DNA of 64,000 nt, taken from the IMG/VR virus record IMGVR_UViG_3300025133_000040, positions 47,832-111,831 of that record. One strand, given 5' to 3'. Of the stretch, positions 1 through 64,000 are shown piece after piece. Origin of the DNA: a virus. A program made the position numbers and the translations under genes. The notes beneath the pieces were generated by a model. The model saw only the letters and a list, made by a program, of their open reading frames with translations, did not search any database and had not been told where the DNA came from. How positions within the stretch are numbered: position 1 is the stretch's first letter; each line of letters starts with the position of its first letter.

Positions 1-447
1 CTCTCTTTCCGCATTTACTAGATGCGCACGGTTCTTTGTTCTTAAAAATGCAAGGTAGCTTAGGAATGGTTTGACAGGAACGTCTGTCCATCGTAGCTCG
101 GAGATTCCCAAGCGGGTTTTGTTGTGTTGTGCTTGCTCAGCGTCACTGGTAGGGTCAACAAAGTGGCCACTGTTTAACTGACGGATGAACATAGAGCCAC
201 CAACCTTCATAGCACATGCTAGGTCACGGTCCTTAGCCATGATAGGGGTGCTATCTGGATACACTAGGCAATGTAGCACAGGGTTTCCGCTTTCGTCGAA
301 CGTATCGTTCTTACCAACAATCGTATAGACAATGGTCTCTGCCATGTCATCGCCTGCTGCTGCTTCAAATGTTTCAGGCTCTTTAACCGGGCGAAAAATT
401 GCACTATCGGCTTCGTCGTTAAAGGCTCTGTTCGGATTTCTAGCCAT
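1..447 (-). CDS. hypothetical protein (runs off the window edge)
   Basis: ATG at 447 after AGAAAAGAAAG; open frame MARNPNRAFNDEAD... to position 1. Confidence 0.65.
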   Translation of the reverse strand, partial: MARNPNRAFNDEADSAIFRPVKEPETFEAAAGDDMAETIVYTIVGKNDTFDESGNPVLHCLVYPDSTPIMAKDRDLACAMKVGGSMFIRQLNSGHFVDPTSDAEQAQHNKTRLGISELRWTDVPVKPFLSYLAFLRTKNRAHLVNAERE

Positions 448-820
448 TTATATCTTTCTTTCTTTTCTTAGGACTGCGAGTTTGCTTTCTGGACGCCAGC
501 TTATCGCCTCTTGCGTCTACAGGCACACGAGTACCACCATCTGGCATAGGCCCTTCATAAGGCTTACGCAGGTGTTCGGTATTCTCTTGGTTGATTTTGT
601 GCTTTTCGTCTTTACTGAGCTTGTCAGTATTCACGTCGGCCTTGTGGCCTAGCGACTGGGGGATTGTGGTAGATATACTAGCACATTCAGTGTAGTTTCT
701 AGTACATCTTTTCTTACCGCAGGATGGACAGGTAGGTCGAGAGGTGCTCGATTGGGCCATTGGATAGACCCTCTCAAACACTGTCTCGCATTTGTCACAC
801 TCAAAATTATAAGCGGGCAT
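440..820 (-). CDS. FmdB-family zinc-ribbon protein
   Basis: MPAYNFECDKC...CPSCG motif. Confidence 0.8.
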   Translation of the reverse strand: MPAYNFECDKCETVFERVYPMAQSSTSRPTCPSCGKKRCTRNYTECASISTTIPQSLGHKADVNTDKLSKDEKHKINQENTEHLRKPYEGPMPDGGTRVPVDARGDKLASRKQTRSPKKRKKDING

Positions 821-839
821 CTTTATTATACACCAATAC

Positions 840-1349
840 TTAGAGGATTTGTCCTAGTAAATCATAAAATTCCCGAGGGCTTTTAAGGGTTGTGTCCACC
901 CCTTTGCCATCTGCCAGAGCTAGATTAGCTACAGGCCCCATGTTATTGTCTTTGCCAAGTACAATAGAGCCCTTCTCTGTACAAAAGGTAACATCTCTCC
1001 AGGTAGCGCTAACGATGTTGCCCATATTTCTCTTCAAGGCTATTAGGGTATCGTCGTTGTCGGTCCAGTGAATTTCATACCCATCCATCTCATAGGCATA
1101 CTCCAAATCCTCAGTACAAAAACCATCGGGGAACAAATCCACACTCACAATTCGGACTTCGTCATCCGTTGGTGCGGCGTTAATCATTTTGCTCCTACGG
1201 AATTGACGCCACTCTCCTCTGTCTAGGTCATAGCCACTAATCAGGCCGTGATGGTGGTTTTCGGAGTTGTCAGAAGTGACATAGAGCCTACGAACAGCCC
1301 CAGGTTCGGAGCCAGCCTCGTAACGGAATTTAATTACTGTGCCTTGCAT
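840..1349 (-). CDS. WYL-like domain protein
   Basis: IKFRY...RRL...GYDLDRGEWRQFRRSKM matches the WYL pattern. Confidence 0.65.
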   Translation of the reverse strand: MQGTVIKFRYEAGSEPGAVRRLYVTSDNSENHHHGLISGYDLDRGEWRQFRRSKMINAAPTDDEVRIVSVDLFPDGFCTEDLEYAYEMDGYEIHWTDNDDTLIALKRNMGNIVSATWRDVTFCTEKGSIVLGKDNNMGPVANLALADGKGVDTTLKSPREFYDLLGQIL

Positions 1350-1393
1350 GTGGTTTCACCCTATAGAAGAATAACGAACGTGTCATATATTCA

Positions 1394-1421
1394 AGTATAG
1401 GGCAAAACCCACACAAGTCAA
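1394..1421 (-). promoter_or_regulatory. sigma70-like promoter TTGACT-N16-TATACT
   Basis: one of 17 copies of the motif; -35 overlaps the TGA stop of the HNH gene. Confidence 0.75.
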
Positions 1422-2104
1422 GCAATAAAAGCGTTGATTTCGTCCTCTACAGACTCGTCATCGTCGCTTTCAATGTAAGACTCACCAAGGCCAGCAGCCT
1501 CACGAGCCTCAATAATTTGCCTATATCTTTTAGTTAGATGCGGCTCCCACTCTGGTTCAATTTTGTTCCAGGGAGTTAGACCTAAGATATAGTGAGCGGA
1601 ACTAGGAGCCTTGGGCCGATAGCCATTAATTAGACGGAAAGAGGTGTCTATAAGCTTGCTGTCAGCCTTCTCGCTGTTGCACGTACCGCAACATGTAACA
1701 ATATTTGTCCATGTCGTGGGGCTCCCGCGCCTGTTTTGTTCCTTCCATAGCTTACGAGGGACAACATGGTCAAGAGTAAGCATGGCTATGTCAGGATACA
1801 CCTCACCGCAGTACATACAAGTAGACTTATCTCTAATGTAGATATTCTTACGGGAGAATTTAATCTTGCCCTTCCTAGGCTTATACCTAGGAACCACGCC
1901 AACGGCTGGCACAGGGTATTTTCTGCCATGAGTTCCTAGAATGTACTCACTCTTGTAGAAATCAATAACATTAATACCCTTGCTAGGGTCTTCTGAGTAT
2001 TTCCAACTGTCTTTGACAGCTTCCCTCCAGTTGAGCATACCCAAAGAAGTCCAGTCGGCGTTTAAAACTAAACACCTACCATGATTCTTCCTCGTAGTGG
2101 GCAT
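1418..2104 (-). CDS. HNH endonuclease (McrA-like)
   Basis: CLVLNAD, FSRKNIYIRDKSTCMYCG, TLDHVVP, WTNIVTCCGTCNSEK; start moved to MPTTRK. Confidence 0.9.
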   Translation of the reverse strand: MPTTRKNHGRCLVLNADWTSLGMLNWREAVKDSWKYSEDPSKGINVIDFYKSEYILGTHGRKYPVPAVGVVPRYKPRKGKIKFSRKNIYIRDKSTCMYCGEVYPDIAMLTLDHVVPRKLWKEQNRRGSPTTWTNIVTCCGTCNSEKADSKLIDTSFRLINGYRPKAPSSAHYILGLTPWNKIEPEWEPHLTKRYRQIIEAREAAGLGESYIESDDDESVEDEINAFIA

Positions 2105-2828
2105 AACTCGGTTCGCAGATTCTCTGTACGCCATTTTCCAAATCCTCAATACGGTCCACGATTCTCTGAACTAATTCAGAGCGGACAATGTCGTCCTTAG
2201 TCAAGTGAGAAACCCCTACACCCCTCACATCCTGCAATGTCTCAGCCAACCTCAACATACTGCCAGCTACGCCATCATTCAGGTCTGTTTGGTCTGGGTC
2301 TCCTGTGATTACCATTGTACTACCAAATCCGATTCGAGTCAAGGCACTTTTTAGCTGTCCGTAGGAAGCATTTTGAGCCTCGTCAAGGATAATGAAGGAG
2401 TTTTTGAATGTCCTACCCCTCATATTGCCTAGAGTACACACTTCAATGGTCTCTCTATTGAGCAATCTTCTGAAGTCGTCTTCAGTAAGGTAGTTCTTCA
2501 TTTCGTCGTAGATAGGGCGTAAGAACGGCATGGTCTTCTTCTCTAATGTGCCAGGAAGAAAGCCGGTACGTTCATTTTCGATAGTCACAAGAGGACGGGT
2601 AACGATAATCTTCTCGTAGTTACCCTTAGCTAGACCTAGGATAGCTTCTGATGCAGCTATAAAGGTTTTACCAGTGCCAGGGGGGCCTATTGCAAACGTC
2701 ACCTCATTTCGATGTATCGTTTTTAGGTAGGATTTTTGCCCTGGAGTCTTAGCCGTAACTTCCCATTGTTTTAAGTTAAGGCCAGTGTCTTCTCGTTGAC
2801 TTTTTCGTTGTTTTCTGCGTGTTGGCAT
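2076..2828 (-). CDS. phoH: PhoH-like ATPase
   Basis: GPPGTGKT, GFLPG, MRGRTF, ILDEAQN, TGDPDQTD. Confidence 0.95.
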   Translation of the reverse strand: MPTRRKQRKSQREDTGLNLKQWEVTAKTPGQKSYLKTIHRNEVTFAIGPPGTGKTFIAASEAILGLAKGNYEKIIVTRPLVTIENERTGFLPGTLEKKTMPFLRPIYDEMKNYLTEDDFRRLLNRETIEVCTLGNMRGRTFKNSFIILDEAQNASYGQLKSALTRIGFGSTMVITGDPDQTDLNDGVAGSMLRLAETLQDVRGVGVSHLTKDDIVRSELVQRIVDRIEDLENGVQRICEPSYAHYEEESW

Positions 2829-2874
2829 GGGATTGTCTCTCAAGTTAGTAGTAGTATTGTCCATCGCCCTATCC

Positions 2875-5199
2875 TTACACGATACACGCACCTCCTGCGC
2901 AGGCTATCGCCTCTTCTGGTGCTGTGTTGTCTTCCGTTTCAATCATAAGAAGGTAATCTACCTTCTGGAAGCTCTCTTTTAGGTCGCAATATCGTTTCCA
3001 GTTGTACACGTCCTTTAGGCAGTACGTCAGTTTTTTAGTGTCGTCACCAAAATATTTCTTAGCATACTTCTTTGCATTTCTCATAAAGTTTAGTCGCTTT
3101 GCAGCCAACTCAGCTATCTTGTGAAACTCTTCAACAGTTTCAGCATCGCCATCGAACGCATCCTTCCACTGGTCATTCAGGATAAAGTCACAAGCCGCCC
3201 ACAGGTCTTCGTCGAACACCTTTAAGGCGTCCTCAATAAGCCCTGAGGTCCATATAGCAGCGTCACCATACTCTCTCACGATTTCCTTGGAGGTGTACAC
3301 AGCCGTGAACGGTGCCTGTTTGTAGTCCTTGTCGCCTGATTGGGGCAGCAAAGAGATACCGCAAAAGTATTCTCGGTTACCGTAGATAAACTTGGAAACA
3401 TCACCCCATTCATCTGGTTGGACCGTTATAGTATTACTCACATTATGACGTAGCCAGGGTTGTGTACACAGGGATTCCCTTGTGCCTGCCTCAACCCAGT
3501 TTTGCTGAGTGCTTTTAACCAGTTTGAGTAGGTCAACAGCCGCCATTTGGTTTTTAGTCTTCGCTCCGTTAGGAACTTCAATAGGGAAGTAGATAACGTC
3601 GTCTGTTTTATTGGCTGACCACACCGATTCTTCGCACGCCTTAGGGTTCTTCATCTTGAAGAACTGATAAGGGGCTTCGTCTTTGTTGGCTTGCACCAGT
3701 CTCAAGTATCTCTTCGCATGGTGGGGGTGGATGCCTGAGCTAGTACCTAGCACACAACTTGATGTGCCTTCTGGCTTTAAGCATGTAGCACGAGCGGCTT
3801 GGTTGATGCCTATAGCCTTGGCTATCCTCTTGTTTGTGTCAAGCACAACCTGAGCACCCTCTCTTTGAATCTTAGGGTCAAGCACAATGTCGGTCTTCTC
3901 CATTGTACCTGTCATAGAGACACCTAAAAGGGCCTCTCGTCTAAATATAGCTTCCGAAGTAGCCCCCAAGTACGGGAACGAGGTGAACCCAGCTTGGAGA
4001 GTGCCAATAATTGCTGCGGCTTTACAGCGTTCAAGGAAATCTTCTTTGTCTTTGACCGAACCAGAGTTAATGGTACAGAGATTACATCCCTGCCAGCCAG
4101 ACTTGAGGCCAATTTTTCCAAGGTCGCCTGTGTATCCTCCACCTTTGTACTTCTCCATGTAGGCGTCATACTTTGCTTGGTCTACCACGTCGTAGCACCA
4201 GAACTGAATCTCAACACACGGATTAAACAGGGCTTCCTCGTCGTCGGCCCAGACAAACCCAGGCTCACCAAATTGCTTTGTATGCTCAAGCAACGCATTG
4301 AACTGCTCAAAGGAAGTCTTGCCACGAATAAGGATAGCTGAGTTGTTTGAACGAGCACGCTGAGGGTTCTCCTTGCGCCAGTTGCCAGTCTTAGCCCGAG
4401 CCATTTCCAAGTCGTCAGGACTGAAGATAGCAATAGTTGCTGAGCGTCGTACGCCGCCACTTAACACAGCGTCGGAGGTGTGCATACATAAGTCGTAAGC
4501 GTCGATGGGTCGTAAGCGAGTCTGGCCATCTGTGATACAGCGGTCTAGCAGCTCACGAATCTTCTCAAGGGAATTGCGTAGGCCGTCAGGACCAGGAGCT
4601 TTACCAGTACCAGCACTCAGGCGAGCACCTTTTTCTCTAATCTTACTGTAGTCAAATTCTACCTTGCCGCACTTGTCAGGGTCGTATTCAGCAAACTCTT
4701 CCATACCCTCTTGGACACCGAAGTAATTAGTAAGCAAGACACCTAGCGCATCTGACCAGCCCTCAATAGTGTCTGGTATCTCATATGTTTTCACATTAGA
4801 CTGCACGCCTACATAAAATGACGGCAGCTTAGCGACGTGGTGCTTCTGAACACTGAACCCTGCTCCACAACCACATAGCAAGAGCCAAAAGAACTCCTGA
4901 AAGAAACGGGGGCGGTCGCAGTAGCTTGACACGCAATTAAAACAGCGAGCGTGCTTCTTCATCATTGGCTTACCGCCAAACTGCAATGCTCGCTGACTTC
5001 CTAGGACACGTTTCTTGTGGGACATGTCATACGCCCAATTAATATCTTCCTCAATATTAAATTCAGAGTACTTGTCAAGCATCATACTTCGTACTCTGTC
5101 AATGGCTTCCTTCCAAGTCTCTCTTCTGTACTCTTTCTCTATCCACCTTGCGTACTTCGCTGTAAAGGTGTAACTCATTAGCTCTTGTGTTACCGACAT
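2875..5199 (-). CDS. nrdJ: monomeric class II (adenosylcobalamin-dependent) ribonucleoside-triphosphate reductase
   Basis: GGVRRSA, NPCVEI, CNLC, TCLKPEGTSS, C-terminal CAGGAC. Confidence 0.92.
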   Translation of the reverse strand: MSVTQELMSYTFTAKYARWIEKEYRRETWKEAIDRVRSMMLDKYSEFNIEEDINWAYDMSHKKRVLGSQRALQFGGKPMMKKHARCFNCVSSYCDRPRFFQEFFWLLLCGCGAGFSVQKHHVAKLPSFYVGVQSNVKTYEIPDTIEGWSDALGVLLTNYFGVQEGMEEFAEYDPDKCGKVEFDYSKIREKGARLSAGTGKAPGPDGLRNSLEKIRELLDRCITDGQTRLRPIDAYDLCMHTSDAVLSGGVRRSATIAIFSPDDLEMARAKTGNWRKENPQRARSNNSAILIRGKTSFEQFNALLEHTKQFGEPGFVWADDEEALFNPCVEIQFWCYDVVDQAKYDAYMEKYKGGGYTGDLGKIGLKSGWQGCNLCTINSGSVKDKEDFLERCKAAAIIGTLQAGFTSFPYLGATSEAIFRREALLGVSMTGTMEKTDIVLDPKIQREGAQVVLDTNKRIAKAIGINQAARATCLKPEGTSSCVLGTSSGIHPHHAKRYLRLVQANKDEAPYQFFKMKNPKACEESVWSANKTDDVIYFPIEVPNGAKTKNQMAAVDLLKLVKSTQQNWVEAGTRESLCTQPWLRHNVSNTITVQPDEWGDVSKFIYGNREYFCGISLLPQSGDKDYKQAPFTAVYTSKEIVREYGDAAIWTSGLIEDALKVFDEDLWAACDFILNDQWKDAFDGDAETVEEFHKIAELAAKRLNFMRNAKKYAKKYFGDDTKKLTYCLKDVYNWKRYCDLKESFQKVDYLLMIETEDNTAPEEAIACAGGACIV

Positions 5200-5209
5200 T
5201 GTTAATCCG

Positions 5210-5479
5210 TTATGTTGTTTTCTTTGCTTGTTGTTTCTCAGCGTACTTAGATGCTTCCCTGGCTAGTTTGTCAGCGGCCTTGCCCTTAGGTAGTTCGCTC
5301 TTAGCTGCTGACGTTCTTCTTTTGTTTCTGCGGGGCTTGCCTTGATACTTAAGGTAGAAATCTGAGATTGCGCCTGCATCATCAGACCTAAGCACTTTAC
5401 GTTGACCAGTAGGATTTCCTTGAGCATCTTTTACGTACAAAACCAACTCAAAGTTTTTACTATCTTGTTTTTCCTTCAT
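5210..5479 (-). CDS. hypothetical basic protein
   Basis: ORF with GAGAGG RBS. Confidence 0.7.
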   Translation of the reverse strand: MKEKQDSKNFELVLYVKDAQGNPTGQRKVLRSDDAGAISDFYLKYQGKPRRNKRRTSAAKSELPKGKAADKLAREASKYAEKQQAKKTT

Positions 5480-5496
5480 ACTATATCCTCTCTAGA

Positions 5497-5530
5497 TAAA
5501 AAAAGACCCGCCACACGAGATGACGGGTCG
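5497..5530 (-). terminator. intrinsic terminator
   Basis: GACCCGTCA...TGGCGGGTC hairpin followed by T7 on - strand. Confidence 0.8.
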
Positions 5531-5715
5531 TAATTTTTGACAGCGACACAATTAAGTTTTGGACCTTCTGTGATACTGGGTTAAAGTTGCTCAACGGTAG
5601 TTAACACGTTTTTCTTGTCAATGTTTAAGTATCATCACGGTCCAGAGTGTGGGTCGGAGAGGTGTCGCTGTAACGGGCGTTATTGAAAATGCTGCCGCTC
5701 TTTATGTTCCCCGAC
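5531..5715 (-). ncRNA. candidate structured RNA / leader upstream of the nrdJ operon
   Basis: nested helices ACAGCGACAC/GTGTCGCTGT, TGGACC/GGTCCA, GATACT/AGTATC between a TGTATAAT box and a terminator. Confidence 0.55.
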
Positions 5716-5722
5716 TATCTTA

Positions 5723-6319
5723 TTATACACCTGGAAAAGTCATCTCTCGGAATAACATTTTCCCAAATGCTAAGTGTTTAAATATTTCCATAAAAACTAC
5801 GTAATCTTCTGTCTCTGCGGCCTTATGTGGGCGTCCAGCGTGTATCACCTCCACAACACCGGCCTGTCTCATAAGCATTGTACAGTATTCACAGGTAAGG
5901 TTGGTGACATACACCTTGGAGCCCTTAAGGGATGTTCCATTGTAGGCAGCGTTGCAGATACCGTTAGCTTCTGAGTGTACCATCCACTCATACTTAGCCT
6001 TGAGCCTACCTGTTTCATCTCTCATGTTAGGTAAAACAGAATCGTCGAAATCCCTGGGGAAACCATTGTAACCAGTGACTAGCTCTTTGTTATCCCTTAC
6101 GAAGACACAGCCAACTTTTGTTTGAGCGTCATGGCTACGCTTAGCAACGTCAAAGGCCCTACCCATAAAGAAAGTGTCCCAGCAGGGCCTCTCGTGGGGG
6201 ACTTGAAATTCCTTGTATTCCTCAAGGCGTTTTCTAGCTGCGGAGGATAGCTTAGGAGGTCTGCTAACAGCCCTGCCTTGCCATACCCCATCTTCTGTAT
6301 AATATGATTCCCTTGCCAT
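5723..6319 (-). CDS. dCMP deaminase
   Basis: WDTFFM, KVGCV, TGYNGFP, HSEAN, CEYC zinc motif. Confidence 0.92.
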   Translation of the reverse strand: MARESYYTEDGVWQGRAVSRPPKLSSAARKRLEEYKEFQVPHERPCWDTFFMGRAFDVAKRSHDAQTKVGCVFVRDNKELVTGYNGFPRDFDDSVLPNMRDETGRLKAKYEWMVHSEANGICNAAYNGTSLKGSKVYVTNLTCEYCTMLMRQAGVVEVIHAGRPHKAAETEDYVVFMEIFKHLAFGKMLFREMTFPGV

Positions 6320-6349
6320 GTCTAAAGTATAGACTTGGAACCCTTAAAG

Positions 6350-6736
6350 TCAAGCTTGTTTTTCTCTTCTGCGGTATTTATTCCAGAACACCCAACCACC
6401 CACACGTAGGGCTGCCCAGCAAAGAAATGCTTGGAACTTATTGGCGTGATGGCTGCCAGCGATGGCGCACTTATACCAGATACTATCAGCACGATAGCGA
6501 GAAACCTTGCCGGTTTCATAAAGATGGTCGTGAACGACTCCAGCGATGTCAACCTTAGACCATCGCACCACCCCCCGGCCAAACCAGGGGATGCTGCTAT
6601 AATCTGTTGTAAAATTCTCTGGAACTATAATGGTTATTCCGTCTACTTTAACAGCCAAGACACGAAGCAAACGACGCCTGCCGTTGCCTAGTCTTTCTAT
6701 TCGTAGCGGCCCACTGATAAGTTGTGCTTCTTCCAT
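6350..6736 (-). CDS. DUF1353-like phage protein
   Basis: VPENFTTDYSSIP...AGVVHDHLY. Confidence 0.8.
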   Translation of the reverse strand: MEEAQLISGPLRIERLGNGRRRLLRVLAVKVDGITIIVPENFTTDYSSIPWFGRGVVRWSKVDIAGVVHDHLYETGKVSRYRADSIWYKCAIAGSHHANKFQAFLCWAALRVGGWVFWNKYRRREKQA

Positions 6737-6738
6737 GG

Positions 6739-7164
6739 TTAGCTAAATACTTGAAAGGCGTTAAGAATTAGACCAATTACCAAGCCTATAACACTAACAA
6801 CAGAGGTGATACCTACTACGGTAGCGTACATATTAGAAATTCCTAATGTGTTTTTATCTACCTTATCTTCAAGCTCACCCATCTCCTGTCTGTAGTTACT
6901 TTCTACAGACATTTGAAGCTCATATATTTTCTTGACAAAGTCAACACGAAATGCGTTGAGTGCTTCTTGAATTTTTACGGCATCTGCTGTTCTAGCTTTG
7001 GCTTCTTCACGTACAGTAATATCAATCCTCTCCAACTCTTGGAGGATTAACCTTTTATACTCTACGAAATTATCTGCTTTATCGGGCATCGACTTACTTT
7101 CGGGTTGCTTATCTGGTTTTCTAGACATAATATCTGCCCACAAAAAAAATATCGGCAGCCTCAT
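6739..7164 (-). CDS. coiled-coil protein with C-terminal TM helix
   Basis: hydrophobic C-terminus; true start probably MSRKPDK. Confidence 0.65.
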   Translation of the reverse strand: MRLPIFFLWADIMSRKPDKQPESKSMPDKADNFVEYKRLILQELERIDITVREEAKARTADAVKIQEALNAFRVDFVKKIYELQMSVESNYRQEMGELEDKVDKNTLGISNMYATVVGITSVVSVIGLVIGLILNAFQVFS

Positions 7165-7189
7165 ATTTCAGAGACTACCGATACCCATA

Positions 7190-8017
7190 TTAACCTACAG
7201 TCTTAGCGCTGTAATCATCCTGCTCAGGCAATGGCTTACCTGTACGGTAAACTAGCTCGCCAGGAATGGCTAAGGTTGGTGCAGCAGCATTGTCAGTACC
7301 CATCGTGGATGCGTCGTCCGCAACCGTTGGGGCAGTAGAGAATGTACCGCTGTAGATGTTCCAGTAACCAGCACGAATGGCTGTAGCTACACGATTGGTT
7401 CGCATGTGTTCTAGCTTGTGGATAGAACGACGAACGCCGAAGTCACTTGCGCCAGAGCGAAGGACTGTGTTAGACTGACCTGCAAGGGTAGTCGTAACCT
7501 TACGCATAACATAAGCACCAGCCGTCATCGTGGCAAAATTGCCAGCAGCAGCTCGGTACGCCAAGGTTCCTTCACCTAGACCGTCACTAGGAAGGTCAGT
7601 AGTGAAAGTGTTAGTGGTCTCTGCGGTAACCCGCTGAGGACCATGGTAGATACTATTAGTATCTGACACATTGATAATATCACCAACACTTAGAACGTGG
7701 CTTGCCAATGTGTAGACAGAGAAACCGCCAGCGGTTGCAGCAACACTAGTAACAGCCACAGAAGCACCCCACTGAGCAGAACCAACATTGATGCCGCCAA
7801 GTACCAAGGAGCCGTAATGAGGACGACCACGGTCGCCAAAGGGAACGTCGGTCATGCCGATGCTCGTTGTTCCACCAGTACCTAGACCAGTAGCTCGACC
7901 CTTGTTGAGGTCGGTTGTGCTTGCACCTGAGGCTGAGCCTGCGGTGTCATAATAATCGTTGCCTGCGGAAGGATTTACCAACAGGTAAGGGTCGTAAAGA
8001 CCGAAATGGCCACCCAT
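7190..8017 (-). CDS. probable virion structural protein
   Basis: Gly/Ala/Thr/Ser-rich, beta-rich composition. Confidence 0.55.
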   Translation of the reverse strand: MGGHFGLYDPYLLVNPSAGNDYYDTAGSASGASTTDLNKGRATGLGTGGTTSIGMTDVPFGDRGRPHYGSLVLGGINVGSAQWGASVAVTSVAATAGGFSVYTLASHVLSVGDIINVSDTNSIYHGPQRVTAETTNTFTTDLPSDGLGEGTLAYRAAAGNFATMTAGAYVMRKVTTTLAGQSNTVLRSGASDFGVRRSIHKLEHMRTNRVATAIRAGYWNIYSGTFSTAPTVADDASTMGTDNAAAPTLAIPGELVYRTGKPLPEQDDYSAKTVG

Positions 8018-8052
8018 AATACTACTCTTTCTTAAAGTAGTTAATCAAGTTC

Positions 8053-8703
8053 CTAGTGTGTCCTATCTTTTGAGTTCCTGTTCATACTATTATACACCGC
8101 CATTGGCGATTGGAAGTTAATTCCATATATATTAGATGTCTTTACAGTGTCATATTGGTTTGACTTCCAGATTTTCCCGTTAGTTATGCAGGATACTCCG
8201 TACTTTTCCTGCAATTCTAAGGCCCATAGCAGGTTGTCAGAAAAATCGTCAAGAAAATTCCCATTAGACGGGTAGAAATACTCAACCCCCAGGTCGCACG
8301 CAATAGCCGTCACTTCGTAGATGGTCTTACTATCCATGGCGCGATAGTCTAGCATGACCCTGAGGGTAGACCCGTGCTCCTCACACACCTTCCTCTGGGA
8401 CTCTATATCGTCGGCAACCAGCTCAAGTTTGCGGTTGGCCGTCCATACGGTGGGTATGACCAGATTGATGGCGTTGGCCCCTCGCCTAATAGCAGAAAGG
8501 GCTGAGTGGCTACGGACAGACGACTCCAGGGTGTTCACTTCTGCCGCAATATCTATATCTTTTTTGACCACCTCGCGGAACAAAGGGATAAAAAACGGGC
8601 TCGTAAGTACGCTATTGCACCCTAGCTCTATAGACTGGAAGAAGCCCTGTAGGGCATCATCCTCTTTAAGGTCTCTTCCTTTGATTGTTACTTCCTTATA
8701 CAC
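8053..8703 (-). CDS. degenerate deoxyribose-phosphate aldolase (DeoC)-like TIM barrel
   Basis: AIRRGANAINLVI, DDI, LRVMLD, GVEYFYPSNG; catalytic lysines appear absent. Confidence 0.65.
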   Translation of the reverse strand: MYKEVTIKGRDLKEDDALQGFFQSIELGCNSVLTSPFFIPLFREVVKKDIDIAAEVNTLESSVRSHSALSAIRRGANAINLVIPTVWTANRKLELVADDIESQRKVCEEHGSTLRVMLDYRAMDSKTIYEVTAIACDLGVEYFYPSNGNFLDDFSDNLLWALELQEKYGVSCITNGKIWKSNQYDTVKTSNIYGINFQSPMAVYNSMNRNSKDRTH

Positions 8704-9397
8704 TTAGCACTTTCTCCCTAGCCTTGGCTGTAGTCTCATACCCTTCGTCACCGATTACGCCGTCAGCAAAACCATAATAGACCGCCTCTTTAGCGGTGAG
8801 CCACCACTCCTCTTTCAGGTCCATCTTCTTCTGAAGGAACGTCTTAACGGCCTTTTCCCCCATGTTTCTTTCCTTGAAGTATTCACCACCAACGCACACT
8901 CTAACGTAGTTGTCAAGCATAACGTCACAGGTCTTCTTTAGTTGCTCGGCCTCGGTTAGGAACTGCTTAGAGGTTCCAACCATACCTGCGCTACCATGGT
9001 GAATCATAAAAGAACAATTAGGCATCAACAGCCTTGTGTCTGCTGCCTGCATCATAATGCTGCTCATAGAAACAGCCCAGCCATGAGAGATAGACAGGAT
9101 GTGGCAGGTAGAATGGGCAATGGCATCGTATATAGCCATCCCGTAGGGCCACTCACCACCAGTACAACAGAAGTGTACTGTTATGGGTTCACTATCAAAG
9201 GCTTCCAGGTATCTCAGATTCTTTATAAAGACATTAGCCACGCTAAAATCTATACCTGATTCTAAGCTTTCATCGTCGTAAGATTCTGAGTTAACGAATA
9301 TCTCTTTGGAGTCTATATGAATACCTTGATTGTGCATTACTTCCAGCGCCCCGTGCCTCTGGGGTACTGTTCTTTTCTTTACACTAGGTATTGCCAT
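8696..9397 (-). CDS. clpP: ClpP-like protease subunit
   Basis: GGEWPYGMAIYDAI, AVSMSS (Ser), FMIHH (His), LTAKEAVYYGFADGVI. Confidence 0.9.
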   Translation of the reverse strand: MAIPSVKKRTVPQRHGALEVMHNQGIHIDSKEIFVNSESYDDESLESGIDFSVANVFIKNLRYLEAFDSEPITVHFCCTGGEWPYGMAIYDAIAHSTCHILSISHGWAVSMSSIMMQAADTRLLMPNCSFMIHHGSAGMVGTSKQFLTEAEQLKKTCDVMLDNYVRVCVGGEYFKERNMGEKAVKTFLQKKMDLKEEWWLTAKEAVYYGFADGVIGDEGYETTAKAREKVLSV

Positions 9398-9932
9398 TTT
9401 TTACTCCGTCCGTTTCCTTAGTTGTCTCGTCCAACAACCACGGAACAGATGATGGGTCTTGAGCACTGAGCAAGTCAGTGATGCGCTTACGGCTCCTCTT
9501 CTGTTGGTGGGGCTTGGTCTCTAGATTTTTAAAGTGCTCGTCAACTTGCTTGCTAATGCTGCTAAACACCTCACTGGGCTTGAATAGCTTACCTACGGCG
9601 ATTCTCATACGTAAAGGAGACATAACCTCAAAGGACTCGACGCCTAAAGTTTCTGATACAATTTCACAAATCGGATAGCTAATATTAAAGGAGGTATGAC
9701 CCTGCCAAAAATTCATAATATCCATAAGAGCCCTAGGGCCAACGAGAGGTATGACGCCATGGTCACTAATTAGAACTCTGTGTTTTTTACCTACAGGGTG
9801 AGGCCCATCAAGGGGTTCGCCTTCAAATTCGTCGTCAAGTCTATCGTCTGCGTCTGGGTCATAGTCAAACTCTGTGTCGTCAGCAAATGGGCTTGCCCAC
9901 TTCTCCCAAACGATTAGGTTTTTATTTTTCAT
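9384..9932 (-). CDS. hypothetical protein
   Basis: TAATG translational coupling to thyA. Confidence 0.75.
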   Translation of the reverse strand: MKNKNLIVWEKWASPFADDTEFDYDPDADDRLDDEFEGEPLDGPHPVGKKHRVLISDHGVIPLVGPRALMDIMNFWQGHTSFNISYPICEIVSETLGVESFEVMSPLRMRIAVGKLFKPSEVFSSISKQVDEHFKNLETKPHQQKRSRKRITDLLSAQDPSSVPWLLDETTKETDGVKNGNT

Positions 9933-10846
9933 TATACCGCTACCTCTCCGAAGTCAAGTTTAGAGTGAGGATTATAGTCAATTAGTTCCGTCTTGTCGTG
10001 TGTCCAATCAAAGATGCTGAATTGTTTTTCCTCTGGATGCAGCTTCAACTTAGGTAGTTGTCGCGGCTTCCTCTTTAGCTGTTCCTTCGCAACTTCAATC
10101 TGATTCTCATAGATGTGTGCATCACATAGGGTGCCGCTCAGATTTCCAGGCTTAAGCCCCGAGTCCTTACATAGTAGCTCCAATAGGAGCCCGTAACTTG
10201 CGATGTTGAACGGTACGCCCAGCATCATGTCGCATGAACGCTGCGTCCAGTGTAGGCTTAGTTCGCCATCAATGTGTGTTAGTATCCACATAAGGTGGCA
10301 GGGCGGTAGGGCCATAGCCTGAATCTGGCTAGGGTTCCACGCACTCACTACTAGTCGTCGGTCGTCAGGATTGTTTTCTAGTTTGCTTACCACTTGCTTG
10401 AGCTGGTCGATGCCTTTTAACTGGCCGTCACAACCCTCACTATAGACTTCGTTCCATTTGCGCCACTGGTAGCCATAGATGGGTCCAAGGTCATCCACTC
10501 TTTTTTGTATTTTTTTTCTGTTTGGAAACGGGTAGTCAATACCATTATTGATAACATTTAAATCCCCATGAACTATCCTGTCAACCTCTACAGGATTGGC
10601 CCACTCGTCCCATATCTTACACTTGCGTTTCTGATACCAAGACTTAGAGGTGATACCCCCTATGAACCCCTCTAGCTCAACAGCCATGGTTCGGAAGGCA
10701 AGCTTCTTAGTCGTGCAAGCAGGGAAGCCCTCGTGCATCTCATGTGAGAAGAACTGGTTGGGACATACTATGGTCTTACCGGCTCGTGTGTCCTTGGGCT
10801 TACCCTTGGACAGGATATTGTCTACAATGTCAAGATACTGCTGCAT
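9932..10846 (-). CDS. thyA: thymidylate synthase
   Basis: LGPIYGYQWR, MALPPCH, QRSCD, GVPFNIASY, DAHIYENQ. Confidence 0.97.
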   Translation of the reverse strand: MQQYLDIVDNILSKGKPKDTRAGKTIVCPNQFFSHEMHEGFPACTTKKLAFRTMAVELEGFIGGITSKSWYQKRKCKIWDEWANPVEVDRIVHGDLNVINNGIDYPFPNRKKIQKRVDDLGPIYGYQWRKWNEVYSEGCDGQLKGIDQLKQVVSKLENNPDDRRLVVSAWNPSQIQAMALPPCHLMWILTHIDGELSLHWTQRSCDMMLGVPFNIASYGLLLELLCKDSGLKPGNLSGTLCDAHIYENQIEVAKEQLKRKPRQLPKLKLHPEEKQFSIFDWTHDKTELIDYNPHSKLDFGEVAV

Positions 10847-10848
10847 GT

Positions 10849-11319
10849 TTAGTCCTTTGTGTGCTCAGCGTCGTGAGCAAACTTCTTAAGGGTTGACTGG
10901 GCATTGATGACTGGCTGGTGAACCGAAAGGTTCTCAGTATCCTGCCAGCTTACAATTATTTGCCTTACAAAATCCTTGAGGTCTGGCTGCCCTAAGACAA
11001 CGTCAACCAACGTCTTATAGATTACCTCGTTGAACTCGCCATTGGTAACATCAGCCACCAACTGCCCAAGCCTGGAGGCCGTTCTATTCATGTCTTCCTC
11101 AGGACACCACACCACATTAATGCGAGCCTGATGTGACCTATCTACATAGAAGGTTACACCGCATATCATATCCTCAGAGCCTAAACTATTTTGCCCTGCC
11201 TCTTCTGCTGCCTCACCTTGTTCTTCTATGTATTTCTGCACATTGTACTGCTGAACAACCTCGTCTGTAGTGGGAACATCGAATCCAAGTAGGTTATTAA
11301 AAAATCTTTCCCAAGCCAA
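10849..11319 (-). CDS. hypothetical protein
   Basis: AAGGGAG RBS before TTG start. Confidence 0.7.
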   Translation of the reverse strand: MAWERFFNNLLGFDVPTTDEVVQQYNVQKYIEEQGEAAEEAGQNSLGSEDMICGVTFYVDRSHQARINVVWCPEEDMNRTASRLGQLVADVTNGEFNEVIYKTLVDVVLGQPDLKDFVRQIIVSWQDTENLSVHQPVINAQSTLKKFAHDAEHTKD

Positions 11320-11353
11320 AGTACTCTCCCTTATATGTTATACACCTATAAAA

Positions 11354-11854
11354 CTAGCTAATTGACCATAGCTGTAGTAGCTCATCTCGCACTCTTTCTG
11401 GGTGTAGCGTGGAGAAATTAATAAAAACCTCGTCCATTATATGGTCCATGTCATACAGGCAGAGGGTGGCGTTACCGTCACCCCCCGCTGTAATAAGCCT
11501 CTTTGGTGGGTTGTCCTCTACGAATCGTTTAAGCTCTTTAACGGATGCGATGTATAGGTCTGTCACCATGTGAGCCCAGAAATTAGCGGTGGTTGCACCT
11601 AAGCCACTAGGCTTACCTGACTTAGGATTGAAAGTTTCGATTGCTATATTACCACTACGGTTAGCATAAATATCGTACTTGACTTCTGTTGTGAAGCCTT
11701 TGTCCTTATCTATAGTAGAAGTTATATCAAAGAATTTTCTTTTATTTACTGGTCCCTCATTAAGCTCGGACGGGAACCCCGCCTCTTCGTAGAGCTTAAG
11801 CACAGCGTTCTCTGCTGTCTTACCGATTGCTAAATCACGAGTCCACGCCGACAT
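11354..11854 (-). CDS. PD-(D/E)xK nuclease-like protein
   Basis: GKTAE...FD...EVKYD...SGNIAIE. Confidence 0.65.
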   Translation of the reverse strand: MSAWTRDLAIGKTAENAVLKLYEEAGFPSELNEGPVNKRKFFDITSTIDKDKGFTTEVKYDIYANRSGNIAIETFNPKSGKPSGLGATTANFWAHMVTDLYIASVKELKRFVEDNPPKRLITAGGDGNATLCLYDMDHIMDEVFINFSTLHPERVRDELLQLWSIS

Positions 11855-12467
11855 AGGCAGCCAATCCTTTCATTTTTTCTTTTGCTTTTTTAATAGATAG
11901 TCGCACAGCTTCTCTTGTCACCCCTTTTTCACAGGCAATGTCTTGCAATGTCCTATTCTCTATATAGTAATTATAGGCACAACTATGCTGCTTGTCAGTT
12001 AATTTATCGTCGGAAAGCAAAAATTCAACAAACTCCTTGTTCTCCACGTCTTTTGCTGTCTTTGTGGAGTCTTCATCTGGGTCAGCAATTATTGAGAGTA
12101 GCTCTTGAGAGTCTTCTCCGCTCCCCATTAGTGTGTGCAAGGACTTAACCTGTTTCTTATAGGCTCTTTTACGTCTAGTTAGGTATCCACACACAGCATA
12201 CCTTGCCATGGACTTGCGATAGCCTTCTTTGCTGCCTCGCCCGTCAAAGTTCCAATCACTTAACATAATTTGCGTAGTAATGTTTGCCATAGCATCGTCG
12301 TTGCTTAAAATTTCATTCGATGCTTGGTAGCCAAATTCACTTCTCATTGAAATGACTAAGTATCGTGCAATTTTTTGGTATTCATCTAGGCTCAGGTCTA
12401 CTTGACCTTTCTTATCTTCTTTAAAATTATTACCAACGTAGCCTAGTGTAGCAATGTCAAGATTCAT
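11835..12467 (-). CDS. phage RNA polymerase sigma factor (sigma70 region 4)
   Basis: LTDKQ...YYIENRTLQDIACEKGVTREAVRLSIKKA helix-turn-helix. Confidence 0.8.
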   Translation of the reverse strand: MNLDIATLGYVGNNFKEDKKGQVDLSLDEYQKIARYLVISMRSEFGYQASNEILSNDDAMANITTQIMLSDWNFDGRGSKEGYRKSMARYAVCGYLTRRKRAYKKQVKSLHTLMGSGEDSQELLSIIADPDEDSTKTAKDVENKEFVEFLLSDDKLTDKQHSCAYNYYIENRTLQDIACEKGVTREAVRLSIKKAKEKMKGLAAYVGVDS

Positions 12468-12865
12468 TCGTTTCTCCCATAAAATAAAGCGTTACCAACC
12501 ATAATGTCCTGTAAGTCTTGTTTTCCTATGTCCTGTTGTGACACCGTTGCGGTATCAATCAATTGATAGTTGTACTCGTACTCTTCTTCAACGAGTCCAA
12601 AATATATAGCCCAACTAGGGGGGTCGTCCATGTCGTCTATCCACGTAGTTGCATTATCGTCAGATAGAACGTCTAATCTTAACCATTTTCCAGTTGGTCT
12701 TTTAACAGTCATGTCGGTGTCGTAGTACACCGGGAAGTTGTGCAACCCTTTCGGAAGGTGCATGTCTTTCAAAGATATGCCCATCTGCAACTCAAGCGCT
12801 GCCATTCTAATGGCGTTGTTAATTTCCCCTTTGTTGTCGGGGTGAGTCACAATTGCTATAGTCAT
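12464..12865 (-). CDS. hypothetical protein
   Basis: coupled ORF. Confidence 0.65.
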   Translation of the reverse strand: MTIAIVTHPDNKGEINNAIRMAALELQMGISLKDMHLPKGLHNFPVYYDTDMTVKRPTGKWLRLDVLSDDNATTWIDDMDDPPSWAIYFGLVEEEYEYNYQLIDTATVSQQDIGKQDLQDIMVGNALFYGRNE

Positions 12866-13950
12866 TATACAGTAACTCCCATTGAAGTCAATAGGGTTTT
12901 TGCGGTATTTTCCCAGGAGAATCGCCCTGCTGTCACGATTCCTTGGGGGTTGTCTGGCCTATTTTTATAACAGAATCTCATATGTTCGATAAGTTGCTCC
13001 TCTTGGTCGAGGTCAAAGTCCATCCACTCTCCCTGCCCATGGAACCAGATACCATCATAGGCATCTTCTAGGCCATCGCTGGGCTCAATCAAAAAGGAAT
13101 TGTCAGCATCGCAGTACTCAGTATGCGCAGAGTAGTTCGTTGTGATGACTGGCTTACCACACGACATCATTTCAAGTAGCTCCATATTCCAGCCCTCAGC
13201 ACGAGCAGGGAAAACCCCACAGTCTACCGTTGCCATAGCCGCAGCAACGTCTTTATGTCCTTTTACTGCCGGTAAAACATGTATCTTGCTCGCCAAGGAC
13301 AACGTGCTATACTGGTTGAGCCAACCCCTTGTCTGTCCAGGTGTTAGGAATGGGTTGTGAGGCATCATTATGAGCCTTACGTTGTCTGTTTTATTAAACG
13401 CCTTGTCGAAGCACCTGCCAAGTGTGTCGTGCCCCTTGCGCTTCTCCCACTTGCCAATGTTGAAGAAGGTATATTCATCCTCTGGTTTAAACAAGGTCGT
13501 CAGTTCGTCCGTACGGGCCTCTGCGTTGAACACACTACTGTCTACGCCTAAAGGCACAACATCGGCTTTTCTACCTATCTGCTCCTCTATGATTGAGGCA
13601 GCCCAAGAGGAGCACACTGTGAGCCTGTCGGGAAATCCAAGGTGGTGCTTTTCTATATCGTTGAATTTATTCAACTCAAAGATTGGCATGGCAGTATACT
13701 CGCCACGACCTACTCTATTGGCTAGGTCAAACTGGTGCCAGATTTGCAGAGTAGGGGCGTCGTAGTCAAACTCGTTGGCGTTGGCAGCACAGCCGTTAAG
13801 GAAGTCTAGTTCCTCCTTGGTGTCTGCCTGTATGTTCCCCTTGGAGAATAAGGACACCTTGTGGTCTAGCTTGTGAAGGGCGTCGATAATATATTTAGTA
13901 GCAATGCCGTAGCCAGTATTGCTAGTACTTCCCATAAGATTTATATTCAT
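12865..13950 (-). CDS. GT4 glycosyltransferase
   Basis: GKWEKRKG, EGWNMELLEMMSCGKPVI, FSWE. Confidence 0.9.
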   Translation of the reverse strand: MNINLMGSTSNTGYGIATKYIIDALHKLDHKVSLFSKGNIQADTKEELDFLNGCAANANEFDYDAPTLQIWHQFDLANRVGRGEYTAMPIFELNKFNDIEKHHLGFPDRLTVCSSWAASIIEEQIGRKADVVPLGVDSSVFNAEARTDELTTLFKPEDEYTFFNIGKWEKRKGHDTLGRCFDKAFNKTDNVRLIMMPHNPFLTPGQTRGWLNQYSTLSLASKIHVLPAVKGHKDVAAAMATVDCGVFPARAEGWNMELLEMMSCGKPVITTNYSAHTEYCDADNSFLIEPSDGLEDAYDGIWFHGQGEWMDFDLDQEEQLIEHMRFCYKNRPDNPQGIVTAGRFSWENTAKTLLTSMGVTV

Positions 13951-14993
13951 TCCTCGTTCGCCTCGCACATTAGCTTGCTTACTGTTTCATTAAACTCTGA
14001 AAAGTGGGTCGTTCCAATCTCTTCGTAGCCCACAACAGGGCCAGACAGCCTACCCTGTGCCATCAGGTTGACTACAGAACTAACAGGGAACGCTGTAGCC
14101 ATTTGCATAGCGCTGAACCTCTTGTTTGCCACAACATACTTTGACACAAAATTCCTGTCCACATCCACATGGAACACGACCTTATCGTCCTCTTCTGTCC
14201 TTTCAGCGTCTAGTATGTCGCAAACATACTTAGGAGGAATATCAGACTTAATTAATAGAGACATAGCGGCGTGGTGTCCAAGCCATCTGACTGTCTTGTA
14301 CTCGCAGTCCTCAACCCCTTTCTTAAGCATACTGTCAATAGTATGGGAGGCACCACCACTAGTGCGGAAACACTCATACTGTCCCTCTCCCGGCCACGAG
14401 GACGTAACCTTAGCATAGCCGCTCATACCGGGAGCCTTAAGAACCTCCCCTCCTTTTAGTACAACGCAATCGTCTTTATATTCGTTGATAAGCCCATCGG
14501 CAGACCAAGTCCTTTTATAGTTATAAACCTTTCGCTCGTCATACTTAGCAGGAATACCTCCGCACAGCATTACAACCTTTTTAACCGGCTCACCCCTTGG
14601 TAAACCATATAACATTTCAGCCACAATATTAACCCAGCCAGGAGCGAGGCCCTGGTCTGTTGCTGCGATTCCCCCTCTAAGCTTAGCAAACTTATTAATG
14701 TCGGACGACGTTTTTACGTGCCCTCCAAGGTCAACGTAGGGAACACCCTGAGAGATAGCGTCTATAGCCACCTTAAGGTTTTGATGGTACGGCATAGCAG
14801 ACACAACTACCGCAACATCGTTGTGCTCATTTATTTTAAATTCATCATACACTCTAGGGAAGTCTACGTTGGGACCACCGGGATATGATGTGTCCACACC
14901 AACAGTATGATAGCCTAGCTGCTTCAAGGCCCAGCAGATTGCTTGACCCATGTTGCCGTTCGCTCCGTATACTACAATTTTCTTATCTTTCAT
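13947..14993 (-). CDS. saccharopine dehydrogenase / lysine 6-dehydrogenase-like oxidoreductase
   Basis: GANGNMG Rossmann fold, YVDLGG, GLAPG, TWSADGLINEY, YKTVRWLGH. Confidence 0.85.
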   Translation of the reverse strand: MKDKKIVVYGANGNMGQAICWALKQLGYHTVGVDTSYPGGPNVDFPRVYDEFKINEHNDVAVVVSAMPYHQNLKVAIDAISQGVPYVDLGGHVKTSSDINKFAKLRGGIAATDQGLAPGWVNIVAEMLYGLPRGEPVKKVVMLCGGIPAKYDERKVYNYKRTWSADGLINEYKDDCVVLKGGEVLKAPGMSGYAKVTSSWPGEGQYECFRTSGGASHTIDSMLKKGVEDCEYKTVRWLGHHAAMSLLIKSDIPPKYVCDILDAERTEEDDKVVFHVDVDRNFVSKYVVANKRFSAMQMATAFPVSSVVNLMAQGRLSGPVVGYEEIGTTHFSEFNETVSKLMCEANEE

Positions 14994-15345
14994 TGAGTAT
15001 CTCCTTAAACTCTGGGAGGTCGCCGTTCTTTTTAACGCACTCATCTTCGTAGAGGTGCATAAGCCTGCGTCTCATCTCGTCTTCCATGTCTGGGAAGACA
15101 CCAAGAGCGTCGGACAAGCTTGTATAGCCAAGCTTTCCTTCTGGGAAAAATGTTTGAAGCCACAACCGACTAACGAAGTAGTTAAATGCGCCCTTAACCT
15201 TGCCGGAAGGAACGGTCTTAAGAATCTCAGAAATATCTTCAATCCCAGGCTGAGAGCGAGAGCTAATAGCCCCACACCACTGAGATAAGAAACCAATCTG
15301 GTCTTTGATGTGTTGTCTGTCTTTTTTTGGCTCAATGTATGGCAT
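14983..15345 (-). CDS. conserved phage hypothetical protein
   Basis: MPYI...GAFNY...RRLMHLYEDECVKKNGD. Confidence 0.7.
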   Translation of the reverse strand: MPYIEPKKDRQHIKDQIGFLSQWCGAISSRSQPGIEDISEILKTVPSGKVKGAFNYFVSRLWLQTFFPEGKLGYTSLSDALGVFPDMEDEMRRRLMHLYEDECVKKNGDLPEFKEILNER

Positions 15346-15704
15346 TATAATTCCTCCAGTATCTTTCCAAGTTGTTCTTCTTCATCTCTTCGTAATGCCT
15401 CTATGCAGTTTGCACGAGCACAGCTAAGGGCCTTCTGATATAGCTGAGACGACAGGCGTTTAAACTCAACAGTTGTTTTGTAGATTGTTTTTCCGTCTAT
15501 TTTTATATGAATGACTTCGGTACGATTCGTAGACGAGAACACGGTCCTTTTCAACCCAACGCATTTACCACTCTCGCTTTTGGCTACTATTACTTCCTCG
15601 CTTGCGTTTGAAAATTTCCAATCTAGATTGCCAAGAACCATAAAAAATTTACATCTATTAGTTGCCATGCGTAGTCCTAATTTCCCTATAGGTGCCAGAG
15701 GCAC
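15345..15704 (-). CDS. hypothetical protein
   Basis: coupled ORF; start probably MATNRC. Confidence 0.55.
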   Translation of the reverse strand: MPLAPIGKLGLRMATNRCKFFMVLGNLDWKFSNASEEVIVAKSESGKCVGLKRTVFSSTNRTEVIHIKIDGKTIYKTTVEFKRLSSQLYQKALSCARANCIEALRRDEEEQLGKILEEL

Positions 15705-16644
15705 TTTTCATAAACAGTGAATGAGTCAAAGGCTTCGACCCCTTACGAACCTGAACACCGTCAAGCAAGCTGCCATCCGTAATGCCCGTTGATATAAAAG
15801 CACAGTCGCCCCTCACTAGGTCGTTTTCGTTTAAAATCTCTCCGCACTTAACAAACCTTGAACTACCGTCCATCATTCGCTCAACTTCTTCCATCTCAAA
15901 GCCCCCTCCAAGGCACTTAACTGCGGCAGCAGAAATAACAGCCTCAGGTGCGCCGCCGATACCACAGTACAGGTCGATGCCAGAGTTAGGTAGACACGTA
16001 GCGATAGAGGCATTAACATCACAGTCTTGAATAAGTTTAATCCTACAGCCAATTCCCCTTAGTAGTTCAATGCTGTGTCCGTTACGCGGCCTATCAAGCA
16101 TACACACCGTAACTTCATTAACCTGCTTCTTTAGCGCGTCAGCCACCATGGTAGCTACCTCACTAATAGGAAAATCAAGCTGGTGGTACTTGTCGCCTCC
16201 GTACCTGTTGTCAATGTATTTCTTAGTGCGAGGTCCATAGCACATCTTCATTACGTAGTGAGCCTCGGTTGTGTACATCGTGTCAGGGCCAGAGAAAGCC
16301 ATTACAGAACTAGCCTCAGGCCCACCTTTAGAGGTTTGAGTTGTGCCGTCTACAGGGTCTACAGCAATGTCATAGATTTTCTCCCACTGAGAGTCTTTCT
16401 TATTAACATACTTACCAACGCCTCTGTACTCGCCAACCCACTCACCGTCAAAGAGCCCAGGAGCCTCGTCCTTCTTACCCTCACCAATAACAATCTTACC
16501 ACAGATAGGCATACGGTTGAGTCTGTCTCGCATTGCCTCTGTTGCCGCCCCATCTGCCCCGTTCTTATCCCCGCCACCAATGTAGGACGACGCCGCAATA
16601 GCAGCCGCTTCTGTCACCCTAATTAAATCTAACGAAAAATTCAT
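15658..16644 (-). CDS. glpX: class II fructose-1,6-bisphosphatase
   Basis: RVTEAAAIA, IGEGKKDEAP, DIAVDPVDGT, LDRPR, GIGGAPEAV, TGITDG. Confidence 0.95.
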   Translation of the reverse strand: MNFSLDLIRVTEAAAIAASSYIGGGDKNGADGAATEAMRDRLNRMPICGKIVIGEGKKDEAPGLFDGEWVGEYRGVGKYVNKKDSQWEKIYDIAVDPVDGTTQTSKGGPEASSVMAFSGPDTMYTTEAHYVMKMCYGPRTKKYIDNRYGGDKYHQLDFPISEVATMVADALKKQVNEVTVCMLDRPRNGHSIELLRGIGCRIKLIQDCDVNASIATCLPNSGIDLYCGIGGAPEAVISAAAVKCLGGGFEMEEVERMMDGSSRFVKCGEILNENDLVRGDCAFISTGITDGSLLDGVQVRKGSKPLTHSLFMKSASGTYREIRTTHGN

Positions 16645-17172
16645 CTAGCTGTCCTTTTTTCTGCTGTCAATTCCACAGTCCCAACATTGTTTTTGTCCTA
16701 GCTTTAGATTGCGCGTGGATACGTGCAACTCATTACCACACTCACACTTGCAGAGCCACTTGGCTGAGCGGTTGTGGGTTGTATTATACGAACCGTCCTG
16801 TCTTAGTACGGTCAATTTGTTAAACACCTTACCTGTAAGGTCTAGTTTGTTGTGTCCACCCCGGCGACCCCTGTTTGGCCCAGCCCCGCAAGAGAAGTCA
16901 AGGTCGTTATCAGCAATCTTCTGCTTAATAACGCGATGGCTAAGGCCGCTTGCCCTAGCTAGACTGGGAATGGTGCGATACCTCACCCCATCATGCTCTA
17001 CGTCAATGATGCTAGACTTATGTAGCCTGTCTCGGCTAACGATAAGTTCAGGAGGATACTCGTGCTTTATTCTGTCACGAATAACTCGCTTATTTATATA
17101 CGGGTAGTCCTTGTGGATTTGACTAATCGTATTATAAGTTTTACCATTGATTGTAATTGAAAAACGAAACAT
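16645..17172 (-). CDS. homing-endonuclease-associated DNA-binding protein, no nuclease domain seen
   Basis: DLTGKVFNKLTV...WLCKCECGN module. Confidence 0.6.
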   Translation of the reverse strand: MFRFSITINGKTYNTISQIHKDYPYINKRVIRDRIKHEYPPELIVSRDRLHKSSIIDVEHDGVRYRTIPSLARASGLSHRVIKQKIADNDLDFSCGAGPNRGRRGGHNKLDLTGKVFNKLTVLRQDGSYNTTHNRSAKWLCKCECGNELHVSTRNLKLGQKQCWDCGIDSRKKDS

Positions 17173-17212
17173 TAATGCTCACCATATAAGTTATGTGACT
17201 ATCCATACATAA

Positions 17213-17240
17213 AGTATACACGAAAGTGCGACGGAGTCAA
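17213..17240 (-). promoter_or_regulatory. promoter TTGACT-N16-TATACT
   Basis: repeated motif. Confidence 0.75.
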
Positions 17241-17247
17241 GTAGAAA

Positions 17248-17595
17248 TCACCTATTATCTCCATCCCCTTTTAAGGTGCCCTTTTCTTTTCTCTTCTTTA
17301 ATTTATCCAGGTTGTCCCTAAACACGTCGTCCAGATTAACCCCTAGCTCCGTAGCCGTCTGAGCCAGATACCATGCTACGTCTCCCAGCTCGCCAACCAG
17401 GGCCTCCCTCTTGCCTGCCTCAAGGACGCCGTCGCTATCCCTAAGCACCTTCTTTGTCTTGTTGGCTATCTCGCCAGCCTCACCCGCGAGTCCTAGAACG
17501 GTGTAGACTAGTCCACCAATCTCTCCTGCGCCGGGGTAGATTGCTGTTTGCGCTGTCCTGCTTTGGTAGTCTGATGCTTGCATCTGTCTCTCCAT
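17248..17595 (-). CDS. MazG-like nucleotide pyrophosphohydrolase
   Basis: LGLAGEAGE, ELGDVAWY, NLDKL. Confidence 0.9.
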   Translation of the reverse strand: MERQMQASDYQSRTAQTAIYPGAGEIGGLVYTVLGLAGEAGEIANKTKKVLRDSDGVLEAGKREALVGELGDVAWYLAQTATELGVNLDDVFRDNLDKLKKRKEKGTLKGDGDNR

Positions 17596-17646
17596 GTAAA
17601 AAAGGGCCTGTCGGAACAGACCCAGAGGTAAAACGAATAATATGAT

Positions 17647-18237
17647 TTAATAACCAAAGACTTCAAAGTCTTTAGCCCATGTGGTTTTGATATACTCTTT
17701 AACTTCTGGTGTTAATAGCTGGTCGTAGTCTGGACTTGGATTCACATTGTATTGAGGCAGCGAGAAGGTAATGCCCAACTCGTCCCCTATGGCTGTGAGG
17801 TCTTGCTCTAGACTCTCAAATCTAACCCATCTAGTTATGAGGTCTCGTCCTCCATACCTTAGATAGGTGTGCTGGAAGCCCGCTTGGTTGCCTCTAAACT
17901 TAAGGAAGGCTAGGAAGTCTATGTTGGTTGCTATGTTGTGCCAGGGGTGACTTTCGTTTCGCTGACAGTAGCGATAGAACGAGGCTAGCCTAGTGTAGGG
18001 GTTTCTGACAGAGGCGAAGACAATACCAAGACTGCTAAAGTAGTCCCACCCATTCTTAGCTACGAAGTGCTGAGGGTGATAGTGGTCTAGATTGGAGCCT
18101 TGAAAATACAGAATATTATGATGCGGCTCTAGGGCTTTTTTAATGCTGGAGCCACCAGTTTTTTCCATGTGAAAGAACGCTGCTACGTACTTGTTCTTAC
18201 GGTAGTAATCTCTTTTAGTAGCTTTCATACTATCCAT
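17647..18237 (-). CDS. sulfotransferase family 2 protein
   Basis: HMEKTGGSS, VRNPYTRLASFY, RFESL, DFEVFGY; start placed downstream of the terminator. Confidence 0.85.
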   Translation of the reverse strand: MDSMKATKRDYYRKNKYVAAFFHMEKTGGSSIKKALEPHHNILYFQGSNLDHYHPQHFVAKNGWDYFSSLGIVFASVRNPYTRLASFYRYCQRNESHPWHNIATNIDFLAFLKFRGNQAGFQHTYLRYGGRDLITRWVRFESLEQDLTAIGDELGITFSLPQYNVNPSPDYDQLLTPEVKEYIKTTWAKDFEVFGY

Positions 18238-18238
18238 C

Positions 18239-18267
18239 AAAAAAAGTGGACCCCCGAAGGGGTCCAT
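18239..18267 (-). terminator. intrinsic terminator
   Basis: TGGACCCC TTCG GGGGTCCA followed by a T run. Confidence 0.85.
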
Positions 18268-18326
18268 AAAATTTCCCAAGCCACCCTTTGAGTAGAACGT
18301 ATCCCCCAAAGTCACCGTACACAGTA

Positions 18327-18441
18327 CAACTATTACCACCTACCGGCGAAAGTAAGGGTCGAGGGTTCGCCCTGTTATAAGACCACGCTGATAGAACCCG
18401 CAGGTAGCTAGGCGTGCTTAGTACAGACCCTCACATAGTTG
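18327..18441 (-). ncRNA. candidate multiply pseudoknotted RNA in the tRNA-Ile trailer
   Basis: several crossing complementary segments (see findings). Confidence 0.5.
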
Positions 18442-18443
18442 AG

Positions 18444-18517
18444 TAGGTTACCAGGGAGTCGAACCCTGCACATCTGCCTTATAAGAGCAGCCTCCCCAAC
18501 CGGAGGAGCCGTAACCC
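18444..18517 (-). tRNA. tRNA-Ile(UAU)
   Basis: cloverleaf, anticodon loop CTTATAA. Confidence 0.85.
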
Positions 18518-18523
18518 AAAATC

Positions 18524-18826
18524 TTATTCTTCTTCCATCTCTTTAAGTCTTAAGCACTCAGCGACAGGACCATCGTAAAATTCCAAGTCAACGTCCAGGC
18601 TAGAGCACTTGTAGTTGCACATGTCGTCCATAGAAATCAGATAAGGACAATCACCACACCAAAGCTCGCCGCAAACGACTGCGCCCTCAGGCATGTTAAT
18701 GTTCAAAACCTTGTCATAGCACTTCTTACATACGTCATACTCAATTGTCTTGTCCTTGGCTGGACAACGACACTGGCCCATTAGTATTCCACATTGCTTG
18801 CAGACTGTTTTAATGTGTTCAGACAT
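18524..18826 (-). CDS. Cys-rich hypothetical protein
   Basis: multiple CxxC. Confidence 0.6.
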   Translation of the reverse strand: MSEHIKTVCKQCGILMGQCRCPAKDKTIEYDVCKKCYDKVLNINMPEGAVVCGELWCGDCPYLISMDDMCNYKCSSLDVDLEFYDGPVAECLRLKEMEEE

Positions 18827-19034
18827 TAGTCTGCCTATTTCAAAAGATGGACAATGTACATACGATAGCCTTTTTCGTCAACCCTAATTAGGGCGGTGCG
18901 TTGGCTGGCGCTTGGAATAGCCCCTACGGCTTCTCTCTTGGTGTCGTACTCAGCAGTACGAATACCTTTTCCACCGTTGGCTACAGTACGAACTTTGTAC
19001 TTCATCGTTCTTCTCCGGTTAAAATCCTAGTGAG

Positions 19035-19104
19035 TACCAACGGAAGGAATTGAACCTTTCTCACAACGCCTTATGAAAGCGTGCTCCCGCCTCGGGTCGC
19101 TGGT
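19035..19104 (-). tRNA. tRNA-Met/Ile2(CAU), short D-arm
   Basis: loop TTCATAA. Confidence 0.75.
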
Positions 19105-19108
19105 AAAG

Positions 19109-19190
19109 CAGCGGGTGAGGGAATCGAACTCTCGCGCCCTTACGACGACTGTTTTCAAGACAGTTTAGCACGCCAACTGCAATACCCGCT
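19109..19190 (-). tRNA. tRNA-Ser(UGA)
   Basis: loop CTTGAAA, long variable arm. Confidence 0.8.
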
Positions 19191-19194
19191 GTAG

Positions 19195-19265
19195 CTGGCC
19201 CCGAAGGATTTGCACCTTCGCGAAGACATTCAGAGTGTCTCATGCTACTGTTACATCAGGGACCA
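19195..19265 (-). tRNA. tRNA-Gln(CUG)
   Basis: loop CTCTGAA; T-loop TGCAAAT. Confidence 0.85.
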
Positions 19266-19271
19266 GTAAAA

Positions 19272-19832
19272 AAGAGAGCTTTAGCAGTTTATTCTCTCAG
19301 CTTGTGAGGTCAACCTGTTGGTTGACCACTACACGACCTATAACAGCCTTCGCAAGCTTCACCCCTGTCGTTGCAGCTTTAGACCGCACGCAACAGCACG
19401 TTAAATTAGTGGTAGTTGTTCTGGACTTGGTGATTGGTGGTTGCAGCCACCGAACCCCTCATTCGTAAATCTTCAAAGCCTGGGAAGCCAATCCGATTTA
19501 CCCCTTGCGGGCAGCGTCACCAACTTTCGCCGGTAACCGTAGGCACTTCCACCTACCACTATGGTATTTTATTTCCCAGATTCATATTAGCGATGAACCG
19601 ATGACGTACATCAGGAAAACACCCAAAAACTATCGTTCCTTCAAGCAGACACTTGGGATGGCACCCACGCTCTTGCTGTTCAGCTACTAGGTGATTTCTG
19701 TAATGCCACTTACATACTCCACCACGCACCACGACACTGTTAGGGCGATGGTAAGCCCCTCCAACGTACACGCTTTCGTCTATGCTGCAAGCAGCTTGGT
19801 CACCCGTCATACCGAAAGGGTAAACCAGTTTA
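19272..19832 (-). ncRNA. large structured ncRNA, ROOL-like (~560 nt)
   Basis: fills the gap between two tRNAs; many GNRA-capped hairpins; segment GGTGCGTGGTGGAGTATG...TAGCTGAA resembles ROOL as I recall it. Confidence 0.6.
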
Positions 19833-19855
19833 AAGTCCCGACGACAGTGGGACAG

Positions 19856-19924
19856 AGCCTACATCCGGTGTCGAACCGGATAGTCGTCTTTACAAGAGAC
19901 AACGCTGGAGCCGCCAGTGTAGGC
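19856..19924 (-). tRNA. tRNA-Thr(UGU), short D-arm
   Basis: loop CTTGTAA. Confidence 0.8.
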
Positions 19925-20118
19925 TAATTTCGTTCTTCTTCTGGTCGCCAGTGCTCCCAGTTTATTTCAGTCCAACAATCGCTGTAGTCTTCCGTACAGC
20001 GTTCTTCCTCCGTATACTCGTTGTGACAATTAGGACACTCGCCACCGTTCCAGTCTTGTATTATTCCAACCTCGTGCCCGCACCTTGGACAGTCTAGTTC
20101 ATAATCAAATTCTTCCAT
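19924..20118 (-). CDS. small acidic zinc-finger protein
   Basis: CPRC...CPNC; AAGGAAG RBS. Confidence 0.65.
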   Translation of the reverse strand: MEEFDYELDCPRCGHEVGIIQDWNGGECPNCHNEYTEEERCTEDYSDCWTEINWEHWRPEEERN

Positions 20119-20150
20119 GTCACTTCCTTAGGTTTTGCGAAGCAAAACAG

Positions 20151-20217
20151 AGCCTTAGTTCGGAGTCGAACCGAATTAGAAACATTACGAGTGTCTCTGT
20201 CCACCATGGACTAAGGC
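20151..20217 (-). tRNA. tRNA-Thr(CGU), minimal D-arm (67 nt)
   Basis: loop CTCGTAA. Confidence 0.75.
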
Positions 20218-20225
20218 GACGTGAG

Positions 20226-20310
20226 CGGTTGGAACAGGAATCGAACCTGCAAGCCCCCGAAGGACTACTTACTTTCCAAGTAAGGTGCTCTGCCTATTAG
20301 CTACCCAACC
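20226..20310 (-). tRNA. tRNA-Ser(GGA)
   Basis: loop TTGGAAA, long variable arm. Confidence 0.9.
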
Positions 20311-20314
20311 AAAG

Positions 20315-20382
20315 TAGCTCGTGAGGGAGTCGAACCCACGCTATCGGATTAGGAATCCAATGCCCCATCCTCGGGACAAGCT
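20315..20382 (-). tRNA. tRNA-Arg(CCU), short D-arm
   Basis: loop TTCCTAA. Confidence 0.78.
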
Positions 20383-20521
20383 AAATTGCCCACTGTCGTG
20401 GGCTCTATCCACCACCGTGAATAGATAAAACCATTGATGCGTTGAGTCTGTCATACTGCGCATCTTTATACGACTCAACCCACATAAGTGACAGCTTACG
20501 GGTCTGGTTGTCGTGGTTTAG

Positions 20522-20593
20522 TAGGCAATAAAGGAATCGAACCTTTGTTTTCTGCTTGTAAAACAGATGTACTGGCCATTGTACGAATCGCCC
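20522..20593 (-). tRNA. tRNA-Val(UAC)
   Basis: loop TTTACAA. Confidence 0.88.
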
Positions 20594-20636
20594 AGAGGCG
20601 ACAGTCTACGGGACTTACCCTCAACTGTCTATATAT

Positions 20637-20664
20637 AGTATACACCTAAACCGCCTCAAGTCAA
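20637..20664 (-). promoter_or_regulatory. promoter TTGACT-N16-TATACT driving the left tRNA/ncRNA cluster
   Basis: repeated motif directly upstream of tRNA-Val. Confidence 0.8.
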
Positions 20665-20835
20665 GGTGTATTTTGAATATTTTTCATATTCCGTTCTTCT
20701 TATCTGCCGCCCTTTTGGCAGCCTCATAGTTAGTATATGACGCCCAGGTGAAACGACGAGTATCGTTGTCCCAAATCTTCCACGCCACAGTACTGTGAAC
20801 CCCGTCCCAAATATCTTTTACAATATATCTAAGCA

Positions 20836-21462
20836 TTAGTGATACGAAGTCCCTTTGTCGTGGTGGTCTACACTTTCAGGCTCTATGTGCCTCATGTACT
20901 CCACAATGTCATCCAGTAGCATTGGGGTGTACCTTTCAGAGTTAGGACCATGACAGTCCATGCCCACGTCCATCTGCCTGCCACAATCCCTAGTGTAGGT
21001 GCCATGACAGTGACCATATAGGTTGATAGACCCTCGACCTACCTCGTTCCACGACCCCAGAGGATAGTGACCCATGGTAATCAGCTTCTTACCGTGTCTA
21101 AACTCTCGGTATCGTCTGATGGTGGAGAAATGCTTGGTGTGCGCCTCTCCCTTGAACTTACGATTCTCTGGGTCTAGAGTGTCGTCGTGGTTACCTAGTA
21201 ACAGGTGAATCGTACGGCACTTGATTCGCGCACGCATCCCAGGAATGTCCCTCGGACCCATGGCGAAGTCGCCCAGGTGAATCAGGGTATCGCCCTCACC
21301 AACAACGCTGTTGATGTTGTCGATAATGGTGCTATCCATCTCGTCCACAGAAGCGAAGTCTCGGTAGCCCTTATCCCAGGAGGACAAAGCAGGCCCGCTG
21401 ATATTTACATGGCCGAAGTGAGTATCGGCGGTTACAAAGATTTTATTCATTCTATTCTCCAT
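20836..21462 (-). CDS. calcineurin-like metallophosphoesterase
   Basis: DTHFGH, HLGDF, GNHD, GHCH. Confidence 0.9.
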   Translation of the reverse strand: MENRMNKIFVTADTHFGHVNISGPALSSWDKGYRDFASVDEMDSTIIDNINSVVGEGDTLIHLGDFAMGPRDIPGMRARIKCRTIHLLLGNHDDTLDPENRKFKGEAHTKHFSTIRRYREFRHGKKLITMGHYPLGSWNEVGRGSINLYGHCHGTYTRDCGRQMDVGMDCHGPNSERYTPMLLDDIVEYMRHIEPESVDHHDKGTSYH

Positions 21463-22492
21463 GCTTTAAAGCATACTTGTTGCTGATGACCTTGAAAGAC
21501 AGGGGCTTTCCCAATACCTCGTTCCAGCCACCGCCATTAGCTAGGCGAACCACGATTCCTTCAGCGCGACTGCCGTTAGCGTACTTGGTTTCGTCAGCTA
21601 GTTCTAGCAGGCCCTCTAGTGTCCAAGTAGGACACTCCTCGTCTGCTGGGCCTAGGTAGCACAGGTCTACCATGGTAAGCTCATATTCCTCACAGAACTT
21701 TTTGGTCTGACGGTAGTTCAGAGTGTAGTCCTCTTCAATATCGAACACGTTGAATACCCTGAACTCAGGCTCTTTCAAGCCCTCTCGGTTGTTCTGAATA
21801 CCAGGACCAACAATCTCACCCTGTACGACGCAGTTGTCGGGCAGAGCGGCAAGTGAATACTTTAAAGCCATCCTACCGTAGACACCACCGTCAATCTTTA
21901 GCTCCATATTGCGTGAGCAAATACGAAAATGATTGTCTTCCATAATATAGGTAGCAGATGTACCGTCATGCTTAACAGAGATATAGACTTCCTTACCCTG
22001 AATCTTTTCAATGAGAGAAGGTAGGTTCTGAATCCTTTCCTCGTCTGTCTTTGAGACCAAGTGAGTAGGGAAGTGACCAATAGCATCTGCTGACTGAGGT
22101 GCGGGCTTCTCGTACTTGAGCACTTCCAGTGCCTCGGTTACGTCGTCGCCTTCTGTTACTAGAGGTCGCACAGGAACAGTCCAAGTTACTCCCTCGTCCT
22201 CAACTTCTTCTAATCTATCTAGAACAGATAACGGAAAACAAATTCCCTGTGAAACTACACCACGTAGCTTGATTGTCTTGACTCTGAACTGCTTGTTCCG
22301 AAGGAACTCAAACTCTGGTCGCTCTGGAAGGATAGAATCCAACGCCACGTAGACGCAGAGGTCACCCTCTTTGAACTCGCCCTTCTTGGCGACCACGGTC
22401 CAGCCTAGTACCTTGATTAGCTCTAGGCTATCAGCATTGTCATGTGGCAGTACAGAGGCCACCCTTTGAATTGTTGCTAGTTTGTTACTCAT
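21452..22492 (-). CDS. RNA ligase, DRB0094/Rnl5 family
   Basis: N-terminal OB (HDNADSLE, LRGVVSQG), KTDEERIQN, KHDGTS, QGEIVG, EGIV, SFKVISNKY. Confidence 0.9.
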   Translation of the reverse strand: MSNKLATIQRVASVLPHDNADSLELIKVLGWTVVAKKGEFKEGDLCVYVALDSILPERPEFEFLRNKQFRVKTIKLRGVVSQGICFPLSVLDRLEEVEDEGVTWTVPVRPLVTEGDDVTEALEVLKYEKPAPQSADAIGHFPTHLVSKTDEERIQNLPSLIEKIQGKEVYISVKHDGTSATYIMEDNHFRICSRNMELKIDGGVYGRMALKYSLAALPDNCVVQGEIVGPGIQNNREGLKEPEFRVFNVFDIEEDYTLNYRQTKKFCEEYELTMVDLCYLGPADEECPTWTLEGLLELADETKYANGSRAEGIVVRLANGGGWNEVLGKPLSFKVISNKYALKHGE

Positions 22493-22913
22493 ATTCTATT
22501 ACTACCTCAAAATGCGTCATTGTTGGAAAGTTTTCAGGTCGAATTCTCGCACCGACTCCTAGAAGTCCCGTAAGCATACTGTCACGGGGTTCTTCAATGC
22601 CATTGTAGGACTGGTGGATTTGCCTCTCACTCATAATGACTATGTCTTTATGGAAATGTTCTTTGTTGAACGCCCTGATTACTACACGCATTTAATTTCC
22701 CTCAATATACGCAAGCACTCGCTTACGTTTCTGACATATCTCACAATCGCACCAACCACTGTCACCTCTTTCAGTGTGTGGACAGGGATTAGCAACAAGC
22801 TCATAGAGGTCGTAAGCAAATTCGTTCATTCGCATCCTCTTATTGGTCGCCTCTAGCTTTTCCCTTAGTCCCTCAAAGGCTGTTCCCTCGTAAGATATGC
22901 CCATTGTACCACC

Positions 22914-23129
22914 TTATTCCTCGGAGTCAACCGTTTTTGGGTGTAAAATCTGGTCAACAAGTCTTTTTCTTGTCGGCAGGTCGATGTAGGGACTAGTAGC
23001 CGTACTCCTAGCGAGCATCTCTCGGCTAATCTTGTCGTCTCTAACCGTATTGTAGTTGTCCATGCAGCACTTCTTGAACTTCTTCTTACTGCCACACCCA
23101 CACAATGAATTTCTTCCACGTTTTTGCAT
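22914..23129 (-). CDS. SEC-C motif protein
   Basis: GRNSLCGCGSKKKFKKCC. Confidence 0.75.
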   Translation of the reverse strand: MQKRGRNSLCGCGSKKKFKKCCMDNYNTVRDDKISREMLARSTATSPYIDLPTRKRLVDQILHPKTVDSEE

Positions 23130-23136
23130 AGTCTTG

Positions 23137-23691
23137 CTACCTTTGATTGAGTTGGTTTATCTTATTTAAACTAGGGAAGCTCATAGAAGCCGGTGGCTTC
23201 TCATTTTTATACTTAGCCACGAGCACCTTACGTGCTTCAATGTCTTTCAGCGTCTCTTGGAACCTCGCCTCTGATTCCTCTTGCCACTTCTTTCTCTTAG
23301 TAATTTTCTCGGGGCTATAAATCTTACGATATATAGGAAGCTCGTCAATAGACCCGAGAGGTACATAAGCCACTACCCACCAATACATTCCATCCTCGCT
23401 CTCAAGCATCAGAGAATAGCCATCTTCATCACGGCAAAAGTTATGGAACTCATTCCACCTTGTGTAGCTTTGCACCCAGTCACACGCTAGAAGTTCCTCA
23501 ACGGTTTCAAACTCGAAAGTTTCTTTGTTGGACTCACTAACATCTACAAAATTAGGGTAGTGTTTCTTAGCCTTATGCACTGAGCACCTCCTCAATCTTA
23601 CCCCTAATGGAAGACGTAGGCTCCCACTTGCTGTGCATGTTCTTAATGGTTTCAAGAGGCACACCGTGAGAAGTGTGGCCCACACACGCAA
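23137..23691 (-). CDS. hypothetical protein (true start probably near 23580)
   Basis: N-terminal part of the predicted ORF overlaps the kinase gene. Confidence 0.55.
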   Translation of the reverse strand: MRVWATLLTVCLLKPLRTCTASGSLRLPLGVRLRRCSVHKAKKHYPNFVDVSESNKETFEFETVEELLACDWVQSYTRWNEFHNFCRDEDGYSLMLESEDGMYWWVVAYVPLGSIDELPIYRKIYSPEKITKRKKWQEESEARFQETLKDIEARKVLVAKYKNEKPPASMSFPSLNKINQLNQR

Positions 23692-24073
23692 TAGGGTCGT
23701 ACCGCCAAGAGGTATCAGGCTCTAGCACTTCTACCTCGTAGCCGTACTTCTTAGCCAGCAACACGTAGGGCTTGATTTCCTTCCAAGTGATATTGGTGTT
23801 GTCAATAATCACCGTATTCGTAGGGGGTAGCACTTCGTCTACCATATACTCCTCGGCTCGTTCTTTGTTCCAGGCATGAGCCTCACCAATCCTTCGCATG
23901 TTGAAGTCGTAGTGCCCGTCAGGACGTAGCCAGTAGCTATCAGTAGAGCAGACGCGAGACGACCAGTTCATGCTCACCCCTAGTTCGCCAGCAGTCGCAC
24001 GTCTAAACTCGTTCACAGCGGTGCTCTTACCGCTTCCAGGTAAGCCCCTGGCAATAATTAATCGCTTCTTCAT
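23573..24073 (-). CDS. P-loop polynucleotide kinase-like protein (AAA_33 / N4BP2-like)
   Basis: RGLPGSGKST, STD, IIDNTN, HGVP. Confidence 0.85.
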   Translation of the reverse strand: MKKRLIIARGLPGSGKSTAVNEFRRATAGELGVSMNWSSRVCSTDSYWLRPDGHYDFNMRRIGEAHAWNKERAEEYMVDEVLPPTNTVIIDNTNITWKEIKPYVLLAKKYGYEVEVLEPDTSWRYDPIACVGHTSHGVPLETIKNMHSKWEPTSSIRGKIEEVLSA

Positions 24074-24074
24074 T

Positions 24075-25211
24075 TTAGTTTTCCTTATCAGCCTGGGGCT
24101 TTACCATCTTCCAAATGGCCTCGGAGTAATCCTTGCCATCAATTATCATAAACACTAGGTTGCGGTACTTATAGTTGGTCATTCGCTGAGCAATAGCCTT
24201 GCGATTACCCTTATGCTTGGTCACCTCTAAGTACTTCGCCTTGGCCTCGGCCTCGATAGTGTCGTACTCAGCCTGGAAACCATTAGCCATGTCCATAACA
24301 TAAGTATAGAACTCGTCCGGTACTTTGTCAAGCCACTTATTTAAATCTTGGTTGTGCCGAAGCTGTTCCCACACTCTCTTAGGGGTTACGCCCGTCATAA
24401 TCTTGTGCAGCCTACAGTACTCGTCGAACTTAAACTTCATGCGGAAGTTCTTGAGCGTTGGGTAAACCAGGACGTAGCCCTCTTCGTTTTCAGGCTGGTC
24501 CAGAGTCTCCAACTGAGACAAGTAGTTCGCACCTTCTAAGGGCTCGATGGAATTCCAACCAGCCTTCTTAGCCTTCTCGAATAAGTCCCAGCGGTCCTGA
24601 CCGTCCCAGTTTTCAGTGACAGCAAGTAGCCGTAGCTCCTCAGTGTCGCCGTAGTCTAGAACGATGCGGTTCTCTGGGTAGATAATTTCTACCAGATATG
24701 TACATTCGGTGTCACAACCTTCAAGAATCTCGTCGTAGTCACGTAGCATCTCACGACCCTTGTACGCCTGTGGAGACGCAAAGGAACCACGAGTAGCAAT
24801 GTCCCACCGACCCTGCATTGGGCTGAAGAAGACCACGCCTAAGGAACCATCCATCTTTGGGTAAGCCTTGAAGGGCTCAGCATGGATGCGACCTAGGAAT
24901 TCCTGGTACTTCATACCGTACAGGTGCTTGGTCCGGTTACGGATAACTGGAATCTCACCCACGTTGAAGAACTTGGTGAACGGTCGAGCAACAATGTTGT
25001 TGCGGTGGTCTAAGACCAAACCACGACACATCATGGTAGCTTCGTCCCACTTGGCTTCAATCTGAGTGTTCGTTGTGTAGTTATAGATAAAGAGCGTGTC
25101 TTTTGGGTGTTCACGTACGGATACGTAGCCCTGCGATACACGCTCCTGAATCTTTTCTAGTAAGTTGTTTTCAAGTCTCATAACTTCATCCTTATAACCA
25201 GGGCTTCTCAC
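24075..25211 (-). CDS. T4 Rnl1-family RNA ligase
   Basis: CRGLV, RPFTKFFN, KMDGSLG, ATRGSF, EGYV, KFKFDEY. Confidence 0.92.
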   Translation of the reverse strand: MRSPGYKDEVMRLENNLLEKIQERVSQGYVSVREHPKDTLFIYNYTTNTQIEAKWDEATMMCRGLVLDHRNNIVARPFTKFFNVGEIPVIRNRTKHLYGMKYQEFLGRIHAEPFKAYPKMDGSLGVVFFSPMQGRWDIATRGSFASPQAYKGREMLRDYDEILEGCDTECTYLVEIIYPENRIVLDYGDTEELRLLAVTENWDGQDRWDLFEKAKKAGWNSIEPLEGANYLSQLETLDQPENEEGYVLVYPTLKNFRMKFKFDEYCRLHKIMTGVTPKRVWEQLRHNQDLNKWLDKVPDEFYTYVMDMANGFQAEYDTIEAEAKAKYLEVTKHKGNRKAIAQRMTNYKYRNLVFMIIDGKDYSEAIWKMVKPQADKEN

Positions 25212-25554
25212 CCATCTTTACCCGAACATCATTACCTATCTTGCGAGAGTATTCAATCATCTGTTTGGTTCCACGGCTTTTACCGTCCCAAAACGCAACA
25301 GTAGCATCGGCATAGTCTGCCATCTCAATGTTGCGTAGTATTCCAGCCTTCTTTCCTAGGCCATCCCAGTCTGCGGGACATCTCTTGACCGCAATCCCTC
25401 TTTCGTTGGCCCACTTCTCCCCTAGTGTATCTGCCCCTCTAGCACAACCGCAAACTACTTCTGTAACATTGCCGTTTGTGTTGAGGTAATCCATACAACT
25501 AGAAAGATAATCATAGTCTTTAAAATCTCTGGAACCTACTATTGCCACTCGCAT
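25192..25554 (-). CDS. SLOG/YspA-like (DUF2493) protein
   Basis: GSRDF, GCARGAD, AGILRNIEMA, FWDGKSRGT. Confidence 0.88.
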   Translation of the reverse strand: MRVAIVGSRDFKDYDYLSSCMDYLNTNGNVTEVVCGCARGADTLGEKWANERGIAVKRCPADWDGLGKKAGILRNIEMADYADATVAFWDGKSRGTKQMIEYSRKIGNDVRVKMGEKPWL

Positions 25555-25567
25555 AAATGTCCCGCCC

Positions 25568-26155
25568 TTAAAATTGAATCCTGTTCATCTTGTTCTGTTC
25601 TACGTGTGCATCATACAGCGTGTTGTAGTTAAACACCCTGCCAACGTCGTCGTACGCTTGTCTCATTTGATTGGCGCATTTTCTCGGCGTCATCCTGCCA
25701 GTAGCAGTACATAGCCCTGGACATAGGATGCTTTGAATTTCGTTGAAATCCTCGTCAAAACTTAGAGCAGCACGAAATGCTAGGTAGGCATTGATTGTAT
25801 TACTAACATCCTCTGGGACTCTCATAGTTGGAGCACAGATAAGATGAGGTAATGCACAGCCAAGCGTTGGAACAATCATAGCTTCGCCCACTAGAAGCTC
25901 TCCGTTGACAAGAGACCTTAACTCATGTTGTAGTCTAACCTGTAGGTCCGTACCAAAGTAGTTGGTGTACACTTGGTCGATGCCACCGTCCATAAACCCG
26001 AAGGAATTAGCTGGGCTAATCACAGCGTCGGCATCCATGTGTTCGCCTGGGGCAAAAATCTTACCGTGGCTAATGTGTACGTTGTCACAACCTTTGAACG
26101 CTCTCGTCCACTCAGCTACTAGGCTGAGGTTTAAGTCTCTAAGATAAATTTCCAT
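25568..26155 (-). CDS. macrodomain (ADP-ribose binding/processing) protein
   Basis: SPANSFGFMDGGID, APTMRVP, PGLCTATG. Confidence 0.9.
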   Translation of the reverse strand: MEIYLRDLNLSLVAEWTRAFKGCDNVHISHGKIFAPGEHMDADAVISPANSFGFMDGGIDQVYTNYFGTDLQVRLQHELRSLVNGELLVGEAMIVPTLGCALPHLICAPTMRVPEDVSNTINAYLAFRAALSFDEDFNEIQSILCPGLCTATGRMTPRKCANQMRQAYDDVGRVFNYNTLYDAHVEQNKMNRIQF

Positions 26156-27087
26156 TAGTATGATTTGTCCTCTCGGTATCTGTCACTCGAAATTTTAGCA
26201 GTACCATTGTCTTGATACTCTTCCCACTCATCCACCGCTGCGCGAGACACATGCTCAACGATAGCGTCGTTGTTACACATGTACATGCCAGCGCAGGAGA
26301 AGGAGCCAATCTCCAAGACCTTTGTCCTACCGGACTTGGTCCTACAAACATCTAAACTCCACACTCTGTCGGGTGAGTAGTCTAAGCTATCAACCACCCC
26401 TTGAGCGTACTTCCAGGTCTCAGCCTCCTCGCCAAGCTCTGTTCTTGTTGGCCTGTACTTAGACCCAGCGATAACTTTGTCGCCCACCACCACGAACCTG
26501 TATTCTGCCACAACATTTACCGGATAGGTAATGATGCACAACTCGTTATCAGGAACGTCATAGAAACCCAGCGTTTCTAGGTCTCTCTCAAAGTGTTCCT
26601 TCTGTACAGCCTGACCAGTGAAAATCTTATTGCCTGCATCGGGCCTGATGAACACGGTATTAGACTGGCCGAATGTTTTAAAAATGAATTCCTTCTGACG
26701 TAGTAGGTCTCCGTAAGGGAGAATCATATACTCGTCGCCATTAAGTAGTTCGCTCTTGAACTTAGGGTAGTAGTTGACACACCTGAACGCATCCCAGTTA
26801 CAATACACACCAGGAATCCACTTGGCTTCCTTGCGAATCATATCACAGAACTGAATCGACCCACGAATAACTACGCAGTCATCGTCGTCGAAGAAGTCCA
26901 GGTAGTTCTTCTTCATGTTTCTAAACTCGTTGGAGGGGAAGGACGCATACAGAAGACCCTCTTTGAGCTTCTGTTCCTCCTCCTCGTCGAGTGACTTGTA
27001 TATTATATCATACTTCGCCAAGGACGCAAGTAGTTCTGTCTCATTTTCTTCAAATACTAGGCTTTCAATCAACCACTTAGCTTTCAT
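26155..27087 (-). CDS. ATP-grasp protein (DUF4343/R2K-like)
   Basis: FIRPD..KIFTG, EYRFVV, LEIGSFSCAGMY. Confidence 0.8.
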   Translation of the reverse strand: MKAKWLIESLVFEENETELLASLAKYDIIYKSLDEEEEQKLKEGLLYASFPSNEFRNMKKNYLDFFDDDDCVVIRGSIQFCDMIRKEAKWIPGVYCNWDAFRCVNYYPKFKSELLNGDEYMILPYGDLLRQKEFIFKTFGQSNTVFIRPDAGNKIFTGQAVQKEHFERDLETLGFYDVPDNELCIITYPVNVVAEYRFVVVGDKVIAGSKYRPTRTELGEEAETWKYAQGVVDSLDYSPDRVWSLDVCRTKSGRTKVLEIGSFSCAGMYMCNNDAIVEHVSRAAVDEWEEYQDNGTAKISSDRYREDKSY

Positions 27088-27091
27088 CGCG

Positions 27092-27499
27092 TCAGTCCTT
27101 CAAAATTAAATGTCCGAATGTTAAATGAAACGGGAACTTAAGTTCCGACCTGAGCCCTAACTCAGCCCTTATGTCTGAAAGGGTGGGGCAGAACACAGGA
27201 AGCCAAAACATCCCGTCTCGATTCTGTGGGCTACCGTACTCAAACTCTACTGTGTCTCCCTCGTACTTCCCCCAGTGCTGGGGGTACACAGGGCTTTCGT
27301 AAGTCCCCGCCACCAATGTAATGTGCGGCTCTCGCTTGCCAGGGTTTAGTCTGCGCGTCTTGTTCTTTGCCAGCCAATATAGGTGACGATAGTACTTGAG
27401 GATGCTCGGGTCAACCAGGACCAGTGCCCAGGAACGTCCATACGTGATGGTTCCAGTTGTCTTATACATGTTTCTATCCAGAGCATGGTAGTATCTCAA
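27092..27499 (-). CDS. 2H phosphoesterase
   Basis: two HxT motifs (HITL, HLTF). Confidence 0.75.
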   Translation of the reverse strand: MRYYHALDRNMYKTTGTITYGRSWALVLVDPSILKYYRHLYWLAKNKTRRLNPGKREPHITLVAGTYESPVYPQHWGKYEGDTVEFEYGSPQNRDGMFWLPVFCPTLSDIRAELGLRSELKFPFHLTFGHLILKD

Positions 27500-28105
27500 A
27501 GCCCTCTAGTTTAATTTCTCCAGTGGTTTTTACGCGACCACCGTCACAAAAATTGCCTAGCTTATGCCTCGTCATACACTCTTCAAAAGCGGCTCTCACA
27601 CCATTTAGAACCTCCTCGTCTCTTTCTGTTTCCCCATAACAAAATTGCATAACACTATGGATGGCCTGTACCTCGTTATAGTCTAACCCAAACTCAAATT
27701 CGTCTGGAATCTCTGCGTAGTGTCTAGCCATTATGCTTCTTTCACCCCACCTATATGCTCAGGAAACTTCCAAACGTCCATTGCCCAGTCAGTATCGGCA
27801 TACATATGCCCATAATCAAGCCCTGCGTAATCACATATGACCTTGACTGCGTCGATAGCACCCAGGTTGTCGCCCTCAGCAACCAGCTTGTTGCAAATGT
27901 AGACGCCAACCCTAGGGCCGTGCTCTTGTTCTACTATAGTAATGTCACTCATTAGCCATTTTTCCTATATAATATCCCTGCAAGGAGTTGCAAAGTGCCA
28001 CTAAAGAGCAGGCAACACCCGCCCCTGGCATGTCCTCTACAACAATCAGCCCGTACGAAATCATAAAACAATTTAATAGTATCATAAGATATGATGCCGC
28101 AACCA

Positions 28106-28465
28106 TTAGCAGAGTACCTCCATCTCAATATCATTATTATGGTAGTAGGTAATCTCCCACTCAGTCCTAAGCAGGCGGTCGTCGAGCAGTTCAACGCCCC
28201 TTAGTTGAGCGTCGTTAGAGTCTAACAACTCACAGAATTTAGTTACTTCTGACTGCCGACCGACCTTAAACCTGCGTACAGAATGACCCGTAGGCTTCTT
28301 ATCCACAGGACAAATCTCATACAGACTAATGGAAAATTCCTTACCGTTTATAGGGTGAATCACCACGGCATCCCTAACCGCCTCAAACCGCACGAACTCA
28401 TATACGGTGTCATACCTGTCTACAACAAGGTCTCCCGCTACTAAATCACCAATGAATTTAACCAT
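28106..28465 (-). CDS. hypothetical protein
   Basis: coupled ORF. Confidence 0.6.
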   Translation of the reverse strand: MVKFIGDLVAGDLVVDRYDTVYEFVRFEAVRDAVVIHPINGKEFSISLYEICPVDKKPTGHSVRRFKVGRQSEVTKFCELLDSNDAQLRGVELLDDRLLRTEWEITYYHNNDIEMEVLC

Positions 28466-28968
28466 TCATTTGCCTCTTCCTGTGGAACCGCGTTCATGTC
28501 CTCGGCAGGAGGGGTAACGAACCTCCCTAGCCGCCCTAACTTCTTGCCTGCCCCATTCTCGTCAACGTCTCCGACAACGACGATAGGGCGACCTCTTGTG
28601 ATTAGCTTCCAGTAACCTAGGAACGCCTTACCAGGGGTAGAAGTCAGTGCAGCCACGCAAGAGTAGCCCGCATTGATAACCCTGATAGCGTCCCAGACTC
28701 CCTCAACAACGAACAGAGTCTCGGTCTCATAGAAATGTTCAAGCCCCCACAGCATACAGTAGGACTTGTTAGCCTTGTTGATGTAACGACCGCCAATCTC
28801 GTTGCTTCGCAGCTTAGGAGCGGCCCAGTTGTATCGGGAGTATCCTAGGAGTTTGCCGTTTCCCAAGGTTCAGAGAGGAAACCTTACGATTTCCTCCTTC
28901 CAGTCCACCCAGCAGCGGATTCTGTCTGTCAGTCCTCGCTCTGTTAGATGGTCTTTGAAGTTATTCAT
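28441..28968 (-). pseudogene. TOPRIM/primase-like protein with in-frame TGA at 28870-28872
   Basis: MNNFKDHL...RFPL*TLGNGKLLGY in one frame; VEGVWDA and DVD TOPRIM motifs; ATG 6 nt after TATACT. Confidence 0.7.
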
Positions 28969-28974
28969 ACCTAT

Positions 28975-29002
28975 AGTATACACTAAAGCGTGGTGGAGTC
29001 AA
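28975..29002 (-). promoter_or_regulatory. promoter TTGACT-N16-TATACT (probable leaderless transcript)
   Basis: repeated motif. Confidence 0.75.
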
Positions 29003-29064
29003 GCGAATCCATAAAAAAAGCCCAGGAAAACCTGGGCCTCTCCACTTTATTTGCAGTTAAGTGT

Positions 29065-29406
29065 TTAATCGAAATCAGCATCGGGGTTTATTTTAAATCT
29101 AAGGATGCTTGCGTTACACCTGTCGTTATCGTAGACAACACCGATTGCTCCCCAGTTCGACTCGTCTATCCCGCATAGCCCGTTCAGTATCCCCACCAAA
29201 CCAACAGCATCGCCCCCGTTTTTATCCATAACTTGACAGGTGGGGTGGTTGCTGAGTGCTTTAGTGCAAGGGATTCTAATGTCCACAAGGGAGCCTATAG
29301 CCCTTCTGTCTGCACGTACAAGGCTATTGAGATAGTCAACCATCCTCATCGCTAGTTCTTTGTCGAGAGACATTGGTTCTTCCTTATGCGTCGTCGGAAA
29401 TATCAA
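29065..29406 (-). CDS. hypothetical protein
   Basis: ORF followed by a hairpin/T-run; start probably MSLDKE. Confidence 0.6.
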   Translation of the reverse strand: MIFPTTHKEEPMSLDKELAMRMVDYLNSLVRADRRAIGSLVDIRIPCTKALSNHPTCQVMDKNGGDAVGLVGILNGLCGIDESNWGAIGVVYDNDRCNASILRFKINPDADFD

Positions 29407-29604
29407 TCACAATCTTAAGAGGTAGCTCGTCAACTTGACCAAGTAAGAAACCACGAATAGTAGCATCGTCCTTGTCTGCTCTTACAAGCTTGACACTCAT
29501 GCCGTCTTGAAGGTCGAGGATAAAGTCTTTGATTAGCCCCTTGACTTCGTCAATTCCTTCATCGGCCTTAGACATTGTGCCGTGAGCGTGCTGCTCTAGT
29601 CCGT

Positions 29605-30279
29605 CTAATCTTCTACGTAATCTTCCCATGTCGTTTCCTTTTGGTTAGCGTCTGAAGACAAGCCTGCGATACGTTCCTCGTAAGGCATGTGACTCCAATG
29701 ATGTATAAAACCCTTCTCGTTCCTGTGTTTCTTATGGACGTTCCACTTGCTGTCCAACCACCCTACTAAATCTGTGTACTTGTTTTTCTCTAGAAGATTA
29801 TAAGGTGAATGAATTTGGTATCCAATCAGCCTAAGGAAGGATGACTGCTCCCACATGGAACCGTATATATATGTGGTCCATATCTTATCTAGCAACTCTA
29901 AGGTTGCGGCTGTGTTTTTAACTACGAGCACACCAGTATTTGGACACGCTTCGTCGCTTTCTAGTAGCTGATTCACCATGTTAATGGGTTTGCCTGTGAC
30001 TTCAGACGCTATATCTTTTGATAGATTAACTATCACGGCGTCACAGTCCAGCCAAAAAACAGTGTCGAACCCTTCTAGTATCGCTTCTTTTATTAGTGGG
30101 ATTTTTGACCAAGCAGGCTTCCTCCCCTTACTACGACCAGAGAAAGACCCGCCCCTAACGGAGCGGAAGTCGTAGCTATGTCTAAGTGCGTATGTTCGAG
30201 CGACTGGCTCTGTTATGTCTAGAAAACTTAAGTGTTGCTCTCCAGACGCACCCATTAGTAGTAGCTTTTTATCATTCAT
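29605..30279 (-). CDS. GT34 (GMA12/MNN10-like) glycosyltransferase
   Basis: WSKIPLI, FWLDCDAV, NTGV, WEQS. Confidence 0.85.
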   Translation of the reverse strand: MNDKKLLLMGASGEQHLSFLDITEPVARTYALRHSYDFRSVRGGSFSGRSKGRKPAWSKIPLIKEAILEGFDTVFWLDCDAVIVNLSKDIASEVTGKPINMVNQLLESDEACPNTGVLVVKNTAATLELLDKIWTTYIYGSMWEQSSFLRLIGYQIHSPYNLLEKNKYTDLVGWLDSKWNVHKKHRNEKGFIHHWSHMPYEERIAGLSSDANQKETTWEDYVED

Positions 30280-30282
30280 AAG

Positions 30283-30371
30283 CAGTTGGGAAGGGAATTG
30301 AACCCTCAGGACGCTAACGCGCCCAACAGATTAGCAATCTGCCGCACCTCACCAATGTGTGCCGCCCAACT
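30283..30371 (-). tRNA. tRNA-Ser(GCU)
   Basis: loop TTGCTAA, long variable arm. Confidence 0.88.
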
Positions 30372-30477
30372 AAAAATCAACGGTGGTTAACCCGTCTAGG
30401 CCCTCTTCGGGTCGGCCATATGAACCTTTGTATACATCACAGCGTTCCACTTGTGAGAGGTTAGTAGTGTTATCGCA

Positions 30478-31161
30478 CTACTTTTCGAGGGTAGGCTTAA
30501 GCCTAAGCCCCAGGTCGTTCAAGTCAAACAAAACTTGGTCAAGACCAAACTCACTTAGTAAGCCCAGGGTCTTGTAGGTGTTACACATGAAAGCCTTAAG
30601 CAACTCCTCTCGGACTCGCTCAACAGATACTTCCGCAACCTTGGGAGCAAGAGCATAGATAGCCCCATAAACACCGTAAGAAAAATCCATGTCCTTGGTA
30701 ACTGCGAAGCGAATGGCTCGCAGGATACGCAAGTAGTCTTCTTCAAACCGTTCCCTAGGGGTGCCAACACACCGGATGATGCCAGCCTTAAGGTCAGACT
30801 GACCGCCGTGCGGGTCGATGTAACGACCGCTCTCATCCTTAGCGATTGCGTTCATGGTAAAGTCACGACGCGCGAGGTCGTCCTCTAGGGTGCCCATCTC
30901 GACACTCTCTGGGCGACGACCATCGTAGTAGTCCCCGTCCTTACGAGAACACACGAAGTCACAAGCACCCATACCAGGAACCTTGGCTCGGATGGTAAGG
31001 TACTCTTCCTTCTCAAGGAAAATCTCACCGCCTCGCCGCTCAATCTCAGCCTTCATAGCTGCGTAGGAAGGACCGACTACGGTGTAGTCAATGTCCTTGG
31101 ATTTCAGCCCAAGGATTTCGTCCCGTACGTAACCGCCGACTTTGTAGAATTCGATGCTCAT
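30478..31161 (-). CDS. minimal class II tRNA nucleotidyltransferase (CCA-adding enzyme)
   Basis: VGGYVRD, DID, DLARRDFTMNA, EDYLRILRAIRF, ERVREEL. Confidence 0.9.
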   Translation of the reverse strand: MSIEFYKVGGYVRDEILGLKSKDIDYTVVGPSYAAMKAEIERRGGEIFLEKEEYLTIRAKVPGMGACDFVCSRKDGDYYDGRRPESVEMGTLEDDLARRDFTMNAIAKDESGRYIDPHGGQSDLKAGIIRCVGTPRERFEEDYLRILRAIRFAVTKDMDFSYGVYGAIYALAPKVAEVSVERVREELLKAFMCNTYKTLGLLSEFGLDQVLFDLNDLGLRLKPTLEK

Positions 31162-31645
31162 TGTATTACTTCCTCAATCAACCTTAGTCGTTGTCCTGAG
31201 AGGTCTTCAACCCCTATTAAATCTTGCAACTCTAAATCAAAAAGCTCTGGATGTTCTTGAGGGTCAAAGGTAATACTTAGCAGTCTACCATCTTTGTCCC
31301 TTACAATGTCCATGCTACCACCATAGTAAGTATGAAATGACCCACTCCGCACCCCAGAAGCCTAGGCCAGCGGCCCAGCCAAGTAAATGAAAGAGACCAA
31401 ACGCCTCCACCGTATGTCGTAAAGGGCCTTTTTTCTTCTCAGGTTCTTTCCACTTTGCCATCTGCCTCGTCCTCACAATGTTCACATGGTTCTATCCAAC
31501 TATCGTCGCAGGAAGCGTGAGGAACACCCTCTCTACACCAGCCACAAACAACCACCTCTTTTGTGTCCCAGCAAAATGGACACTCGTCTCGTCCTTTTAT
31601 TTTTAATCCAATCATACCTACAGTATACAGTGGATTCTGTTAGAG

Positions 31646-32248
31646 TCAACCCCTGTACCAAAAATATCTTCGGCACTTAGCCTTGGACATGATTATGTCC
31701 GCTCCAATGTCCTTCTCGTGCCACCAAGTGAACGTGTAAGACACGGTCTCGGTCCTTGTCGCTGTCCTGTACTCACTAGAAGGAACACTCTTCCATCTGG
31801 AAACCCATCGCTCTAGGTCTACCCTGACTTGCGCTTTCTTCTTTTCGTCCCACACCATGACGTGATATGGCTGTGCATACTCATAGAGAACCCTCTTGCA
31901 CACCTCGTAGGTATACTCATAGGACTCCCTGTGGTCGTCTAGACGGAAAGGAATGTCGTGTTCGTAGCAGTAGTCATATAGCTGCCACATTTTTTCTTGA
32001 TTATCTAGGTCAAAGTCGAGGCTGTGTTTATTGACACGACCATCGTCTCTGTATTGTTTCTTTCGCTTACGCTTCCACTTCCAACTCTTTTGTGGTGTGG
32101 AAGCTGGAATGTCATCGTAAGTGTGGGGAAGCTGACTCCTGTGTCGCTTGCCTCTGACGTATCGCTTGTACTCAACGTCGCTGTTTGCCTTGCGCTCTGA
32201 CGTAGTCTTCGGCCTACGGTAGCCACCACCATGACGGTGTCGTCTCAT
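31646..32248 (-). CDS. hypothetical basic protein
   Basis: AAGGAG RBS. Confidence 0.7.
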   Translation of the reverse strand: MRRHRHGGGYRRPKTTSERKANSDVEYKRYVRGKRHRSQLPHTYDDIPASTPQKSWKWKRKRKKQYRDDGRVNKHSLDFDLDNQEKMWQLYDYCYEHDIPFRLDDHRESYEYTYEVCKRVLYEYAQPYHVMVWDEKKKAQVRVDLERWVSRWKSVPSSEYRTATRTETVSYTFTWWHEKDIGADIIMSKAKCRRYFWYRG

Positions 32249-32507
32249 AACGGACTCCTTGATTAAAGATTAATAGTGTTACCTAAAAATCATCGGAAGC
32301 CCCTTTGTTAAGTCTTGTCATTGTCTCTTTGCTTTAGTTTTTTCCAGTATCTTTTGTTTTTAATTCTTCTTAGAGCTTTAGCGTGCTCTTTTTGAGACTC
32401 CATCACATCCTCAACACTTTTGTTTTTTAGTATGCTAGGAAGCTTCTTCTTTTCCATGGTTGTTCCTCGAAAATTTTTTTTAAGAGCAAAGCTCCAAAGG
32501 GCTACTT

Positions 32508-32837
32508 TTAGTATTCTGTCTTGCCGCCGTCAACCTGTCCGTCAGAATAACTTTCACCATTGATTATAACCGTGGTGCCAACGTCTTTAATCTGAACAGC
32601 CTTAATCGCAGGCTTCTTCTCAGGAGCAACAGGCTTAGGCTCTGGCTTTGGCTCTGGCTTCACTACATCCACTTGAACCTCAGGAACCACAACTGGCACC
32701 TCGATAGGAGTAATGCTAAGGTTGTACCCAAGCATAGCTGATAGTGCAACTGCTGTGAACCAAGCCGTCTTTGCTTTCTCCCATTGGTCAAAAGCCCAAA
32801 CCTTAATAGTTTCAACCCAATCTTTTTTCTTAGTCAT
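32508..32837 (-). CDS. membrane protein with PEPK repeats
   Basis: TM helix plus KPEPKPEPKP. Confidence 0.65.
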   Translation of the reverse strand: MTKKKDWVETIKVWAFDQWEKAKTAWFTAVALSAMLGYNLSITPIEVPVVVPEVQVDVVKPEPKPEPKPVAPEKKPAIKAVQIKDVGTTVIINGESYSDGQVDGGKTEY

Positions 32838-33074
32838 TTCAGTGAATCTCCAGTATTCTTTCTGTGACCACGAATCATCTTATTGATGTCGGGAACCTCG
32901 TCAATCTCGTTACTACCAACTCCTACAATCTCCCAGCCGCCTACCCAGGAACCATCGTCTTGTTTTATCTTGACGATTCGCCCCATCGAAGCAAAGCCAG
33001 AAGGAATCCACGCTACTTGTTTCATTATACCCGAACCCTCTGGTCGAGTCAAGGTGCATTGTTTGTATTTTTTC

Positions 33075-33599
33075 TTAGCCATAAGTCAACTCAAAAAACT
33101 CTCTCTTTAGGAAGTATGTTTGCTTGTTAGGGAGAAGGACTTTGTCTCGTCTCCATGAGTCTTTTAGTATTGGTATCGCGCTTCTGTGGCATACCCAGAG
33201 GTGTGTGCTTGGTTTATTATCATAGATAGGGACCAGCATAGTCTTACTTCTGTTTAACCGTGTGAAGACGTTGAAGTCTATGTCTGTGAAGCTTACTAGG
33301 GGGCTCACCCAGCACACCAAAGGGTAGTGATGGAGGGCTTTTATAACGGTGGCAACGCGACTCCAATAGGGGTTGCGATGGGTCATTACTAGCTCAGAGT
33401 GCCAGTGGAGAGAGTGTCTCTCAGCGTACTCAATTATGCCCGGCAGATTCTTCTTGCCGACCTTCCTCTGTCGCCCTACCGCACCTGTTAAGATGAGCTT
33501 GTTCGTCATTCTTTTGTTGGCTCTATCATAGAAATTATCATAAGTAGCTAGTGAAGGAGTCGAACCTTCCAACCAAGTTTCGTAAACTCGGTGCCCCAT
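33075..33599 (-). CDS. degenerate GT34-like protein
   Basis: YAERHSL...NPYWSRV...VCWVSP; DxD missing. Confidence 0.45.
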   Translation of the reverse strand: MGHRVYETWLEGSTPSLATYDNFYDRANKRMTNKLILTGAVGRQRKVGKKNLPGIIEYAERHSLHWHSELVMTHRNPYWSRVATVIKALHHYPLVCWVSPLVSFTDIDFNVFTRLNRSKTMLVPIYDNKPSTHLWVCHRSAIPILKDSWRRDKVLLPNKQTYFLKREFFELTYG

Positions 33600-33613
33600 C
33601 CCGAGGACCAGCC
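33545..33613 (-). tRNA. tRNA-Arg(ACG), short D-arm
   Basis: loop TTACGAA. Confidence 0.78.
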
Positions 33614-33664
33614 ATAGAGAGGGCTATGCCGCCCCCTCGTTGTACCGATTTTCAAGTCGATACG

Positions 33665-33889
33665 CTATCTTCTTCGCCACCTGCCAAACAACCTGTTGTT
33701 AGGCTTCTTGGCCACAGGCTTAGGAGTTGGCTTTTTCACTTCTGGCTTCACTACGACCTCTTCCACTACAGGTGGGGCGAACTCATAGCTGACATTAACT
33801 ACTGGGTTCATGTCGTACGAAACCGGAGACATGTCATATGCTAGTCCGACCGCAACTAGTACGGCGACAACATTAATTATCTTATACAC
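33665..33889 (-). CDS. small secreted/membrane protein
   Basis: signal-like N-terminus, basic C-terminus. Confidence 0.6.
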   Translation of the reverse strand: MYKIINVVAVLVAVGLAYDMSPVSYDMNPVVNVSYEFAPPVVEEVVVKPEVKKPTPKPVAKKPNNRLFGRWRRR

Positions 33890-33890
33890 T

Positions 33891-34868
33891 TTACGCCTCG
33901 CTTAGCTCAAGGACACGGTTAGCCGTGTCATACACTAGCTCCCTGTTGTATCCTCTCACAGAAGCAACAACATAACCGCCCCCACCATTAATCATAGACT
34001 GAGAAATCTTAGGGCGAACAAAGAACGAGCCATCAGGTTGCTCGTGCCTCTTAGGTCCACCGTTCCATTCTCCCCAGCTATTCTGAATTAAAAATAGAGG
34101 TCCACCGTATTTTTGGTGAGCGTAATCCGTATCGTCTACACCAATCCAAGCCATAGCGTGATTCCACCCGCCCCCTCGCTCGCACAAGCCGTCCTCATTA
34201 CGAGTTGACCTAAATCCGTAGCCAGAACACATAGGAATACCAAAACCCATAGCTAAGGCATCAATAGCCTCGTCCATAGACTTGACATTAAACACACGCA
34301 TTGCCTTGTTCGTTGCCGCAATCTTATTAAGCCAAGCTGGGGTGCTTGAGCCTCCCCAGTTATGACCGATACGACTGTTGTAACGACTCAAGTCAACAGA
34401 ATTTCTTCCGTCTTCATACTTGTCACGGACCAGGAATCCACCTGGACCTTTTTGTGAGACGTACATAGCCAAACGCGAACAGTTCGCACCTTGACCACGA
34501 TGCCCACGGTAACCGTAAATGTTTTCCGTAGCAAATCGCCCCTTGTACGTGGTCTCACCAAACATAGCGTCGATACAATAGTCCATCATACCGCCGTTAC
34601 GAGTAGCGTGACTCACGCAGTCACCCGTCGTCTGACTCTCATAACCGCCGAAGTCGGGGTCTAGAGTCAACGCTGCCTTATATGGCAATGACAATCGCCC
34701 CTTACCACGACCCTTGGCACCTGGAAAGGCGTCATAGAATCGTGGGGTAACCGTTCTCATAGCAGCATAAGACGCTGTATCATGTATAACCCCTTTGAAA
34801 CCACCATCATAAATGTCTAGTAGTTGCTTTGGCGTAGGGGCGAAGTCATAATCTATGAAATTTGGCAT
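33891..34868 (-). CDS. papain-like (C1) cysteine peptidase
   Basis: QTTGDCVSH (Cys), WNHAM (His), QNSWG (Asn). Confidence 0.85.
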   Translation of the reverse strand: MPNFIDYDFAPTPKQLLDIYDGGFKGVIHDTASYAAMRTVTPRFYDAFPGAKGRGKGRLSLPYKAALTLDPDFGGYESQTTGDCVSHATRNGGMMDYCIDAMFGETTYKGRFATENIYGYRGHRGQGANCSRLAMYVSQKGPGGFLVRDKYEDGRNSVDLSRYNSRIGHNWGGSSTPAWLNKIAATNKAMRVFNVKSMDEAIDALAMGFGIPMCSGYGFRSTRNEDGLCERGGGWNHAMAWIGVDDTDYAHQKYGGPLFLIQNSWGEWNGGPKRHEQPDGSFFVRPKISQSMINGGGGYVVASVRGYNRELVYDTANRVLELSEA

Positions 34869-34871
34869 GGG

Positions 34872-35231
34872 TTACGCTGTTGCTCCAAAATCATAATCAA
34901 CTGCGGGAGTCATAGCGGCCACGCCTTCATCATAAAGGGCAGACAACTCTTCTTCGCTCTTAGTTGCGGCCTTGTCAATCATGGCCTGAGCAGCGCGCTT
35001 TACGTTTCTACGACCGCGAACACCCATCGTCTTACGAACGTGAATCCGCAAACCAACCTGCTGTAGGCGAGAGGGGTTACCTGCTGCCTGCACAAAGTTA
35101 TTTCGATTCTCTTGGCAACCCTGGATAAGTTCCATAATCACCTCGATGATAGCCATAATACCAGTAATACTACCGTAGCCACCTTCGTTACAATCTTCAC
35201 AAACTTCTTCTGCAAATGCTTCAATACTCAT
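34872..35231 (-). CDS. hypothetical protein
   Basis: start MSIEAF after GGAG. Confidence 0.65.
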   Translation of the reverse strand: MSIEAFAEEVCEDCNEGGYGSITGIMAIIEVIMELIQGCQENRNNFVQAAGNPSRLQQVGLRIHVRKTMGVRGRRNVKRAAQAMIDKAATKSEEELSALYDEGVAAMTPAVDYDFGATA

Positions 35232-35232
35232 T

Positions 35233-35979
35233 TTACTTCTCCAAAACTTCGACAACTTGTTTAAAGGCTGCAACGTGACCGTCGAGGTCAGACGCTTTCA
35301 AGCCCTGTTCTTTAAAAGCCTTACCTAGTCCAGGCCAGAATCCTGCCCACGATTTAAGTGCGGCACTAGGAAGGGCAGTAGCAACTCGCACCTTCGCTTC
35401 ATTTACCATTGTTGCTGCGTCCCATGCTTCTGGGTTCGCTTCAACTTCTTGGCAGATATTAGCATAAACATCTGCAACCTTACCCTTAAACGTCAGCCCA
35501 GCCTCGTCAACCTTAGTTAAAGCAGCGGTAATCTTTTGCTTAAAGGCGTTGCTTGGGTTTGGGTTGGGGTTGGGGTTTGGATTGGGGTTTGGATTAGGAT
35601 TGGGGTTGGGAGACGGACCAGAACCTAAAACCTCAATAGTAGCAAAGTGCTCATTATATTGAATGTTTTTCTTAAGGTCTGGAACACTGGTGCCATCGGG
35701 CTTCCAGTCTGGGTCAACCTTAACGTCAACCGAGATTGTAGTAAGCCTAATCTCGTACTTACCGGGAGGAGCCCAAACGTGAAGGCCCCTGCCGCTATCT
35801 ACCACAATCTTTACTGCCGGACTAGGCACATTCCAAATATAAACATCAGCCTCAGCTTGTGCCTCGACAATGATAGGCTTATGCGCATCAACCTTGTCTG
35901 GGGCACTAATTTGCGCACTCACCGGCACTGAAACCAGCATCATAATAGAAGCCAATAGTCCGATAGTCCACTTTTTCAT
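35233..35979 (-). CDS. secreted protein with (PN)n linker
   Basis: signal peptide, PKD-like domain, PSPNPNPN linker. Confidence 0.75.
   Translation of the reverse strand: MKKWTIGLLASIMMLVSVPVSAQISAPDKVDAHKPIIVEAQAEADVYIWNVPSPAVKIVVDSGRGLHVWAPPGKYEIRLTTISVDVKVDPDWKPDGTSVPDLKKNIQYNEHFATIEVLGSGPSPNPNPNPNPNPNPNPNPNPSNAFKQKITAALTKVDEAGLTFKGKVADVYANICQEVEANPEAWDAATMVNEAKVRVATALPSAALKSWAGFWPGLGKAFKEQGLKASDLDGHVAAFKQVVEVLEK
35554..35612. repeat. 6-bp imperfect tandem repeat encoding (Pro-Asn)~10
   Basis: GGGTTT/GGGTTG/GGATTG units. Confidence 0.9.
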
Positions 35980-36072
35980 AGTTATCTCCTAGTTACGTAG
36001 CGGCACAACAATCCGTCCTAGCTCGCTACCATTTTCACAAACCCGCTGCTCCTAACAGCGGACATTAATTAA

Positions 36073-36145
36073 GAGAGGAAGGACGGAATCGAACCGTTTG
36101 ACATTGGAGTTGCAATCCAACGCCCCGCCACGAGGCATTAGTCTC
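36073..36145 (-). pseudogene. tRNA-Cys(GCA) with broken acceptor stem
   Basis: good D, anticodon (TTGCAAC) and T arms; 5' acceptor strand is the end of the upstream CDS. Confidence 0.65.
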
Positions 36146-36710
36146 CGACCTCTGATACTACCTTATCATACCCCTTAAACTTAGTTTGCAGGCCCCTTTT
36201 GGCTGCCACAACATTTTCAAGGTCGAAAAGCGTGAGTTTTCCCTTATATACACCCATATTCTGTTTTATGCAGTCTGGGAAACACATTTTCGTTTCTTTC
36301 GTCCTCTCGCAGAGAAGACCAATCATCTGAGCCCACTGGTGTTCGTTGTTTAGTCTTTTGGCCTTGTGCATTACGTAGCCACGAACATCTGCGTCATCAT
36401 CAAGTATAACGCCAACAAGGGCAGAGGTCAAGGTGGAATCGTAAAATTCTGAAAGGACTCCGTCTAGGATGTTGCTTGCCCATAAAAAATCTTTAGCCCA
36501 TAATTTATATATTGTATCACCTCTAGCAAAAAGCTCTCTACGGTATATAATGTTGCGAGTCTTATATCCAGTTCCCCATGGTTCCGGCCCCTTCTTAGTA
36601 ACTAGTCTCGCTGTTTCTTCGTAGCGGAACGTCTCGTAGCCGTGAGCGGCCAACATCATCACAATTGGAATGAACTTGTCGTCATTTGTGGTGAGGCTTG
36701 GTCTTCGCAT
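36138..36710 (-). CDS. protein-kinase-like (APH-type fold) protein
   Basis: IYKLW, GYVM, DCIKQN (DxxxxN), LFDLE. Confidence 0.55.
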   Translation of the reverse strand: MRRPSLTTNDDKFIPIVMMLAAHGYETFRYEETARLVTKKGPEPWGTGYKTRNIIYRRELFARGDTIYKLWAKDFLWASNILDGVLSEFYDSTLTSALVGVILDDDADVRGYVMHKAKRLNNEHQWAQMIGLLCERTKETKMCFPDCIKQNMGVYKGKLTLFDLENVVAAKRGLQTKFKGYDKVVSEVGD

Positions 36711-36964
36711 CTAGAAACGCCTTATATTTAGCCCGGTAGACTTGAAACGCATCGTCTTTTGATGTATGTTTAGAACATCTTAATGTAAGACGGCTGATTG
36801 CTGGTTGGCAGCAGCAAGTTCCATCCCCTAAAGTGTGTTGGCAAACGGGCTTGAATTCTTCTATTAGTTGTTTTATTGTCTTGCCTGTGTCTGTCATCTC
36901 ATTTTGTAAAAAAAATTTTTTGACGATTTGGTTTAAACGGCTACTTTTAGAGCTTCGCTCTTAA

Positions 36965-37228
36965 ATAAAAAGGCGAATCGTCTGACATTCGTCTAGGCTT
37001 TTCAGCCTTCCCCACCATTACGTGAATGTGGCAATTACTCACCACCCAAAGATGCACTAACCCGACTATCACTAGGTCGCTCACGCCCTAAGTCTGTTTA
37101 GCTTGCACGCATTGTGGTACAAGCGGCCTAAGCCTCCCACAAGGAGCGATTGTGCCCTGAACTTGTCCTCTAGGTGCTACGCACCCAGCGTCAGACTATA
37201 TAGCCAGGGTTCTGTAAATTCGTCTCAT
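36965..37228 (-). ncRNA. candidate independently transcribed structured RNA (~265 nt)
   Basis: own promoter, many hairpins, terminal hairpin plus T run, no ORF. Confidence 0.65.
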
Positions 37229-37234
37229 GTCTAA

Positions 37235-37262
37235 AGTATACACTAGAACGGGCTGGAGTCAA
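37235..37262 (-). promoter_or_regulatory. promoter TTGACT-N16-TATACT
   Basis: repeated motif. Confidence 0.8.
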
Positions 37263-37272
37263 CCTTATTCCA

Positions 37273-37298
37273 TAAAAAAAGCCACCTTTCGGTGACTT
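37273..37298 (-). terminator. terminator of the main tRNA array
   Basis: AAGTCACC GAAA GGTGGCTT followed by a T run. Confidence 0.8.
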
Positions 37299-37301
37299 AA
37301 G

Positions 37302-37374
37302 AGCAGTTAGAGGGAGTCGAACCCGTCGTCTAAGCATCGGCAATGCCTTGTAATGACCGTTATACGATAACTGC
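37302..37374 (-). tRNA. tRNA-Gly(GCC)
   Basis: loop TTGCCGA. Confidence 0.85.
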
Positions 37375-37378
37375 TTAG

Positions 37379-37449
37379 TAGGCCATAATGGAATCGAACC
37401 ATCGTCATCTGCACGTCAAGCAGATATTCTACCATTGAAATAATGGCCC
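37379..37449 (-). tRNA. tRNA-Val(GAC)
   Basis: loop TTGACGT. Confidence 0.88.
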
Positions 37450-37453
37450 AAAG

Positions 37454-37525
37454 TGCGACTGCTCGGTACTGCCCCGAGTTCTCTGAGTTGGAAGCCCAGC
37501 GTTCTACTATTTCTACTACAATCGC
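37454..37525 (-). tRNA. tRNA-Gly(UCC)
   Basis: loop CTTCCAA; atypical T-loop GGCAGTA. Confidence 0.8.
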
Positions 37526-37537
37526 GTGGTTAATCTT

Positions 37538-37684
37538 TTATCTAGCTCTATATGTCGTAGTTTCACCACAAGACCGACACCTGAAAAACGTCCTAAACTC
37601 AGACGACGGCGAAATGTCAACCATGTTAAAAGAATTACAGTCCTTGCAGACCGGAATAAACTTTCTTAGCAGTTTATAAAACAT
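37538..37684 (-). CDS. 48-aa zinc-ribbon protein (missing from the ORF track)
   Basis: AAGGAAAG RBS; MFYKLLRKFIPVCKDC...CRSCGETTTYRAR. Confidence 0.65.
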   Translation of the reverse strand: MFYKLLRKFIPVCKDCNSFNMVDISPSSEFRTFFRCRSCGETTTYRAR

Positions 37685-37702
37685 ATCTTTCCTTTCCTTA
37701 AG

Positions 37703-37774
37703 TGGGTCGCCGGGGAGTCGAACCCCGTCCTATTTCGTTAAGAGCGAAAAATGCAACCATTACACCTGCAACCC
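37703..37774 (-). tRNA. tRNA-Lys(CUU)
   Basis: loop CTCTTAA. Confidence 0.88.
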
Positions 37775-37778
37775 AAAG

Positions 37779-37849
37779 AGCCTCTGACTGGAATCGAACC
37801 AGTGTTTTCTCGATACCAACGAGATGCACTACCATTGTACTACAGAGGC
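37779..37849 (-). tRNA. tRNA-Thr(GGU)
   Basis: loop TTGGTAT. Confidence 0.9.
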
Positions 37850-37854
37850 TTAAG

Positions 37855-37926
37855 TACCCCGCCTCGGAATCGAACCGAGTCCTAACTGGTTAAAAGCCAG
37901 CAATGCTACCATGACACTCACAGGGC
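37855..37926 (-). tRNA. tRNA-Lys(UUU)
   Basis: loop CTTTTAA. Confidence 0.88.
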
Positions 37927-37932
37927 AAAATA

Positions 37933-38769
37933 AAAAGGGTCAATGAGACTATAATCACCATGAGTAATCTTTTGTTGTCGTACTCACAACGTCCGTTGGA
38001 CGATTTACGCCTCCGAAGAGAACTCCTGCCAGGGAGTCGATTAACAACGTGTCCACCTACCAAGTAGGTAATCACTCGCGACTGCAATATTTAAGAGCCT
38101 GCGTTAGCTCTATCTAAACAACTACTCAACCGCATCCATTAACTCTGCCTTGCGAGCAGTTCAACTCCGCTAGGAGTTTAGTCGCTTTCCTCGATTAACT
38201 TGATTGACCTTGCGAGTCGCCCAAGTCAGTATTACCCCGAAGGGCTACCGAATTAAGTCGCTTTCGTTGTCTAGTGTGTCAGGACTTTTGCTTTGGTTAA
38301 AAATACAGGAATCGAACCCATACAGATTGTTTGATACAACAATTGCCCTACCGTTAGGCTAATTTTCATTTGGCGAGAGACGTGCTGACACAGTTGCTCC
38401 ATATCCTTTTGGGATGCAGAATACAACACGCCTCTCTGTACAGAGTCTTGCGGACTCTTATACCGTAGTTCAAGAGAAGGTGTGCCCCCTCTCTCTCATA
38501 CTACCACATCCCACTTGTTTGCAGCTTGCAGAATGTAGTTACTGTTCCTTCCTCAGAAGTAAACTGTTAAATCCCTATCCCAGGCTATCACCTCTGGGAA
38601 GTAGTCGATAGTGTTACCCTCGTGCTACTTTCAGGCAGTCGTTCTTCCTATTGCCCATTACAGGACAACAAGGAAAGGTCAGCTTGAATGAATGGACTCT
38701 TACGAGCGACAGCTTGCCACGCTGCCTTTGGGGAGATTGCTCTCCTTACCCTAATGACTTCATACAGCC
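37933..38769 (-). ncRNA. GOLLD-like giant RNA (~840 nt)
   Basis: lies in a tRNA array; GTGTTGTATT..CAAAAGG..AGCAACTG segment, CTCGCAAG hairpins, 3' TAGTCTCA, embedded tRNA-like element. Confidence 0.75.
38294..38368 (-). ncRNA. tRNA-like element embedded in the GOLLD-like RNA
   Basis: D and T arms, encoded CCA, non-canonical anticodon loop TGTATCAA. Confidence 0.65.
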
Positions 38770-38772
38770 AAG

Positions 38773-38840
38773 TGGAGGTACAGGAAATCGAATCCTGCTA
38801 TCTTCTCTGCCAGAGAAAAATCTTGCCCACAAGCACCCCC
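38773..38840 (-). tRNA. tRNA-Ala(GGC), short D-arm
   Basis: loop CTGGCAG, G3:U70. Confidence 0.8.
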
Positions 38841-38910
38841 GTATCACTGATTCGTCCAGGCTGGCTCAGTGAAAGCCTTTTTAAATTCAACCGCCGCTGG
38901 CGGTGAACAG

Positions 38911-38983
38911 TGGACACAAAGGGAATCGAACCCTACACAACCGCATTGCAAGTGCAGTTCGCCCCCTTGGAACATGTGCGCCC
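38911..38983 (-). tRNA. tRNA-Ala(UGC)
   Basis: loop CTTGCAA, G3:U70. Confidence 0.88.
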
Positions 38984-39361
38984 TTAGTTTAGCACCCTGT
39001 CCAGCCACCAGTGCCAGTCAGGAAACTCTTCGTATAACTCGTATCTACACAGTATTCGCTCTCGAATATCTGTGTTCCACATTGCTACAGTAACGTCCAT
39101 CCAGTGCTTTCCAACAGCGTAGCCGTTGTACTTGTCGCCTGTCTGTTGGAATAACCCGAGTCTGAGGTCTCCCTCGCCACGAGATTCCCAGAGGAACATC
39201 GCAACCGCAGCGTCGTCGGAAAAGTCTAACACCTCAGACTCACCAGCGAAGTACTGGTAAATAGGCTGTATCCTTCTCCATTTCGTTGACGGCTTCGCCA
39301 TCAACTCAACAACTTCTATGCCCGCAGGCACAATCAACCTCAGAGACAGACCACGCTTCAC
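38984..39361 (-). CDS. hypothetical protein
   Basis: start probably MAKPST. Confidence 0.6.
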   Translation of the reverse strand: MKRGLSLRLIVPAGIEVVELMAKPSTKWRRIQPIYQYFAGESEVLDFSDDAAVAMFLWESRGEGDLRLGLFQQTGDKYNGYAVGKHWMDVTVAMWNTDIRERILCRYELYEEFPDWHWWLDRVLN

Positions 39362-39788
39362 GCCTTCCTAGCTTGATAACTTCATTGATTTTCTCAGACT
39401 CTACGATGCAACAAGCCATAAACCAAGCCTGAAACGCACCTTCGTCGTCCTTGAAAGCATATGCCATCTTAGCACACCGCTTAGCAAAGGCTTGAACATC
39501 ATCTGTTCTCGCTGAAAAATCTGTCTCTGTCAGCAACTCAATCATTGCTCCACCTTTATTCGGTGAAGAGTTGTCGCTGTGAATATATGTCTCTATAAGT
39601 CCAGGCATTAGGCCACCTTAAATCCAATCGTGATATTCCCGCTTTCCTGTGTACCCGCTGTATTCCCAATTGCATGTCAAGCACTTCTCCCAGTCGCCAG
39701 AGCTATCACGCTCGTGCTCGGAGTCGATACATTGCTGCATCGTTGTCTCTTCACAGTTTTCGCAGTATCGTTCATCATAATACATAAG

Positions 39789-39859
39789 TAGTCTTCCAGG
39801 GAGTCGAACCCCGCCAATCACCTTATCAGGGTGAGTCGCTCAACCAGAGCGCGAAGACC
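39789..39859 (-). tRNA. tRNA-Ile(GAU)
   Basis: loop CTGATAA. Confidence 0.85.
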
Positions 39860-39860
39860 A

Positions 39861-39948
39861 TGGGGGAAGGCTGGGGATTTGAACCCACATTCTCCCATAT
39901 GATAGCTTGTATCACAGGGCGCATTAACCACATATGCTATGCCCGACC
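39861..39948 (-). ncRNA. tRNA-like element with elongated anticodon arm
   Basis: canonical D and T arms, ~10-bp anticodon-arm helix, encoded CCA. Confidence 0.65.
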
Positions 39949-39953
39949 AAAAG

Positions 39954-40026
39954 GGTGATATGAGGGGGTTGAACCCTACTCTTCCTCGTTCACAGCGAGG
40001 CGTGCGACCGCTACACTAATACCACC
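39954..40026 (-). tRNA. tRNA-His(GUG)
   Basis: loop CTGTGAA, G-1:C73. Confidence 0.9.
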
Positions 40027-40032
40027 ATAAAG

Positions 40033-40102
40033 CAGGCTGTTGAGGAGTCGAACCCCATTCATTCGGGTTGGAACCGAAGACCTCTCCCAGGAGGAACAGC
40101 CT
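40033..40102 (-). tRNA. tRNA-Trp(CCA), short D-arm
   Basis: loop TTCCAAC. Confidence 0.8.
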
Positions 40103-40112
40103 GTGATACTTC

Positions 40113-40469
40113 CTAATTAGGAAGCACTAATTTGTTTCCTGGTACAGCGATTTGAGGCTTCTCAAACACCATAGCCAAGTACATCTCTTCAATTTCTTCA
40201 ATTGGTTTTCCGCTTTGCAGGACGTGCTCAGTGGAAATGTCAATTCTATCTTCTTCTGTCCTCAACAGAGGAAACGGCTTAGCGAGCGCCGGTCCCTGCT
40301 CTGTCTCAATGAACTGATAAGCATACTTAAGCCTTATCCGTCCCTGTGTTTTACCACCGTCGTCCACGCCAATAATGTCGTGCCCAGCTAGTGTCTTGAC
40401 ATATACTAAACTGTTTTCAACTTCAGTATAACTAGGCTTCTTTACTTGCGTATCCTCTGGCATCTGCAC
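40113..40469 (-). CDS. hypothetical protein (possibly Sm-like phage fold)
   Basis: VKTLAGHDIIG ... IAVP C-terminus. Confidence 0.6.
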   Translation of the reverse strand: MQMPEDTQVKKPSYTEVENSLVYVKTLAGHDIIGVDDGGKTQGRIRLKYAYQFIETEQGPALAKPFPLLRTEEDRIDISTEHVLQSGKPIEEIEEMYLAMVFEKPQIAVPGNKLVLPN

Positions 40470-40603
40470 TTCCTTTGTCGTAATCGACCTGTGATGTATC
40501 CTGTTAGTCCAATGCCACTAGCGAAGCTTAGTAACATAATTTCAAAAAACCCACCACAAATACATGATAGTAACATTAGTTAAAGTCCTTGTGTTGAGCT
40601 TAG

Positions 40604-40675
40604 TAGCGCGACGGGGAATTGAACCCCGGTCTCAAGGTTGAAAACCTAGTATCCTAACCACTAGACGACCGCGCC
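40604..40675 (-). tRNA. tRNA-Glu(UUC)
   Basis: loop TTTTCAA. Confidence 0.9.
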
Positions 40676-40686
40676 TTACTTCTTTA

Positions 40687-40714
40687 ATTATACACCTAAG
40701 TCGGCTGGAGTCAA
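40687..40714 (-). promoter_or_regulatory. promoter TTGACT-N16-TATAAT inside the 3' end of a CDS
   Basis: -10 box formed by GTA-TAA-T of the upstream gene. Confidence 0.8.
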
Positions 40715-40930
40715 GTCTTCACTTAAAAGAATTTTCTTAACTGCGTCGGCCAACTCAAGGCCCGTCTCTTTTCTCTCAGCATCCTCCGCAAGCAACTCAC
40801 CCTTAAGGTGACCATCACAATAACACTCGTAAGCAAACTCGCTGTAGTCCTTTGGTTGAGTCATAAGCTCCTTACCAAACACCCCATGAGTAAGACCCGT
40901 CATCGTATAGCTTAGCTTCTGCTTCTTCAT
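40688..40930 (-). CDS. hypothetical protein
   Basis: start MKKQKL after AAGGGAAAG. Confidence 0.6.
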   Translation of the reverse strand: MKKQKLSYTMTGLTHGVFGKELMTQPKDYSEFAYECYCDGHLKGELLAEDAERKETGLELADAVKKILLSEDLTPADLGV

Positions 40931-40955
40931 TGCTTTCCCTTTCCTGTGCCTCAAG

Positions 40956-41027
40956 TAACCCATCTCAGAATCGAACTGAGTCTTAAAGGTTCAAAACCTC
41001 GCGTGCGAACCATTACACTAATGGGTA
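40956..41027 (-). tRNA. tRNA-Gln(UUG)
   Basis: loop TTTTGAA. Confidence 0.85.
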
Positions 41028-41040
41028 GTAATGCTACAAG

Positions 41041-41114
41041 TAAGAGCGGTGGGAATCGAACCCACACTATACGGAATTTAAACCCGCTCCCTCTTCCATT
41101 TGGGGCACGCTCTC
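41041..41114 (-). tRNA. tRNA-Leu(UAA), short variable loop
   Basis: loop TTTAAAT. Confidence 0.8.
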
Positions 41115-41115
41115 A

Positions 41116-41185
41116 TGGCAGTCGCAAATGGTCTCTCACCACTATCTCCCCTGGCCTGGGGCATTTTGCTTTAAACTACACGACT
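41116..41185 (-). ncRNA. tRNA-like element with 6-nt AGGCCA loop
   Basis: full acceptor stem, G73-CCA, T-loop TGAGAGA. Confidence 0.6.
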
Positions 41186-41189
41186 AAAG

Positions 41190-41261
41190 TAGGGACAGTT
41201 GGACTCGCACCAACAACCTCTGGCTTTTGAAACCAGTGCTCTACTATTTGGCTATGCCCCC
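41190..41261 (-). tRNA. tRNA-Leu(CAA), short variable loop
   Basis: loop TTCAAAA. Confidence 0.82.
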
Positions 41262-41266
41262 TTAAG

Positions 41267-41338
41267 TAGTGACGGCGGGACTCGCACCCGCAACCTCCTG
41301 TTCCTAAAACAGGTGCTCTACTATTTGGCTACGTCACC
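41267..41338 (-). tRNA. tRNA-Leu(UAG), short variable loop
   Basis: loop TTTAGGA. Confidence 0.82.
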
Positions 41339-41345
41339 ATAATTA

Positions 41346-41415
41346 TAACACTACAGGATTCGAGACCTGCACCTCCTCCGCTCATGGAGACGAACCTCAA
41401 TTAGTCTAAGTGCCA
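41346..41415 (-). pseudogene. degenerate tRNA-Leu(GAG)-like
   Basis: 6-nt loop ATGAGC, 8-nt T-loop. Confidence 0.5.
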
Positions 41416-41420
41416 TAAAG

Positions 41421-41492
41421 CTGCCGCTGCGGGAGTTGCACCCACATTTCCCTGATGTTTGTCAGGTTGCCCTACTGTTGGACGAAGCGACA
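41421..41492 (-). ncRNA. tRNA-like element with unreadable anticodon loop (CAAACA)
   Basis: intact acceptor, D and T stems. Confidence 0.6.
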
Positions 41493-41496
41493 TCAA

Positions 41497-41608
41497 AGCA
41501 ACTCTGTACCATCCCAACATACGCTTTCGCAAGACAGACTACAGGAAGGTGGTAAGCCGTATCCTGCGTACTTTTCATCTCATCACGCCGTATGCGGGCA
41601 AAGCCGCA
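41497..41608 (-). ncRNA. candidate ~112-nt rod-shaped RNA
   Basis: long irregular hairpin filling the gap between tRNAs. Confidence 0.55.
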
Positions 41609-41610
41609 AG

Positions 41611-41683
41611 CTCTCAGTCCAGGTAACGCTCCTGGCAACATCTGGTTAACAGCCAGCGCCGTTCACTTGCTCGGTCACTGAGA
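41611..41683 (-). tRNA. tRNA-Asn(GUU)
   Basis: loop CTGTTAA; atypical T-loop AGCGTTA. Confidence 0.8.
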
Positions 41684-41737
41684 GTGTTGTGTCATGCTTG
41701 TTCTTAAAGTATAACACGGTTTCAGTTGGGGTCAACC

Positions 41738-42697
41738 CTAATCTTGAGGATATGTCCAACAATTTTCACATGGTGTTCCCTTTAGGTCTTTGGAAAGCAT
41801 TGCCTTCCTCAAATCCTGGTACTTCTGGCTATGCCAAGCCTCCATAAATGTCACTTCGTTTAAATCACCCATATCAAACTCATGGGTATGATTGAAACAA
41901 CAACCAGACATTTTACCGTCCCATGTGATTCTCGCCTCCCTAAAGAGAGCGAAGCATAAATCGGTCGTAAACGGTGCCCCGTAGCGACCAAAGTTTCCGA
42001 TGACGGGCTTCTTACCCATCGCCTCCATCTGTTCTAAATTAAGACCCGCCTGAGAGTACAAAGGAAGCCAGTAGTGCTCGTCCACATAGGGCCTCAGCTC
42101 TGCCACACTCTCTTCCATCTTCTCAAACTGCTCACCGTCATAGCGGATACTAGACAGGTACAAGCCACAGTCAGCCCCAAGTTCTTCTCGTACAGCGTAT
42201 GCGTCCTTAATGTTCTGGACCACTATATGAAAGTTTTTACCTGGAACTCTAGCCATTTCCTCAAACTGTTCTTCGTCTGAGCTGTTGAAACTAAACTTCA
42301 GACTGTCAAGTCCAGCCTCCATGCACTTTCTAACTGTTTCTTTCTTAGCTAACCGTCCGTTGGTTGTTAAGAATACATATGGGAACTTACAAACATTCTT
42401 AGCGTAATCAATTGCTTCCGGCAACCACTTACACAAGAATGACTCCCCTAGGAAAAACAACCCAATCTCTTCTACTCCGCTATCCCTTGCGTCTTTAACA
42501 GCCTTCTTAAAAAACTCTTTGTCCATTTCTGATTGCTCTCGCAACTTCAATGCCGTAGCGCAAAAGCTACATCGAAAATCACAATGAGCAGTAAGCTCGA
42601 TTTTCAAGGCGTGTGGACAAGGAGGCGTAACTGATTGACACTCTTCTGGAATTACCGTCACATTGTCAATTTTATCAGTGATTGTTCTTTTTTCCAC
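41738..42697 (-). CDS. radical SAM protein with SPASM/twitch domain
   Basis: CDFRCSFC, LGE, TTNG; C-terminal C...ITWDGKMSGCC...PCENC. Confidence 0.9.
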   Translation of the reverse strand: MEKRTITDKIDNVTVIPEECQSVTPPCPHALKIELTAHCDFRCSFCATALKLREQSEMDKEFFKKAVKDARDSGVEEIGLFFLGESFLCKWLPEAIDYAKNVCKFPYVFLTTNGRLAKKETVRKCMEAGLDSLKFSFNSSDEEQFEEMARVPGKNFHIVVQNIKDAYAVREELGADCGLYLSSIRYDGEQFEKMEESVAELRPYVDEHYWLPLYSQAGLNLEQMEAMGKKPVIGNFGRYGAPFTTDLCFALFREARITWDGKMSGCCFNHTHEFDMGDLNEVTFMEAWHSQKYQDLRKAMLSKDLKGTPCENCWTYPQD

Positions 42698-42710
42698 GCT
42701 TAGTTCCTTA

Positions 42711-42980
42711 TTATTCGTCGAGTTCCGATACTATAATACATTTATTAGTATCTGTATATTCCGAACCCGCAGTCATTGCTCCAGGCCCTTCAACTCCGCT
42801 GTAGTAATAGCTTTGATTAATGGCACTAATGCCATTTGATACGTTTTCTAGCTCGTTAAGCATAGCAGTACGAACACTTGTCAAACCTGTCACTAACCCC
42901 GCCACCAATATGCCGCTAAGCATAATATATTCAGCAGAAATAATCCCGCCGATTTCATCGTTCCATAGTCTTTGTAGCAT
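42711..42980 (-). CDS. Flp/type IVb pilin-like protein (planctomycete type)
   Basis: LWNDEIG/GIISAEY prepilin pattern, hydrophobic helix, INQSYYYSG. Confidence 0.8.
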   Translation of the reverse strand: MLQRLWNDEIGGIISAEYIMLSGILVAGLVTGLTSVRTAMLNELENVSNGISAINQSYYYSGVEGPGAMTAGSEYTDTNKCIIVSELDE

Positions 42981-43014
42981 GACTTATGTCTCTCTATATT
43001 AATAATTAATTGCA

Positions 43015-43086
43015 AGTTTGACCGCAGGAATCGAACCTGCCCCTCCTACTACGAGCAGGCGTGCTACCACCATACACTTGGTCGCA
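43015..43086 (-). pseudogene. degenerate tRNA
   Basis: T and D arms present, 5-nt anticodon loop, mismatched acceptor. Confidence 0.55.
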
Positions 43087-43087
43087 G

Positions 43088-43159
43088 TAGGGTATCGGAG
43101 AGTCGAACTCCGCGCTCCCTGCTCCCAAAGCAGGTGTCACACCCCGCGACTTATACCCT
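43088..43159 (-). tRNA. tRNA-Pro(UGG)
   Basis: loop TTTGGGA. Confidence 0.85.
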
Positions 43160-43163
43160 AGAC

Positions 43164-43421
43164 TTATCTTTTACTAACAGATGGGCCATAAACCCCTCCG
43201 CTAATCCTCCAAAGTTTCTTAGCCTTTCTTAAGGAGGTAGCAAATTCATCAGCTTCTTCCTTTGTTGGAAAAGCTTCTACTTCTTTATTTAGTTCTCCAA
43301 GAACCCCATAATTACAAAACCAAATCGACCCCCAAGTTACATACCAAAGTTGAATTGCTTCAACCGTGTGTGTTTCATTGGAGACCAAGGTCTCAATCTT
43401 TTTCTTCTTAAACGGCCACAT
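43164..43421 (-). CDS. hypothetical protein
   Basis: start MWPFKK after AGGAAAGAAAGG. Confidence 0.6.
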   Translation of the reverse strand: MWPFKKKKIETLVSNETHTVEAIQLWYVTWGSIWFCNYGVLGELNKEVEAFPTKEEADEFATSLRKAKKLWRISGGVYGPSVSKR

Positions 43422-43470
43422 AGCAACCTTTCTTTCCTGTTTCAAATTCCTAGGTGAGCAAAGCTCACAG

Positions 43471-43555
43471 TGAGAAGTAAGGGAATCGAACCCCCTGCCG
43501 CCACCGCACATATTAATGGCCAGTGGGCTACAACCACCGATGCGGAATACCTCTC
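43471..43555 (-). tRNA. tRNA-Tyr(GUA) lacking a D-arm
   Basis: loop TTGTAGC, 10-nt D-replacement loop, large variable arm. Confidence 0.75.
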
Positions 43556-43692
43556 ATGTTTTGCCAATAGTTACCGTCCACGGTTCTCTAGTAACTATTT
43601 ATTCCTGATGATTCAGAGCAACCCGAACCAGCTCTCAGCCTTTATCAGCGAACTTTCATAACTACCTACCGTCAGCAGTTATTACAAGCAAG

Positions 43693-43765
43693 CCACCTAG
43701 ACGGGAGTCGAACCCGCAACGCTCCGGTAGACAACCGGACCCCATTACCGTATGGGCTCTAGGCG
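43693..43765 (-). tRNA. tRNA-Asp(GUC)
   Basis: loop TTGTCTA, G73. Confidence 0.85.
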
Positions 43766-43789
43766 AAATAAGTGAGCGTTAGCTCACAG

Positions 43790-43861
43790 TAGGCAACCAG
43801 GGAATCGAACCCCATCCGATGCGTCCGAAGCGCATTGTGCTATCCATCACACCCGTCACCC
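43790..43861 (-). tRNA. tRNA-Arg(UCG)
   Basis: loop CTTCGGA. Confidence 0.88.
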
Positions 43862-43865
43862 AAAG

Positions 43866-43938
43866 TGGTGCCCTAGGGAATCGAACCCTACTACGCCGAA
43901 CTTCAACCGGCTGCCGTCACCAGATTAGCTAGGACACC
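43866..43938 (-). tRNA. tRNA-Phe(GAA)
   Basis: loop TTGAAGT. Confidence 0.88.
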
Positions 43939-44543
43939 ATAATATTCATGTTCAAACTTACCCATGACCATTACTGTCCTCTTGCAAGGACTTGTAATGT
44001 TCTTTACTCTTTTTCTGCCAAAAGGACACTTGGCCTACCGCAATCGGAAAGAAGTCATAGACTTCAACCAAGTTCTCGTAGGTAAAATGGGCATATGAAG
44101 GAAACTCACTACCCATAGGTCTGTAGACCCCGCCGTGTTCCTCAACATACTCAAAAATACAGCTATCATCAGGTCTCACTAAGTATCTCGCCTTCATTGG
44201 ATGGTCTCACCCTCATGCCCAGTAATTGCAGGCATAAACGCTCTTGCAAGCTCAGCTCGCCGTTCTGCCCAATCATCTTTAGACTTGCTAAAAACAGCCA
44301 TTAAGCTATCTGCACACTCCAAAGCCAACTCAAACGCATCTACTGAACCATCGCTCATACATATTTTCCTTTTATGTTATAGCTAAGGCACCTTCGTTAG
44401 GGTGCTAAAATGAAAAAAGCGTCACCAATTATGCTGCGCGGAGGTCCGTACCCTTATCGGCCCCATTATCATTACCATGATAAAAGGCGAGACGTTCGGG
44501 TTTTTGGGCCAACGGCCATAAATTGATTAAAGTATTCATAGAG

Positions 44544-44615
44544 CATCCGGTAGGGGAGTCGAACCCCTGTCCGCTGATAGAGAATCAGCTATCCTAGCCA
44601 CTAGACGAACCGGAC
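44544..44615 (-). tRNA. tRNA-Glu(CUC)
   Basis: loop TTCTCTA. Confidence 0.9.
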
Positions 44616-44652
44616 AAAAGTGAGGAGAAGCTTTCTTCTCCTGACTATTATA

Positions 44653-44680
44653 AGTATACACCCAAAACGCCTGGAGTCAA
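44653..44680 (-). promoter_or_regulatory. promoter TTGACT-N16-TATACT heading the main tRNA array
   Basis: repeated motif; -35 overlaps the TGA of the RimI-like gene. Confidence 0.8.
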
Positions 44681-45114
44681 CTATAATTCAGAAAAACTTT
44701 TTCACGAACCATTGGATAGTAGTCCCCAGTAACGCCAGTAGCCCTAAATCCCATCTTTTTAAGGAACAACTGACCCCTTAAATTATCGTCCCGAACCTCA
44801 AATTCGATACGATTGCGACTAGGACGAAACTTTGCCAACATTTTATCCATCATTCTTGTGCCAACCTTCCGGCGGCGAAAATCCTCATGGACAGCAAATG
44901 TTATCATATAATACTTTTCTTTCATAAGCTCGTAAAGCATATAGCCAGCAAGCTCATCATTTAATGTCGCAACCAGTCCGATACAGTTCCTTCTTTTAAG
45001 TATGTCGGTAAATTCCTGTCGCGTCATAGGGTCGTCAAAACACATCCACTCCGTCTGAGAAACCCAATCCATATCCGCTGCAATCATCCACCTCATAAAA
45101 AACTTGTCGGTCAT
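44677..45114 (-). CDS. RimI-like GNAT acetyltransferase
   Basis: RWMI..DM, RNCIGLVA, AVHEDFRRRKVG, EVRDDN..QLFLKKMGF. Confidence 0.85.
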   Translation of the reverse strand: MTDKFFMRWMIAADMDWVSQTEWMCFDDPMTRQEFTDILKRRNCIGLVATLNDELAGYMLYELMKEKYYMITFAVHEDFRRRKVGTRMMDKMLAKFRPSRNRIEFEVRDDNLRGQLFLKKMGFRATGVTGDYYPMVREKVFLNYS

Positions 45115-45155
45115 CGTTGCTTGTCTCCATGATTATACAGGTAATCCAGCTAGGG

Positions 45156-45740
45156 TCAAGGGAGTATTCTCACTTTTCCCAAATCAATTTGCTTTTGAAT
45201 GTATGCCGCCTCTTTTCCCCAGTTGTGCCCCCTGGACCCAACCCCGCTTTTTGGGTAGTAGTGCTTGAACTGCCCCTTATACCCCTCCACGTAGTCAAAC
45301 CCAGTGATATAAAAGGGCCTATCTAACACATCACAGAAGTACCCTATAGCTAATACACCTACAGAGCACCACTCCTTGCTTGGTTGGTTTATTCCTACTG
45401 CCTCACCAATTTTCTGACAGAACCCCGAACCCACATGTACGTATTTTTTATTATAGATGTTTCGTACGTTCTTAGCTCGTCCGTTCATAGACGCTGTGCC
45501 GCTACAATATGTGACAAAATTTATTACCTTTTTCAGGTCTGGAGCCTTACACCAATGAACGTCGTGGGTCGAGCGACGACAAAAGTAGTCAACTCGCTCG
45601 CCGCAGTCCCTCTCGAAACCCTTAACAACATAGTTGTTCATGCGAGACACAACACCAAAGGAATCAATCACCTCTCCCTTTCTCTTGTCTTTCAGGGTGG
45701 AGCCGTTACCAACTAGAATAAGCGTCTTTGAATAACTCAT
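45156..45740 (-). CDS. GT29 sialyltransferase-like protein
   Basis: LVGNG...GEVIDSF..VSRMN (sialylmotif L-like), SVG, GFD, HYY, H.W..E. Confidence 0.75.
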   Translation of the reverse strand: MSYSKTLILVGNGSTLKDKRKGEVIDSFGVVSRMNNYVVKGFERDCGERVDYFCRRSTHDVHWCKAPDLKKVINFVTYCSGTASMNGRAKNVRNIYNKKYVHVGSGFCQKIGEAVGINQPSKEWCSVGVLAIGYFCDVLDRPFYITGFDYVEGYKGQFKHYYPKSGVGSRGHNWGKEAAYIQKQIDLGKVRILP

Positions 45741-46455
45741 AATCCTCTCTTGTGTCTATTGACGGGAATTTCTCTGATACAATACATTTTATACTGAGCC
45801 CTTCTTCCATCCAGTGTAATTGCTCTAGGTTTTCTTCATAGGCTGCACTATATTCAAGAGGAGGGCCTAGTCGTTGTATCTCTTTCAATGTTGAGTACTT
45901 GAATCCGTAAATTCCGCTATGAATCCACCTAGATTCTGCGTTGTATGGAATTGGGGCACGAGAGAAATACATGGCCTCATCGTCACAATCCATAACCACT
46001 TTGACCATATTGGGGTTAGTGTGGTCTGAGTCGCTATCTAGATAGGCTAGGGTGGCTATTTGAGGTAGTAGGGGCTCATCGTGACTTAGTGTGCTAACAA
46101 TCCAATTGAGGTACTTCTCACCCTGCTCAGGCTTAAGGATGCAATCCCCCTGGACGTTGATGACAATATCATCGTCTTGGAGATTAAGTGTCCTTACGGC
46201 CTCAATCACGCGAGATGTTCCTGAGTCATGCGTGTAGGTCATTACACAATTACCGTCAAAGGCTTTAACAGCGTGGTCTATTTCTACGTCTTCAGTAGCC
46301 ACAAACACATACTTAGACTTAAAGCCCTTTACACCCTCGTATGCGTGTTGAATTAGGGGTTTACCCGTTTCTGCCAAGAGCATCTTGCCTGACAGTCTCT
46401 TGCTGTTCAACCTTGCCGGGAGCACTACTATTGTCCACGGATTCCTTCTTCTCAT
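45706..46455 (-). CDS. kdsB: 3-deoxy-manno-octulosonate cytidylyltransferase
   Basis: PARLNSKRLSGKML, SGTSR, NVQGD, YFSRAPIP, ENLEQL. Confidence 0.9.
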   Translation of the reverse strand: MRRRNPWTIVVLPARLNSKRLSGKMLLAETGKPLIQHAYEGVKGFKSKYVFVATEDVEIDHAVKAFDGNCVMTYTHDSGTSRVIEAVRTLNLQDDDIVINVQGDCILKPEQGEKYLNWIVSTLSHDEPLLPQIATLAYLDSDSDHTNPNMVKVVMDCDDEAMYFSRAPIPYNAESRWIHSGIYGFKYSTLKEIQRLGPPLEYSAAYEENLEQLHWMEEGLSIKCIVSEKFPSIDTREDYELFKDAYSSW

Positions 46456-46819
46456 TCTTCATTCCTCCGAAAGTTAATCTTTCAATATCATTTGGGTCCA
46501 AGTCATTCGTCCAATAAACCTCAAGACACTGACAATCTGTACTTGCCTCAAACTTATGGAAGACGCCTGGAGGGACATCTGTAAACTGCCCCGCTTCCAG
46601 CACAGTTACATCTTCACCTGCCTCCCTATAGATTATAACACGAAGTGAACCTGAAATCAAGAAGAATCTGTTCCATTTTTGATTGTGGCAATGTTGGGAG
46701 CAAAATCCACCTTCTTTGATTTTAAGGTAATGTACCTCTGATTGGGGGCCACAGAAGATGCACTGGGTATGACCCCAGAATTTGGACTGGATGGCACCAG
46801 CTAGTGTTTTATGGCTCAT
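46361..46819 (-). CDS. cupin-domain protein (sugar isomerase-like)
   Basis: KFWG, CSQHCH, VPPGVFHKF. Confidence 0.8.
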   Translation of the reverse strand: MSHKTLAGAIQSKFWGHTQCIFCGPQSEVHYLKIKEGGFCSQHCHNQKWNRFFLISGSLRVIIYREAGEDVTVLEAGQFTDVPPGVFHKFEASTDCQCLEVYWTNDLDPNDIERLTFGGMKNEKKESVDNSSAPGKVEQQETVRQDALGRNG

Positions 46820-46821
46820 TC

Positions 46822-47376
46822 TTACTTCCTCTCTGCAACAATACGAATAATACAAGGGTCTTCACTTGCAATTGCTGAAAAGCCATTTCTTTCTGACAGG
46901 TAAGTTACATTATAGTTTCTACTTATAAGCTTTTCTAAGAATCGTTGACAATTAATCAAGCGACGATAGTGGGTGGTATCAGGAACTTCACCTTTGTCAG
47001 ACCTCATTTCAGCAAATAGCCGTCCTCGACACCAGCCCAATAGCAAGTCTTCTGAGTCTGAATCCATTGCGTGGAACCCAAAACGACAATACAGCACGTC
47101 TGGGGAGCCATTAGTTAAAATATACTGTTCCGCTGTAAACCTTAAAAAAGAAGCACAGCCCATTCCATTCGGCTTATTAGACGGGTCCACCCCCTTTATG
47201 GATGAGCAGTAGTTAGAAAGTACATATGTGTCCCTACCGTCTCCGCAGCACATATCGACGACCTTTTTGCCCTTAAGTATGTCTGCATAGTTTGACACAA
47301 CCCACTTAGCAAATCCGCTAGGCTCTTTAGGTTTGTGGGTCTTATAGTACTCAACCCAATACTCATTGCTGTGCAT
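46822..47376 (-). CDS. class I SAM-dependent methyltransferase
   Basis: DMCCGDGRD, YCRFGFHA. Confidence 0.8.
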   Translation of the reverse strand: MHSNEYWVEYYKTHKPKEPSGFAKWVVSNYADILKGKKVVDMCCGDGRDTYVLSNYCSSIKGVDPSNKPNGMGCASFLRFTAEQYILTNGSPDVLYCRFGFHAMDSDSEDLLLGWCRGRLFAEMRSDKGEVPDTTHYRRLINCQRFLEKLISRNYNVTYLSERNGFSAIASEDPCIIRIVAERK

Positions 47377-47875
47377 GATGTCCCTTTTTAGGTGTCTTCC
47401 AGTCTAATCCATACAGCCTATCAAAGTAGGCTGTCGGACACGAAACAGTGTTAAATGTTCTGCCGCAAAAATCTACAGTCCCAAATTCATCTAGTTGCCA
47501 CTGAGGAATACTGTATTTCATACATTGATACTTCTCGTTTTTTAACTCAAACATATAAATATCCATAGGGATTTTATCAGCGACAATTGTTAAAATCTCT
47601 TTAGTCTGCCTAACTAATTGATAAGAGGTCTCTTTAATGGCTTGTACTATTTTGTCTGCGTCGTCGTGGAAAATAGCAACATCTATATCTAGGTCGTGCG
47701 AAATAAATTTTTTATCGCGACAGGCTGCCAAGGCCGTTCCAAACACCAGCCAATGTTGCACCTCACAGCTATCGAACAGTTCCGACACGCCTAGTAAAAA
47801 CCTTGAAGCGTCCTTGTGGTTTAGCTCATTGTTTCTTTGATATACTTTAATCTTTTGCCTAAGTGCCTTGTCCAT
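47363..47875 (-). CDS. LicD-family nucleotidyltransferase
   Basis: GTALAACRD..ISHDLDIDV, YGLDWKTP. Confidence 0.85.
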   Translation of the reverse strand: MDKALRQKIKVYQRNNELNHKDASRFLLGVSELFDSCEVQHWLVFGTALAACRDKKFISHDLDIDVAIFHDDADKIVQAIKETSYQLVRQTKEILTIVADKIPMDIYMFELKNEKYQCMKYSIPQWQLDEFGTVDFCGRTFNTVSCPTAYFDRLYGLDWKTPKKGHHAQQ

Positions 47876-48711
47876 TATACCGCTCCGCTACTCCAATGTG
47901 TTCCTTTGTTGTGCTTAATATATGGAGCAAATGACCCATGCGCAACAACATGGCCCGTAGGGGTTGGTTTTTTAACCACGTCTCTCGCGTTGTGTTTACC
48001 GTCTTTAAGAACCTCCCACAACATCCAGGCTTCGTCCCATCTCTCGTACTTACGAAATTCACCGCTGGCGAATCGTCCTTGCATCTCTGATATGATTTCG
48101 CTGTGCGCTTTAAATACCCAAAAGCCAGTTTCCGTGCCTACCTTAGCCCTACGACGTGTCGGACCCATATGATACAACATATCATGTTCCCCAAGCTGGT
48201 CTATGATAAATTGTTCTGGTAGCGGCTTTTTAAACACTATGTCGGTGTCCATCCACACTATAACATCCGAAGCAGAAAGCATTGAGGCGGCATAAACAGA
48301 GACAAATTTCCTGTGCCATTGAGATGCCCGTCTTCTCATACCTCCAGCGGGACATCCTTTTCTGTGTCCTTCATGGGGGGCCTTCTTATTATAGGGGCAC
48401 TTGCAGACGAACTCACCCCCTAAGGCTTTAGGTATGATGTCTTTGTTGGCGTCAAGCCAATTAGTAAGGATGCCGCTTTTCATAATGTCAAGATATAGAC
48501 CACAATCACTCCACGGGTTACCACTGTATATCTCCTCAAGAAAGTCGTGGTCGCCCTCATAGTAAATGTCTAATTGAGACCCCCAGGCGTGCTTAGCCCA
48601 ACTCTCAAGGCATGTCCGTCCTGTTGCTTCATACAGTTGTTTGTTCATTGATGTAATGTATGTTATATTAGACATAGTCTCTAATCCTTTGCCACGGCAG
48701 ACCCTCACCAA
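47875..48711 (-). CDS. GT-A fold glycosyltransferase-like protein
   Basis: HRKF, VWMDTD, ETGF, HNKG. Confidence 0.7.
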   Translation of the reverse strand: MVRVCRGKGLETMSNITYITSMNKQLYEATGRTCLESWAKHAWGSQLDIYYEGDHDFLEEIYSGNPWSDCGLYLDIMKSGILTNWLDANKDIIPKALGGEFVCKCPYNKKAPHEGHRKGCPAGGMRRRASQWHRKFVSVYAASMLSASDVIVWMDTDIVFKKPLPEQFIIDQLGEHDMLYHMGPTRRRAKVGTETGFWVFKAHSEIISEMQGRFASGEFRKYERWDEAWMLWEVLKDGKHNARDVVKKPTPTGHVVAHGSFAPYIKHNKGTHWSSGAV

Positions 48712-49513
48712 ACTCTTTTATTGTATATTGAATGTCGGCTATACGAGCCAGCATGGGTTGCCTGTCAAACGTAATCGGCTCAATAGTGTCAAGTATATCG
48801 TGCTGATAGTAGTCGTAGCAAATACAAGCCTTGTCCGTTACGACACAAGGAACACCTTGGACTATCGAATCTATGGCTGCGTTGCTGCTTTTAGTTATTG
48901 TGGACCACGCATTATTAAGTGCCTTGCTTATCTCCTTAATGTTTAGTCCGTTAATACCTTTAGGAACTGAAGGTGCCATGGGATGTGCTTTGAAGTATAC
49001 CTTCTTCTTTGTTTCTCTGGATATTAACCTTCCCCATTCAACATACTCTTTCATAAAAGATTGTGGCTTAGCCTTTAAGAACCCGTTTGGGTTCTGCCCT
49101 AGCACTAAAATATTGCCACCTTCAGTCCTCCATGGTTTAACGTCGATGTCAAACGATTCAAGCCTATCGTAGTTTTCTTTTATTTCTCCAAAATTAGCAA
49201 AGTTTTTAAATCCGTTCAACCCAAGAACCCAGTACGTTTCCCTTTCCTTGTTTATGTATCCAACATCTATAATTCCGTAGGGCTTGTTCTCCCCCTTACA
49301 TATATTAGCTATTGTCTTACGAGCAGCGGCCCAAGCTACTCCGCTCACAACGGGCGCTCCAGTCATAATAACTGCGTCGTATTTTTTTATGTGACCTAGC
49401 TGGGTAATAGGAACTATAGTGGCGCTGTCTGTCTTGTTGATTCCAGACTCTAAATGCTCAATAAGCTTATTATTTTTTGTGCTTGGTTTTGTGTTGAATA
49501 TAGCAACCTTCAT
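48668..49513 (-). CDS. capsule/glycan-related GT-B-like protein
   Basis: FKAHP, SSNAAIDSIVQGVP, QYTIKEF. Confidence 0.6.
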   Translation of the reverse strand: MKVAIFNTKPSTKNNKLIEHLESGINKTDSATIVPITQLGHIKKYDAVIMTGAPVVSGVAWAAARKTIANICKGENKPYGIIDVGYINKERETYWVLGLNGFKNFANFGEIKENYDRLESFDIDVKPWRTEGGNILVLGQNPNGFLKAKPQSFMKEYVEWGRLISRETKKKVYFKAHPMAPSVPKGINGLNIKEISKALNNAWSTITKSSNAAIDSIVQGVPCVVTDKACICYDYYQHDILDTIEPITFDRQPMLARIADIQYTIKEFGEGLPWQRIRDYV

Positions 49514-50196
49514 CAGTAGTCCATCCCTATGTCTCTTGCTGCCTCACGCCACTCGTCGGCGTAGTCACAGTCCTTGTAATCGTCGAACCAAGGACCGCCC
49601 TGAGTGTAGTGGATGACCTTTGGTTGTTCCTCTGGCTTGTCGTACTCGCCCTCAAGCCAGTTATAGGTCAATGGTAGCTCACCTATCTCAGAGTCGTCCA
49701 GATGGGCAAACCTGTGAAGCTCAGAAGGTGTTGCCAGATTGACACGATTGACGTGTAGGGCCTTGTTGGAGGGATGACCACAGTTCCACAGAACGCATGA
49801 GGACCAGTTCTTTCGAGGGTATGACACTTGCTTCTGACCGTCCATCTTAATACTCTGACGAGGTGTGTAGTCGTGCTTGACTACATGAACGGCTTTTCTG
49901 TCGTCGGCGTAGTCAAATATCTCTTCAATGTTACAATTGAATAAAAAGTCACAGTCGCAGAACAAAGCGTGCCCGTTGAACTTCATCGACCAGGGGACCA
50001 GGAAACGAGTGTAGGTAAACTCCACAGAGCAAGGCTCACTTCTGGGCCTGTAGTACACCCCCATCTTACGTAGCACTTCTTGCTTAAGTGGGTGTATCCT
50101 TACCGAATTGGGGGATATGTGCCTGTGAATAGAGTTGACACATACTCGATATGCGTCCTCTTCTCTGCTGTCCCAGCCAATAAATACATCAAACAT
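49513..50196 (-). CDS. glycosyltransferase (GT8-like)
   Basis: FIGWDSRE, EFTYTRFLVP, FCDCDF, RKNWSS, HYTQGGPWF. Confidence 0.88.
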   Translation of the reverse strand: MFDVFIGWDSREEDAYRVCVNSIHRHISPNSVRIHPLKQEVLRKMGVYYRPRSEPCSVEFTYTRFLVPWSMKFNGHALFCDCDFLFNCNIEEIFDYADDRKAVHVVKHDYTPRQSIKMDGQKQVSYPRKNWSSCVLWNCGHPSNKALHVNRVNLATPSELHRFAHLDDSEIGELPLTYNWLEGEYDKPEEQPKVIHYTQGGPWFDDYKDCDYADEWREAARDIGMDY

Positions 50197-50224
50197 ATTA
50201 TAAGTTTCCTGTTGTGAGTATGTA

Positions 50225-50252
50225 TAAAAAAAGCCCCTCGATTGAGGGGCTG
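50225..50252 (-). terminator. tmRNA terminator
   Basis: AGCCCCTC AATC GAGGGGCT followed by a T run. Confidence 0.85.
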
Positions 50253-50254
50253 AG

Positions 50255-50606
50255 TGGAGATGCGGGGAGTCGAACCCCGGTTCTGCATTGAAACCACATA
50301 AACATTCTACGTGCATAGTAACTACTTTTTAGGTCGAGTAACCAGACCGATACGTCTTTCCGTAAGTCAAACCGCTCTTAAGCGGCCAAAGCAGCATCAA
50401 AACTGGATGCACTGACTACGCTGACCTGCGCAGTTGAGGTTCCGTTAAAGCTACGGAAGGAACTCTTTTTGGAAGGCGAACCAACCAAAGCAACATCAAA
50501 GCTGTTGTTAGCATTTAAAATTGTAAACGATTTTTTACGTGGCCCTTCGTTCAACCACGGCACGCTACTTACACTTTATCCAACCAGTCGATACCATTTC
50601 ATCCCC
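50255..50606 (-). ncRNA. ssrA: tmRNA
   Basis: 5' GGGGATGAAATGGTATCGAC, 3' GGTTCGACTCCCCGCATCTCCA, G3:U, tag frame ending ALAA*. Confidence 0.95.
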
Positions 50607-50617
50607 GGTCTACTTAA

Positions 50618-51262
50618 TTATACACCTTTCATCCCAAATATTTTATCATAATCTAAAAATCTCCAATCTCCGAAGGCTGGAATGTCCTTTGGCTCATCTT
50701 CGTTAACGCCTTCAATGTAAAATTTTGCCTCCTGCCAACTGCCGAAAAACATTTCGTGGCTCAGTCCGAGCCCCCAAAGGAAGTTCGGAACCCCTCGCTT
50801 GCCTTGCTTGCACACCAAAATGACAGGTTTCTTCTCAAGTGAAGCGTACGTCAATTCGGTATTTGTACCTGACGAGTGTACGTCAGTGTCAATATGGACG
50901 ATGCAGAAGTTGCAAAGGTCAATGAGGTGTAGGTCGGCCCTGACTACCTGTTTAGATAGTCTTTCGACTTCATCCCACTTGCTTAATCCTTTTAGATAAT
51001 TAATGTGCTCGTAGTAATTGTCATTCTCCTCTAGGGAGTCTACAATCGGGTTGTCGCAAGGGTTGAGAACACCAATACCCAAATTCCAGAGGAAATCAGA
51101 CATGTCTTCTCGCCACCCAACGCCACGGTCCTCTACGAAGTCCATAGGCCCAGCTAGGTAGCACATTGAGCCACCGAGCCTATTTGTCTTTTTCCTCACC
51201 TTGTCTTGTCCTGCTTGCCAAGCTAATAACTCTTGTGCGTCCATTAAAACCATCCATCCCAA
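50618..51262 (-). CDS. nucleoside 2-deoxyribosyltransferase-like protein
   Basis: YLAGPMD, WRE, LNPC, D, SGTNTEL, KPV. Confidence 0.75.
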   Translation of the reverse strand: MGWMVLMDAQELLAWQAGQDKVRKKTNRLGGSMCYLAGPMDFVEDRGVGWREDMSDFLWNLGIGVLNPCDNPIVDSLEENDNYYEHINYLKGLSKWDEVERLSKQVVRADLHLIDLCNFCIVHIDTDVHSSGTNTELTYASLEKKPVILVCKQGKRGVPNFLWGLGLSHEMFFGSWQEAKFYIEGVNEDEPKDIPAFGDWRFLDYDKIFGMKGV

Positions 51263-51604
51263 AAATAAACAAATCCCATGTTATCCCCACCTTCACGAGG
51301 GGTCCAGTCCCGAAGCTCTCTCATGCCTATCCAGAGACCGTATATGAAGCAGACTACTATTACTTCGCCCATGGCATCTTCACCAACCTTTCAGCGTCGT
51401 CGCAAAGAATTAGTTCGTCTTCCTTAAAGGGTATATAACTAGTATAGGGGTCAACCGTATTGGAGTCAAGCCCCCCGTACGAGGTAACTTCCAACCACCA
51501 ATCGTAGGCGGGTTCGGTTGACTTGTAGGCACTGTGAATCTCATAGACCTCAAAGTGCCCAGCGTCCAACTCTTTTCTAATGTGTACTTCGTCACCAATG
51601 TTCA

Positions 51605-52186
51605 TCATCCTACCACCGCCTTAACCTGTTGAAGGAAGCCTACTGTCTCGCCTACCAAACTTCTTTTATAAACCATAAGATACGATGGGTGCCAGATTGG
51701 GATATGACACATTTCCCATCCCCATATACCCTTCAGGTCATAGCACTTACCAACGTGCTCACCCATAACGATGCTTTGAACGCCCATCACCTCTTTGGTT
51801 GCCACACCACCCATGGTAACTATCACTGTAGGTTTAACGCTCATAATCTCCTCCTTGAGCCAGTTGTGGTGCTGAGCCACCTCTTCTTTCGTAGGGGGCC
51901 TGTTGGCCCGTCCGAAGCCTCCCTTGGTTGGACGGGCTTTGACTACGTTTGTTATGTAACAGTCCTCTCTCGCAAGCCCTGCGCGTTCTAAGAGCGTATT
52001 TAGGAGTTGACCGGCCTTTCCTTGGAATGGGAGTCCGCAAGCGTCCTCGTCTTTTCCAGGTGCTTCGCCCAAAAGCATGATTTTAGCATCTTCTGGGCCG
52101 TCACCGAAGACCAGTCGCTTAGCACCGTCGATTAGGAGTTCAGGTTGCTCTGAATACTTCTTATTGATTTCAGTGAGCGAGGTCAT
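51605..52186 (-). CDS. family 4 uracil-DNA glycosylase
   Basis: GEAPGKDED, PFQGKAG, YITNVVKARP, HPSY. Confidence 0.92.
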   Translation of the reverse strand: MTSLTEINKKYSEQPELLIDGAKRLVFGDGPEDAKIMLLGEAPGKDEDACGLPFQGKAGQLLNTLLERAGLAREDCYITNVVKARPTKGGFGRANRPPTKEEVAQHHNWLKEEIMSVKPTVIVTMGGVATKEVMGVQSIVMGEHVGKCYDLKGIWGWEMCHIPIWHPSYLMVYKRSLVGETVGFLQQVKAVVG

Positions 52187-52378
52187 ATTTCACATTCTCC
52201 CAGGCTGATTCGGCTAGAGTTTTGGCGTCCTCAACAGGAGGAGATACCGACTCAAGCCCACTGTGATACCTCTCAGCGGCCCACGCCGCAATAAACGTGG
52301 TTATGTACTGATTGACGAACTTGTCTTTTCTCGCCTGTTTCTCCCTGTCCCTGTCTCGCTGCCACTGTAGTTCTTCTT

Positions 52379-52786
52379 TCATAAGGGCTTCGCCCCTTTC
52401 TTAATCAATTGAATCTTATGCGGTCTGCGATATAAGGTTGTGGAGGTCGATGGCCCCTCTGGACCCATGTAGACGAACGCACCACCAAACTCACCAGAGA
52501 CCGTAATGCCATCCTCGTGGACCTCACGGACCTTGACTATGCCCTTAACGCCCATTGTGATTTCCTCACCTGTCTCAGTGTCAATATGGACTGGTCCTGT
52601 GCTCTGTAAGACCTTAATCACGTCTCCAGGTCTCAATGTTCGCCATTCGACTGCTTTACCTGTAACACGCCTTAAGAATTTTGGTTTAAAGTAGAATTTT
52701 TCCCCACATTCTACACATTTCTTCCTTCTAGCGCCGCTATTTAGCGTTCCACACTTATCACACTTCTTTTTTCCCTGATTACCCAT
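52379..52786 (-). CDS. zinc-ribbon hypothetical protein
   Basis: CDKC...CVEC. Confidence 0.65.
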   Translation of the reverse strand: MGNQGKKKCDKCGTLNSGARRKKCVECGEKFYFKPKFLRRVTGKAVEWRTLRPGDVIKVLQSTGPVHIDTETGEEITMGVKGIVKVREVHEDGITVSGEFGGAFVYMGPEGPSTSTTLYRRPHKIQLIKKGAKPL

Positions 52787-53162
52787 ACCCCATCGCTTTC
52801 ATTGCTTTGTTAAACGCCTTAGCCTGTGCCGTTGGCGTGTGAGTCTCTTCCCAGTTGATTACATCGACCTCATTGTCGCGTGCTCGCAACTTCATCGCGT
52901 CTTTAAGGTGCCCCATAGCCGTATTAAAATCAACTCTATCTTTTGGGGCAGCAGAACAGAAACAGTTCTCTCTTACTTGAGGTAAAAGAAATAATAGCTT
53001 TAACCACCCTACAGGAGTCGCCTGTGTTTGCTCTAGGTTCCAGTAGTCGTCGCTGTCCACCAGAATGTCGGATGCCGATAGGATTGGTACTTCGTCTGGT
53101 ATCATTGTGCTCCTTCCTTATGCCTCAATTATAAACCAATATCGCCTGGAGTCAAGGGCCTC

Positions 53163-53555
53163 TTACAAATAAACCATTGACACGCTATCGCATGTGGATT
53201 TACTGACGTGCTGTGGGAGGTCTCTGACTAAGTTCCTTATGCTGTCTATGTGTTTCTGAGTAACGTCACAAATGATACCATGCTCTTGCCTCTCAGAGAA
53301 ATATTCAAGAAATTTAAGCCTATCCTCTTGCATGTGAAGTGTCTGATGACATTCACTACATAGAATATCGCACTTAGCTATTTCAGTCATTAGTCGCTCA
53401 AATGGCACATCACAACCGCCGATGTTAAAACTCTTTTCCCTCTTAATTCTATGATGAAATGTTAGCTTGTCGGGGTCGTCACACAGACAGTACTTGCACT
53501 TACTATGGGCCTTGATGTTCATGTAGGCATATTTACATTGTGTTCGTCTAGTCAA
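53163..53555 (-). CDS. HNH endonuclease
   Basis: CKYC, LTFHH, EIAKCDILCSECH. Confidence 0.8.
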   Translation of the reverse strand: MTRRTQCKYAYMNIKAHSKCKYCLCDDPDKLTFHHRIKREKSFNIGGCDVPFERLMTEIAKCDILCSECHQTLHMQEDRLKFLEYFSERQEHGIICDVTQKHIDSIRNLVRDLPQHVSKSTCDSVSMVYL

Positions 53556-54430
53556 GCGAGCACCCTTCCTTTCGAGGTTCTTTTAATTAAGTCTTTCCTT
53601 AAAAGATATGGTTCAATTTGTTCTGTGATAGTCTCAGGTGCCAGCCCAGTTTCCGCGACTAGTGTTTTCAGGCCAATCGGGGTTCCAGCGTATTCTTTTA
53701 ATACATCTAAGTACTGCCGGTCTTGAGGCGTCGTACCATCTGGATGAATCTCTGCCAGCTTCAAAGCGTCAGCAACCGCACCAACGCTCACCTCCTCTTT
53801 AGGGAACACGTAGTCACCTACCCACTTCAAACGTGCCAGAGCGATGCGTGGGGTGCCTCTACTCGTCTTTGCTAGGTAATCAGCACTAGCAGAGGTCACA
53901 GTCAATCCCATCTTCGCACCAGCAAGTTTTATCAGATAAGATAGTTCGTCGGTGTTATACAGAGACAGGTGGTATTTCAAAGTAAATCTATCATACAATG
54001 GAGGTGCCAGTGCTCCTGCCTCGGTCGTCGCCCCAATCAACGTGAAGGGCTCAAGGTCGATGCTCATTTCGCCGTCACCCCCAATGTCAAACCTAAAATC
54101 CTCCATAGCGGGGTAGAGAAACTCCTGCACAAGTGTGGTGCAACGGTGTATTTCATCAATGAACAAAATATTATTGCCAGCCCGAGCCAAATAAGGCAGC
54201 AGACTTTTGATTGAGCGAAGATTGGCACCATTCGCAATGATAAGCTCTTGGCCCATTTCATTAGCAATCGCCTGAGCCACGGTCGTCTTACCAGTGCCAG
54301 GAGGTCCATCGGCTAAAATGTGTGGTAACATTTCGCCCCTCCCTTTTGCTGCCGCAATAGAGATGTTTAATCTCTGCTTGATATTGTCTTGTCCTACAAT
54401 ATCTTCTAGCTTCGTTGGTCGCAGACTCAT
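53552..54430 (-). CDS. ruvB: Holliday junction branch migration helicase RuvB
   Basis: LRPTKL, GPPGTGKTT, LFIDEIHR, LYPAMED, GATT, RGTPR, EPYL, RTSKGR. Confidence 0.95.
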   Translation of the reverse strand: MSLRPTKLEDIVGQDNIKQRLNISIAAAKGRGEMLPHILADGPPGTGKTTVAQAIANEMGQELIIANGANLRSIKSLLPYLARAGNNILFIDEIHRCTTLVQEFLYPAMEDFRFDIGGDGEMSIDLEPFTLIGATTEAGALAPPLYDRFTLKYHLSLYNTDELSYLIKLAGAKMGLTVTSASADYLAKTSRGTPRIALARLKWVGDYVFPKEEVSVGAVADALKLAEIHPDGTTPQDRQYLDVLKEYAGTPIGLKTLVAETGLAPETITEQIEPYLLRKDLIKRTSKGRVLA

Positions 54431-54831
54431 TACAACTCAATCCTCTTCAAGGTCTTCTGAATCAACTCAGTACGATTAACGTCCCTATTCTCTGCATAAG
54501 CCTTTAGCAAAGGACTACGAACCTCACTCACGCTATAACCCATCTTCTTAAAAAACTTAAGGGCCTTGACAATCGCTGGACTACTAATGTCATCCGAATG
54601 TACGACCTTTTGCCGCGAGAGAGGCTTAGCCTGTCCTGGCGACTGACTGGTGGCAAACTGGGGGGTCACTTTGCATTTGTTGATTTCTGCTAAGTGGTGC
54701 ATAGCATTACAGCAACAAAACCCAACGCCCGCAATTCTAACTTCTTCATAATCAAACTTATACAAAGCGTCACACGTCGGGCAGTTGTACCCGAAGGTGA
54801 CTGATACGCTTTTAGGTTTTAGTTTGCTCAT
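54430..54831 (-). CDS. zinc-ribbon protein fused to a RuvA domain III-like helical bundle
   Basis: CPTC/CCC N-terminus; ALKFFKKMGYSVSEV...TELIQKTLK; TAATG-coupled to ruvB. Confidence 0.65.
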   Translation of the reverse strand: MSKLKPKSVSVTFGYNCPTCDALYKFDYEEVRIAGVGFCCCNAMHHLAEINKCKVTPQFATSQSPGQAKPLSRQKVVHSDDISSPAIVKALKFFKKMGYSVSEVRSPLLKAYAENRDVNRTELIQKTLKRIEL

Positions 54832-55236
54832 TCATTTTACTCTGGTCAAAGAGAAAGTGTAGTTCGACAATAGGTATCGACGTGGAAAGATACACCCTCT
54901 TAAAGGTTGCATCGTCCCCACACATAAGAGTGGGCCATTTCTTTTCGGCCTCGTCTGCCAACTCCCTTAACTGACTTGGGGTTGTATATACCTTGATAAC
55001 TTGGTCAACTCTTCCGTCCATCCTTTTCCTCGCGTTGCTTGATGATTCGAGCACGCTGCTTAACAGCACCCTCGCCTTCCCCTAGACGGGCGTCTAGTGA
55101 GTCCAGTTGTTGCTTAGGAGACAATGACTGCCATGCCTCTAGTCGCTCTTGACAGTCTCGCTGTCGTCGTTGTTTGTTGTGTTTTAAGTTGGCTTGTCCT
55201 GCCATTGTACAACACCTTTCGTTGGAGTCAAGGGGC

Positions 55237-55608
55237 CTAGCCCCCGAAGAATGGAAATAACCAGTAGTGGTAGATTGAGCAGATGCCTAGCCCCGCCCAC
55301 GGCACCAAAGCGAACGTGAGCAGTTTTTCACAGCATGTGTCTAGCTTTTCATCCTCGTTAAATTTTGTTTGACAATATTTTTCTGCCCAGTTAAATGGAT
55401 TAGATAAATAGTTTTTGATGGCACCCGCCACAAGAACTAAGCCAAAAATTTCTAACTGGGTTGGTTGTATGCTAAACACAGGAGCGACGAACCATTCCCA
55501 TGCGTAGTAAAACATATAAGAATATGCAAACGGAGCATAGACAAACACTACTAGAGCAAAAATTAAAGTAAAAAGAGATTTCATAGTTTTGTTTCCTAAT
55601 TGATACAA
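55237..55608 (-). CDS. membrane protein
   Basis: three hydrophobic segments. Confidence 0.65.
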   Translation of the reverse strand: MYQLGNKTMKSLFTLIFALVVFVYAPFAYSYMFYYAWEWFVAPVFSIQPTQLEIFGLVLVAGAIKNYLSNPFNWAEKYCQTKFNEDEKLDTCCEKLLTFALVPWAGLGICSIYHYWLFPFFGG

Positions 55609-55890
55609 ACTGAGTTGATTGGATGGTCGTTTTTGTAATCCTCTAGACTAGGACAATCTTCGTCGTCTTCGTCGTAGAAGTATTCGTAATTATCTTTCAT
55701 GCTGTCGGGGCTAGTAAAGTCGCGGTCTCTAAAGTGTCCGACAGATGGCTCCCACGACACCTCTCTAAACGAGTTACCCTCTGGGTCAATACCGTAGACT
55801 ACGGTGTGCTCCAATGCCTCTGGGTTTTCTTTTACTAATAGATTTAAGTGTTCAAGGTATTCTTTTAATTTCATCGTAGACTTTCTTTGT

Positions 55891-55922
55891 AAAAAAGAGC
55901 GGGGACCGGAGTCCCCACCCCC
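55891..55922 (-). terminator. terminator after rIIB
   Basis: GGGGAC TCCG GTCCCC hairpin followed by a T run. Confidence 0.75.
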
Positions 55923-55931
55923 AGGAGATTC

Positions 55932-56894
55932 CTAGCCTTCGCCGTCTTTAACGACACGCTTAGTACGAGCGGCATATAGGTCGATGACTCCAGTCTGCAA
56001 GCCCTCACCGACTGGTGGCGACTCAATAGCACCAAACGACTCGACGATGGCACCCACGTCCCAGAACCCGTCGTCCTCAACGACTGACTCTTGAGGTAGC
56101 TCACGGTGTGGGTCGCTCAAATCCTCGCCGTACGCCTGCTCTAGCTCTTGTGAGCCGTAATGTTCCCCCACGACCTCGTACCAACAGCTTCGCATCTTAT
56201 TAGCACCAGAATCAGAGGGGATGCTGACTACATCTTCTGGTTTAATTACGCAGAGCATTACGTGCCCAGTCTCGCCGTCTCTGTAGTTGGACACACTGAT
56301 TGCGTAGTCCAGACTGCCAGTATGATAGCCAAACGAGCAAAGCTTCTGACGGTCGTCGTCCACCTCGTTGCGATTAAAGGGCTCAACATAGCCACCGACA
56401 CTATTGTCAACCCTCCCGGTGTACCAGTCCGTATAGTCCTCTCTCACGCCTTTGTAGCCAACAAAACAACCGTTGTCTAGGATGGGCATGTTGTTACGGA
56501 CGAGGAAGGAAAACAGACTATCAACCGCCCAGCTTGATGGGTTTAGATTGTATAATCTATCAATGAATTTCATCAAGCCGACAACCGGCAGCCCCTTCCT
56601 TTGGAACCGTTGAATGGTCGCGGCAGCATCGTTGTTTAGCTCCCTGCCATCAAAGTAGACTACCCCATCTTCGAGTAGTACCTTCCCCTCAGTGTAGGTA
56701 GCCAGCTTAACCGCCTTAGCACCCTCGATATTCGAGAGTGTTTTGGCGATGCTGTACTCGACAGGCCCAAGGTGCAACTCCTCTTTGACCTTTTCATAAG
56801 AGGGGTGAGAGGGGTCGAAGTAGAACGTCTCCCCCTCCAATGGATAAAACAGAGAAACTTGTTGACCACTTAATGTTGGGATACAATTTAGCAT
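55932..56894 (-). CDS. rIIB: rIIB-like protein
   Basis: LNPS, GCFVGYKGVREDYTD, CSFGYH, PEDVVSIPSD, KMRSC.YEV. Confidence 0.88.
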   Translation of the reverse strand: MLNCIPTLSGQQVSLFYPLEGETFYFDPSHPSYEKVKEELHLGPVEYSIAKTLSNIEGAKAVKLATYTEGKVLLEDGVVYFDGRELNNDAAATIQRFQRKGLPVVGLMKFIDRLYNLNPSSWAVDSLFSFLVRNNMPILDNGCFVGYKGVREDYTDWYTGRVDNSVGGYVEPFNRNEVDDDRQKLCSFGYHTGSLDYAISVSNYRDGETGHVMLCVIKPEDVVSIPSDSGANKMRSCWYEVVGEHYGSQELEQAYGEDLSDPHRELPQESVVEDDGFWDVGAIVESFGAIESPPVGEGLQTGVIDLYAARTKRVVKDGEG

Positions 56895-59035
56895 TTTGCA
56901 CTCTCCTGAGAATCTACTAACTTGATGTATTCGGATACAGCGTCGAACGTACGACTGCTTGGATAGCCTTTGCCTAGCAACGAGAACATAGGATACTTCT
57001 CGTTGACTCCCTCTTCCATCCCAGTGAGGTCTGTTAGGACTTCTGGGTCGAAGCGGTGATTAAACTGATACGCTGCGGTTTGCAACGTGATGACAGTGTC
57101 AGAGAACTTTTGTCTATTCTCATTGACTTCTAGTACGGCGTCGAAAAAATCTGACGCTGGACTGTCTTTGCCAAGGTTAAGCCCCTTAGCAAATTTTACC
57201 ATTTCATCTAGCGACCGATAGTTGCTCGCCGTATGAACGTGATTGATAGCACCTTGCAGGTCTCGGTCCTTGACCGCAGCATCAATCTGAATAGTGGCCC
57301 ACTCGTGGAACAACGTCCAGTTGTCGTCCTCGGCCAATTTCTTAGCCTTGGCTACAGTGATGCCGTAGACAGTTGGCACGTTAATGCCAGCGGTCTTGAG
57401 GTCTCGGACGTTCCTGACTACTCTTGCGGGATGACCAGTACCAACCACTTCGTAGTTGTTGATGACTACGTACACTCCACCCTCGTCAGTGTCAAGCTCA
57501 CTCTGGTCCCACCAATCAGCCCTTCGCTGAACCCCGTAAGGGGCGTGAGAACCAGCGTTGAGGTCCAACGTACGAGCGGCAACTTTATTTCGCTCATAAG
57601 TTCTCTTTGGAGGGGCGGGAACATCGCTCACGTTGAACGTGTGTTCGTCGCCATACCCAATCGCGGCTTGAAAATTACTGAGTTCGCTATCGGTCCCACG
57701 GACCAAGTAAATCTTATCAGTCATATTCTCGTCACGGATTGCCCTCATGCAAGCAGAGAAACCACCCTTCTTAGTGTCGTACGTGACAAAGTGCATAGTC
57801 CTATCTCTTTCGAGATTAATCTCTTGCACATTATCCTTACGTAAGGGGTGGATTCTGCGAGACCAGCGTCCAGCCTTTCGGAACTCCCAGATTTCTAGAC
57901 CGTCGATGCCCTTAATCTTATCAACCAAGACAGTGGTCTCGTGGATTGAGATACCGTTCCACTTAGCTGGCAACGAGCCTAGCACACTGTAGAGGAACTT
58001 GTACTCGCCATACTTCATTTCCTGATAAAGCAAACGTGCCGCCCAAAGGTTTTTACACGCCTTAAGTTTATCATTGATAATGTCAGTTAGTTCCTCAAGG
58101 ATAGCTGACAGTCGTTGGCGAATAGCCTTGACCGTGTAAGGACGATACTGTAGAGCCTCACGACCGTATCCAAACAACACCTCTCCTGGCCCAAAGTCTA
58201 GCACTAGACCTTGGTCTAAGAGAATCTGGTAGTTGTTCTTAGCGTTCTTGCCGCCGTAGTAGTCGTCTGGGTCATACCCTTCGTCGCCAAAGAACGTGTG
58301 GTCGATTGGGTACTCAACCTGAGCCATTACAGCAAGAGACTCGTTACCCTCGCCTCGCAAGCCCCAACCTTTGCCCTCAAGGACAAACTCGTGCTCGTTG
58401 ACTCCAACGTCGTCGTTGACTACGATGGGACGATACTTAAATGGTCGCAGAGCGACTCTGACTGCCTTCTTAAAGGCTAGAAAGTCCTTTTCTTTGACAG
58501 GAATAGAGACCTCAAACCCGTTGGGCTCGTCGGTCTTGAATGTTCCCTGCGGAATCAACTTGGGGTCGCCCTTGTCGTCCTTCGCATTGCAGTACACATG
58601 CTTCTCACCGTTGTGGTAAGATGTGGCAGTAAAAATGTCACTGTAAGCAAACGGAGACTTAGAGCCGATGCCCATACAACCAGTGATTGCACGACCGTTG
58701 ACCTCATTGGTCTTGTTTTTGTCGGACGCACCAAATGTCTGATACATTTTGCGCATCTTTTCGTCGGACATACCAGTTCCAAAGTCCCGAATCTTAAGAA
58801 CGGGGGAACTATAGGTAGGTAGAGTAATCTCTACAGGTCTCTCTTGTCCTGCCTCAGCATGACTATCGCTGGCGTTGTTACACAACTCACGAATGATAGC
58901 TCGTGGAGCATCCTTGTACGGACCATCGGCAAGCAAAGACATAAACTCTGCTGAGCCCGATACGTTGTAAGCGATTGGTTCGTCTGACCCGATGGTCGTA
59001 AAATTCCGATTACCTTGATTCAACTGCATTGTCAT
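56888..59035 (-). CDS. rIIA: rIIA-like protein (GHKL ATPase N-terminus)
   Basis: IRELCNNASDSH, IRDFGTGMS, GIGSKSPFAY; adjacent to rIIB. Confidence 0.9.
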   Translation of the reverse strand: MTMQLNQGNRNFTTIGSDEPIAYNVSGSAEFMSLLADGPYKDAPRAIIRELCNNASDSHAEAGQERPVEITLPTYSSPVLKIRDFGTGMSDEKMRKMYQTFGASDKNKTNEVNGRAITGCMGIGSKSPFAYSDIFTATSYHNGEKHVYCNAKDDKGDPKLIPQGTFKTDEPNGFEVSIPVKEKDFLAFKKAVRVALRPFKYRPIVVNDDVGVNEHEFVLEGKGWGLRGEGNESLAVMAQVEYPIDHTFFGDEGYDPDDYYGGKNAKNNYQILLDQGLVLDFGPGEVLFGYGREALQYRPYTVKAIRQRLSAILEELTDIINDKLKACKNLWAARLLYQEMKYGEYKFLYSVLGSLPAKWNGISIHETTVLVDKIKGIDGLEIWEFRKAGRWSRRIHPLRKDNVQEINLERDRTMHFVTYDTKKGGFSACMRAIRDENMTDKIYLVRGTDSELSNFQAAIGYGDEHTFNVSDVPAPPKRTYERNKVAARTLDLNAGSHAPYGVQRRADWWDQSELDTDEGGVYVVINNYEVVGTGHPARVVRNVRDLKTAGINVPTVYGITVAKAKKLAEDDNWTLFHEWATIQIDAAVKDRDLQGAINHVHTASNYRSLDEMVKFAKGLNLGKDSPASDFFDAVLEVNENRQKFSDTVITLQTAAYQFNHRFDPEVLTDLTGMEEGVNEKYPMFSLLGKGYPSSRTFDAVSEYIKLVDSQESAKC

Positions 59036-59097
59036 TCTCCTGGTCTGACAACCTAATTTCTGGGCAACCACCGTTGGTTGCTCCCTTGTATGTCTCT

Positions 59098-59125
59098 ATT
59101 GTACCACGAGTCCAGATGGGGTCAA
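59098..59125 (-). promoter_or_regulatory. promoter TTGACC-N16-TACAAT for rIIA
   Basis: repeated motif. Confidence 0.75.
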
Positions 59126-60054
59126 CCCTCATTCTCGACTTTTGTCAATTTCTTTATCTATCTCAAAAATTACCGACAGGGGAATGTCGTACCGACTTCG
59201 TAGTGCCCTGATGATGGTGTGTAGGTCGTTGTTGGCCGCTATTGCACCTCTGTAAGACTCCTCGATAGCGTACAGTTGCTCCCATGTGGTCTTGGTTTCA
59301 ATCTCTGGATAGTCGGCAGCGATGCTAAGGGCGATGCCTTTAATTCTATCAGCAAGTTTCGCCTTGTGTCTAGCTGCGTCGGTAGCGTCGTTTATTAGCT
59401 CTCTGATTCTCGCACTCATATCTTAACAGTCTCTCCGAGTGACAGGATTAATTTCTGTTGGTGAATTGCATTGCCTTCCTTGTTCCAAATCCTAAGCACG
59501 CCACCACCGTAGTATAGCTCGATACAATAAACTAAGTCGCCTGCTTTATGTAGGCCAATATCTACCTTCAACGTGCAGTTGTAGTATTGAATACTTTCTT
59601 CGCCGGTAAATTCGCCCTCTTCCCAACTAAATAGTTGTTCTTCCATAACTTGCCTTCCATTTCTTAAATGATACAATTAATTCCATCGTACCTTCGATGC
59701 CAAAGACTACGTCCAGTCTAAGACCTGGGTTTTTGCTTTCAAAATCTACGACCTTACCGATGTAAAATTCTTTGTTCGTACAGTCGTTGGATTGGTAGAT
59801 GGCGACGATTTTGTAGTCGTCAGACTCTTGATGTATGTCGTCGCAAAATCTAAAAGTGTTTTTAGGTCTACTCATGCGACTCCCCTACGAGCTTCTGCCC
59901 CCAACACAAACAACAGAAGATAGCAGACGTTAGTACTAGCTGTACGACGTTGCCGATGCTAAGCCTCTCAAATGTGAAATACAAATTAGAGACAAGGGTG
60001 AAGCTAACACCACAAGCCAACGTCAGTACGCTCAGTGCGTTGTGTGCGAAAAAT

Positions 60055-60675
60055 TTACCCGACATGTGCTTTTGCCCTTTCGGAGTACTCAGTCCAAATC
60101 TCTAAGTCAAATAACGCAGGAGTGGTGCCCTCTGGCACTCGACTAAGAAACTCCTGCTCCAACTCTAGGTATCGTCTACCACTCGGTCGGTTCTTTAATG
60201 TTTTAACTAAATCAAACTCAACACCCTGGTGATGCAACCACTTGAGAATGTGAGTGTCCAACGCTGCGTGCTGCACATTGTGCTGACTACACATAACGAA
60301 GAACCTCGCAGTTTTGTTGCCGATGCCGTGGATGGTCTCAAGCTGAGCCACCGTGACAGTGCGAAGGTCGAAACCAGATGCCATCAACTCGTGGATAGCT
60401 CGACCCTTCATCTTGTGAGGGGTGATGCCAAATTCTTTAAGAAGAATTGACAGTGCCAACTGACTACCGATGGTTGCCGTTTCCAGCGAGGAAAACGGGG
60501 TCCAGTCACCAGTCATGCGGTTCCATAAAGAATCTTTGACAAGTTTAAGCATCTTGTCAACGGCAGGTGCCATTCGGTCAGACGGTTTGCCGATTGCGGC
60601 AATACAGAAGATGGCTAGTTCTTCTAGCTCAGCGTCGGTCCAGTCCGTTCGGACGATGTTCTTTGGGTCAATCAC
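60055..60675 (-). CDS. HhH DNA glycosylase-like protein (Ogg/EndoIII superfamily)
   Basis: IHGIGNKTARFF, ALDTHILKWL, YLELE. Confidence 0.8.
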   Translation of the reverse strand: MIDPKNIVRTDWTDAELEELAIFCIAAIGKPSDRMAPAVDKMLKLVKDSLWNRMTGDWTPFSSLETATIGSQLALSILLKEFGITPHKMKGRAIHELMASGFDLRTVTVAQLETIHGIGNKTARFFVMCSQHNVQHAALDTHILKWLHHQGVEFDLVKTLKNRPSGRRYLELEQEFLSRVPEGTTPALFDLEIWTEYSERAKAHVG

Positions 60676-61553
60676 TTGGTTTCTCCTGTGGGTAATTAAA
60701 ATAAGAAGGTGCAGGGTAGCCTTATCCCCTGTTTTACGGGACGTTCTTTAACTTTTCCGCAACTTTCGTTGCTCTCCCGTAGCACTGACCTTCTCTCTTA
60801 TGCCCCAATTGTACCACAACACCAGATGGAGTCAAGCTATCTGATGCCTTTTTTATCCAAATCTTTTCGGAGCTTATCCATTTCCATGTTCTGTATCAAT
60901 CCGTACCCTTTGATGAACCCACCCACAAAGGGGGTCGTAAGGAACCCTAAAACGAATCCCAGTGCAATCATAGGGGATACTAAAATCACTAATAGAATTT
61001 TCATGCTGCTTCGTCCTTTAACTTATGATACAATTCAAATGCCTTCTCTTTGGTATCGCCGGGAAGGACGTTGACTTCGATGCCGTTGAATGAGAAGAAA
61101 ACAACTACGTCATTTTCCTCAGCCAGTTCAGACGCATACTTACACGCCCACGATAGGTTTCTACCGTTCTGGACAAAAAATTCTTCTCGTCTCATTTAGT
61201 AGTTGCCCTATTTGCGTGTACCATAATACCAATAGCGTGCGTCCCAACGCTCTTACTATGAACAGGGTAAACGCTAGTACGTCCAAACACATCCCGAAGG
61301 TCGGCGGTCAATTTCTTAACAAGGTCAAAAACCCCGAATGTCCACTCGCTATTGGCACCTGGGAGTTTAATCGACAAGGTATGCTGACTACCTTCTTCCT
61401 TAATACCTCCGTAGATATTATACAAGTCGAGGCACATCTTATCCGCTAGTTTTTGACAGCTATCTTTTACTGTTTCCTCAAGATAGTCACGCACTTCAAC
61501 CTCTACGGGACTACCAACGACTACCCTGTTTCTTGACTTGTCGTATCTTGCAC

Positions 61554-62312
61554 TCATGCGATTTCTCCGTCTTTGTCTAGTGATAAATGGGACAATTCAT
61601 CTAAGCAAATAAACTGTGTCCCGTCAACAACGTCTACTCTGTCCTGATGGAAGTGTCCATACACCCATAGCTTTGGCTGATGAACCTCAAACATATTCTG
61701 TAATAGATTTTGTGTGAGCGTGGTGAATGTGTCTGGTTCCAACCCGAAGTTCCGCAGAACCGCTGGATTACCAATTAATTTCGCAATAGAATTAGGGCAA
61801 GTGTGAGTCAACATAATATCGGGCTTAGCCTCTTCATACGCATCCAGAGCACGTCCTGCGTCTCTGTATGACAACTGTTCTTCCATCCACCATCCCGCCT
61901 GATTAGCCACTCGCCACTCGTAGTCGATTGAGTACGCCCCTCGGCAGTAGAAGAACTGCACACCGCCCACACTAGTCAGACCGTAGTCTCCTAAATTGTA
62001 TGGGCAATCTTTAATAATGTCGTAGTTATCATGGTTCCCCCCAAAGAAGGCATGACAAAGCGGGTCGAGCTTATTCAGTTCGGAGTAGTCAAACCCCATA
62101 TCACCTATCTGCACACTATGTTCAGCAGCACCAGCGACATTCAGGTAGTTTCGCCCTCTGTTTCTTTGGTGGTTGCTGCCACGACCGATGAAACCGTGAA
62201 CGTCCCCGATGATGCGAAGATGGTCTTTCACTATGACTCCGATGTTCCAGAGGATATGTCGTGGGGTACGATACCCCGATGCTTCATTGTGATGGAGTTT
62301 ATTCGCCCCCAA
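61554..62312 (-). CDS. metallophosphoesterase
   Basis: GDVHG, GDMG, GNHD, THTCP, GHFH. Confidence 0.88.
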   Translation of the reverse strand: MGANKLHHNEASGYRTPRHILWNIGVIVKDHLRIIGDVHGFIGRGSNHQRNRGRNYLNVAGAAEHSVQIGDMGFDYSELNKLDPLCHAFFGGNHDNYDIIKDCPYNLGDYGLTSVGGVQFFYCRGAYSIDYEWRVANQAGWWMEEQLSYRDAGRALDAYEEAKPDIMLTHTCPNSIAKLIGNPAVLRNFGLEPDTFTTLTQNLLQNMFEVHQPKLWVYGHFHQDRVDVVDGTQFICLDELSHLSLDKDGEIA

Positions 62313-63999
62313 TGTTCTTGGCGAATTTCCTGTGCTATGCTGGTAGCGTCTTGGAATGACATGGCTCGAATACTAACGTATTGGGCCTCGTCTGTATCTT
62401 CTGTAAGATATTCAATCTCATACTCGTTCATCGTCGGTTTTCCTCCCACCTAATAGAACCATCGAGGTAAGCAACCCACTCACCCTCGTCAGAAAAATCC
62501 CAGCCCTCTTTCTCACGTAGGTCTGCCAAGTCGGTGTATGTATTATCTAATACAGTATCCTCCTGGGTAAAACCTATCAGTCGTTCTAGCCTCTCGGCTT
62601 GTCGAACGGTTAAGGTCAGCACGACCTTATTTCTATTGACAACTTTAGCGGTACTCATGCGTCTGCTGCTCCTTGTTTGTTTCGTCTGTCTATGCTTCCA
62701 TTGTACCACAGGTTGGGACGGGGTCAAGCCTCAAGTGCGTCAACTCTCTCACTCAACGAGAGCAAGTGGGCATATATCGCGGCCTCGCCAACCATTTTTG
62801 ACTCAGCGTTAAGAACTTCGTTCTCGGTCGCCAGTGCCTTGTTCTTCCCCCGAAGCCTAGCGTTCTCGGCGTATGCCTCGATACGCAATCTCTCTGCCCT
62901 GTCTCTTAGGTCGGTGAGTATCTCTACCTTAGCCAACAGCTTGTCGTGCTCGTCAGCTATTTTCTCCAAGGTTCTCGCCGTGTCGTTTCGGAACTGCTGT
63001 TCGCTGTGAACCCTAAACCACTTGGCAACATTAAATAGTATTTGCGTGTTTGTTAATTGTTCCATAGATTTAAACCCCTATTGAATCCCTCAGTTCTCGT
63101 TCTCGGCTCTGTAAAGCCGCCAACATCCCACCCGTAGCATTAAGCCCACCAAGTCGTTGAAGTGTTTCTAATCCCAGCAGCACCTCGATTGCCTCCTCAG
63201 CGGACATAAAAATTTCTACGTCCAGCTTGTTTACCTTCTTAAATTCTGTGCGACTCATGTAAATTATCCTTTAGATTGTGATAGAAGCGTAGTCTATAAC
63301 GCTATGAAATCGGAACAACCCCTCATTCCCCCTGTCGTTATACGTCCTGACAACGTCAAAAATACTAGGACGACTAACATCACAAGGGACGTACACACCG
63401 GAATAAGTGCCTTTTGCCCTGTCTACAGAGGTAACTCGAATAAGAAACGTCAAGTTACTATCTTTGACAAAATATAACTTACCTAGCTTAATCTGACTTT
63501 CCATGTGTTTCCCTTTGGTGATGGTACTTTTCAACGGTCAGCCCGTATTAGGGACTTCCTGTAACTCTGCTAGGAGTCAGTGTCGTTAATTCGTTGTTGA
63601 TTTTCCCGATTGTGTCTTTGCTATAACTAGATTATAAGGTAATAACTGATGGAGTCAAGCCTAAACGCCCCAATGATTCTCATTTATTTCGTCTCTTACC
63701 CTACAACTCTCTACTGCCTCATCGACTACCTTCTGCTCATTGTCAGATAGCATCCTCTCGATAGTCACTTTAGATTTCTCAGAGATTTTAGCCCACATCT
63801 TATGGTGTTCAACGTGGAAGTCTTTCCAGGGGATGTCGCTCGCCATCCACTCTGTAGCGGCAATAAGGTGCTGCATAGTCACGTAGTGCGTATAGCAATC
63901 AGCAACTAAATCTTGTATTTCAATATCGCTATATGGTTCCTCTTCATCTATTTCGGGAATGTCTAATTCTACGATAACTTTAACTTTCATGTTATTCAC
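62231..63999 (-). other. run of small hypothetical early-type genes
   Basis: tightly packed 60-115 aa ORFs with promoter copies at 62700-62727 and 63631-63658. Confidence 0.6.
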
Positions 64000-64000
64000 C

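What the first reader, a model, noticed from the sequence alone, without database searches (positions are those of the whole stretch)
50378..50512. tmRNA with a 44-codon, internally duplicated proteolysis tag
Seen: after the usual resume context (TTAAAT-GCT) the frame reads ANNSFDVALVGSPSKKSSFRSFNGTSTAQVSVVSASSFDAALAA*. Typical tags are about 10 residues. NSFDVALVG and SSFDAALAA are near-repeats, also at nucleotide level. The RNA is still only 352 nt, so the long frame occupies the region that normally holds pseudoknots 2-3. The phage also encodes a ClpP. Inference: a rewired trans-translation tag with a long Ser-rich linker and two recognition motifs.
Basis: partly seen in the sequence, partly recalled or inferred. 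Interest (0 to 1): 0.72.

Follow-up and report, generated by a model that had tools for sequence, protein, structure and literature searches.

The report
Phage tmRNA with 44-codon tag
A marine phage that probably infects Planctomycetota carries its own ribosome-rescue RNA (tmRNA), and its "destroy-me" tag template is 44 codons, about five times the host-type length, because the first copy of the tag end has no stop codon and the frame runs on to a second copy 99 bases downstream; whether the extra length does anything is untested.

Summary
Window 50255-50606 (minus strand) is a one-piece tmRNA (Rfam 119 bits) with a G3:U70 pair, PK1, a TATAAT box and a terminator. From GCT at 50512 the frame stays open for 44 codons to TAA at 50380-50378.

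The resume codon is supported. It lies 26 nt after the PK1 element GGCCAC, and in 80 Planctomycetota tmRNAs with the same PK1 signature this distance is 24-29 nt. ARAGORN picks the same codon but has a hard limit of 33 codons, so it misses the gene.

The tag end occurs twice, 99 nt apart (18 of 20 bases identical). Copy 1 has a UUCG hairpin where relatives have the stop. Copy 2 ends ALAA, with TAA in a helix-5 loop.

One relative (L101) keeps the whole frame. Half of its six substitutions preserve a hairpin inside the frame, so the linker looks constrained as RNA.

Translation, a two-motif function and a ClpP link are untested. The "ClpP" looks like a head-maturation protease. Other phage tmRNAs of this type have frames of 15-29 codons. 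Earlier notes of this scan report 26-35-residue phage tags on other DNA.

Verdict: the most extreme case of lengthening I found within a known kind of RNA.

The parts
50255..50606 (-). One-piece tmRNA gene. It is 352 nt to the discriminator A, and CCA is not encoded (the next bases are CTC).
   Evidence: Rfam RF00023 scores 119.2 bits over model positions 1-374. The same hit appears in the whole virus record. The 7-bp acceptor stem has G3:U70, and two of its pairs changed on both sides in L101.
50617..50622 (-). TATAAT box 10 nt upstream of the mature 5' end. This is the likely -10 element, which would leave a short leader for RNase P.
   Evidence: Read from the sequence. The 60 nt upstream are almost identical in L101. 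The consensus scan did not report it because there is no -35 match, so this is an inference.
50524..50565 (-). Pseudoknot 1 with the signature GCGTGCCGTGGTTG...GGCCAC. Among GTDB genomes, every tmRNA found with this signature was from Planctomycetota.
   Evidence: The Rfam alignment is confident here. One stem pair co-varies in L101 (columns 48/69).
50510..50512 (-). Resume codon GCT, in the context TTTTAAAT|GCT.
   Evidence: It lies 26 nt after GGCCAC, against 24-29 nt in 80 Planctomycetota tmRNAs. It aligns with the resume codons of phage tmRNAs L102, L104 and L105. ARAGORN chooses it in every in-silico test.
50378..50512 (-). Tag reading frame of 44 sense codons plus TAA.
   Evidence: Translation. 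There is no in-frame stop. L101 keeps the frame with 6 substitutions and no indel.
50480..50512 (-). Module 1, ANNSFDVALVG. This is the ancestral tag position, but it has no stop.
   Evidence: It aligns with the 9-10-codon tags of L102, L104 and L105. It shows 0 of 33 differences from L101.
50468..50489 (-). Helix-5-like hairpin of module 1, with a UUCG loop (50477-50480) where relatives have the stop codon.
   Evidence: Predicted. It sits in nearly the same register as helix 5 of module 2 (read from the sequence).
50415..50465 (-). Two hairpins inside the frame (about 50436-50465 and 50415-50434), in the place of PK2/PK3.
   Evidence: RNAalifold. In the second hairpin, pair 177/188 changed on both sides (C-G to U-A) and pair 176/189 improved from G-U to G-C in L101. 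The same changes are seen in an RNA-library contig.
50378..50410 (-). Module 2, ASSFDAALAA plus TAA. On its own it looks like a complete canonical tag.
   Evidence: It shows 0 of 33 differences from L101. ARAGORN calls GASSFDAALAA in L101.
50371..50386 (-). Helix 5: GCCGCT / AGCGGT with the TAA stop inside the loop TAAG.
   Evidence: Read from the sequence. Planctomycetota tmRNAs have the same layout. The literature places stop codons in the helix 5 loop (PMC1168896).
50485..50504 (-). Direct repeat, copy 1.
   Evidence: the repeat finder family D1. 0 of 300 shuffles match it.
50386..50405 (-). Direct repeat, copy 2, starting 99 nt (33 codons) downstream of copy 1 and in the same frame.
50331..50364 (-). 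Two small hairpins after the stop. Together with the single-stranded bases beside them, they are all that remains of the pseudoknot domain, about 55 nt.
   Evidence: RNAalifold. Pairs 244/255 and 264/276 changed on both sides in L101.
50255..50319 (-). 3' strand of helix 2, the T arm and the 3' acceptor strand.
   Evidence: Rfam alignment. T-arm and helix 2 pairs co-vary in L101.
50232..50251 (-). Intrinsic terminator directly after the gene.
   Evidence: scan_promoters_terminators found 8 pairs (6 of them G-C) followed by a T run. It is conserved in L101.

Best explanation
This is a working, phage-borne tmRNA of the Planctomycetota type.

Shown:
- The tRNA-like domain, helix 2 and PK1 are intact.
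- The canonical resume codon is GCT at 50512-50510.
- The position where host and phage relatives have their stop (codons 9-11) reads on. A hairpin with a UUCG loop sits where relatives have helix 5 and the stop.
- The frame crosses this hairpin, two more hairpins that stand in the place of PK2/PK3, and a fourth that overlaps the start of module 2.
- It ends in a second copy of the tag end, 99 nt downstream and in frame, with TAA in the loop of a canonical helix 5.

Inferred:
- The RNA is charged with alanine and, together with host SmpB, enters stalled ribosomes.
- The ribosome resumes at GCT and, finding no earlier stop, must read all 44 codons. It adds Ala plus 44 residues ending ...FDAALAA.
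- Only the C-terminal module acts as the ClpXP/ClpAP-type degron.
- The first module and the Ser-rich linker are mainly a spacer. Their sequence is held by RNA folding and by the need to stay open, not by a peptide function.
- The form most likely arose by duplication of about 26 nt or more of tag end plus helix 5, together with loss of the upstream stop and shrinkage of the pseudoknot domain.
For: - Family membership and intact ends are shown.
- Purifying selection acts on the RNA. Ten base pairs changed on both sides between the window and L101, in the acceptor stem, helix 2, PK1, the T arm and three hairpins. The promoter region and terminator are conserved.
- The resume codon rests on three lines: distance and context match 80 of 80 Planctomycetota tmRNAs, it aligns with the resume codons of phage tmRNAs that have 9-10-codon tags, and ARAGORN picks it for every test tag of 9-33 codons.
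- There is no in-frame stop before 50380.
- The frame ends with ALAA and a stop in a helix 5 loop, like host tags such as AEDSFALAA.
- The repeat is significant and in frame.
- The frame is kept whole in L101, with both modules invariant, while the rest of the tmRNA differs by 22-27%.
- The linker changes follow RNA pairing.
- The window allele is identical in several marine DNA data sets, and the L101 allele occurs in a metatranscriptome contig. The latter is only a weak hint of RNA.
- Other phage tmRNAs of this PK1 type also have lengthened frames of 15-29 codons.
Against: - There is no direct evidence of charging, trans-translation or the tagged product.
- Only two haplotypes were found, so staying in frame is weakly tested. 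Six substitutions and no indel is not a demanding test, and 8% of shuffles stay open for 44 codons.
- Three of the five changed codons are non-synonymous.
- PK2 and PK3 are not recognisable. [quoted passage not shown]
- ARAGORN places the tag of L101 at module 2.
- The window has TAGTC three bases upstream of the module 2 GCA. From memory, this resembles the E. coli sequence just upstream of its resume codon.
- No SmpB gene is in the 74%-complete record.
Confidence: 0.55

Rival explanations
1. This is the first reader's reading: a bipartite functional tag. The 45-residue tag is made, and both FD(V/A)AL motifs are recognised. For example, the internal one binds an adaptor or a second protease, and the terminal ALAA is bound by ClpX. 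The Ser-rich linker is the spacer between them. Rescued proteins would then have a phage-specific fate.
For: - Both modules are invariant between the two relatives, while the linker and the rest of the RNA vary.
- Lengthened frames recur in phage-borne tmRNAs of this type (15-29 codons) but appear in none of 80 chromosomal ones. This suggests selection in phages rather than accident.
- From general knowledge, the E. coli tag has separate SspB and ClpX determinants, and the 27-residue Mycoplasma tag co-evolved with Lon (Ge & Karzai 2009, cited in PMC11986505).
Against: - Invariance of the modules is explained equally well by RNA constraints. Each module lies in a hairpin, and only two sequences are available.
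- No adaptor or matching protease was found. The ClpP-like gene looks like a head-maturation protease.
- The linker substitutions follow base pairing rather than residue conservation.
Confidence: 0.2
2. Translation resumes at module 2, at AGT or GCA (50413-50408). This would give a normal 10-11-residue tag, (S/G)ASSFDAALAA. Module 1 would be a relic that merely happens to be open and in frame.
For: - ARAGORN calls exactly this tag in L101.
- Module 2 alone has the length and form of host tags.
- In the window, TAGTC directly precedes AGT. From memory, this resembles the E. coli upstream context.
- The one codon that would be the resume codon differs between the relatives (AGT versus GGT). Ser and Gly resume codons are known (PMC1168896).
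Against: - That site lies 125-128 nt after the PK1 element, against 24-29 nt in 80 of 80 relatives, and four hairpins lie in between.
- The canonical site is fully preserved in position and context and aligns with working relatives.
- ARAGORN's call in L101 is forced by its 33-codon limit.
- The A at position -4 relative to GCA is missing.
Confidence: 0.1
3. The RNA does not carry out full trans-translation. It would be a decaying gene, or a decoy that occupies host SmpB, AlaRS or ribosomes. Under that reading the long frame has no meaning.
For: - PK2 and PK3 are not recognisable.
- A phage tmRNA reduced to the tRNA-like part, which inhibits the host tmRNA, is on record (phage DS6A, PMC11915505).
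- The tRNA-like domain has diverged unusually fast between two close relatives.
Against: - That divergence is compensatory and keeps all helices and G3:U70.
- PK1, the resume context, helix 5 with its stop, the TATAAT box and the terminator are all intact.
- A meaningless frame would not be expected to end in ALAA-stop inside a helix 5 loop.
Confidence: 0.1
4. This is a translational hop. The peptidyl-tRNA takes off in repeat copy 1 (for example at TTG, codon 9) and lands on the same codon in copy 2, 99 nt downstream. The product would be an 11-residue tag, ANNSFDVALAA.
For: - The 20-nt repeat offers matching take-off and landing codons in the same frame.
- A stable hairpin with a UUCG loop starts right after the possible take-off site. 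From memory, this recalls the take-off hairpin of phage T4 gene 60.
Against: - There is no stop codon after the take-off site.
- I found no nascent-peptide signal.
- From memory, 99 nt is about twice the T4 gene 60 gap.
- Nothing here requires a hop, because the frame is simply open.
Confidence: 0.02

Closest known systems
Chromosomal one-piece tmRNA (SsrA, Rfam RF00023) of Planctomycetota (Pirellulales, Planctomycetaceae, Gemmataceae, Thermoguttaceae, Kuenenia)
   Same: It shares the PK1 signature GCGTGCCGTGGTTG...GGCCAC, the spacing and context of the resume codon, a tag start of the A-N-x type, the tag end (A/S)-(L/M)-A-A, and a stop in the helix 5 loop.
   Different: - Host-type tags are 9 codons in 76 of 80 cases (8-10 in all); this frame has 44.
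- Host RNAs, where read in full, are about 350-390 nt and carry a long pseudoknot domain after the tag. Here only about 55 nt follow the stop before helix 2, and PK2/PK3 are replaced by hairpins inside the frame.
- This gene lies in a phage rich in tRNA genes.
Phage-encoded tmRNAs
   Same: These include the two-piece tmRNAs of marine pelagiphages and the OM43 phage Melnitz, tmRNAs of huge phages, and IMG/VR contigs L102-L123, L263, L266, L317 and L338. A phage carries its own ssrA, often beside tRNA arrays. About 2.3% of sequenced phages do so (PMC9004378; PMC7162821). Relatives with the same PK1 type are confirmed by Rfam.
   Different: - Those relatives have frames of 8-29 codons. None has 44 codons or the 99-nt in-frame repeat.
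- The papers I read say nothing about the length of phage tmRNA tags.
- Earlier notes of this scan describe phage tags of 26-35 residues on unrelated DNA. I did not check them.
Extended tmRNA tags of Mycoplasma and Ureaplasma
   Same: These tags are about 27 residues and are recognised by Lon. They show that a naturally long tag can be functional and can co-evolve with a protease (Ge & Karzai 2009, cited in PMC11986505). The published range of tag length is 8-35 residues (PMC8012679).
   Different: - Here the frame exceeds that published range.
- It ends in a ClpX-type ALAA rather than a Lon-type ending.
- It contains an internal duplicate of the tag end.
- It belongs to a phage whose host lineage has 9-codon tags.

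Membership tests
One-piece tmRNA (SsrA, Rfam RF00023) | Scores above the family's curated cut-off over the full model | tested here: met
   119.2 bits against a cut-off of 47, over model positions 1-374. L101 scores 129.7 bits.
One-piece tmRNA (SsrA, Rfam RF00023) | tRNA-Ala-like domain: 7-bp acceptor stem with G3:U70, a T arm with a GGTTCGA-type loop, and no anticodon arm | tested here: met
   The pair list shows G-U at columns 3/350 in both sequences. Acceptor and T-arm pairs changed on both sides and were kept. The Rfam alignment agrees.
One-piece tmRNA (SsrA, Rfam RF00023) | PK1 followed at a short fixed distance by a GCN/GGN resume codon | tested here: met
   GCT lies 26 nt after GGCCAC, against 24-29 nt in 80 Planctomycetota tmRNAs. 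One PK1 stem pair co-varies.
One-piece tmRNA (SsrA, Rfam RF00023) | Short tag frame (usually about 10 codons; published range 8-35) that ends in hydrophobic residues with the stop in the helix 5 loop | tested here: inconclusive
   The ending (ALAA) and the stop in the loop TAAG of helix 5 are met. The length of 44 codons lies outside the published range (PMC8012679; PMC11915505).
One-piece tmRNA (SsrA, Rfam RF00023) | Pseudoknots PK2-PK4 between the stop codon and helix 2 | tested here: not met
   The Rfam alignment of this part has low posterior probability and many non-canonical pairs. Folding gives simple hairpins, four of them inside the frame and two after it. From general knowledge, these pseudoknots are dispensable or replaced in some natural tmRNAs, so this does not exclude membership.
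One-piece tmRNA (SsrA, Rfam RF00023) | Works with SmpB, alanyl-tRNA synthetase and EF-Tu in trans-translation | not testable with these tools
   No SmpB gene is in the 112-kb record, which is 74% complete. A host SmpB would have to serve.
Planctomycetota-type tmRNA (host lineage) | PK1 signature GCGTGCCGTGGTTG-N7-GGCCAC | tested here: met
   In GTDB genomes, every listed hit with this spacing that is a tmRNA comes from Planctomycetota. Two other listed hits with this spacing (Rufibacter, Verrucomicrobia) lie in non-tmRNA sequence, and the hits from other phyla have other spacings and are not tmRNAs.
   Window 8696-9397 (minus) scores 29-70 bits against ClpP cut-offs of 228-361. Its best matches are ClpP-related head-maturation protease families.

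The most novel reading that the evidence does not exclude
Phages that carry their own tmRNA may lengthen the tag systematically, so that rescued proteins get a fate the host tag would not give. In this case the 45-residue tag would be bipartite. An internal copy of the degron core plus a Ser-rich spacer would recruit an adaptor or a second protease, or would keep the substrate clear of the ribosome tunnel. The terminal ALAA would engage ClpX. The coding frame would at the same time take over the structural role of PK2/PK3.
Probability: 0.2. Interest if true: 0.75.

Novelty: new variant of a known kind. Interest (0 to 1): 0.55.

Why it matters
- Trans-translation is universal in bacteria, and its tag is normally about 10 residues. 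A natural tmRNA whose ribosome must read 44 codons through folded RNA would test how far the circular tmRNA can be threaded through the ribosome without PK2 and PK3.
- It would also test whether tag length itself carries function.
- The contrast between 80 host-lineage genes with 8-10 codons and phage-borne genes with up to 44 suggests that phages alter what happens to rescued proteins.
- There is a practical consequence. ARAGORN cannot report tags above 33 codons, so surveys based on it miss or mis-call such genes. The published range of 8-35 may therefore partly reflect the tool.

Tried and rejected
- blastn of the gene against 50,697 phage records found no match.
- A degenerate pattern that included the AAAT context hit only an unrelated AT-rich coding gene (L008-L013).
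- The tag-start pattern found nothing in IMG/VR. In the metagenome collection it found only L101.
- I looked for relatives through the downstream glycosyltransferase. It returned 80 loci of much larger phages. 48 of their records were searched, and none has a tmRNA.
- The upstream neighbour (50618-51262) has no relatives in IMG/VR.
- Searching the spurious 61-aa ORF over the tag as if it were a protein found one relative, P0002, which has the same tag as L101.
- Read laying gave only the two known haplotypes. The RNA-library contig has depth 2.9 and does not prove transcription. Parts without cover are not evidence.
- A tandem duplication of the whole 99-nt unit is rejected. Identity at offset 99 is at background level outside about 26 nt.
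- An assembly artefact is rejected, because independent assemblies agree.
- Other genetic codes were considered and are irrelevant, because the frame contains no TAA, TAG or TGA.
- The papers gave no maximum tag length beyond '8-35', and the supplement of the 2025 tmRNA database paper holds no tag table.
- No structure prediction was run, because the product is a short, probably disordered peptide.

Full report
**1. The observation**

On the minus strand of the window, Rfam finds a full-length tmRNA at 50252-50606 (RF00023, 119.2 bits, cut-off 47). The same hit is the only tmRNA in the 111.8-kb IMG/VR virus record that holds the window. The gene has several expected features:
- a 7-bp acceptor stem with G3:U70;
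- a T arm, a long helix 2 and a classical PK1;
- a TATAAT box 10 nt upstream of the mature 5' end;
- an intrinsic terminator directly after the 3' end, at 50251-50232.

It is 352 nt to the discriminator base, and CCA is not encoded.

The tag end occurs twice. A 20-nt direct repeat (18 of 20 identical) lies at 50485-50504 and 50386-50405, with starts 99 nt apart (33 codons) and in the same frame. None of 300 dinucleotide shuffles of the RNA reached even 17 of 20. The similarity covers about 26 nt only. At offset 99 the rest of the RNA is at background identity, so this is not a recent tandem duplication of the whole 99-nt unit. An open frame of 44 codons or more arises in 8% of shuffles, so openness by itself proves little.

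**2. Why ARAGORN is silent**

ARAGORN reports 30 tRNAs in the window but no tmRNA, even at lowered thresholds. As a software diagnostic I placed a stop after k codons and made the two preceding codons Ala-Ala. ARAGORN then called the gene for every k from 9 to 33, always with the resume codon at GCT 50512. It never called it for k from 34 to 44.

The miss is therefore a hard length limit, and the program agrees on the resume codon. In the relative L101, ARAGORN reports GASSFDAALAA, which is the second module. Given the limit, that call is forced and is not evidence.

**3. Relatives**

Direct DNA searches found little. Treating the spurious 61-aa ORF over the tag as a protein found a second version, P0002. 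A metagenome scan then gave its DNA, L101, a 32-kb JGI contig whose flanks are 88-98% identical to the window. L101 has a tmRNA of 129.7 bits with the same 44-codon frame.

Within the gene the divergence is very uneven:
- 5' part: 22%;
- tag frame: 4.4%, with both modules at 0 of 33 and the linker at 6 of 69;
- 3' part: 27%.

The fast-changing parts keep their helices. Ten predicted pairs changed on both sides and stayed paired, in the acceptor stem, helix 2, PK1, the T arm and three small hairpins. So the RNA is under selection as a tmRNA.

Six substitutions fall in five codons of the frame. Two codon changes are synonymous and three change the residue. Three of the six substitutions restore or improve pairing in one hairpin inside the frame (CTGCGC/GCGTAG becomes CTGTGC/GCACAG). 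The linker therefore looks constrained as RNA.

Public read sets add nothing beyond these two haplotypes. The window allele is identical in several marine DNA data sets. The L101 allele appears in a 193-nt contig of a vent metatranscriptome at depth 2.9, which is at best a hint of RNA.

**4. Where translation should resume, and what the host lineage does**

The PK1 element GCGTGCCGTGGTTG...GGCCAC was scanned against one genome per GTDB species. Every tmRNA it found, among the hits whose organism was listed, belongs to Planctomycetota. The few hits in other phyla lie in coding DNA. This makes a planctomycete host likely.

In 80 such tmRNAs the resume codon lies 24-29 nt after GGCCAC, in contexts such as TTAATT, TCAATT or TTAAAT. 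The tag is 9 codons in 76 of them and 8-10 in all, for example AEDSFALAA and ANRQFSLAA. The apparent long tags given by ARAGORN for five of them are mis-placed starts.

In the window the GCT lies 26 nt after GGCCAC in the context TTTTAAAT, whereas the GCA of module 2 lies 128 nt away. The GCT also aligns with the resume codons of phage-borne tmRNAs L102, L104 and L105, whose tags have 9-10 codons.

**5. Anatomy**

Module 1 (ANNSFDVALVG, 50512-50480) stands where relatives have their whole tag. Where they have helix 5 with the stop in its loop, module 1 has a hairpin with a UUCG loop and no stop. Two more hairpins follow inside the frame. They lie where the Rfam model expects PK2 and PK3, and the alignment there is poor.

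Module 2 (ASSFDAALAA, 50410-50381) starts in a short hairpin of its own (about 50394-50410), which makes four hairpins inside the frame. It looks like a complete host-type tag and ends in a canonical helix 5, GCCGCT/AGCGGT, with TAA in the loop. This is the layout seen in the planctomycete genes and described in the literature (PMC1168896).

Only about 55 nt, with two small co-varying hairpins, separate the stop from helix 2. The two modules have different but internally complementary helix strands, so both hairpins have been maintained since the duplication.

**6. Most likely mechanism**

If the RNA works at all, a ribosome that resumes at the canonical codon has no stop before 50380. It must add Ala plus 44 residues ending in ALAA. 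I put 0.55 on this together with the view that only the C-terminal module is the degron and the rest is a spacer shaped by RNA folding.

The rivals are:
- resumption at module 2 (0.1);
- a decoy or decaying gene (0.1);
- a 99-nt translational hop between the repeats, which would give ANNSFDVALAA (0.02).

Everything after 'has no stop before 50380' is inference. No tool here shows charging, tagging or degradation.

**7. The ClpP remark**

The ClpP-family gene is at window 8696-9397 on the minus strand. Its best matches are ClpP-related head-maturation proteases, and it scores far below all ClpP equivalog cut-offs. It lies next to a thymidylate synthase gene rather than head genes, so its role is open. 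It gives no support for a phage-specific degradation pathway. No SmpB gene is in the record.

**8. Comparison and novelty**

Phage-encoded tmRNAs are known. About 2.3% of phage genomes have one (PMC9004378), as do huge phages (PMC7162821). Published tag lengths are 8-35 residues (PMC8012679), with 10 the most frequent and 2 the shortest (PMC11915505). Long tags of about 27 residues are known in Mycoplasma (cited in PMC11986505).

Among IMG/VR tmRNAs with the same type of PK1, frames from the canonical-distance resume codon range from 8 to 29 codons. Eight of 17 exceed 12 codons, and six of these genes were confirmed by Rfam at 111-154 bits. None of the 80 chromosomal genes exceeds 10 codons. 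The two pattern sets are not strictly comparable, because the viral scan used a looser pattern.

Earlier notes of this scan describe phage tmRNAs with tags of 26, about 30 and 35 residues on other DNA. I did not check them, and they share no sequence with this one.

This gene is therefore a new variant of a known kind. It has the longest frame I could find, it is built from a duplicated tag end, and its coding frame occupies the pseudoknot region. ARAGORN, a program widely used to find tmRNA genes, cannot see it.

**9. Limits**

- Only two haplotypes were found.
- I could not consult a survey of the full tmRNA database.
- The host is inferred only from the PK1 signature.

Noticed in passing
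window 50255-50606 compared with L101 3310-3662: Between two phages whose flanks are 88-98% identical, the tRNA-like domain, helix 2 and the 3' part of the tmRNA differ by 22-27%, with compensatory changes. The tag frame differs by only 4.4%. L101's first 20 nt are identical to chromosomal Planctomycetota tmRNAs (L146, L153), whereas the window's are not. This points to fast adaptive change or gene conversion of the tRNA-like domain.
   Followed up: partly
ARAGORN v1.2.41, tested on window 50200-50700: ARAGORN has a hard limit. It calls tags of up to 33 codons and never 34 or more. It also mis-places the start of long tags, for example in L123, L113, L186 and L101. Surveys that rely on it cannot see long-tag tmRNAs.
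   Followed up: yes
L123 10359-10764, L263 5751-6165, L107 1968-2241, L338 3602-3984, L266 2696-3047, L317 4086-4475: These other phage-contig tmRNAs have the same PK1 type and are confirmed by Rfam. Their frames from the canonical-distance resume codon are 28, 29, 21, 19, 18 and 15 codons. The 80 chromosomal Planctomycetota genes have 8-10 codons. The tag of L123 shares an F-D-V start motif with the window.
   Followed up: partly
window 37943-38436 (minus): A GOLLD RNA scores 171 bits in Rfam. It holds an embedded tRNA-like piece that ARAGORN reports as a tRNA with a two-base anticodon (38294-38368). An earlier agent of this scan has already followed it up.
   Followed up: no
window 18443-44615 (minus): Thirty tRNA genes, all on the minus strand, lie in several arrays. 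No SmpB gene is present in the record.
   Followed up: no
window 8696-9397 (minus): A ClpP-family protein best matches ClpP-related head-maturation proteases, yet it sits beside thymidylate synthase (9932-10846) rather than head genes. Its role is unclear.
   Followed up: partly
run X18 (vent metatranscriptome), laid on window 50532-50576: A 308-nt RNA-library contig at depth of about 6200 shares 45 nt of the PK1 core (7 mismatches). It continues into a tag that starts GCC AAT TCT. This is probably an abundant cellular tmRNA of the planctomycete type in a habitat that also holds the L101-type phage allele.
   Followed up: no
L118 around 4049: A tmRNA 5' part with the same PK1 stem is followed by unrelated sequence instead of the rest of PK1 and a tag. 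It may be an interrupted or intron-bearing tmRNA gene.
   Followed up: no
window 49513-50250 (minus): The gene just downstream of the tmRNA is a glycosyltransferase (phrog_28018). Homologues at 49-61% identity occur in many aquatic phage contigs of much larger estimated genome size, and at 34-49% in Synechococcus, Pelagibacter and Caulobacter phages. None of the 48 IMG/VR records searched has a tmRNA.
   Followed up: partly
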